Below, piece after piece: positions 1-64,000 of a stretch of DNA of 64,000 nucleotides. The notes under the pieces are model-generated. The model did not search any database. It saw only the letters and a list, made by a program, of their open reading frames with translations, and was not told where the DNA came from. The DNA is taken from assembly GCA_964016885.1 (NCBI GenBank), contig OZ024742.1, positions 170,190,001 to 170,254,000 of the forward strand. Reading direction: 5' to 3'. Origin of the DNA: Eledone cirrhosa. Its lineage: Eukaryota. Position 1 is the first letter of the stretch; the number at the start of each line of letters is the position of its first letter. Made by a program: the position numbers and the translations under genes.

Positions 1-13798: not shown

Positions 13799-14423
13799 CA
13801 TGTTCTCCTGCTCCATATTCTTGGTTGTTTACACATAATTTTGAAAATAATAATTAGTGTTTTTCATTAGATATATGGTAATACAAGGGTTAATGTCATT
13901 AAATTTTGCTAATACTTTCCAATATTATTCATCAGCTGAGGGGAAGAAGCTATTCTGGGTGTTATAAACTGATTATTACAATGATTTGGCTTCCTGTTTG
14001 TATAATGCAATAAGAAAGTAGCTTTAGGTGTAACTGTTTATGTGCAGTTTTTGCTGATTTAATAATCTTGGAAGTTACTACGAGAGAGAGAGTGAGTGAG
14101 TGTGTGTGTGTGAATGCTGGGAAAGCAGAATTTAAATGATAATGATGTGTGTGTGTGTATCTGTATGATGTATGTGTGCATATATATTATATATATATGT
14201 GTGTGTGGATCTGCATGATGTTAGTATATGTGTGTGTATATATATATATGTGTGTGTGTGTCTATGTGTGTGTGTGGATCTGTATGATGTTTGTATATGT
14301 GTGTATATATATATGAGTGTGTGTATATGTGTGTTTGTATATATATATATATGAGTGTGTGTATATGTGTGTTTGTATATATATGTGTGTGTGTATATGT
14401 ATATTTATGTGTATATATATATT

Positions 14424-15750
14424 TAAGTAGGGATACTAATGTTTTATTTAAACGTATATTAGTCATATGTGAAATTACATCTTATCTCCTTCAAAATACG
14501 ATCCTTGGGAAGTAACACAGTGGTGCCAATATTTTTTCTGTTGATTTTTAGCAGTACCAGAAGTCTTTCTGAGAGTGTCCTTAGCTCCGTTAGAATTTTT
14601 TTGTATGTTTTTCACAGTCGCAAAATGATGACTCTTAACTTCGATTTCAACTTAGGGAAGAGGTAGAAATCACATGGAGCTAGACCTAGGTTGTAGGGAG
14701 AGTGTGGAAGAGCAGGAATGTTATCTCTCACCAGAAATTCTCTAATTGAAAATTCTGTGTGAGCAGGCGTGTTATCTTGGTGCAGTACCTAATTTCCTGC
14801 AATGTCCTTTTGGACTGGCTGGCCCCATTTTCAAATTCGTTCCAAGACATCTTTGTAGAAAGTGTGATTAACTGTTTGTCCTCGAGATAAAAATTCTTTG
14901 TGATCAATATTACATCTGTTGAAAAAAAATGATAATCATTGTTTTGCTTTCACCCTAGATCTATTCATGCTTTCTTCAGATGAACACCACCACCACTAAA
15001 AACATCACTATCACCCCAACCAATAACATCACCATTCCTTACTTTGCTGTTTTGTCTCTGGATCGTACTTGAACACCCATGATTCATCTCCTGTCATTAC
15101 TCTATCTAAGAAATTTGACTCAATTTCAAATTTTGCTGGCAAATCCTAACAAATTTCCAACCTGTTCACTTTTTGCTTTACAGACAAGTATTCGGGCATT
15201 AGCTTAGCACAAATGTTTCACATGTGCAAATATTCTGGTAAAATTCTGTGAAGTGCATTTTTATCCAAGCCTGTTTCTTCTGTAATCATCCTAACACTCA
15301 ATTGGTGATAATTCCCCATCATTGCCCGTACCACTTCTACATTTTGTTCATTTGTTGATGACATTCATTGGCCTTCTAGAACGAGGTTCGTCTTCAACAT
15401 TTTCTCAGCCCTCTTTGAAAGCTTTGTGCCACTTACAAAAATCTTACTTCTCAATAGAATGGCATCTCCATAAGCTTGTGCTAAAGAATTGTTTCAGTGG
15501 CAGATTTGAGTTTCACACACAATTTGATTGCATACTGTTGTTCGATATTTTCCTGCATTGCAAACACAACAGGTTATAAACACGTCTGTACATAAACAGC
15601 AATAACTCATGACTGACTCAATCAATTATATTGAAACAAGTATGTATGTGCAGCCAAGGTCATAACTAATATGCCTATATACATTGAGGTGTTGCATTAC
15701 CATGTTGTACATAGGGAAATCAGTACCCTTACTTTTTGAACAAACCTCAT
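14424..15750 (-). mobile_element. Decayed mariner transposon
   Basis: Minus-strand motifs TGDESWV, LHQDNTPAH, PHSPYNLGLAPCDFYLFPKLK, QGSYFEGDK; TIR-like AGTACCCTTACTTTTTGAACAAACCTC at right end, partial mirror at left; ~1.3 kb; frame disrupted. Confidence 0.88.
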
Positions 15751-16176
15751 ATGTATATATATTTTATTATTTATGTATGTATATATGTATATATATGCAA
15801 ATGCATGGAAATACTTGTTTTGGTGTCCAAGCACACAGCCCATCGTAAATGAGAGAGAGACCCCTAGTTCTTGTTAGGACATCATTCTAGGGGAAGGAAA
15901 ACTAATGAAAAATCCTCAACTTGATGGCAGCCAATGGTGTTGACCTGTTCTTTTGGAATACTTGTCACTATTGTTCAGAGAGTGGGGTTGGTCCGGTGCA
16001 ACGTCTTTCTTCACTTAGAAAAACTTCAAGCACAGGCATCATTTGATCTAAACAACTTTCCTGTATGTTGCTTGAGACTGACCTTTTCTTTTTTCTTTGC
16101 GCTGCAACATATACAGAAAGGAATCTAAGCCCTTGAAAGGGATAAAAAGTCATGTTCATTCCACGCAATATATATA

Positions 16177-16676
16177 TCATCATCACTGTTTTACGTCTGT
16201 TCTTCCATACTAGCATGGGTTAGACGGGTTGTCCTGTTGTGGGCAGTGTCTGGTCGGCTGACTTTGTCTTGCTCATACGGGAACTGATTCTGGCTTGATT
16301 TCTACAGCTGGATGCCCTTCCTAACACCAATCTCATTTACAGTGAGTGCTGGGTGCTTTTCTTCCTCCGTTGCGCCTACACGTCCACTTTATAGTGTGGG
16401 CTGGGTGCTTTTTTGCCGTGTCATCTCCACAACCACTAGTGGGAGGGGGTGGGGTATATTGTCTATATGCTTCAGCTTCGGCTTGTACCCGTGGGAAGTC
16501 AGGTCTTCTGTATTACTGCGTGATGCCAGAGGTCACAGTCCTGTGTCATCGCCTTTGAGAGGTGCAACTGGGTAAGGTCGGCTTTTATCACCTCATCCCA
16601 GGTCTTCTTGGGTCTCCCCACTCCGCGTCTTCCATCGACTTCTAGTTCTCTGCACCTTTTTATGCAGTTGTCATCC
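16177..16676 (-). mobile_element. 5'-truncated RTE LINE (second subfamily), C-terminus and 3' UTR
   Basis: DDNCIKRCRELEVDGRRGVGRPKKTWDEVIKADL; 3' UTR similar to 27752-28168. Confidence 0.85.
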
Positions 16677-16761
16677 TATATATACATATAAATTTTGTAT
16701 AACTAAAGATATATGGTAGATTTATGAATAAACATTTGGAAAGCCTTCCAGCTATGAATAT

Positions 16762-16796
<35 letters not shown>

Positions 16797-17329
16797 AATG
16801 TATTAAATTATAGTGTAGATACATTTGATATTATGTGAGATAATTATGTGAGTCTAACATTAAAGGAGCAAAACATAGAAAAGGAAGATTAGCTACTTAA
16901 TGAACACAGCCACAAGGATATGGTCCAAACGTGGAAGAGGCGAACTCCCACAGTCATCGCCTCCATCTCTCTCGCCTGCCCCATCTCTCCGTATGGTGAG
17001 CAAATGGTGTCCCACGTGCTGTCACTCATTCAGTTACTTTCAAAACCTGTTCCCTTATTTTGTAGTTGCCTCTCTCCAGAGCAGCTTCTTTCTCTGTATA
17101 GCAACTAATGATGATACCACTTTACTATCTGTTGGGTATAATATCTTCATGTAAGATTTGGCAGATGAAAGCTATATGGAAGCCTGCTGAAGGGACCTTT
17201 CCTATTTTTGAAGCCGGAAACTTAATCCATAGCCCTGCCTCGTACCAACACCTACATTTAGATGCTTCTAGAACGATACCCTCCCAACACTCCTGGACAT
17301 AACCCTTCTTCCTCTGACTAAAACATTAA

Positions 17330-17652
17330 ATAGTGCTGTTGTCACAATACCTGGCTTACTCCGTAAAGAGGTCATGCTGGTGTTACAATAAAATATACCC
17401 AGCTTACTCTGTAAAGTCGTAGTGGTGGTGCGACGATAAAATGTACCCAGCTCGCTCTGTAAAGTGGTTGTGCTGGTGTCATGATAGAATGTACCCAGCT
17501 CACTTTGTAAAGTGGTTGTGCTGGTGTCATAAAATGTACCCAGCTTACTTTGTAAAGTGGTTGTGCTGGTGTTATGATAAAATGTACCCAGCTTACTCTG
17601 TAAAGTGGTCGTGGTGGTGCCACAATAAAATGTACCCAGCTCACTATGTAAA
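17330..17652. repeat. ~49-bp tandem repeat resembling RTE 3'-UTR motif
   Basis: AAATGTACCCAGCTTACTCTGTAAAGTGGT... about 6 copies; similar inverse array at ~23520-23700. Confidence 0.8.
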
Positions 17653-18117
17653 GTCAGTCATGCTGTGTTAAACGGGGATGATAACAAAAGTAAAAAAAAA
17701 GTTGTTGCTTCTCTTTATTTACAATGTAAAAGATTTGAAAGTATAACCATTTCTATGTCACTTGTTTAAAGTTCTTGATCACTTAATACAGGCACACGTA
17801 CACTATATGTATATATATATGTATGTATATATGTGTGTGTGTATATATATATGTGTGTGTGTGTGGCTAACCTATGCTAGCGTGGAAGATGGACGTTAAG
17901 CGAAGATGATGATGATGACTGTGTGTGTGTGTGTGTATACATCCTAAATATGAGATGATTTTTTTTGCAGTTCCGTTGATTCTGTTTGTTTAATTGGGTT
18001 ACATACATATATATAATCATGCTATATAAACAGATATACATAAACACCCATATACATACATGTGTGTGTGCTTGTGTGTTTTTATGGTTTTATCATTCTA
18101 TTGGTGGAAATTTATCA

Positions 18118-18302
18118 AATAATTGTTTCTACTTTAGGCACAAGGCCAGCAATTACCCAGTGTATTACTGGTACTTTATTTTATCGACCCCGTAAGGATG
18201 AAAGGCAAAGTCAACCTCGGCGGGATTTGAACTCAGATCGTAAAGGGACGTAACTATGCTGGAAAGCATGGCGTCCGACCCTCTACCGATATTGCCAATC
18301 CA
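18118..18302 (-). mobile_element. Young SINE copy
   Basis: Near-identical to 11729-11913. Confidence 0.9.
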
Positions 18303-18854
18303 GAACACACACTCAGTTATGATAAAAAAAACAGCAACGCTATAGTTATATAATTTTCTTACAATTTGTTTCGTAAAAATAAACTCATTCTCCACATATA
18401 ATATATGTAACTTGAGTAATATTTACCTCTCTTGGAGAAATTTATAAAATGCCTTTCTTTATAGCAACAATGTTAGAACTTTTTGGAAGACTTGTATCAT
18501 TTGCTAAGTGTGGTTTCATGTAGTGAGTTAATTCAAATGTTTATAGTATGTGTGAATGCATTTAAAGTATTAGAGTAAACATCTTGATATTTAATTTGAT
18601 GTAGTAACAATGCTGTTTTGTACTTTTCAAGAATATCTTTCCTTATGTGGTTTCATGTGGTGTGTTAATTCAAATGTTTATAGTATCTTTACTAGTTGAC
18701 AGATAGTTTGCAGTTTTAAAGTATACATTTCAATTTTTTTATCTGATGCAGTCCATAGTGCTGTTTTGTACTTTTGAAAACTGTCTTACTAATGTGGTTT
18801 CATGAGGTACAGGACGTTAAGAGTTAGAGGATTAAATTGAAGATATATATTAAT

Positions 18855-19041
18855 TGTTTCTATTTTGGCACAAGGCCAGTAATTACTCAGTACATTACTG
18901 GTACTTTATTTTATCGACCCCCGTAAGGATGAAAGGCAAAGTTAACCTCGGCGGGATTTGAACTCAGAATGGCAAGGACCGTAACTCTATGCGTCAAAGC
19001 ATGGAGTCCGATCCTCTACCGATACTGCCAAATGCACGACC
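18855..19041 (-). mobile_element. Young SINE copy with TSD
   Basis: TSD GAAGATATATATTAAT at 18839-18854 and 19042-19057. Confidence 0.9.
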
Positions 19042-19924
19042 GAAGATATATATTAATAGTAGTATTTTTTTATTTCTTGTTTCTAGTTTATTTATTTTAT
19101 ATTATTTATTTATCAATATAACTTCGTAAATTTGAGAAACTGTTGAAGCTATTTAGGATTTGGGGAAAGATTTCACAATTATCAAACAGTCTACATATCA
19201 TTAACTCAGTCTATGATATATATTATTTTTGTTTTGTTTTTGTTTTATTTTGTGTGTACGTGTATTTGAAGGCATGTGACTTAGTGGTAAGGGTGTTTGG
19301 CTCATGATTGCAAGTTTATGAGTTTGATTCCTGGTGGTGTGTCCTTGAGGAAGACACTTTGTTTCATGTTGTTCCAGTTACCTCAATTAGATAAAATAAG
19401 TTGTACCTGTAATTTAAAGCACTGTCATGCTGAATCTCCGAGAATTATGTTTAAGTGTACATGTATCTTTGGAATGCTCAGCCACTTGCATGTTTATCAA
19501 CTGTTCTTTTGATTGAATCAACTGGAACACTAGTCATCACAACCCATAGAGGCCCAACACAGTATGTGTGTGTATATGTATTTGTATGTTTGTATATGCA
19601 TTTGTGTGTTTGTATGTGTGTATATATGTGTGTTTGTGTATATGTGAATGTATATGTATGCATGTGTGTCAATGTATGTTTGTGTGTATGCATATATATG
19701 TACGTATGTATATATGCATGTGTGTGTATTTGTGTATGTATTATGCAGTTTTAATCCTTACATTATTACCATAAGATATCTCATTATATATTTGGTTATA
19801 TATTTAGTTGTGTACACAAACTTATGTTATATTATCAGGAATGTCATCTTGTGTAAACTTTAGAATATTTCACTAACCCTGACTTTCCATCATTTCAAGG
19901 AGCTATGAATGGAAGCAATAGCAG

Positions 19925-20476
19925 GCACCATCACCTACACCACTGGCTCTATCATCACCACCATTTTCATCTTCACCACCACCACCATCATTACCACCAC
20001 CACTGCCTCCACCTATACTCATCACCACCATCACCGTCATCACATTTTCCACCCTCCCCCAGCAACACCACTATCACCACTACCACCACCAACATCACCA
20101 TCACCACTACCAACAACATCACCATCATCATCACTACCAACATCACCATCACCTCTACCAACATCACCATCACCACTACCGACATCACCATCACAACTAC
20201 TATCAACAGCATCACCACTGCTATCAACAGCATCACCACCACCATCACCACTACTAACATCACCATCATCACTACCAACAGCATCACCATCACCACTACC
20301 AACATCACCACTACCAACATCACCACTACCAACATCACCACTACTATCAACAGCACCACCACCACCACCACCACCACCACCATCATCACCAACAACAATA
20401 ACACCAACAAAACATTATCACCACCAACAATAACACCAACAAAAACATCACCACCAACAATAACACCATCACTACC
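19925..20476. repeat. (CAC/CAT/CAA)n low-complexity trinucleotide tract
   Basis: Directly visible; ORFs are homopolymeric. Confidence 0.9.
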
Positions 20477-22835
20477 TCTATTTTGATTGAATGAAGTGCT
20501 GGTTGTAAACATTCTTAATGAAATGGTTGAGGCTTTAGTGGTAGGATTAGCAGCCAACCACTAAGAAGTTTCTAGGGTGATGTCAGCACTGTGGCAGGAG
20601 TGGAGGAGAGTAGGGGATGTTTATATTTTTAGTTTTAATTTTGATACACAAAATGGAACAGATTTACAAATAACAAACAGCTGAGGTTTACAAAATAAAT
20701 ATCTCCCTGATTGCAAGAGCTGCTAAACTGCCACACCTTTAAACTTTCAGCAGTGATAGCCATCAATGGAGGACCTTAACAGTTCAGACCTATTTATTAT
20801 TTACTCAATGTCAAAAACAAACAAACACAAACAAATTGTCAAAATTATTTAAAACACCACCAAATCTTTATTATTGTAACAGTTTAAAAATTACAGCAGT
20901 GATGACAGGCCTCATTTAAAGGACAAATGAAATTCTAGCCTTCAAAATAACTAAGGCGGTTGCCTGTAAGTTTATTTTTCCTATAATTAGTATGTTGCCT
21001 ACACACACATTCACGTGCCTGTGGGACCACATACTGATGAAGTTGACTAAAAACAACAGTTAAGTCTGGATGATTTGGTGCCTTGCCATATTTTTAGCTC
21101 TTAACATTTTGTAAAGGATTTAGCAGAAAATATCTTAAAACAAGTTTGTTAATTCAAATGTTTATAGTATCTTTACTAGTGGACAGATCATTGCGTAAAT
21201 TTGTAGTATTGGAATAAAGACTTTAGTTTTTATGTGCTGCAGTAATAGTGCTGTTTTATATTTTCCCAAAATATTTTGCTAGTGTAGTTTCATGCAGTAT
21301 AGGACATTAAAAGTTAATTGAATTTTCTTGGAACTGGCTTTACTTTTCCATCCCATTTATATCCTAAACCTTTAAAAAAAAGTAGTCTTAGTCTTCTGAA
21401 AAGACAGGAAAAGAAAAGTTGATTTTCTAGATTGGAACAAGAAACTGGTGTTTCCATTGGTTTTTTTCCATTGTTGATAATATCTGCAATTCCTAGCAGA
21501 AGAATGCAGCTGATTGTCAGATTGAACAATTTTTCTATTGGTCATTCTATTGCTGATATACTATCTGCTGGTTACAAATCCATGCAGAAAAGGAAAGGTG
21601 CTGATTATCAGATCTGACCAAGGAAACAATGTTTCTATTGGTTTTTCTATTATTGTTACTATCTGTTTGTCACAACTCTTGGCAGAAGTGTCATGCTTTT
21701 TTGGTGACAGGAGGTAGGATTTGAACTCAGAATGCCATGGCAGATACTCCCAAAGCATCTTGTATGACTCTTTAACAATTTCACCCATTCACAATTATTT
21801 CCATGAACTGCTACTTTATCAATGGGCCCTACGATTTCGAGGGGTCCCATGTCATAAATTCTGTTCCGTTACTTATATCATGTACACAATATGTATATAT
21901 CTATAGCCCTTATAAAAATATTATGTATTTAGTATTGATTATTAAAATGCTTCATCAGCATTCTAAAATGAGTCCAGATAGTTTACATCTGGACTGGGCT
22001 TATTACCAGCTTTACATGGGCTTCAATATAAGACTAGTTGGAAGTTTAGTTTTGAACCTTGTTTTTTACTGTGATATTATTTAAAGATCATAACCAATTG
22101 TCATCTCCTCCCTCTCTTCATCAATTTTAACCAGTTTCAGATACCAAACTACCTAAAACTGGCTCTGTTTCTATAAGAACACTGTTATTTTAAAGAGTTT
22201 ATATTTTATCAAACAAATTTCTATCATAATTTAATATGTTATATTCCAAACATTAACTTAATGGGAAAGTTAGTTATATTATTAAATCCCTTCAAATTCT
22301 TTATTATTTAAAAAAAATTATTTGATAATAATAGGCAGGGTCTTTGATGAGAAATAAGTTAACAAAAGGGCTAACATCATCTTCATTATCATCTTTTTAT
22401 CACCATAAATGATATCACAGATATTGCCATCCCCCATAGCTGCTGCTATCTTTATTTTGATATCATCATCATCATAATTGATATTCCCGTTGATATATTT
22501 TATGCTTCTACTCTTTGGTTATGTTTATCTGAAAATGTGTGCTACAATAATAAACGTGATAACATTGTGTCTCTCAGAATAGAATGGACCTCATTCGGTG
22601 TCAACGATGAGTGTTCCAGTTGTTCAACCCATGGAACAGCCTGCTTATTAAATTGTGTAAGTAGCTGTGCATACCACTGAAACATATACCTTTAATGAAA
22701 TTATCAGGGAGATTCGGTTTGACAAGGCTGGCCCTTTGAATTTCAGGTATAGTATATCTGATGGACTTCAACCAGTTTCTGCCTACTCAGTTTTACGCAC
22801 AAGGCATGTGTCTATAGGAGGCTTTGGTAAATAAT

Positions 22836-23017
22836 ATTTTTTTTATTTAGGCACAAGGCCAGCAATTTTGGGAGAGGGGAAAGTCGATTAAATCTACCTC
22901 AGTGCATGACTGGTACTTTATCTAACCGTGACGGGATTTGAACTCAGAGCGCAAAGGGCCATAACTCTATGCCATAAGGCATGTTGCCCGACACTCTACT
23001 GATACTGTCAATCCACT
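22836..23017 (-). mobile_element. SINE copy with TSD
   Basis: TSD GCTTTGGTAAATAAT at 22821-22835 and 23018-23032. Confidence 0.85.
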
Positions 23018-23984
23018 GCTTTGGTAAATAATGCTTGTCCAAGATGTGCAATGGGATTGAACCTGTGTCCTTTTGATAAGAAGTAAATTTCAGTCATGTT
23101 GTACTCACCTCTGTTAGAATATACATAACCATAGTATAACTAGTATAACTAGCTGTTTCTTACTGACAACACCTTAGTCTCACTGCCGATGCATGTCGAA
23201 TATTTTAAATACACTCAGACATCATTGTGTGTACTTAATATGACACCTTGAGTAAGTGACTTCTACTGTTGCTTTGAGTTCTCAAATGACTTATAAGTAG
23301 AATTTGGTAGATGTAGAATATGAAGGCTTGTCAAATATACATGTGTGTGTATTAATTTATTGAGTAAATGACGATTACAAGACTAGTTCTGTTTCTTTTA
23401 TGTAAATCTTCATTTACTAAAGAAAAATTAATGTATTCTTTTCTATTAGATGTATTGAATACCTTACTTTAATTGTGATACTTTCCTTATGGCTGGATGC
23501 TCTTCCTAATTCCAACCACTTTACAGAGTGTACTGGGTGCATTTTATTGTGGCTTCAGCACCACCACTTTATATTGTGTACTGGTTGCATTTTATTGTGG
23601 AAACTGTACTACCACATTACAGTGTGTACCTGATGCATTTTATTGTGGGAACAGTACTACCACATTACAGAATGTACTGGGTGTATTTTATTGTGGCACC
23701 TGTGCAAGTAAAGTTGTCATGTCTGTGATGTGATGGAAAAGATCCATATTTAAAAATAAAAAATACAGTGGAAAGGGTTATTTTAAATTTTAACGCTTCC
23801 ATTACACCATATTTCCATTGAAATACACTGTATTAGGATAAGTTAATGAAGAATTTGAAGGGATTTACTAAAATTGTTTCATTATTCAGATGGTATTTGC
23901 AATGTAACTTAACAAAACGTTTCTTATATCAAAATTAGTTGGAAGATTTTAATTTAAATGTTGGCACCCCATCGTAGGATGATG

Positions 23985-24280
23985 AATGTTCCAGTTGATT
24001 TGATCAATGGTAGAGCTTACTCATGAAATTAACGTGAAAATGACTGAGCATTCCACAGATGCATGTGTCCTTAACATAGCTCTTGGGGAGATTCAGCGCG
24101 ATACGGAATATGACAATGCCGGCCATTCAAATTACAGCTACAACTGATAATTGTCAGATGAGTGGACTGGAACAATGTGAAATAAAGTATCTTGCTCAAG
24201 GATACAATGTGCCACTGGGAACTGAACCCATGACCTTACGATTGTGAGCCAAATATCCTAACCACTAAGCCATGCACCTT
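23985..24280 (-). mobile_element. tRNA/CORE-type SINE (second family)
   Basis: Minus-strand head GCATGGCTTAGTGGTTAGG...GGGTTCAGTTCCC, CCTTGAGCAAGATACTTTATTTCACATTG; similar to 19270-19550 and 50147-50290. Confidence 0.7.
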
Positions 24281-24773
24281 CATTTAATTTAAATAAGTAG
24301 TTTTGTTTCATAGAACCAGAGATAGGTTTTGGATGGGTATCAAAATGGTTAAATAAGGTAACTCAGTTAAAACTTAACCCTTTGCTTGTGACAAATATAA
24401 TAGATAAAATAGAATAAAAAAAGAAGACAGTCATTGATTCATCCATCCAGCTTGTCCATAATTAACCCAGTTCTCCCATCTCACCTGAGATATAGGCTTT
24501 CTGTGACAGCTGCTTCATATGTCAACCTAATCTGATTACCTGTGTAAAGGGACTTGTTGATGATGATGATGTGATGGTGGTGGTGGTTAGGGTGTTGAAA
24601 GGACTTGATGATGGTGAAGGGGACTAATTGATAATGATGATGGGTGAGGATGGTGGTATTGGTGATGTTGATAATATGGACAGTATTAGTAGTGTACTCT
24701 GCTCTCTCTCTCTCTCTCTCCCTCCCCTCCCCCTATACCCCCTCCCCCATATCCCCCCCCCCGTATCTCCTCC

Positions 24774-24855
<82 letters not shown>

Positions 24856-25257
24856 CAAAACACACTGGCAACTATCATTTCAGCCTCTTATTTCCTACTT
24901 CTGCCTGCTGTCACACACACACACACACATGTAAACTATCTACTGCCAGATCACACATTGACTGCTAGATCACACACACATTGTTGACTGCTAGATCACA
25001 CACACACACTTTATAGGTGTTAGTATTCAAGAAACACAGCCTGTGTGATAGCTGTTTCGTCTCATGTCAATTTTATTATGTTTGTATATATATACAGTGT
25101 GTGTGTGTGTGTGTCTGTGTGTAATACATACACACTTGGATTACCTGTACAGGCAATATTTATTAGAAGGCTATTGAAGTGTGTATACATTTTTTGGGAC
25201 ACAATATGTATGTGTATATATATATATATATATATATGCGCTCTTTGTTGTTAATTG

Positions 25258-25288
<31 letters not shown>

Positions 25289-25295
25289 GTATGTG

Positions 25296-25327
<32 letters not shown>

Positions 25328-25883
25328 TGTATGTGTATATATATATATGTATATATATATATGTGTGTGTGTATATATATATATATATTTACATACAATT
25401 GAGTTCTTCATATATTTACATACATTGAGTTCTTCATACGGCTTAGACCCTACCATTAATTGGTGGATTTATCTGTATATATTTACAGATATATATATTT
25501 ATTGTTATACTTTGGGAGGGTCATGTTGCCAATAAGAAACGCCACTCCAATTTATTATAAATTAAATTTATAAATTTAAGATTTTATAAATTTCCGGTTG
25601 GTTGGTTGGTTACACACGCACGCACGCACGCACGCACACGCACGCGCACACACGCGCGCACACACACACATACACTTGGAAATTTAGTAAAATCGAATCT
25701 CTGGCGAATTTGCAAGCAAATTCGGCCTACTTATATGAAATGATGAATTAGCAAAGCACTCGGTAAGGTAGGCCCTTAGAGTAATACCATGTTTAAATAA
25801 CTTGACAAATCGAACATTGTGGTAGACAAAATCTAACACAATAATATAACAAAGTAATGATAGAACTAACATATATATATATA

Positions 25884-26970
25884 CTAGCATTAAAGCCTGG
25901 TGTTGCTCGGGGTCATTAAGTTACCAAAGTTAGGTTGCACCACCCATTTTATGGCAGCACTTTTTTGTCTGCCAGGCACTGGGTGAATGAATTGCAGACC
26001 TGGAAGCAGGAGCTGCGCCAGCAGTGACAATTGTAGTTTCGCCTATGGATATTATCTCTGTGCAAAAAAGTGTTGAAATTTATTGTTTCACAGTACTTGC
26101 GCAACACGCGCGTAGACGATGCCAGCCGAACAACAGAGCTGCGATGGAGTTGTTCTGCATGGTTGTCTGTGTGTTTTCTAAATTTAAGACAGTAGGGAGG
26201 GTATGAGGGAGAGTTAGCTGTTGTTTCTAGCAGGTTTAGTGACCTAATAGAGGATATGTTTTCTAAATTTAAGACAGTAGGGAGTGGTGTGATATGGAGG
26301 AGAGTTAGCTGCTGTTTCTAGCAGGTTTAGTGACCTCATAGAAGATATGTTTTCTAAATTCAAGACAGTAGGGAGGGGTGTGGTATGGGGGAGAGTTAGC
26401 TGCTGTTTCTAGCAGGTTTAGTGACCTCATAGAGGATATTATTGTTTATCATTATCTATAAAAGGCAGATTGTTGTTGTTGAAGTGAGTGTGTGTTTGTA
26501 TGCGTTTGGAAAAGAGGTTTTAAAAAAGATTTATCGCTTGTTGTTGAATAAATGTATCTGTTGCTTTTGAATAATTGTCGTTTCGTATGAAACGCAATAA
26601 TTTGAAGTATAAAAGAGAAAGTAACAAAATGTGTGAGTTGTAGATAGAGGAGGCAGATGATATGAGAGAGTAAAACGGACAGTATCACCATCAAGCTTGG
26701 AAAGAGAAAGTAGCAGAAAGTATGAAGTTGTATAGATTTTGAATGGTAGTGGAAAGAGTTTAGCAGTTTAAGTGACAGAGAAAAATCGTAAAATATTGAG
26801 TTTTATCTATTTTTTGCGTAATTGTGGGTGAAATTGAAAAAATTATCTGTGCCAAGACGCAATCGAAACTATTTCGAATACTGAATTGTAAATTTCAATT
26901 GAAGAAATTCTATATCGTAGATTTCTATAAGAAAGGAGCATGACCACACACTGAGCTTTATAGATTATGA
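25884..26970 (-). mobile_element. Non-autonomous Helitron-like element
   Basis: Minus strand 5' TC (exact end 26964 or 26970), 3' hairpin CCCGAGCAACACCAGG followed by CTAG; inserted between A and T; internal ~90-bp triplication at 26174-26440. Confidence 0.65.
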
Positions 26971-27075
26971 TATATATATATACACACACACACATATATA
27001 CACACACACACACATATATACACACACACACACACACACATATATATACACACACACACACATATATATATACAT

Positions 27076-27152
<77 letters not shown>

Positions 27153-27233
27153 CACACAACACATATATATATATATACACACACACATATATATATATAC
27201 ATATATATATACACATACATATATATATATATT

Positions 27234-27267
<34 letters not shown>

Positions 27268-27274
27268 CATATAT

Positions 27275-27452
27275 TACAGTGAGTGCTGGGTGCTTTTTTC
27301 TGTGTCGCCTACACGTCCATTTTACAGTGTGAGCTGGGTGCTTTTTGGCCGTGGCACCTCCACGACCACTTTGCAGTGGGAGGGTGTGGGGGCATGTTGT
27401 CTATATGCTTCAGCTTGTACCCATGGGAGGTCGGGTACTCTATATTACTGCG
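27275..27452 (-). mobile_element. Fragment of RTE 3' UTR
   Basis: Reverse complement of ~27818-27997. Confidence 0.85.
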
Positions 27453-27536
27453 TAGGAGGGTCATGTTGCCAATAAGAAACACACGCACCAGTTGCTTTCA
27501 CACCAATTTATTATAAATTAAACTTATATATATATA

Positions 27537-27569
<33 letters not shown>

Positions 27570-27609
27570 TACATATATAATATTAATAATATATTTATAT
27601 ATATATATT

Positions 27610-27645
<36 letters not shown>

Positions 27646-27751
27646 CCCCCCCCCTCACTCTCAAGAGCGTGAACCTAATAAACTTTTATTTGTACTGCCT
27701 CTCTGTTTTTGTTCCCGTCCAAGTTTTCACTATATATATATATATATATAT

Positions 27752-28168
27752 AAAAGCCGACCTTACCCAATTACACCTCTCAAAGGCGATGACACACGAC
27801 CGTGACCTCTGGCGTCGCGCAGTAATAAAGAGTACCCGACCTCCCATGGGTACAAGCTGAAGCATATAGACAATATGCCCCCACACCCTCCCACTGCAAA
27901 GTGGTCGTGGAGGTGCCCACGGCAAAAAAGCACCCAGCCCACACTGTAAAGTGGACGTGTAGGCGCCACGGAAAAAAGCACCCAGCACTCACTGTAAATG
28001 AGGTTGGTGTTAGGAAGGGCATCCAGCTGTAGAAATCAAGCCAGATCAGTTCCTGTATGAACAAGGCATGGTCAGCCGACCAGACACTGCCCACAACAGG
28101 ACAACCCGTCTAACCCATGCTAGCATGGAAGAACGGACGTAAAACGGTGAAGATGATGATGATGATGA
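27752..28168 (+). mobile_element. 5'-truncated RTE LINE 3' end with (GAT)n tail
   Basis: IKADLTQLHLSKAMTHDRDLWRRAVIKSTR then UTR and GATGATGAT. Confidence 0.88.
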
Positions 28169-28436
28169 TATATAATATATATAAATAGGGAGAAAAATAT
28201 ATTTTTTTCCTTTTATTTTTTTCTCTTTTTTCTGGGTGAGAAAATGTTTAAAACAAAATATTTTACTTTGTGTGAAGTGTTAAGGTATTAGTTAATTTAT
28301 TTATTTATTTATTAATTAAAAATGGCATTTATTTATTTATTTATATATTTAATAATTGTCTATATATATATATATAAATTAATAAAAACAATGAAATAAA
28401 AACAAAGAACAAGTTCCTTATATTAAAAAATTCATT

Positions 28437-28560
28437 ATTTTACGATCGTTTCTTGGATGTATGTGTGTTGGTATGTATATCATATAGATCTATGTAAAAA
28501 TATTACAAATTATCAGAGGAAATATACATACCTTCACATACAAATGCCGTCCTCAGAAAT
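28437..28560 (-). ncRNA. Hammerhead ribozyme motif (mirror copy)
   Basis: Reverse complement of 28559-28682. Confidence 0.65.
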
Positions 28561-28682
28561 TTCTGAGGACGGCATGTGTATGTGAAGGTATGTATATTTC
28601 CTCTGATAATTTGTAATATTTTTACATAGATCTATATGATATACATACCAACACACATACATCCAAGAAACGATCGTAAAAT
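28559..28682 (+). ncRNA. Type I hammerhead ribozyme motif with long stem II
   Basis: ATTT-CTGAGGA-CGGCATGTGTATGTG..GGTATGTATAT...ATATACATACC..CACATACATCCAA-GAAAC-GATC-GTA-AAAT; intact core, palindromic GATC helix III, GUA triplet; stem I only 4 bp. Confidence 0.68.
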
Positions 28683-28867
28683 AATGAATTTTTTAATATA
28701 AGGAACTTGTTCTTTGTTTTTATTTCATTGTTTTTATTAATTTATCTTGACTCTGTTTTCCTATAATTTTTATCGAAAATTTTTGAATGCATCTTCTCTT
28801 TTCATGATATTTGGATTACATTGAGTTCTTCATACGGATTGGACACTACCGTATATTTTGGTAGATT

Positions 28868-28930
<63 letters not shown>

Positions 28931-28933
28931 TTC

Positions 28934-28991
<58 letters not shown>

Positions 28992-29068
28992 ATAAGGTGT
29001 GGTAAAATACCAGGTTGATCATAACCCACCAGAGTACTCGATACTTGGGGTAGTAGAGAGGGTAATAT

Positions 29069-29192
29069 GAAAAGATTCAGGGTGCCGATGGCTGAGCTCC
29101 GGGCGTTTCGACAGCTAGTTCCGAACTAAGCTTGGTTCAGATCTAGCTATCGAAACAGTTGGAGCTCAGCTGTCAGGGTCCTGAATCTTTTC
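29069..29192. other. GC-rich 124-nt imperfect hairpin
   Basis: GAAAAGATTCAGG/CCTGAATCTTTTC, GCTGAGCTCC/GGAGCTCAGC, GTTTCGA/TCGAAAC, AGCTAG/CTAGCT pair in nested order. Confidence 0.85.
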
Positions 29193-29744
29193 TTGAGCGC
29201 GCGCACACACAATTAAAATTTTATACATTTAATATGTATGTACGACCTTAGGTTTTATCTCAATCTTCGTACTATACCCACCACTTTCTTTAGTAGCATT
29301 TTGGAGTAGTAGTTTGTTGGCCTAGGTATGTTCATATATCTCCATAATATTGATATATTGAAAATTATGCTTAAGTCTGAAGTGTGCTCAACTGTTGGGG
29401 CTACTATACCACAAAAATCCATGTCAGCAGCAATTCATATATGCAGGATATCTGTAGATAAAAGAGGTCAAGGAAAACAATGCATTGCCACTAAAAGGGT
29501 CTGACGAGCCGTGGATTACAGAGTCGGGCTAGATCGATGCAGATCGAACCTTTAGCTGTCACCAACCAATAAACGTAATGGAGTAAAAAAAAAAAAATAA
29601 ATAAAAAAAAAAGTTATTTACTATAATTAAAATTTCATACACTTACATATTAATTATACTAAAAAAGCTCTCTTGCAATAGATTGTGCCTTGTTTTCCTT
29701 GACTTTTTATCTGTGGCTATCCTGCATGCGCGCGCGCACACACA

Positions 29745-29775
<31 letters not shown>

Positions 29776-30660
29776 GGGAAACATACATAATATAGTAGTG
29801 ACGATGATGACACACACACATGCTCATATCTAAAAAACAACTTGGAATCATAATAGCAACTAAATTCTGTGAGAGAGTATGAAGAACATGATTGGGATGA
29901 GAGAAAAGAAATTTGTGATAATCCTTATCTATCATAGTTTTACTGAAAGATAAATAAGTTCATAAGATTTTCAGAAAGCAGATAATTTTTGGTGGCAGCT
30001 GTAAATAGCTGAATATTCTTATGTTGACTAAGTCAGCAAGGACATATCTTGCAACTAGTTTTTAAGCATGCTTGAAGGCTGTGAATTGGCAGAATTGTTA
30101 GGATGTTAGATTAACCCTTTAGCATTGAAACTGGCCAGAATTCCCTCACCTTTTTCTGTTCAAACCAGCCGTAACTGGCTGCTCGTACTTATGTTAAGGT
30201 ATTGTTTTCAAAATAAATATCAGAATCTTGTTGATTCAATATTATGTGAGATAAAGTCACGATGAAAATGCAATAGTAAATATAGAGTAATTATCATTAT
30301 CATCACTGTTTTACACCCATTCTTCCATGCTAGCATAGGTTAGACGAGTTGTCCTGTTGTGGGCAAAGCCAGGCCAGGTGACCGTGTCTTGCTCATGCAG
30401 AACTGATTTTGGCTTGGTTTCTACAGCTGGATGCCCTTCCTAGCGCCAACCTCATTTACAGTGAGTATTGGATGCATTTTACTGTGGCGCATACACGACC
30501 ATTTTACAGTGTGGACTGGGTTTTTTTTAAAGGGTTAAATGTCTTGGTATTTGTTTCAGCTCAACTGTACTCTGATTTCAAATCCTACACAAAGTCAACT
30601 TTGCCTTTCATCCTTTCAGGATCGTTAAAGTTCTGGTTCAGTGGTGATGGATTGACAGAA

Positions 30661-30917
30661 TTAACCCTTTTGATACCAAACCTCCTGAAACTACCCCTGG
30701 TTATACACTACAAAACTGCTTATTTTAAAGTGTTAATATTTATCTAAAAAAACTCCAATCATAATTTTATGTAAGAACCTTTAAGTTATACTCCGAACAC
30801 CAGCTTGATTAGAAATTTGGTAATACTAAATTCCTCCAAATTCTTGATTATTTTTGAAATTATTTGAAAACTATAGGCCGTGGTTTTCTTTAGAAGTATG
30901 GTAATGAAAGGATTTAA
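30661..30917. mobile_element. TTAA-CCC-terminated MITE-like dispersed repeat
   Basis: TTAACCCTTTTGATACCAAA ... GGTAATGAAAGGATTTAA; further copies at ~53530-54215, 54385-54690, 59780-60200. Confidence 0.6.
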
Positions 30918-33228
30918 GCGTTGGATAGGATCCTTTGGTGTATCTAATCAGGCTCTGTACATTCTGAGTTCAAATCCCACCATTGTTTTATTGGTCAGAT
31001 CTAATGATTGGCTCCTTTCTTTTGCCAGGTTGACAGATAGTATGAACCATGGAAAGACTAATGGAAGCATTGTTTCCTTACTCAGATCTAATGATCAGCT
31101 CTAATGAGGTTCCCTCAATGTTGTGCTTTTTAATATACAATTATTGGAGAAGCCTTTATCTAGTTTGCTTATATTTACTATTTAAAGAAGTATAAATTTA
31201 AAGTAATATAGTTGTGGATGAGTGGTTAAGAAGTTTGACCCAGAATTATAAGACGGTGAGTTCAATCCCACTTAATGGCATCTTGGGAAACTGCCTTTAT
31301 GATTGACTGGGGTGTATCCAAACCTGGAAAGTGACATTGGAGAGACGGAAGCTGTGTAGAAGTTAGTCAGGTAGATTGTACCTATAACTAAAAGGTCCAG
31401 TTTGTCTCACATATTGTGTCACATTGATTCAGCTTGGGAATTTTGTTACAGATGCATGTGTCTGTGGAATATACAACCATTTATACTTTAATACAAGATG
31501 GATTGTACTTGTAATTAAAAGGTTCAACTTTGTCACATATCATGTCACACTGATGCAACTTGGGAATTATGTTACAGCTGCACACATTTCTGAAATAAAT
31601 ACACAGCCACTTATCATCATCATCTTTGTTTTAACATTCACTTTCTCATGCTAGCAAAGGTTGGACAGGTCTACATTAATTCAACAAGTTGGATGTTCAG
31701 TTAATCAATGTTCTATGTAGAAACTGACATAATCCATCATTATAAATGAAAAATATGTGTTGCTTTTTGGTTTGATACTTCTTGATCATAAGGTTGTGGT
31801 ATAGTTAAACTATATGCAAAAAACAACAAACTGATTTGTTGAATTGTAATTTATTGGATGACAAACATTGACAAACGTAAGAAAGAGAAATCTACTCCTG
31901 AAGTTCAGATCTTGTTACCCACCTCACTGGAAGTCAGTTTTTCTGCTGCCCAGTCCAATAACAAGTTTGCAGTAAAGGAACACTGCCAACAGCTCATCTT
32001 TTACAAGCTCATGAGCAATGCTCTGCACTGGGTGACACATTGCCAACTTGATTAGGATGCTTCATTTCATGTTGCTTTTCATGATAGGGCTATTAAAACA
32101 CCAAGAAATCTTATATGAGATGCAATCAGCTAAATCAGCATAGCATTTCATGACAGGACTGGATCCTTTTTATCATTACAACTCCCAAGAAACCTATTAT
32201 AAGATGCAACATTGTAGAAGGCCAGCTAAACTTGCACAGATATGAACTGTAAATTTGATTTCATTTCAAGATGGCAGAATGGGAACAGTAAATATTTAAA
32301 TAGTCGATGTTGAGTTAGATTTAGTAAATAGTAGCATTAAGATAATTCTCTCATATTGCTAGAATTGTTATATATAGCATCATGTACATTAGCTTTTGGC
32401 TTAGTTTTTGGCAGTTCATCTACTCCTCATTTCTGTCCCTGAATGGTGGGCTTTCCTCCAATTCTGCATTTTTGGTGTGTATACATGAATGTATGTGTGA
32501 GAGAGATGAAGAGAGAGAGAATGCATGTCAATGTGTGTGAAAATTGATTTTAGTGTGTATGTGAGAAAATGTATGAGTGTATGTATGAAACTGTCAGTGT
32601 GTGTGCATGTGTAAGGAATCAATAAAATTTGCAAAATAAAATTAGTTTGTGTGTCATGAAGGAGGAAGTTCTGATGTGTTTTAGACAGAAACCCCCTCTC
32701 CTGAACTTCACACATATTAATTAGCACTAGCACGGTGTGATTCAGAATAAAGGCATATATAGACCAATATACAATGTTTCATCATCATTTTCCATGCTGA
32801 CATAGGCATAATAAACATACTTATCTGTGAATATTTTAACAATTTTTATATCAATCCAGTCAAATCCAGTTTTGGTTCTCACAAACTAAACCTCTCATTT
32901 CAAAGGGTTCTAATTTAAATTAAAATCTTCTAACATGATTTTATATAAGAACCATATGTTAAGTTACTATTTTTGTAATGAAAGGATTAATAATTTTAGA
33001 AGATCCTTCAAAATTATTAATCAATTACCATATTTCCCGTTGTTGAAGACTCTTCACCCCCGAGGAAGCACCCCAATTTTGACATCAAAAAGATTTTTAA
33101 AAAAATAAACAAACATAAAAATAAGTCTTATTATTAATATTTACTGGTAAACCCTTTTAACGTACTGCAGTTTTACTTGTTTTGTCACTTCGTAATGTTC
33201 CCTTAAAATCAGGTTGTTTGAAGAGAGT

Positions 33229-33412
33229 AATAATTGTTTCTACGTTAGGCACAAGGCCAGCAATTACCCAGTGCATTACTGGTACTTTATTTTATCGACC
33301 CCGTAAGGATGAAAGGCAAAGTTAACCTCGGCGGGATTTGAACTCAGAATGGCAAGAGCCGTAACTCTATACGTCAAAGCATGGCGTCCGACCCTCTCCC
33401 AACACTGCCAAT
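33229..33412 (-). mobile_element. Young SINE copy
   Basis: Similarity to 11729-11913. Confidence 0.88.
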
Positions 33413-34643
33413 AATACTGTCAATATTGATAGACATGTAAAAATATCACTTGTCAATTGCCTCATCTACCATACTCTGCTCGTATGGGAATGGATTTTTG
33501 GAATTGCGTTGATATATTTAAAATTTATTTTATGATACTTTTATTTATTTACTACTTGAACTAAGTATAATTTATACACTTCATTGAGAGGTCATATACA
33601 GGAGTTCAGATTACTGTCTAGCATAGATAATTATCTTCTGGGGTTAGGACATGCCCATGAGAAAATGAACCTTTGGCCTCCAAGAGGCATGGTAGATTTT
33701 CTAGACTTATTTTAGAAAAATACAGTAATTTTATTAGAGATGGATGGGTTGTCACATGCAGAGTTAGTACTCATGTGGAACTACTAACTTCTATTGAGTG
33801 TATTTTATTGAGGGAGGTTGACATGTCTTTGACACAACTGAAGAGTCCTCCCCATTCTTTGTTTGGCTGGTTTGTTACATCTGGATGCTCTTCTTATCAA
33901 CCACTTTACAGAGTATACTGGTTGTGTTTATCATGTTGATCACCGACTCTAAGGAGGCTGTCATATCTTTGACATATCTGAAGTTTCCTACATTTTGTAA
34001 ATTATTTCATTTTTTCATTATTTGTTTCCTAGATTAATGGAAGAATTGTTTATGAATTTGAAATATGAATGGAGAGACCTGCTGAGAATTCTGCTTCTAA
34101 GGGAGAGATTTCTGTTGATATTTCTTCTAAATGCTCTACTGCAAACTAGAGCTAATTAAAATCTTTAAAAATTGTAGTGAAATGTGTAATTTCTTAGTGT
34201 CAGCTCTGTCAAGGCTACATGTTTCTTTTATATTTTATAGGCAGCAGTTTGAAATATTTTTTTATGGTTGTTGTTATGTTGATTTTTTTTATAGCTATGA
34301 ATTAGATGTAGAGATATGACCTCGGTTGGGGTGGGGGTAGCAATGTTTAATTGGGGGGTATTTTTAGAAGGTCAAATGACAGTAAAATTCTGGAGTAATT
34401 AATCTAAGACCTTTTGGTTTTAATTACTGAAATATGCAGGGCAGCAGGAAGTTGCTTGACACTTAACTGAACTTTACTAAATAATTTCAGTCTGTTTGGT
34501 AGATGATACACTGAAAATGAGGTGCATCTTCAAACTCTTCTCTGATTTTATATATATATCATCGTATTCATTTTAATGTCTATTTTCCCTGGTAGCTAGG
34601 GTCAAACAAATATATGTATATATATATATATATATATATGATA

Positions 34644-34720
34644 TACAAGGTCTCTTAAAAGTCACTATCTGTTTTTGAATAGCAATAATTACACCACAAT
34701 GATAACTTTTGAGACACAGT
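34644..34720. mobile_element. ~80-bp Tc1/mariner-type mini-MITE
   Basis: Degenerate TIR AAAAGTCACTATC / GATAACTTTTGAGACAC; second copy 37847-37926. Confidence 0.55.
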
Positions 34721-36176
34721 GTGTGTGTGTGTGTGTGTGTGTGTTTCTCTCTCTCTCTCTCTATCAGCAGAATTTGCACACATGACAAATGACAGATGCA
34801 TCCTTACATTACCTTGTTGGTAGTGCAGTTTCACACATTATGAAGGTACTGCACTTGTGATACCAGTTTACACAACAGGTCAAATAATCTGTTCGTAAGA
34901 GGTGTAAGACAGTAAAGAAAAACAAAAAACAAAAATGGGTAATAAAATTTACAGTAATTTTTTGACAAAAAAAAAGGATAAATATGTACAAAATTATGAT
35001 TAGAAATAATTGGACAACAGACAGTGCATGTATATGTACCTCACAGGATGATGGCTTCTGTCTACCAAATTTCACTTACAATGAATTGGTAAGCCCTAGG
35101 CTAATGTAGAAGACATTCACTCAATGTGTTGTGCAGCAGGGATGAACCCAGAACTAGTTTTATGGCAAAGAAACTAAACTACTAATAAGAAACAAGGGAG
35201 AGATAACTAGAATATCTGACATCAGGGAGGGAATATTTTCAGAATTTGTCCCAGTGCTCATTTCAAATCCTGCTGAGGTCAATTGAAAACAAACAAAAAT
35301 CTCATTGTCATTCACTCATCATGAATTATTTCACTAATTTAGTAAACCTGGGCAGACTTTTCTCTGTAATTTATTTATTCAATTTTTTATATTTTTTTTT
35401 CATCTTTCACGAAAGGTCCCATCCTCCCCCTCATTATCATAAACATCATTTTATGTCTATTTTTCCTTGTTGGCCTGTGTTGTCCTCTTAGGTAGGTCAG
35501 GGAACTAAGTCTCACTTAGTACATTTCATTTCTGGCATAGTTCCAATGGCTGGATGCCCTTCCTAATGCCAACCACTTTACAGTGTTTCCTGGATGCATT
35601 TATTTGTGGCAGCAGGTTTATATTTTTAAATTTAATATTAATTGTTACTATATTTTTAATGAAATACATTGTCTATATATATTTCAATTAATTTTGAAAA
35701 TAAAATCTTTGAGGAATACAATAAAATAAACTTTTTCATTAATAAGTTGGTGTTTATATAGTCACTTAAAAATTTCTTAAGAGAAATTATGGTGGGAAGT
35801 TTTAATATGAGTATGTATCTGGTTTAGAACAGATACACCTTATTCCCGCATGTAGTAAGAAGTGATTAATAGGGTTAGCCTCGGGAAAGGCATCTGGCTC
35901 TAAAACATTAACTGAAAAAATCCTGTTCAACCAATGCCAGCATGTAAAAGTTGACATAAAAATGCTGAATATTTTAACATGGACAGATTTGGATGGGTTG
36001 CTATCAAGAGTTAACATGTTATTATAGAACTGAAATAAATATATTAAAAATGTTTGCAATTAACTGAAGGCCATTTTCCACTTGTATTTTTCAGACTACC
36101 GATGAGTTTGTAAAGAGACATCTTAATAAAATCAGTGTCAGAGCAGCAGTAGTGGTGGCCACATCAACAGCTCACC

Positions 36177-36401
36177 ATGGCAGCTTTAAACAAAGAACTA
36201 TATGGTTTTCTGATTGATGCTGAACTTGAGCACTATTACAGTGCTCTAAAAAATGAGCTGAAAATATCCAGTCTGGCACATCTAAAGTATGTCCGAGACG
36301 AAGACCTTATAAATGTTGGCATGACTAAGCCAGAAATGCGTAGATTTAAGAAATACTACAAGAAAGAACTACCACAAGGAACCATTGGCAAGATTAAGAA
36401 G
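36177..36401 (+). CDS. Ack-like: First coding exon of Ack-like/PR2 (TNK2 family) non-receptor tyrosine kinase, N-terminal SAM domain
   Basis: MAALNKELYGFLIDAELEHYYSALKNELKISSLAHLKYVRDEDLINVGMTKPEMRRFKKYYKKELPQGTIGKIKK resembles the SAM domain of insect Ack-like/PR2 (recognised from memory); acceptor TTTTTCAG ends 36094, Kozak CACCATGG, in-frame upstream stop, donor AAG|GTGAGT at 36401/36402 (phase 0). Confidence 0.85.
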
Positions 36402-36544
36402 GTGAGTACTGAATATATATGTATATATATATATATTGTAACAACTTTATTTTATGGTTTATGCCTGAAATTGTGCTTTCAATATACTCAGGGTTACATA
36501 AAAACATAAACCTTATTAAAATATGATGGGTACAGTAATGTACA

Positions 36545-37075
36545 TCATCATCATCATCAGCATACATTAGCTTTTCCCTGCTTGCAAGGGTGGGATGGGT
36601 CCTCTTCAGCACATCATCTCACAGTTCTTTGTCAGCTCACACCACTTCCTCCCATATTTTCCATAGTCTTCTTCCTCTACTGCGTCATCATTCATGCGCA
36701 TCACATGGTCATACATACCAACGCAGTCTTCTCTTCTGCACAATATTAAAATATGGACATATATTCTCCTCTTTGTCTCAATTTGGCTATAAGAAGCAAA
36801 TCATCTGCATAGAAAATTTCCCATGGACAACCAGTTTTAAACTCCTCTCTTATGGCCTGGAGAATATGATGAACAGCAGTAGGCTAAGAACCAAACCTTA
36901 CCTGTATCTTGAATTCCTCACTAAACTCACTTCCTACTTTCACGTTACTGACAGCTCATCAGTACATAGTTTGCACTGCTCTCACAAGCCATTTTTCGAC
37001 ACCTAATTTCCTTTAGGATCACCAGATAATGGATTAAGGTACTCTGTCAAAGGCCTGTTCTTGATCAATATATAT
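36545..37075 (-). mobile_element. Old internally deleted RTE remnant
   Basis: Minus strand ID.E.AFDRVP*SIIW..RKLGVEKWLVRAVQTMY at ~36960-37075 matches RT of the 7915-10380 ORF; (CAT)n tail at ~36545. Confidence 0.65.
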
Positions 37076-37500
37076 ACTAAAGTTGCATACAAATTAAAAT
37101 GAAATATGTGAGTTGAATGAATAAAAGCATTTATCTTCCTCATCACTCACTTCCTGGGCAATACAATTTTGTGCATAAGAGTGATACTGCATAATATTGA
37201 GCCGGGGTTGCATAATGGCTTAGAACAAACCTCCGGAAAGATGCATGTGAGACGACACAATAACATAGAAACAGGGAACAAGTTAGTGCCTTTTGATTAA
37301 GACATCTAAGCGAAACTGGGAAACTGTACAGGACACAGTGCAGACAAGTTGTGCTAATGGTTTCACCGGAAGGAGCGAAACATAAAAGGACTTTCGTCAA
37401 AAAGGAGGGGGTGGGGGAAAGAGTGTTGTCATGCTGGCAAATACACAGTTTAAATATATTACATATATGCGCACACAAACACACATCCACACACACACAT

Positions 37501-37575
<75 letters not shown>

Positions 37576-37846
37576 TATATATATTCTCTGTTTAAAGAGT
37601 TAGTTAATCCATGAAAAATTTATTTGTACTAAGTCACACTTAGCATTCAATGTAGATATCACTAATTTATAGTGGTATGATAATTTTATAGTAAGCTAGC
37701 TATCTATGGATTATAACTGTACAGGAATTGAGGAGAAATAGACACAAGATTATATTTCAATACTTTACTATGTGGATATAACCTCCTGTCTTTGTCTCAA
37801 TTCCTCTCTCTCTTTCTCTCTCTCTGTGAAAATGTACACACACACA

Positions 37847-37926
37847 CAGGATGTCTCAAAGGTCACTATCTATTTTGTACAGCAATAAGTACATTGAAAT
37901 ATATAGTGACTTTTGAGACACCCCGT
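37847..37926. mobile_element. ~80-bp Tc1/mariner-type mini-MITE
   Basis: TIR CAGGATGTCTCAAAGGTCACTAT / ATAGTGACTTTTGAGACACCCCG. Confidence 0.65.
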
Positions 37927-38422
37927 GTGTGTGTGCGCGCACATACACACACACACATACATACAGACTTACACACAGTTCATTGTTTCTGAGGAAGATG
38001 GTGAGATAATAAATAGGTGGTGAAGATATCGATTTATCATGATCAATCAACCCTCTGAAATGATCGTAAAATAGTGAACTAATTAAGAACCTTATCTTTG
38101 CCTTCTTTTTTTTGTTTTGTTCAAAACACACACAACCTATATAAACTACCAAAATGCTTGGTAATATGAAATTCTAATTCGAAAATGTAAGAATCCCAAA
38201 TGTAGGAAAAACTGCAACAGTTGTTTGCTATGAAAAAAAATGCAAAAAGTCGAATACTTTGTAGCAGCTACTGGCCACATTTTCCCATCCATAGGGGTAT
38301 TTTACCCAAATTTCTAGGCTATTATTTATAGTAATTGACTATTGTTACAGTCTTTCCTGCATGTGGGATTCCTAATTTTCTCAAAAGAATATATGTATGA
38401 CTGTAACTGTTGTTACACACCT

Positions 38423-38473
<51 letters not shown>

Positions 38474-39079
38474 ATAAATATAAATTTGGCTTGTCGGGTT
38501 TTGACATTTCCTATTTTTATTATAGCAGATAGCAAATAATGAGTGTGTAGATTTATTCAGGTTTGTTCAGGTTCCCACATCCCATCCATCCTGCTTCCAG
38601 AAATTAACCTTCATTTCTTTTATAACACTGCCTTTCTATTGGCTGAGATAGTCAATAGATAGATAAATAGATAAATTCTCTGGTCTGATAATATCGCTGC
38701 TGCAGTTGATATTTATTTAGTCCCAATCACTAGTCCAATGCTGTTGCTTCTTTTCACTGAGAGACGTGGATTTCATTAACCTAGTCGTTTAGTCAAGGAA
38801 TTAATTAACCAAATCGTTTTATCAAGGAATTAATTAACTAAGGCATTTAGTTAAGAATTAACTTTAATGCTATTCAGATGAAAAGTTTTTAGTTGAAATC
38901 TAATTTATTGGCTACATAAGTTTCGTGATGGACACCCTAAGGCGATATTATACCTTGGGTAGAGAATACCCTCCAAATGCCTTCAACAAATTCAGAAAGG
39001 TTAGTTCTCTTAAATGTTTCTTTTACGTTTATCTTATTTTATTTCTTATGATTTTATAATTTATCTTTGAAATTTTAGC

Positions 39080-39800
39080 GAAGGCATGTGGCCTAGTGTT
39101 TAGGGTGTTGGGCTCATGATCATTGTCATTCATGAATCCATTTCCTGGTCTGGTTGGTATGTTGTATTAATTTTAGATTGCTTTTCATGATCGGACTGGG
39201 GGCCCCCTATCATTAAACCGCCTGAGAAACAACTCTGTAAGAGGCCAGCTAAATCTACATAGGTGTCAGCTGAGAGAACTGAGAGAACAACAACATGAGA
39301 GAACTGAGGCCCCTATCATTAAAACACCCAAGAAACAACTCTGTAGAAGGCCAGCTAAATCTACATAGGTGTGTATAACAATAACTGTTTCTACTTTAGG
39401 CACAAGGCCAGCAATTACCAGTGCATTACTGGTACTTTATTTTATCGACCCCGTAAGGATGAAAGGCAAAGTCAACCTCGGCGGGATTTGAACTCAGATG
39501 GTAAAGGGACGTAACTATGCTGGAAAGCATGGCGTCCGACCCTCTACCGATACTGCCAATCCACCGGTGTGTATAACAATAACTTCAGCGGAATAGGACT
39601 GGGGCCTCTTATCATTAAAGCCACCCCAGAAATATCCTATGAAATGCAAACTCGTAGGAGGCCAACTAAGCCTATTTAGTTGTGAAAGGTAACAACAACA
39701 GGATGAGAGAACTTGGGCCCCTATCCTTAAAACACTCGAAAATCCTTCTATAAGATGCAACCCCATAGGAGGCCAGCTAAACCTGCATAGTAGGAAGCTG
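39080..39800 (+). mobile_element. tRNA-headed SINE-like element with tandem ~105-bp tail units
   Basis: Head GGCATGTGGCCTAGTGTTTAGGG then repeated GGACTGGGG..CCTATCATTAAA...GGCCAGCTAAA units; interrupted by a young SINE. Confidence 0.6.
39387..39565 (-). mobile_element. Young SINE copy with 19-bp TSD
   Basis: TSD GGTGTGTATAACAATAACT at 39368-39386 and 39566-39584. Confidence 0.92.
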
Positions 39801-40007
39801 TATATTTATATATTTTTCCTATATCTTTGATCAAAGTATACTGCAAATCTATTTCAGAGTGCTCCCATTTATTTTTATTTATTTATTTTATTTTAGTGGT
39901 GTTGGTATTCATGGTGTTATCTGCTGGTTGTTATCAGGGATTTAGTTACCATACTTTATCTGTTCTGCTACAGAAAATATATGGGAAAAATATATTATTT
40001 TTATTCT

Positions 40008-40395
40008 TTTACTAGTTTCAGTCACCAGATTGCAGCCATGCTGGGGCACTGCTTTCATATATTGTTGATCTTATCACACACCCATTTATTTTTTACTAGT
40101 TTCAGTCACCAGAATGTGGCCATGCTGGGGCACTGCCTTGATATATTGTTCATCATATCACACACCCAGTTTATATTTTTTTTACTGGTTTCACTCACCA
40201 GACTGCGGTCATGCTGGGGTACTTCCTTGATATATTGATGATCATATCACACCCCGGTTTTTTTCTTTTTTACTAGTTTCAGTCACCAGACCATATCCGT
40301 GCTGGGGCACTGCCTTGATATATTAATTATATCACATTCCAGTTTATTCTTTTACGAGTATCTGTCATCAGACTGCGGTCATGCTGGGGCACTGG
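40008..40395. repeat. ~85-bp tandem repeat, 5 copies
   Basis: TTTACTAGTTTCAGTCACCAGA..GGCCATGCTGGGGCACTGC units. Confidence 0.85.
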
Positions 40396-40772
40396 CAAGA
40401 TAGTTAAATTTTTTCTAGTTTGGTGCTATTTTTATCTTTCCCTTTTTTTGGTCAAACCAAGAAGTTAACAGGATATAATCACACACAAACATGAACACAG
40501 AATCACGCACACATGTATATATCATCATCATCATCGTCATATTTTAATATTCGCTTTCCCTGCCAGCAAGGGTTGGATGGGTCTATATAGACCAAGTCCA
40601 TACTGAAGCAGAGCCACTGATCTCCCAAGCAAGCCAGAGATCTGTGTCTCGCTTATGTACGGTTATGTTCCATCGAGTGCTCAGGAAGAGGTTGTCATGT
40701 CTTTGGCACAACTGAGGGCCTTTGCAACTCTTTGTTTGGCAAGATTTCTGCCAAACAAAGAGTTGCAAAGGC

Positions 40773-40965
40773 GCCACGAAAAAGCATCCAGCACTCACTG
40801 TAAATGAGGTTGGTGTTAGGAAGGGCATCCAGCTGTAGAAATCAAGCCAAATCAGTTCCTGTATGAGCAAGGCATGGTCAGCCGACCAGACACTGCCCAC
40901 AACAGGACAACCCGTCTAACCCATGCTAGCGTGGAAGAACGGACGTAAAACGGTGATGATGATGA
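40773..40965 (+). mobile_element. RTE 3'-UTR end fragment with (GAT)n tail
   Basis: Near-identical to ~27964-28168. Confidence 0.85.
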
Positions 40966-41239
40966 TATATATATATATATACACATATATATATATATGT
41001 GTATATATATTTGTGTATATACATATATATATGTATGTATATATGTATGTATATATGTATGTATATATGTATGTATATATGTATGTATATATATGTATAT
41101 ATATGTATATATATATATATGTATATATGTATATGTATATATGTATGTATATATGTATATATGTATGTATATATGTATATATATATGTATATATGTATAT
41201 ATATGTATATATGTATATATATATGTATATATGTATATA

Positions 41240-41273
<34 letters not shown>

Positions 41274-41359
41274 TATATATATATATATATATGTGTATAT
41301 ATGTATATGTATATATATATATGTATATGTATATATGTATATATGTATATGTATATATG

Positions 41360-41408
<49 letters not shown>

Positions 41409-42640
41409 GTATATATGTATATGTATATATATATGTATATATGTATGTATATATGTATATATATATATGTGTATATGTATATATATGTATATGTATATAT
41501 ATATGTATATATGTATGTATATATGTATATATATATATGTGTATATGTATATATATGTATATGTATATATATATATATGTATATGTATATATATATGTAT
41601 ATGTATATATGTATGTATATGTGTATATATGTGTATATATATATGTATATGTGTATGTATATATGTATATATATGTACATATATATGTATATATATGTAT
41701 ATATATATGTATATATATATATGTATATATATATGTATGTATATATATATGTATATATATATGTATGTATATATGTATATATATATATATGTATGTATAT
41801 ATATATGTATGTATATGTATATATGTATATATATATGTATATATATATGTATATATATATGTATATATGTATGTATGTATATATATATGTATATATGTAT
41901 GTATGTATATATGTATATATATATGTATATATATATGTATATATGTATGTATGTATATATGTATACAAATATGTATGTATATATGTATATATATATGTAT
42001 GTATATATGTATGTATATATGTATGTATATATATATGTATGTATATATGCATATATATATGTATATATGTATGTATATATGTATATATATATGTATATAT
42101 GTATGTATATATGTATATATATATGTATGTATATATGTATATATATATGTATATATATGTATATATATATGTATATATATGTATATGTATATATATGTAT
42201 ATATATGTATATATATGTATATGTATATATATGTATATATATGTATATGTATATATATGTATATATATATGTATATATATGTATATATATGTATATATAT
42301 GTGTATATATATATGTGTATATATATATATGTATATATGTATATATATATATGTATATATGTATATGTATATATATATGTATATATATATGTATATGTAT
42401 ATATGTATATATATATGTATATATATATGTATATATGTATATATATATGTATATATATATGTATATGTATATATGTATATATATATGTATATATGTATAT
42501 ATATATGTATGTATATATGTATATATGTATGTATATATGTATGTATATATATATATATGTATGTATATATGTATATATATATGTATATATATATATATGT
42601 ATATATATATGTATATATATATGTATATATATATATGTAT

Positions 42641-42671
<31 letters not shown>

Positions 42672-42733
42672 TATGTATATATGTATATATATGTGTATCT
42701 ATGCACATATATATATATATATATATATGTGTA

Positions 42734-42771
<38 letters not shown>

Positions 42772-42797
42772 CACACACCCGTGTATATGTGTATCTA

Positions 42798-42851
<54 letters not shown>

Positions 42852-42860
42852 CACACACCC
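40966..42860. repeat. ~1.9-kb (TA)n/(TATG)n microsatellite
   Basis: Directly visible. Confidence 0.98.
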
Positions 42861-42998
42861 GTGTACACGTGTGTCATCATCATCATCATCATCGTCGTTT
42901 AACGTCTATCTTCCACGCTAGCATGTGTATATCATCATCATCATCATCATCATCATCTTCGTTTAACGCCCATTTTCCACGCTAGCATCGGTTAGACG

Positions 42999-43030
<32 letters not shown>

Positions 43031-45079
43031 AAGTGGTCATATTGGTGTCATGACAAAAAGCGGCCAGCCCACACTGTAAAGTGGTTGTGTAGGAGTCACG
43101 ACAAAAAGCACTCGGCACACATTGTGAAGCAGATGTTAAACAATGATGATGATATAACTGCCATTCTTCAACTGTTACTTAACCTGCTAGAAATGGCAGG
43201 CAAATCACTCTTGTGGCAAACCCTTACCATCACCATCATTGTTATCATCACTTTTTGAAGTCTCTTTTCCATGCTTGCATGGGTTTGACTGGTTGTCATG
43301 TTCTGAGTCTTGACACATCAGATGACTGCATCATGTTCATACATTCAATTCTGACATTGTTTCTACGGCTGGATGCTCTTCATAATGCCAATCACTATAT
43401 GTGTTTCTAAACATAATGAAAATTTTACATTTTTACTTAATCTTTGTTTCACGAGTGATTTGAAAGTATTAACTTCTTGTGACTAGTTTATTATGAATAT
43501 AGAATAACTATCTATTGATATACTCTACACCCTGGGAAAATATACCAATTTATAGACCTGTTTAACTAGTGCTATTTAACCATAGATATCAAATAAAGAA
43601 ACAGTACTCTTAAATTTCTTTTTTTCTTTTCATAGCTTTTTACAGATATTTTTCCATGTTAAACTGGATGTGGTAGTTATTCCAAAATTTGTAAATTTGC
43701 ATTTTGTTGGGGAAATTGCTTTTACAACTGGATTCTCTTTTTTTTTTTCTTGTAACCCAATTGAGTGTGAAATAATACATACAAATAACACTTTGTAAAG
43801 TGGTTGGTGTTAAGGGTTTCCAGCTGTAACAACCATGCCAAAAAGGGTAGAGAGGACCCTCCAGTCATATGGTAACTTCACTTGTACTAAGGCCTCTGGC
43901 TACAACCCAATCGTCTCCCAACTCCAACTGGATGCTAGTATGGTTAGGGCTTCAGTGTATGTAATGATAGGCTGGCCTGTTCAATGAGGACTAACCTAGA
44001 ACTACACTATCATAACAACAATAACACCATAACCATCATGTAGTTATTCAATAGGGGGGATATACTGGAGTTATTTCTTTTCAAGGATCCTGAGGAATGT
44101 TTCTGTTTAATACTATGTCCTAATAGAATTCCTGTCAATTATGATACTTTTACTACATATTTGTTGGCTATAACTTCCCCTGGTACATACATCATTGCAA
44201 CTATGTGCAGTGAACCATTGATACTTTACTGCCTTTGCCAGGGACAAGACACAGCTTGAAGTGGATGGGATATAAATTATCAACTCTTTGTTAAGACATG
44301 CTGAAACTTAGTGGTAAATCATTATTTGGATATAACACCCATTATATTTGTCAAGTTTTAGAGAAGTACCTATTAGATTTCAGGATGGCTATGATGAAGA
44401 ATATTGTAGGTTTTGTGAAATAATCCTGTCCCTAATATTTCAATAATGGATAAAATGGCATTGCAGGATTTGTTCTGGTTCTTTATATTCTGAATTCAAA
44501 TTCTACTTTTTGTAATTTCCATGGTCAGTAAAATATAGTACCCCTCAAGTACTGGGGTTCATTTAGTCAAATTTGCCCTTCCTGCAAATTTGCTGGCCTT
44601 GTGTCTCATTTAGAAATCAATATCTTGCCTTCTCTATTCTGTCCACCAGGGTCTTGGAGCAGCCAGCACGTGCCCCCCCCCCCCCCCCCCGTTTGCTCAT
44701 AATAGTGAGAGAGCAAGAGAGATGGAGGCAGTTACAGGGAGAGTTTGGTTCCTTTGCGTTCGAACCTGGTATATATGTATATGTTTGATGGACACTATCA
44801 TTTCTACAACTATGAATTGAGGGGGAAAAGAAAGAAAAACATTTTTTTTTTAATGTTTAATTTCATATATCAACTCTTAAAGTCCTGTACCACATGAAAC
44901 TGCATTAGTGTACAAAACAGCTCTATGACTGTACCACATTAAATATTAAAGTTGACCATAACAGGATTTGAACTCGGAAAGTAAAGAGCAAGAACAAATA
45001 TCACAAAGGTATTTTATCCAGCATTCTACCAATTCTGCCAATCTACCACCAATAAGAGTTAATACATTAATCTGTAAAG

Positions 45080-46604
45080 CAGTAGCATAGCTATAGAGGA
45101 ACAGTCCATCCTGGGCGACACTCTTATGGGGGCTGCACCTTTGGGTCTGCTGTAGGCTCTAAGCATTCTTTTAATGCTGCAGCATATTATAATAATTGTA
45201 CACATAATAATTAATATATATATATTAGCTAGCTAGCCCGTCCGGCTGGCGCCCGGCTACCATTGGCATGTTCTATGGTATCCAGATATATATATAGCCG
45301 CCATACCTAGCTCGCTTAGATAAACAGACGATAAGCCGTCTGTGTTGTATAGTATTACTGTTGAAAATATATAGTACTAACAGTGGTACCCGGCGTTGCA
45401 CGGGATAAGGTATCTTGGAACGTGGGCCGCCAAATTTTTTTGTGCCTTGAAATTTCGGGAAAATCGGTTAGACATAACGTCTCAAAAAAGCCCTAAAAAG
45501 CTGAAAAAATGAAGTTTTTCACCTAATGCGGGCCCTAGGCCATAAAAAAGTTAGATTTTCTTTGCTCACGTTATGAAGAAGAGACTGACTAATACATAGT
45601 TACAATTTCAAGGAAATCGGTCTGACGTAATGCCTCATAAAAATCCTAAAAAGCTGGAAAAAACGCAGTTTTTCACCTAATGCGAGCCCTAGAGGATCAA
45701 ATGGTTGTGCATAACACTCCCTGAAACATAAGTAATACACGTGTAAAGTTTGAAAAAAATCGGTTGGGTGCTTCTCGAGATTTAGGGATTCAAACACACA
45801 CACACACAGACAGACATCCTCAGTTTTATATATATAGACTAGCAGAAAACCGCCCACCAGGTGGTTTTCTGCTAGTATATATATATATTACACACACAGA
45901 AATGTATATATATTTCTGTGTATATATATATATTTCTGTGTGTGTGTATATATATATATATTACACACACAGAAATGTATATATGTTTCTGTAGCACTCC
46001 TAAATTCCCCCCTCTCTCCCTCTCGCTATCCCCCTCTTGTAGTCTGTCTCTTTCTTTCACTCTCACTCTCTCTCTACGCGTGCGCAAAAAACATTCGCAC
46101 GCGCGCACGTGTTTTAGCGTCTATTCACTCTCTCTCTCTCAGTCCCTCCCGCTATCCCCCTCTCGTAGTCTGTCTCTTTCTTTCACTCTCACTCTCTCTC
46201 TACGCGTGCGCAAAAAACATTCGCACACGCGCACATGTTTCCACTGTCGGACAGACAGACAGAGAAATTGCTGGTTATATATTATAAGGAGATAATATTA
46301 CTGTTGAAAACATAATATAGTACTAGTAGAATGGCCCAGCGTTGGTCGGGATTTGCTCTAGGGATCTTATATATTTGATATATATTTATCCTTATCGAGC
46401 CTCGTGAAATAAATACGTTTGTTTATATTTTGTTATTGTGTATGCAAAAATATCTGTACACGAATATATAATTATATATACATATATTAAAATAACAGAT
46501 TAAAGTTTAAGCAAAGAATCGCTGCTTTCACCCTTAACGGGATCTTCTGAAACTAAATAAATCAATCTGTGAACGCAGAAGTAAATATTTCGAAATACGT
46601 TACA

Positions 46605-46646
<42 letters not shown>

Positions 46647-47266
46647 TATGTATACATATATACACACACGCACACACATATAGTGTCATAATGTCATAAT
46701 GCAGGCATATTATAAGGGCGCAACGTTATATCTATGTATCTATCTAAAAAGAAAGACTAAGAATTATAGAGAGAGATCATAAATCGCCTAATGCGATCCC
46801 TAGGGCATTGAAAATTTGAAATATTATTTGCTCAAAACACTCACAGGACCATAAGTATTACATGTATAAAGTTTGAAAACAATTGGTATTTCATATAAAC
46901 TGCAAAATATATGAATGTTTATTTAAGCGATCGCTAACTGGAAGTGTTGACATTTGAAAATTTAAAAGAAGTGAATCTTTAGTTAAATAATAAAATATCT
47001 TTTAACAATAATAACGAAATTTAGTAGACAAAAATTCCCTCACTTTCTTTCTTGGAAAAAGTTACATCTATGGTGCAAATTTGGGGCTGTTTGGTCCAGC
47101 TGTTTTGCCAAAAGTTTATTACATATATACGGCCGTCAGCTTTATTAATATAGATAACTTAAAGAGTTATATATATATTAAGAGCAATATGTATTTTTTG
47201 TTGGGGCCCAGAGGCGGCAAATAGAAGGGGTGCCCCGGGGCGGCACACACTCTAGCTATGTCACTG
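45080..47266. mobile_element. hAT-type MITE containing nested Helitron-like elements
   Basis: TIR CAGTAGCATAGCTA / TAGCTATGTCACTG; flanks CTGTAAAG and CCGTAGAG match 6 of 8 (degenerate 8-bp TSD). Confidence 0.65.
45228..47154 (-). mobile_element. Cluster of tandem or nested non-autonomous Helitron-like elements
   Basis: On + strand CTAG/CTAA followed by GC hairpin at ~45228, ~45377 (CCCGGCGTTGCACGGG), ~45839, ~46323; TATATAGA-type 5' ends at ~45838, ~46292, ~47154. Confidence 0.65.
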
Positions 47267-47804
47267 CCGTAGAGTATAGTATAGTTTTTGTTAACTATTT
47301 GTTTTTACAGCTGACATATTTCAGTCATTTTATATAGTATGGTTTCTATTTTGTTCTTATATTTCAGTTCATCTCTGCTTATATTACAGTTCATCTCTAC
47401 TCCTATGATTTATGTTAACTGATGATTAATCGGTATCTTTTTCTCTCTATTTTACTCCATTATTTAATCTATTTATTTACTTCTAATATTACCTATGTTG
47501 TCTACCTTTTATTTACATCATTGTTTGTTTATTCTGTCTCCACTATTGATAAATTGATAAATTTGAATCACAAACAGAAGCTAGCTATCCATTATATTTT
47601 AACATTGTATTGTACTTTGCTATCATTGTATTTTAACACTGTATTGTACTTTTTAACTACACCAAGTGAACCATCATTACATAGCAATACCATAACCTGG
47701 CCTCACTCACCTATGGCAACCTCACTTAAGGACACCACAAACTCTTTTGTTCTTTTGTCTTCCTTTTGATTTAATGTTTCAGATTTTATTTCTTTAATTT
47801 TTAT

Positions 47805-47835
<31 letters not shown>

Positions 47836-48729
47836 AAATGAAAATGTTTATATATATATATATATATATATAAATTTTAGTACAGCATTAACGAAGCTTT
47901 AGTTCGCGGCCAAGCTAACGAATGCAAACTCGATCTGTAGCTTTAGCACTCGGATGGGGAAAAGTACCCCAGAGTAATAGCAATACGGTTAGACAGCTTA
48001 GCAAATCAAATATAGCGATCGGCAGTCCAGCTGCATCACCAGAGCAACGAAAATACAGGACTCAGGAAAAGATTTTAGTTTTTTTAGTTTTCATTGTCTT
48101 TTTATTTATTCTGTGAAGGTGAATTGTTGCAACATAATAAATAGTTGTGAGTCAGAAGTTCACCTGTGAATTGATGTTGTTCACAGCTAGGCTACTGCTT
48201 ATTTTACCTGTGGACTGCTCCCTATTTACCTGTCCACTTAACAGGTTTATGTCTGTTTATTGTCATCATCATCACTCTTCTCTTTCTCTCATGGTCTGTC
48301 TATTTATCTATCCCTCCCCCCTCTCTCAAACACATACAAAAAAGTTACTTCAAGCAACTGCTTAAGTCAATAACTATATTTGAGACTTTTTGTTTTTCTT
48401 GATGACCAAAGTACTTTAAAGGGTTCACTTAGTTAACTTATTTCATCTTTATGTATTTGTTTTACTTTAATATTTAGTTAGGAAATCTTTTGATACAAAG
48501 CCCCGTTGTCATTTTATTTGTTGTCATAAATAGATGTAAGTATTTCTCTGAACAAACTGCCTTACCATGACTCTTTGCTGATGAGCAGGTGGCTTACAGT
48601 GGGTAATCTAGATATATTCTCTCTTATAACAATTAGTATTTTACTTATCCAGTTTTTCACATCACTGATAAATCTTTTGTTTTCAAGTTGTATTTTATTT
48701 TTTCATTATTACACTTATTTTCAACCTAG

Positions 48730-49052
48730 TAGAGTCGTTGGAGCGTTGGACAGAATGCTTTGCAGTATTTAGTTATGACTTTCTCCCTTCTGAGTTCAAA
48801 TCCTACTGAGGTCAGCTTTGCCATTCATCCTTTCAGGGTCATATAATAAAGAACCAGTTAAGTACTGGGTCCATTTAATTGACTTTCTCTTACTTACGAC
48901 TTTCTATGTTCTGAGTTCAAATCCCACTGAGATCAGCTTTACCTTTCATCCTTTCAGGGTCGTATAATGAAGTACCAGTTAAGTACTGGGTTCATTTAAC
49001 TGGCTTTCCTTTCCTCTAAATTACTGGCCTTGTTCCTAAAGTAGAAATCATT
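48730..49052 (+). mobile_element. Older SINE in sense orientation with internal duplication
   Basis: TTCTGAGTTCAAATCC...TTCATCCTTTC...CCAGTTAAGTACTGGG twice, ending GGCCTTGTTCCTAAAGTAGAAATCATTAT. Confidence 0.75.
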
Positions 49053-49259
49053 ATCAACATATCAAACTTTAGATAGATCCAATCCATCTACAAATGTTTA
49101 ATACACTTAACATCCCAAACATAGCTTTATTATTGTTGTTGCTGTTGATTGCTGATGTCAGTTATTTACTATTATGTAAAACTTTATACTATCTCATCAG
49201 CTTCAGCGAGGAAATAACTAACTGAAATATTTTGTTAATTAGGTACCTCGGTCTAAGCA

Positions 49260-49735
49260 ATTCCCCCTACTAGCTCTCCCCTTATCTCCCTCCCCCTCTA
49301 TTTTCTGTCCCTCCCCCACCACTCTACCTTCTGTCCCTCCCCCACCACTCTCCTCCCCCATCACTCTCCTCCCCCACCGCTCTCCTCCCCCACCACTCTC
49401 CTCCCTCCCTCTCTTCTCCCTCCCTCTCTTCTCCCTCCCTCTCTTCTCCCTCTCCCTCTTTTCCCTCCCTCTCTTCTCACCACCTCGTCCTCCCACCCTT
49501 CTCCCCACCTCGTTCTTCCCACCCCTTCTCCCCACCTCGTTCTTCCCACCCCACTGACTCCCCAATCCTCTTTCTCCCCTCCACCTCTCCCTCTTTCTCC
49601 CTTCCACCTCTCCCTCTTTCTCCCTTCCACCTCTCCCTCTTTCTCCCTTCCACCTCTCCCTCTTTCTCCCTTCCACCTCTCCCTCTCTCTCCCTTCCACC
49701 TCTCCCTCTCTCTACCTTCCACCCCTCTCTCTACA
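49260..49735. repeat. C/T-rich low-complexity and 20-bp tandem repeat
   Basis: CCCTTCCACCTCTCCCTCTTTCT-like units. Confidence 0.9.
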
Positions 49736-50829
49736 CCCACAACACTTCTATCTATACCATCCAACCACTACTCTATACTAGCTGTCCTAATTCCTTCCAT
49801 GTCCTGTGCTGCACCTAACTACATTTTATTTGCAGCAGACCTTTAATTATTATACCACATCTATGATTTATGTTGTTGTTGTCCACTTGTAGGATATTAA
49901 TTAGACCCCTTTCCACCTCAGAATGTCTTTAATAATATAATATTGCAAGGGTCTGCAGTAGTAGTAAACATGTGGGCTTTTAAATCTACAGTCCGCAATT
50001 AATTTCAGGCATATATCAACATATTTCAACTGCTCATTATTAACATATTTTAGGTTGCTTCACTATCTTTTTCTCCATCTCCCTCTCTCTTGTTCTCTTC
50101 CCTCTTTATCTCCCCTCTCTCTCTCTCTCTCTCTCTGCACATGCACATGGCTTAGTGGTTAGAGCATTGGCCTTGCAATTGACAGGTTGTGAGTTCAATT
50201 CTCGGACCGGGTGATGTGTTGTTTCCTTGAGCAAGACACTTTATTTCACATTGCTCTAGTTTACTCAGCTGTAGAAATGAGATGATAGGACTGGGGTCCA
50301 TCTCATTCCACTGCAAAGTGGTCGCGGAGGTGCCACCGAAAAAAAAGCACCCTGCACTCACTGTAAATGAGGTTGGTGTTAGGAAGGGCATCCAACTGTA
50401 GAAATCAAGTTAGAATCAGTTCCCGTCCCACCCTTGCAAGCAGGGAAAAGCGAATGTAAAATGATGATATATTGATGTCTGTCTTCATTATATTGATAGC
50501 TGATCATGGGAAAGACCTGCATCTTTAAATGGAAAGAAGAGTGGTAGAAGGTGACCATACTTGATAGGTCAACAGCCATTACACATATATCATCATCATC
50601 ATCATTTAACGTCCATCTTCCACGCTAGCATGGGTTAGACGGGTTTGTCCCATTTAGAGGCAAGTTGAGTCGAGTGACAGTGTCTTATAGGACTGTTTCT
50701 GGCTGGTTCTCTATAGCTGGATGCCCTTCCTAGCGCCAACCACATAGTGTGTGCTGGGTGCTTTTTGTCATGTACATCATCTCTCCAATTGTTACATTCC
50801 TTTGTCATCTCCTCCACGAGCTGTTGATT

Positions 50830-51202
50830 AATTTGACCCCAGTGCATTACTGGTGCTTTATTTTATCGACCCCCTTGAGGATGAAAGGCAAAGCTGACTC
50901 TGGCGAGATTTGAACTCAGAACGTAAAGAGCTGTAACTAACTATATGTTGCAAAACATGTTGTCTGATGCTCTACCAATACTGCCAATCTACTGCCCTCA
51001 TAATAATTGTTTCTACTTTTGGCACAAGGCCAGCAATTATATCAGTGTATTACTGGTACTTTATTTTATCGACCCCGTAAGAATGAAAGGCAAAGTTAAT
51101 CTCGGCGGGATTTGAACTCAGAATGGCAAGGGCCGTAACTCTATGCGTCAAAGCATGGCATTCGACTCTCTACCAATACTGCCAATCTGCCCTCATAATA
51201 AT
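50830..51202 (-). mobile_element. Two adjacent SINE copies, second flanked by TSD
   Basis: TSD CTGCCCTCATAATAAT at 50992-51007 and 51187-51202. Confidence 0.85.
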
Positions 51203-51699
51203 GATAATAATTTTCTACTTTTGGCACAAGGTCAACCATTTTGTGGGAGAGGAAAGTTGATTAAATCAACTACTGTGTGTTACCAATAAAATACCAGTAA
51301 CACACTGGGGTCGATTTAATTGACTTTATCCTCCCACAAAATTGTTGGTCTTGTGCCTAAATCACAAACTATTATTATTATTGTCAAATCCAATCTCTTG
51401 TTAGTCTGTTATATTCTCAATGTAATTATCAGAGAAGGTGGAGTTCAGTTGGATTTTAGTTACAGTTTACTATATAATCCATTCATAAATTTGGCAGAAT
51501 GTACCATAACATGATGTATCTTAGTGTTAAAAATAAGATTTAGTTTTGCTTTTCATTTTTGTTTTTGTTTTCTTTTGAAATGTTATGGCTGTCCAACTGA
51601 TACTAGCATCAGTTGGAAAGATTTTATAAAATTAGACTTTTATGAGAATATTTGTTTTAAAGACTGGAAATAGTAGCAAAATGGTGTTTAATATCATTA

Positions 51700-51908
51700 T
51701 AATAATTGTTTCTATATTTGGCACAAAGGCAGCAATTTTTGAGGGAGGGGAAATTCGATTAAATCATCCCCAGTGCATTACTGATGCTTTATTTTATCGA
51801 CCCCCGTAAGGATAAAAGGCAAAGCTAACCTCCGCGAGATTTGAACTCAGAGCACAAAGGGCCATAACTCTGTGCTGCAAAGTATGGCATCCGACCCTCT
51901 ATCGATAT
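51700..51908 (-). mobile_element. SINE copy
   Basis: Same family as 22836-23017. Confidence 0.85.
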
Positions 51909-51909
51909 G

Positions 51910-52146
51910 AAACTTATTGTGTACAGTGCTCAGGTGCACTACAACTCTTCAAAGGTGTACATAGAATAATAGTACAGAGAATAGTAAAGTGAACAGTGCA
52001 TGTGTATGGGGGGGGGGGGGTATCAGGTGTAGTGTTGGCAAATTTTGGCAAGCATGGAAGTTTTGAAGAATGCAGTGTCCCGGCAGTTAACAACTGATGC
52101 AGGTAGTTTGTTCCACTGAGTGGGGAAAAATGTTTCCGAAAGTCAT
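51910..52146 (-). mobile_element. CR1-like LINE 3' end
   Basis: Minus strand DFRKHFF...WNKLPASVVNCRDTAFFKTSM, the typical CR1/L2-group C-terminal motif, followed by a short UTR. Confidence 0.7.
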
Positions 52147-52690
52147 ACCATTACTATTAGTATCATACCATTACTATTATTATCATACCATTACTATTAC
52201 TATCATACCATTACCATTACTATTACTATCATACCATTAGTATTAGTACCATACCATTAATATTAGTATTAATACCATACCATTAGTATTAGTATCATGC
52301 CGTTAGTATTAGTATCATACCGTCAGTATTAGTATCATACCGTCAGTATTAGTATCATACCGTCAGTATTAGTATCATACCGTCAGTATTAGTATCATAC
52401 TGTTAGTATTAGTATCATACCGTCAGTATTAGTATCATACTGTTAGTATTAGTATCATACCGTCAGTATTAGTATCATACTGTTAGTATTAGTATCATAC
52501 CGTCAGTATTAGTATCATACTGTTAGTATTAGTATCATACCGTCAGTATTAGTATCATACCGTCAGTATTAGTATCATACCGTCAGTATTAGTATCATAC
52601 CGTCAGTATTAGTATCATACCGTCAGTATTAGTATCATACTGTTAGTATTAGCATATCATCAGTATTAGTATCATACTGTTAGTATTAGT
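52143..52690. repeat. 20-bp minisatellite
   Basis: AGTATTAGTATCATAC(CGTC/TGTT) units. Confidence 0.95.
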
Positions 52691-52879
52691 AGTAAAGTGG
52701 TGTTTAGTATCATACCATTAATTTTACTAGAATTAGTGTAAAGTGATGTTTAGTATCATACCATTAGTTTTAGTAGAAGTTACTTGTAGTCTGCTGGCTA
52801 GATTGGATTGAGCAATAAAAGTTTATGGGATTTTCTTTCAACAAATCAACCATTCTTTTAATATGATGGTTTGATCTTA

Positions 52880-53262
52880 TCTAACCATTTTTTATTTCCA
52901 TGGTTTAGTCATGAAAACAAGGGGCAGTGCTCTTGATCTTCACAATCCCTCCCATATTTCTATGGTTTAGTCATGAAAAAAAGGGGCTGTGCTCACGAAC
53001 TTCACAGCCCCTCCCATATTTCTATGGTTTCATCATGAAAAAAAAAGGCGTACTGCCCATGACCTTCACAACCCTTTCCATATTTCCATGGTTTAGTCAT
53101 GAAAAAAGAGGGCAGTGTTCATGACCTTCACAGTTCCTCCCATATTTCCAGGTTCAGTCATGAAAAAAAGGGGCAGTGTCCACAACTGTCTCAGTCTATC
53201 CAATATTTCCATGCTTTATTCATGACAAAAGGGACAGTGCCCATGGCCTTCACAGTCCTTCC
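52880..53262. repeat. ~62-bp diverged tandem repeat
   Basis: CCATATTTCCATGGTTTAGTCATGAAAAAA.GGGCAGTG units, about 6 copies. Confidence 0.85.
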
Positions 53263-56200
53263 AAACTATGGAGATTGATATGAAAATGAAATGAATTTCA
53301 CAGCTCACATTTATGCAGGTTTAGCTGGCACCCTACAAAGTTCTGTGTCATAGGAGGTTTCTTGGGTATTTTAATGATAGGATCCCCAGTCACATCATGT
53401 TGTTGTTACAGCTAACACTTATGTAGGTTTAATTGGCCTTTTACAAAGTTGCATCTCATTGGAGGTTTCTTGGGTGTTTTAAAGATTTCAGCCTCTATCA
53501 TATGTATTATGATGACTCAGTCTAAAATTAACCCTTTTGTCACCATATTTGTAATGAAAGACGTTACTTATGATTTTCATGTAATTTTGAAAATATTCAA
53601 GGATTTTTTTTATTAATCTGGTGTTTGGAACATAACAAAGTTTTTTTACATTAAATTATAATAGGTTTTTATATAAATATAAAACACTTTAACCTTTTCA
53701 TTACCATATTTCTAATGAAAGACACTGCCTGTTATTTTAAAATAATTTTGAAAATATAAAAAAAATGATTAACCTGGTATTTGGAACATAAAGCTTCTTA
53801 CATAAAATTATGATGGAATATTTATAGATAGATATAAACATTTTAAAATAACCGCTTTGTATCATAGAATCAAAGGTGATTTCATGTGGTTTGGCATCAA
53901 AGGGGATAAATACTGTGTTTTTTTTTTTTTATGACATAGCACAAGTATTACAGTTTAACCCCTTCATTTTTCCTAGCCCTTTTGATGCCAAATGACTCCT
54001 GGTTTTACTATATATACTAAGCAGTTTGTTTTGAAGTGTTTATATTTATCTAAAAACCGTCCATCATAATTTTATCAAAGAACCTTTGTTGTGTTATAAA
54101 CATCAGCATAATGAGAAATATTACTACATCTATTCAAATTCTTGATAATTTTCAAAATGATTTGAAAATCACAGGCAGTGTCTTTTATTAGAGATATGGT
54201 AATGAAAAGGTTGAGTACCTCTACATGCAATAGTTTTGCTATTTAGATAAGATTGGGGTAATGGGAATGATTTCTTCATATTCTATCATTGAAACAAACA
54301 TTACCAGAGAGAGAGAAAGTGAGTGAGAGAGAGAGAGACTGACTATCTAGGTGAAAAAGTATCTTCTGTTTCTATATTTTAAATTAACCCTTTCATTAAC
54401 ATATTTCTAATGAAAGACACTTCATATGGTTTTGAAAATAACCAAAACTTTGAAGGAATTTAACAATATAACCAACTTTCTCATTATTAAGATAGTGTTA
54501 GGTGGGTAACATTATTTAACAAATGTTCTTAAATAAAATTATGATGGTCTGGTCTCAAAAGGGTAAAATGTTATATGAACTCTTTTGATACCAAATCACC
54601 TGAAACTGCCTTGGTTCTATGATACAAAACTGTCTGTTTAAGATGTTCATATTCAAATTAAAACCTTCCATTATAATTTTAAGTAAGAACTTATTAACTC
54701 TTACCCATCCTGGACTGGATCAAACCACATTAGCAAGACATTCTTGACTGCATCACATTAAAAATTAAATTCTTTACTCTGATACTTCAGATGTTCACAA
54801 CAATCTGTCTACAAGCAAAGCTACTATAAACATTACTACCAGGGAAAACATGTAAACTGGTGATGATGATTTGGTTTAACAAACTGGCTTTTAGATATTT
54901 ACTTTTAAATTGTTACAATGTGTTAAGAGTTAAATAACATTCCAAACATCAACTTGATAATGAAAAAGTTAGTTATTTTATTAAATTTCAACAAAGTTTC
55001 CATTAATTTCAAAATTAATTGAAACACATTTATAGTATATTTCAGTAGAAATAAAGTAATGCAAAGAACTACGAAGTTGAAAATTGTATGTAAAATGCAT
55101 CGAAATTTTCTGAACTGTTCCAGCAGTGTCTGGTTGAAAAGTTAGATATAAAAATGTTAAATGTCACTGAAGTTGCTGATCATTGAATATTTTATTTTTA
55201 CTGTTGTGAAGTGAATAAATAAAAAAACAGAAAGGAATAAAAAATAAAATAAAAATATATATTAAACAAAAAACCAAAACCCCCAAACCCTCAAAAGATA
55301 GAATTAGTGGATGCCACACTGAAGACATTAAATAATTCTTCCAAATTTGACTGGAAAAACTGATTAAGTGGAATCTTTATTACCGTTTTCCTGTGTGTTT
55401 TCCTGTAATGACACGACTTAGACAGGATATAGTTTTAGCAGAAAGTTAACAGGGAATTGGGTTGACTAGCTGGATGTACATACATACAGTTTTCAGTTTA
55501 TTATAGTTGTTAACTTCTTTATTATTATTGTTGTTGTGTAAGCATAAAGTTAGTGCTACAGTGTACTTTTGTTGTAATTATATTGTAGTCGGGTTAAAAA
55601 CATTACGGCTTATTTTGTCAACTCTTATTAGTTGTTTGTAGTTTTAAAATGATATTTTTGTGTCTGGTCTCTTGCCATCCTCATTGCTGAAGGTCAAAGG
55701 ACCATGGACAATTGGACCCATGCTATCTATACAATGCTGTATATCCATTTTCATCAGGAAAAAGTGACGTTGTTGGGTCCCAAATCCTTGTCTGATCATT
55801 ACTCAGAAGCAGGTTATTGAGCTACAGCTCATCTGCCTTCATCACTAGGATGAAGCAGTAGGCCACTTGAAAGGTTGTCACCAAAGTAGCTAAGGAGTCC
55901 CATTTACTCTAGTTTTGAAATCAGAGTGATCCTTCTCCTAGACAGACTGCCAACCAAGGATAATGAACTTTATCTACTGGCATGTTTTTACACACTGTTT
56001 TGTAGTGCTGGATACAATGAGTTTTTCATAGCATATGTTTTTTCATCATCACTCATCCACTTTCCATGCTGGTATGAGTTGGAAAGTTGTTATGGTCCAG
56101 GCCAGTTCTCATTTTAAGAGCAAGTTTTAAATTTAAATAAAATATGATAAACTGGAGAGTTTTGTAACATAAACTGGCCAGTTTTGTAACAGCTAGATTT

Positions 56201-57759
56201 TACTAAATTAATGTCAAAAGCAAATTCTTTAATTTTCCAACTAGAATTTTTCTCAGTGCCCCCCCCCCCCCCCATCCCCATTTAAAAAAAAAAAATTTCT
56301 TTCGACAAAATCTTTCAACAGCCTCCTGACTTTCTGACTTCACTTTTCTTATGTTCACAGCTCTGGCTTCTCTTTGTCTTGTTGTTTTTATTGTTGTTTA
56401 AGATTATTTTCCAAACACAGGTTGACCTTTCATCTTCTCTAATCTTATCTTTCCTAACATACACTTCCTTTTTTCTCTCTGACAACTGTTTCTTTTGTGA
56501 AATTCTGAAAAAAATCGCATCGACATTTAGAAAATTCTCTTTTGATGTCTCATGAATCTGTTTACTCACCACTACAATTTTTTACACTGTACTCTCTACC
56601 ACACTGTACTCTGTTACACTCCACTCTCTGTTACACTCCACTCTCTGTTACACTCCACTCTCTGTTACATTATCCTCTCTGTTACACTATCCTGTTACAT
56701 TGTCCTCCCTGATACACTGTACTCCCTGTTACAATGTATTTTATAAAGATCGCCATCACTTAGTTGTTTTAAAGCATTTGTTTAAAAACCAGTAGGCAGT
56801 GAATTGGCAGACTTGTTAGAATGTTGGATTAAATGCCCCAGTATTTGTTTCAGTTCTTTGCATTCAGAGTTCAAATCCTACCAATATCAACTTTCCCTTT
56901 CATCTGCTCAGGATTGATAAACTACCACTCCAAAGATAGTGGGTTGGTAGAATTGTTAAGGAGTCAGATGGGATGCTTTCTGGCATCTGTACCAGCTCTA
57001 CATTCTGAATTCAAATCCTGCCTACTGTCACTGGAAATAGTGAGATTTCTGTTAGGAGTTGTAACCAGCAGATAGTATCAGCAATTGAAGACCAATGGAA
57101 GCATAGCTTCTTGGTCTGATCTGGCAATCAGTTCCTTTTCTTTTGTTGTTCATAACTTTTTAATTTTTCATTCAGGTATATTGAAAAGTAATTAGGATTT
57201 TACTAACAGTTTCAGAGTCTGTATTTGTTTCTGAATTTTATTTTATTGATTCCACTTTTTTTTTTCACTAACTAAATTCTATCTTGGTGTCCTTTCTTAT
57301 CTAGATTTTACTTTGAAGCTATAATGTCATCTTGGGAATGACTTGTATAAATTCTTTTACTATACCAAAGAGATATGCTGTTAAACTATAGATATTCTTT
57401 CACTGTACCAAAGAGATATGCTGTTAAACTATAGCAATTCTTTCAATACTATTGAAATGGAGTTGACCACGTGTAGGGATGAGCCCTGTGTGCTGGAATG
57501 GCTATTTTAATGCATCTCCCTCACTATTCTGTCTGATGTGGGCATGGGATGTGGCAGCTGGGATTCTGCACATCAGAGAACATTCACCCACATTGTTCAT
57601 ATATATATCATATATAATAGTGGTTGCAATGGAGATGGTCTGGGAATTCTTGTTTTACAAGCTGGAAAACAAGAATGTTCTTTACAGTAAAGTTTTTCTC
57701 AGTGTTTGTTGAAAATATGAAATTTTAATTTGTAGCAAATAAAACTGTGTTTGGCTTGT

Positions 57760-58162
57760 GCTAGAGAATAGTTCACTGCACCACAAAGGTATGGTATTAT
57801 GCTAGAGAATTTACTGTACCACAATGGTATGGTATTATGCTAGAGAATTTACTGTACCACAATGGTATGGTATTATGCTAGAGAATTTACTGTACCACAA
57901 TGGTATGGTATTATGCTAGAGAATTTACTGTACCAAATGCTAGAGAATTTCTTTTCCCACAGAGGAATGGTATTTTACTAGAGAATTCAGTGAACCACAA
58001 AGATGTGGTATACTATAGAGTTCATTGAACTACATAGATGTGGTATTATACTAGAGAGTTCAGTGTATCACAGAGATATGGTGTTATACTAGTGAGTTCC
58101 CTGTGCTACAGAGATATGGTTATACTAGAGAGTTCACTGCACCACAGAGTATTAACTAGAGA
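57760..58162. repeat. 38-bp minisatellite
   Basis: GCTAGAGAATTTACTGTACCACAATGGTATGGTATTAT at 57801, 57839, 57877 with decayed flanking copies. Confidence 0.9.
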
Positions 58163-58169
58163 TATTCTT

Positions 58170-58395
58170 GTCTCTGTTGAATCCTGTCGGAATTGTGAAA
58201 AGAAATGGATTGAGATGGTTGGGTCATGTGTTGAAGAAAGATGAAAGTGACAGGGTGAGAGGAATATGGAAGGAAATAAAGGGAGGGCAAGACAGAGAAA
58301 GATATCGCTAAAGATGATAGATGGGGAAATGAAAGTCGGAGTGTTGGTGAGAGCTGGAGGATGCAGATGATAGGGAAAGGTGAAGTTTGACATGG
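58170..58395 (+). mobile_element. Decayed RTE-like C-terminal fragment
   Basis: RNGLRWLGHVLKKDE...GRARQR. Confidence 0.5.
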
Positions 58396-59006
58396 GGCCT
58401 GCAAAACTGGCACTTTAGCAATGAAAAATAACCTTAAAATTATGGTTGTTTTTGTAGCTCTCTGTAAAGATATTTGAGTAAAGTTGAGTGAGGTACTAAT
58501 CACTTAACACATACAGCTTCAACATTTTCTCAATCCAGCTTTGACTCACCTAACATATTCAGAGTGAGAAAGTGGAATGTATGCGTTTGTAGCCATTTGT
58601 TTCTTGTAGAATCACGAAATATTCTCAGCAGAGAATTTCAGACATTTTTTTATGCTGTGTGTTTTATATTTGTAAAAAAAAAAATAATCAGATAATCCAC
58701 CATAGCATTTTGTTTACATCCTAATATCCTGTAATGATTTAGCAGAACACATCTAAAAACAGGTTTGTTAATTTAAATGTTTATAGATCATTGAGAAAAT
58801 TTGTAATATTACAGTAAGGTCTTTCAATATTAGAGAAACAACCTTAACTTTTAATGTGATGCATAATGTAAGGTCTTTCATTTTTAATGTGATGACTGCA
58901 TCATATTTTATGTGATTTGTTAGTTTAATTGTTTATAGTAACTTTACTAGTGTACAGATCTTTGTCTAATTAGAGTAACAAACCTTAATTTTTAATGTGA
59001 AGCATA

Positions 59007-59192
59007 ATTTTTAATTGTTTATATTTTTGGCACAAGGCCAGCAATTACCTTACTGCATTGGTAGTGATTTATTTTATCAACCCCGTAAGGATGAAAGGCA
59101 AAGTTAACCTCGGCGGGATCTGAACTCAGAACGTAAAGGGCCATAACTCTGCTGCAAAGCATGGCGTCTGATGCTCTACTGATACTGCCAAT
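59007..59192 (-). mobile_element. SINE copy
   Basis: Same family as 11729-11913. Confidence 0.82.
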
Positions 59193-59924
59193 ATAACTTT
59201 TAATGTGATGTAGTCATAGTTTGATTTTATACTTTTTTTAACTATCCCTCTGCTAATGTGGTTTCTTACACTTAATGTTTATATTGTACTTCACTGCCAT
59301 CTGTTGAGGTTAAATATACTCAAAATAAGATTACAAATTATACAATCCATTGAAATTAACTTGGACAGGTGTAATATAACAAGAGAAAGAAATGTTTCAT
59401 GATTCGTGATTCTCCCTGACAAAATTATAAACTAATAATGAAACAGTTGCCAGAATTTCCAATGTTGTTGATATTTCACTCAGATTAAAATAGATCTTTT
59501 CCCTTCCTTTACACCAGTCTTCTCACATCAACTATAGCAAGAGTCTTGCCTTTCTTTTTAGCTGGTCCCATTTGGCATTAATGTTTGCCCCCCCTTGTGG
59601 TTTTTGAAATGATCTTTGTTGATCAGAGTAGTTAGAGAATATTGCTGAGATCTGTTTTAAATGATGCTCATGAAAGTAATATTTCAAACACCTGCTTAAT
59701 AGTGCATAAGTTATTTTACTAAATTCCTCCATATTCTTGATCTTTTATCTTTTTTTTTTTAAATTATTTAAAAAGTGTATTACATTAGAAATATGGTAAA
59801 TTATTTTGATACGAAACTGCTTAAAACTACCTCTAACTCTATGATACTATACTGTTTATATTTATCTAAAAACCTTCCAACATGTAAGAATCTTTCGATA
59901 GGTTTCAAACACCAGCTTAATAAT

Positions 59925-60103
59925 TGTTTCTACTTTTGGCACAAGGCCAGCAATTACCCAGTGCATTAGTGGTACTTTATTTTATCGACCCCGTAAGGAT
60001 GAAAGGCAAAGTTAACCTCGGCGGGATTTGAAGACAAAATGGCAAGGGACGCAACTCTATGCGTCAAAGCATGGCGTCCGACCCTCTACCGATACTGCCA
60101 ATC
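59925..60103 (-). mobile_element. Young SINE with TSD, inserted in a MITE-like repeat
   Basis: TSD CACCAGCTTAATAAT at 59910-59924 and 60104-60118. Confidence 0.9.
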
Positions 60104-60354
60104 CACCAGCTTAATAATGAAAGTGTTAGTTATATTATTAAATATCTTCAAATCTTTGACTTTTTATATAATTTTGAAAAAGAAAAAAATCATAGACATT
60201 ATCATCATCATCATCATCATCATCATCATCGTTTAACGTCCATCTTCCACGCTTGCATGGGTTTGGACGGCAGTGTATTTCATTAGAAACATTGTAATGT
60301 ATTGCTGCTAGTTCATGTATTGATACTATGCTATATGTAACTTCCACTCCTGCC

Positions 60355-60828
60355 CATTATACCCACTGGCATGTAGGGCAACAGTGAAGGTCCTCCTTTC
60401 CTTTTTTGTCCTGAGCCAGCTTCAAGTTGGTGCCCCATGTGTGTTGTCAGGTCTTCTTCCCTCCCTCAAGTGTTCTGCACCAGTGTTTTTTGGCCTTCCA
60501 TGTTTTCGCTTGACTTCTGGTGTCCAGTGAAGGGCTGTTCTAGGGATGCTATCTTGCTCTCTTCAGAGAACATGCCCTATCCTCTTCCATCTTCTTCTGA
60601 AGATTGCTGACATATTCTCCTGTTAGCATCTACCCATCAATTCTTCATTGGAGATCTTTTCAGGCCAAAAAATTCTTTGTGTAAAAGACTGACATGTTCG
60701 TCCGGTCATTCTCTGTTGTTCTCCAGTATACTGAGCTGTACATAAGGGTGAAAAGATCACAGCTCTGATATATTTTCAATTTGGTCTTTTTGTTGTATTG
60801 TTGAGATCTCCATACATCGTTGAGCAAC
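60355..60828 (-). mobile_element. Decayed RTE-like LINE 3' fragment
   Basis: Minus strand RRWKRIGHVL...ALHWTPEVKRKHGRPKN; TKLKIYQSC. Confidence 0.75.
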
Positions 60829-60873
60829 TGTATGTAAGCATGTGTGAATTGGAATACAGTGGTGATTGAACAT

Positions 60874-61034
60874 TTTGAAAATAGAATTAGAAGCTTTCAC
60901 TGTTTATTGACTACTGAAAATAGTCTATTAGGGTATGTGAACCCTGCAGAACAGAAAAAATGGTTCATATGCCCTAATATTAGACTATTTTCTGTAGTAA
61001 ATATATAGTGGAAGATTCTAATTCTATTTTCAAA
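60874..61034. repeat. ~160-bp imperfect inverted repeat (fold-back MITE-like)
   Basis: TTTGAAAATAGAATTAGAA/TTCTAATTCTATTTTCAAA, GAAAATAGTCTA/TAGACTATTTTC, TTAGGGTATGTGAACC/GGTTCATATGCCCTAA. Confidence 0.85.
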
Positions 61035-61808
61035 TTTATTGTGTATATTTTAAAGTGTTTATATTTATCCGAAAACCTTCCATTATAATTTTAGGTAAAA
61101 TCCTTTGTTAGGCTATGTTCAAAACATCAACATAATAATGAAAAAATAAGTTATTTTACAAAATTCCTCCAAATTCTTGACATTAAATAAAAAAACTGTT
61201 TGTCCTTTTCATGTTAACATAATTAAACTTGTTAGTTTAGTTTTATGAAGATACTTTAGAACTAGTTTAAATCAAATACTGTACAACCTTCTACCCTTTC
61301 TAAACTCAAATTTCATCTACAGGTGTGTGTATGTTGTATATGTGTGTGCTTGAATCATCCACAGAGGTGTGTATGTATGTGATTGAATCATAGACAATAT
61401 AAACTATCTTTTCCTTCTTTTAATATTATATAATTTCCTGTTGTGGTACAATGTTTCTTTAGTTACATTCATAAGTAACATCAACCACCCACACTTTAAT
61501 ATAAGATGGAAGTCTCAGTTTCTGCCAAGATATCTATTTTCCCTACCCACACTATAATATGACGGAAGCCTTGGTTTCCACCAGGCTATCAGTCTTCCTC
61601 TATGTTATTTGAACCATATTATTCATATAACTGTATGTAATCTGCAACAGTTCTCATTGGAGGTGTTTTTATAGAAACTAAAACTATGCAACATTGCTGA
61701 ATGGTTTAAGAAGTTGACTTCATAATCACAAGCTCCTGGGTTCAATCCAACTATGTGACATTTTTACCATAGCTTTAGGTTGACCCAAGTGAAATTGAGC
61801 TGGTTTAA

Positions 61809-62015
61809 CCTTTTAGCATTTATATTACTCTATATATACTATTGTATTTTTGCAGTAAAGGCTTTATCTAACATAATATTGAATCTATGTGATCTTGATA
61901 TTATTTATTTTGAGAACAATACCTTAACATCAGTATGAGTGGCCGGTTACAGCCAGTTTAAAGAGAAAGAGTTGAGAGAATTCTGGTCAGATAGGTTGGT
62001 TTAAATACTAAAGGG
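61809..62015. mobile_element. piggyBac-type MITE
   Basis: TTAA flanks; reverse-oriented relative of 11319-11526. Confidence 0.7.
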
Positions 62016-62448
62016 TTAAACTATAGAAGTTAATGCTCCCTCTAATATTTTACAATTACTTACTGGAATGTTTGATGTTTTGAGGAAAAATATTTTAGAT
62101 TTAAAGTTATTGCATAGCAACATTTCTAATCTATTGAACAATATTTTAAAGCTATTGAGCAACAATATTTTGATGTGTGCAGCACCAATACAGTGACTGC
62201 ATGACTACATATATGTGCAGCTTAGAGGGAATGATGGTGGAAATGCATTGGGTGGACTGTACCTGTAATTCAAAGATCTGACCTTGTCTCATTGATTCTG
62301 CCTGAAGGTTACAAGGGTACATGAGTCTGTGGAATATTCAGCCATTTATATAAGATGGAAGTAGTTCAGTTGATTAAACAACCAGATACACATGGTTGAA
62401 ACTGATGGAGATCCATTTACTTTACAGCTAAGTATTGGGTTTTGTGAG

Positions 62449-62978
62449 GGGGTGTAGCCCAGTGGTTAGGGTGATTGGCTCTAGATAATATGGTCATGGT
62501 TTTGATTCTTGGACTGGGTGGTGTGTTGTGTTCTTGAACAAGACGTTTGTTACTTTGCATGTTGCATTTCATTAAAATACCAAAGAAACCTCCGATCAGA
62601 TACTTTGTAGGTGGACAGCTAAACTTGCACAGGTGTTAGCTGTAACAACATGATAGGGCTGGAGCCCCCCTCCCTGATATTAAAACATCCAAGAAACTTC
62701 CTATGAGATACAACCAAGTAGAAAGCTAGCTAAACACCTATACAGGCGTGAGCTCTAAATTTCATGATAGGGCTGGGTCTCCTGTAATTAAAACACCCAA
62801 GAAACTTCCTATGAGATACAACCTTATAGGAGGATAGCTAAATCTACATAGGTGGGAACAGTAACACAACATGATCGGACTGGGGCTCCTATCATTAAAA
62901 CACCCAAGAAACCTCCTTTGAGATACAACCTTGTAGGAGGCCAGCCAAACTTACATAGGTGTGGACTGTGAATTTCAT
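62449..62978 (+). mobile_element. tRNA-headed SINE-like element with tandem ~105-bp tail units
   Basis: Head GGTGTAGCCCAGTGGTTAGGG followed by about 4 units. Confidence 0.65.
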
Positions 62979-63405
62979 TCAAAATATTATTTCAGTACTG
63001 GTTTGCTAGTTAGTATGCATTTAGATCAATAGATAAATGTATAATTCTAATATCAAATCTAATTAATATTATTGCTTAATACATAGGGATTAATGTTATT
63101 TATTAGTTAAGAGAAGTAAACGTGATTTTTCAACAATGATAAAGATTAAGAGAGTAAATTTTTCTCCGAATATTTCTGGAATGCAGTCATTTGTTTCATT
63201 TTTTGGTGTTAAAAAACTCTGTTCATAAAAATATAGCAAATATTGGCAGAAAAATGTTATTTGATTTATGAGAACATTGAACTGTAGTTGTTTTAAGTGT
63301 ATTTAGGGTGTTAGTCTCTTTAGAAACTATTGATAATGTTTTACATCCCATTCCTAACCAGTTAGAAATTCGTTCATGAATAATTTGGTAAGATTTTAAT
63401 ATGAA

Positions 63406-63913
63406 GATGTATGGCCTAGTGGTTATGGTATTGGACTCATGATCATAAAGTGGGTTTGATTCTTGAACTGAGCAATGCATTGTGGTCTGAAGCAAGACAC
63501 GTTTCATGCTGCTTTTAATGATAGGACTGGAGTCCATATCATTGAAATGTATAAGAAATCTATGAGATGCAACCTCTGTAGGAGGCCAGCTAAACCTGCA
63601 TAGGGGTTAGCCGTGACAACATAAGACTGGGATCTCTATCATTAAAACACATGAAATACCTATGAGAAACAACCTTTGTAGGTTAACTAAACTTACATAG
63701 ATGTGAGCTACAACATAATAGGGCAGAGGTCCTATCATTAAAACATCCCAGAAAGCTTCTATGAGATGCAACTTCTGTAGGTCAGTTAAACTTATATAGA
63801 TGTGACCTACAACATCATGATAGGACAGAGGTCCCTATCATTAAAACACATGAGAAACCTGAGATACAACTTCTGTAGATCAGCTAAAGTTACATAGATG
63901 TGAGCTACAACAT
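63406..63913 (+). mobile_element. tRNA-headed SINE-like element with tandem ~105-bp tail units
   Basis: Head GATGTATGGCCTAGTGGTTATGG followed by about 4 units. Confidence 0.65.
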
Positions 63914-64000
63914 GCAAAACATTTCTGATAGTTTTTTTTCTTTCTTCTTTTCTAGATCTGAAACAACCTAGTAGTTTCATATTTAGAGTTATGACTAATC

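What the first reader, a model, noticed from the sequence alone, without database searches (positions are those of the whole stretch)
28374..28868. 372-bp spacerless palindrome centred inside stem I of a second, unrelated hammerhead
Seen: near-perfect palindrome (one mismatch) whose axis lies 3 nt upstream of CTGAGGA. Each arm has the core, a ~97-nt stem II region and GAAAC-GATC-GTA. The right arm continues ~120 bp to a hairpin-bearing end against (CT)n. The sequence is unrelated to the 6.7-kb element, but the architecture is the same: divergent ribozymes, one arm extended to a terminus, microsatellite flanks. Inference: a recurring fold-back or self-priming integration mechanism used by more than one ribozyme-bearing family.
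Basis: partly seen in the sequence, partly recalled or inferred. Interest (0 to 1): 0.8.

Follow-up and report, generated by a model that had tools for sequence, protein, structure and literature searches.

The report
Mirror-image end of a Penelope retrotransposon
The palindrome is real and is the short end piece of a Penelope-like retrotransposon, present in the same form at over a thousand places in this genome; its centre likely marks the capped start of the element's RNA, where two separately primed DNA copies would meet head to head, and is not set by the ribozyme.

Summary
Observation confirmed. It is a solo pseudo-LTR (pLTR) of a Hydra-clade Penelope-like element (PLE) with an inverted, 5'-truncated copy attached: a known architecture. 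The 30-base tail motif occurs 7,234 times; intact 813-aa RT + GIY-YIG relatives exist. The '6.7-kb element' is a sister family (47% protein identity), not unrelated.

New here is evidence on mechanism. Inverted arms start at a fixed internal site about 130 nt before the element's end. 13 of 41 reach further 5' than the direct arm, 5 without overlapping it, which snap-back copying cannot produce. Junctions pile up at one site: 1,131 palindromes at stem I versus 18 at a control site; in the sister family 2,101 lie about 69 nt upstream of its hammerhead versus 62 at it. So the axis follows a C|A site, not the ribozyme. Ends there often carry an extra G (17/34 versus 2/26), the cap signature.

Best model (0.7): both target ends prime reverse transcription, both run off at the capped RNA start, and join through AT microhomology. 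No RNA or read check was possible. The scan noted similar palindromes in a shark before.

The parts
28361..28376 (.). Host (TA)n tract, the left target end; overlaps the first 3 nt of the inverted arm
   Evidence: Sequence. Inverted arms of nearly all 41 sampled copies abut such a tract at this same element position (by eye).
28374..28560 (-). Inverted pLTR arm, from 4 nt upstream of the core to the inner start site (+185 in the numbering of natural copy L012, core C = +1); lacks the tail
   Evidence: 39 of 41 sampled inverted arms start 130-139 nt before the element's end.
28559..28560 (.). Junction: an AT shared by both arms; each arm ends 4 nt upstream of the core, 3 nt short of the family's commonest 5' end (-7)
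   Evidence: Sequence; 16 of 35 family junctions are 1-2 nt overlaps.
28559..28868 (+). Direct pLTR arm with tail; ends about 5 nt short of the family's usual 3' end (+314)
   Evidence: 95-97% identical to the 40 copies scored; ends compared.
28559..28687 (+). Type I hammerhead motif: core 28563-28569, 97-nt stem II arm, GAAAC 28667-28671, palindromic loop GATC, predicted cut after 28678, stem I 3' strand 28679-28687. Only 4 of 9 stem I pairs remain; likely inactive in this copy
   Evidence: Activity not tested.
28432..28560 (-). Mirror copy of the same hammerhead motif, equally truncated in stem I
28746..28868 (+). Tail: the stretch between the two inferred reverse-transcription start sites (123 nt here, about 130 in the family)
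   Evidence: interpretation from PMC11167929.
28868..28989 (.). (CT)n tract at the right end; may be host target or a repeat grown from the element's last bases
   Evidence: In 100 sampled copies 3 end in (CT)n, 4 in (CA)n, 3 in (ATCT)n, 78 in AT-rich tracts.

Best explanation
This is a solo pseudo-LTR of a Hydra-clade Penelope-like retrotransposon with an inverted copy joined head to head, likely made when both ends of a cut (TA)n target each primed reverse transcription on the element's RNA and both copies ran off at the RNA's capped 5' end. Shown: family identity, two fixed outer ends (+185 and +314), one sharp inner end (-7), short AT-rich overlaps at the joins, and inverted arms that can hold sequence the direct arm lacks. 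Inferred: the element's RNA starts at the A at -7; because the pLTR is also the 5' leader (ATG at +441), both RT start sites lie within 320 nt of that 5' end; one target end primes at +314, the other at +185; each cDNA stops at the cap, often gaining a C (read as G); the two identical 3' ends are trimmed and joined by template jump or microhomology repair. In this copy both were trimmed to -4 and share an AT. The axis falls in stem I only because this family's RNA begins there; the ribozyme plays no part in making the palindrome, and both ribozyme copies here are likely dead.
For: Family: 7,234 exact tail matches, control 0; 813-aa ORFs in L177, L178, L181, L182 downstream of the pLTR; Hydra motifs. 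Fixed second start: 39 of 41 inverted arms begin 130-139 nt before the end; sister family 13 of 16 inverted hits at 80-91 nt. Independent priming: 13 of 41 inverted arms reach more than 15 nt further 5' than the direct arm, 5 do not overlap it; the reverse case is 3 of 41. Sharp inner end: 27 of 100 direct 5' ends at -12..-1, 14 at -7, against 2 at -50..-13 and 3 at +1..+12 (p about 1e-24); 1,131 junctions versus 18 at a control site. Ribozyme-independent: sister family 2,101 at -69 versus 62 at its core; both hot spots are C|A. Cap signature: G next to 17 of 34 modal ends versus 2 of 26 other ends, Fisher p = 6e-4; next to (TA)n, non-native G 53 versus native C 47 in the first 100 of 139 rows (by eye) although host tracts offer CA six times more often than GA (1,641 versus 255). 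Literature: a PLE protein cuts and extends both strands and starts at two internal sites bounding the tail; ribozyme mutants insert normally (PMC11167929); extra G marks capped full-length L1 copies and twin priming explains L1 inversions (PMC11702581); Penelope's transcript starts inside the pLTR (PMC2377424).
Against: No RNA data: the transcription start is inferred only. In family 1 alone the G excess is modest (6 of 15 versus 0 of 13; p = 0.06 against 20%), and 19 of 34 modal ends with inserted bases have no G. RT can add bases at any template end, so G suggests but does not prove a cap. An AATAAA lies 14 nt upstream of the -7 site in all 7 natural copies checked, so 3'-end processing is not excluded for family 1; no TATA box at the usual distance was seen. 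Non-overlapping arms could also arise from later deletion in the direct arm. Whether one or two RNA molecules are used is open: arms differ at 17 of 3,934 sites and nearest other copies at 27 of 3,894. The 100 sampled loci are the first on one contig and some are two ends of one composite insertion.
Confidence: 0.7

Rival explanations
1. Snap-back self-priming: one cDNA (or an antisense RNA, as proposed in PMC3846280) folds back at its end, copies itself, and the endonuclease then resolves the hairpin at +185, leaving the tail on one side.
For: Arms are near-identical and in this copy share 3 rare variants while differing at 1 site. Published authors favour self-priming (PMC3846280) and endonuclease resolution for the tail (PMC8557442). 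Family 2 joins often have a 4-nt ATAT centre that could be a tiny loop.
Against: 13 of 41 inverted arms contain sequence missing from the direct arm, 5 with no overlap. Many joins overlap by only 1-2 nt, leaving no loop (16 of 35 in family 1). Either arm can carry its own G, and in L240 both do. In vitro the tail lies between two RT start sites (PMC11167929).
Confidence: 0.12
2. Two primings as in the best model, but the shared inner end is not a capped start: it is an RNA end made by 3'-end cleavage or another nuclease, or a strong RT stop.
For: AATAAA 14 nt upstream and a GU-rich stretch downstream of the family 1 site; more than half of modal ends with inserted bases lack G.
Against: The hexamer ends 8 nt before the site in family 1, and the nearest one in family 2 is over 40 nt away. 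A cleaved end has no cap to explain G at modal but not other ends. No structure blocks RT at -7 once the 3' strand of stem I has been copied (inference).
Confidence: 0.13
3. The hammerhead sets the axis: stem I pairing or self-cleavage makes RT stop and fold back there, or two RNAs dimerise through the palindromic stem III.
For: In family 1 the hot spot is the 5' strand of stem I; stem III is palindromic, as in dimer-acting PLE hammerheads (PMC4209133). Nine of 100 direct ends fall at +101..+150, around the predicted cut.
Against: Family 2 has 34 times more junctions 69 nt upstream of its core than at it. The predicted cut is at about +116, not -7. Ribozyme mutants do not change insertion in vitro (PMC11167929). 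Naiad PLEs without canonical hammerheads form the same inverted structures (PMC8557442).
Confidence: 0.04
4. Sequencing or assembly fold-back artefact.
For: This locus was not checked against independent reads.
Against: 1,131 loci with varied junctions, a fixed outer end against host (TA)n, and arms that differ at one site. An artefact would copy the flank too and would not stop at +185.
Confidence: 0.01

Closest known systems
Hydra-clade PLEs, including Hydra-1_Obim and Penelope-13_HM (Craig et al. 2021, PMC8557442; passages, section 11 and supplement part 2 seen)
   Same: Single RT + C-terminal GIY-YIG ORF, DKT, RW[K/R], CxCX5C linker, CxxC and CxH motifs, type I hammerhead in the pLTR, (TA)n targets, inverted 5'-truncated copy at the 5' end. 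An extra unpaired or mismatched position on both sides of the stem II base also appears in their hammerhead table.
   Different: Tail about 130 nt (family 1) and 80-90 nt (family 2) instead of 30-40; stem II arm 97-115 nt instead of roughly 10-25; unit 3.6-7 kb instead of under 3 kb; thousands of copies. The hammerhead sequence listed for Hydra-1_Obim is not this one.
Penelope elements of Adineta vaga (Arkhipova et al. 2013, PMC3846280; passages and Discussion seen)
   Same: Head-to-head inverted pLTR, palindrome at the junction, tail on one arm only, an initiator-like motif noted in the pLTR.
   Different: They proposed self-priming on an antisense template from a handful of copies; here thousands of junctions point to two primings and an RNA-start end.
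Poseidon element PAc in vitro (Frangieh et al. 2024, PMC11167929; parts 1-2 of 4 of the text seen, supplements searched by 5 words without hits)
   Same: Two internal RT start sites bounding the tail, both DNA strands cut and extended, AT-rich target, ribozyme not needed.
   Different: Different clade; start sites lie in the ORF there and in the 5' leader here; the parts read do not explain inverted pLTRs or their junction.
L1 twin priming and cap-derived extra G (PMC11702581; passages seen)
   Same: Second target end primes internally on the RNA; extra G at full-length 5' ends; microhomology joins.
   Different: In L1 the second priming site is not fixed and the inverted part does not duplicate the direct part; here both starts are fixed and close to the RNA's 5' end, so the product is a palindrome.
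Non-LTR retrozymes and minimal PLE hammerheads (PMC4209133, parts 1-2 of 4 seen; bioRxiv 10.64898/2026.07.22.740005, part 1 of 5 seen)
   Same: Type I hammerhead with palindromic stem III; pairs on opposite strands 100-700 bp apart were already noted in Schistosoma.
   Different: Retrozymes are head-to-tail arrays; this is a head-to-head stump of an autonomous family.

Membership tests
EN+ Penelope-like element | Single ORF with RT and C-terminal GIY-YIG endonuclease attached to this pLTR | tested here: met
   813-aa ORFs follow the pLTR in L177, L178, L181, L182 (a sister subfamily, 77-80% identical in the pLTR) and a broken one in L167 (the window's subfamily). Pfam gave no hit; atlas rows carry GIY-YIG and RVT_1 families; motifs DI..YY, YRDD, YIGAT.
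EN+ Penelope-like element | pLTR in partial tandem, direct or inverted, with a tail on one end | tested here: met
   Core-to-core unit 3,628 bp in L167; inverted arms lack the last 130 nt.
EN+ Penelope-like element | RT groups with PLEs in a phylogeny | not tested
Hydra clade | RWK motif, DKG changed to DKT, CxCX5C linker, CxxC and CxH beside the conserved E and N | tested here: met
   RWR at 37, DKT at 115, CNC-x5-C at 673, CRLC at 771, CNH at 799. Family 2 has RWI in place of RWK and the other motifs.
Hydra clade | Insertion into (TA)n | tested here: met
   78 of 100 3' ends run into AT-rich tracts; inverted outer ends likewise.
Hydra clade | Generally shorter than 3 kb | tested here: not met
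   Units of 3,628, 3,709 and 7,035 bp; described as a tendency, not a rule.
Neptune clade | CX2-5CxxC linker and DKG motif | tested here: not met
   CxCX5C and DKT instead. My early note calling it Neptune was wrong.
Type I hammerhead ribozyme | Conserved CUGANGA, GAAA, NUH and three stems with covariation | tested here: met
   31 of 59 distinct copies aligned: 97.8% of cells paired, 26 two-sided changes (0/500 shuffles), slid controls 20-58%; but only 5 pairs covary (61/500 shuffles) and the copies are related.
Type I hammerhead ribozyme | G10.1-C11.1 pair closing stem II next to the core | tested here: inconclusive
   A C.A mismatch sits at the base, followed by A-U, G-U or G-C; similar extra positions are listed for other PLE hammerheads. 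In the window copy this next pair is G.A.
Type I hammerhead ribozyme | Self-cleavage | not testable with these tools
   No assay. The window copy keeps 4 of 9 stem I pairs and its transcript would fold into one long hairpin, -303.8 kcal/mol.
Non-LTR retrozyme | Head-to-tail tandem repeats each with a hammerhead, non-coding | tested here: not met
   Head-to-head, and part of a coding element.

The most novel reading that the evidence does not exclude
Penelope-like elements integrate by symmetric double priming: both target ends start cDNA at two fixed sites near the RNA's 5' end, both copies run to the cap and are joined head to head. Inverted pLTRs, tails and solo palindromes would all come from this one step, and palindrome axes would map PLE transcription starts in any genome without RNA data.
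Probability: 0.6. Interest if true: 0.72.

Novelty: new member of a known kind. Interest (0 to 1): 0.55.

Why it matters
How PLEs make their tandem and inverted structures is named as an open question in PMC8557442, and the explanation in PMC3846280 is self-priming on an antisense template. This genome holds thousands of young junctions in two families, which act as a natural experiment: they separate the ribozyme from the axis, show the second arm is primed on its own, and point to the capped RNA start. That gives base-level predictions (-7 and -69; +185 and +314) for 5' mapping and for the existing in vitro PLE assay. The locus itself is one ordinary, probably dead copy. Thousands of such hairpin-forming insertions could also be sources of double-stranded RNA or of local instability; that was not tested.

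Tried and rejected
Rfam scan of the window: no match. Pfam scan of the two proteins: no match. Sequencing runs: no RNA holder listed; best DNA holders may be the assembly's own sample; no reads were laid, so nothing is known at read level. First breakpoint calls against a single reference were misled by subfamily divergence, and by a reference whose flank was microsatellite; only one search is used. All-versus-all BLAST timed out. Neptune assignment rejected. Arm-to-arm identity could not separate one RNA from two. A reverse CCAAT-like motif lies 69-79 nt upstream of the -7 site in all 7 copies checked, but it also aligns with the family 2 start site, so it is not used as promoter evidence. 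RNAalifold recovered stems I and II but paired through the core instead of forming stem III, as expected for a 2-bp stem. One fold is labelled 'from -7' but starts at -10; it is not used. Rows dropped: 1 of 42 inverted hits in family 1 (L107, a far-upstream match), 3 of 16 in family 2 (tails of 1, 148, 518). Literature searches found no paper linking PLE inverted junctions to the transcription start or to twin priming; the library lacks most subscription papers, including the early Penelope structure papers, and figures are not held, so this may be in print. PMC13282606 (passages) does not discuss these structures.

Full report
Observation. The palindrome is as described: 186-nt arms at 28374-28559 and 28560-28745, no spacer, one mismatch, axis 3 nt before CTGAGGA, 97 nt to GAAAC-GATC-GTA, then 123 more bases and (CT)n. 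The left arm runs straight into a (TA)n tract. Coordinates below use the first C of the core as +1, on natural copy L012.

What it is. A search of the own genome with 28560-28868 gave 2,056 first-look candidates, of which 40 were scored, at 95-97% identity. A 30-base motif from the tail matches exactly 7,234 times; the reversed control 0 times. In many copies the core is preceded by a 3' UTR and the end of a GIY-YIG ORF, and 7 of 100 sampled copies continue past the usual 3' end into the element body. Following these gave 813-aa ORFs in four loci of a sister subfamily and a broken ORF in L167, of the window's subfamily, with ATG at +441 and a 3,628-bp unit. So the segment is a pLTR: it closes one unit and is the 5' leader of the next. 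The protein has RWR, DKT, CxCX5C, CxxC and CxH, the diagnostic motifs of the Hydra clade (PMC8557442); no tree was built. The element at 2.5-7 kb in the window belongs to a second family with the same motifs apart from RWI, 47% identical over 471 aa. The host looks like a cephalopod from its repeats; that is recall, not a test.

The hammerhead. Across 31 of 59 distinct copies, a type I fold with a 9-bp stem I, a long interrupted stem II and a 2-bp palindromic stem III holds in 97.8% of cells, with 26 two-sided changes; only 5 pairs covary and the copies are kin, so this is support, not proof. The 97-115-nt stem II arm is far longer than those tabulated for Hydra elements. In the window both arms keep only 4 stem I pairs, share a G.A mismatch near the base of stem II, and a transcript would fold into one long hairpin. 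They are likely dead.

Known architecture. Inverted 5'-truncated pLTRs, a one-sided tail, junction palindromes, (TA)n targets and opposite-strand hammerhead pairs are all published (PMC3846280; PMC8557442; PMC4209133). An earlier finding of this scan reported similar palindromes in a shark.

Where the ends fall. To avoid bias I took the first 100 tail matches on contig C1, chosen without regard to their 5' side. Direct 3' ends lie at +310..+314. Of 41 genuine inverted arms, 39 begin 130-139 nt before that end, nearly all against (TA)n. This matches the two internal RT start sites, on both strands, that bound the tail in vitro (PMC11167929), though the tail here is about four times longer. Direct 5' ends cluster sharply: 27 of 100 at -12..-1, 14 of them at -7, against 2 at -50..-13 and 3 at +1..+12; 39 run beyond -100. 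Genome-wide, 1,131 head-to-head junctions lie between two cores, against 18 at a control site about 105 nt downstream.

The ribozyme does not set the axis. In the sister family (11,223 tail matches), 9 of 30 direct ends fall at -71..-67, and 11 of 13 inverted arms end at -70..-64, with tails of 80-91 nt. Genome-wide there are 2,101 junctions at that site and 62 at its hammerhead. Both hot spots are an A after C.

The inverted arm is primed separately. In 13 of 41 copies it reaches more than 15 nt further 5' than the direct arm, and in 5 the two do not overlap at all; the reverse is seen in 3. A snap-back copy cannot contain what its template lacks, unless the direct arm was deleted later. Of 35 family 1 junctions, 16 are 1-2-nt overlaps, 5 blunt and 14 have insertions; of 40 family 2 junctions, 24 overlap and 16 have insertions. 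The window's junction is a 2-nt AT overlap, which leaves no loop.

The inner end looks like a capped RNA start. Among junctions with inserted bases, G stands next to 17 of 34 ends at the modal site and 2 of 26 other ends (Fisher p = 6e-4; family 1: 6/15 versus 0/13; family 2: 11/19 versus 2/13). Where a copy meets (TA)n directly, non-native G fills position -8 in 53 and native C in 47 of the first 100 of 139 rows (by eye), while host tracts offer CA six times more often than GA. In one search, G directly abuts -7 in 36 of the first 100 of 198 rows and any other position in at most 4 (by eye). An extra G marks capped full-length L1 copies (PMC11702581), and Penelope's transcript starts within the pLTR (PMC2377424). 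Against: no RNA data, an AATAAA close upstream in family 1, and more than half of family 1 modal ends lack G.

Mechanism and verdict. Most likely both ends of the cut target prime cDNA, at +314 and +185, both run off at the capped 5' end, and the two identical 3' ends are trimmed and joined through AT microhomology (0.7). The locus is a new member of a known kind. The interest lies in the family-wide evidence on an open question; my searches found no paper making this link, but the library misses most subscription papers. Interest 0.55.

Noticed in passing
window 28992-29192: A third palindrome-plus-tail element (62-nt arms, 77% complementary, about 75-nt tail) abuts the other side of the (CT)n tract. 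Relatives between (TA)n tracts occur in many fetched loci; no CTGANGA core is visible in its arms.
   Followed up: partly
window 6468-6927: Head-to-head pLTR pair of the sister family: cores at 6655 (-) and 6824 (+), tail on the minus arm, junction about 60-70 nt upstream of the cores with a ~50-nt insert also found at 5872-5920.
   Followed up: partly
window 25383-25480: Tail-only 3' fragment of a related subfamily with a 26-nt duplication, in (TA)n.
   Followed up: no
window 37979-38080: Another diverged hammerhead of the same type with a full stem I and a ~65-nt stem II arm.
   Followed up: no
L178, L167, L229, L230 just past the element's 3' end: Both families share a short motif across the outer RT start site (CTACAT then TTGCTCC within 7 nt), a candidate recognition signal.
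   Followed up: no
3' ends of L005, L011, L022-L027, L029, L069, L082, L085, L115, L144, L159: Repeats of the element's last 2-4 bases, (CA)n, (CT)n or (ATCT)n, often sit between the element end and the (TA)n target; possibly RT stuttering at initiation, or later microsatellite growth.
   Followed up: partly
L108, L115, L151; family 1 position about -85: The family 2 start site aligns with family 1 position about -87 (72% over 47 nt), and a few family 1 ends fall at -93..-81: the start may have moved about 80 nt in one lineage.
   Followed up: partly
L013, 90-440 (oriented upstream flank): A further palindrome-plus-tail element with GAAAC-AATT-GTA hammerhead-like ends.
   Followed up: no
window 7915-10380 (-): 821-codon open frame with non-LTR RT motifs and a cysteine-rich finger, resembling RTE-type LINEs (name recalled).
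   Followed up: no
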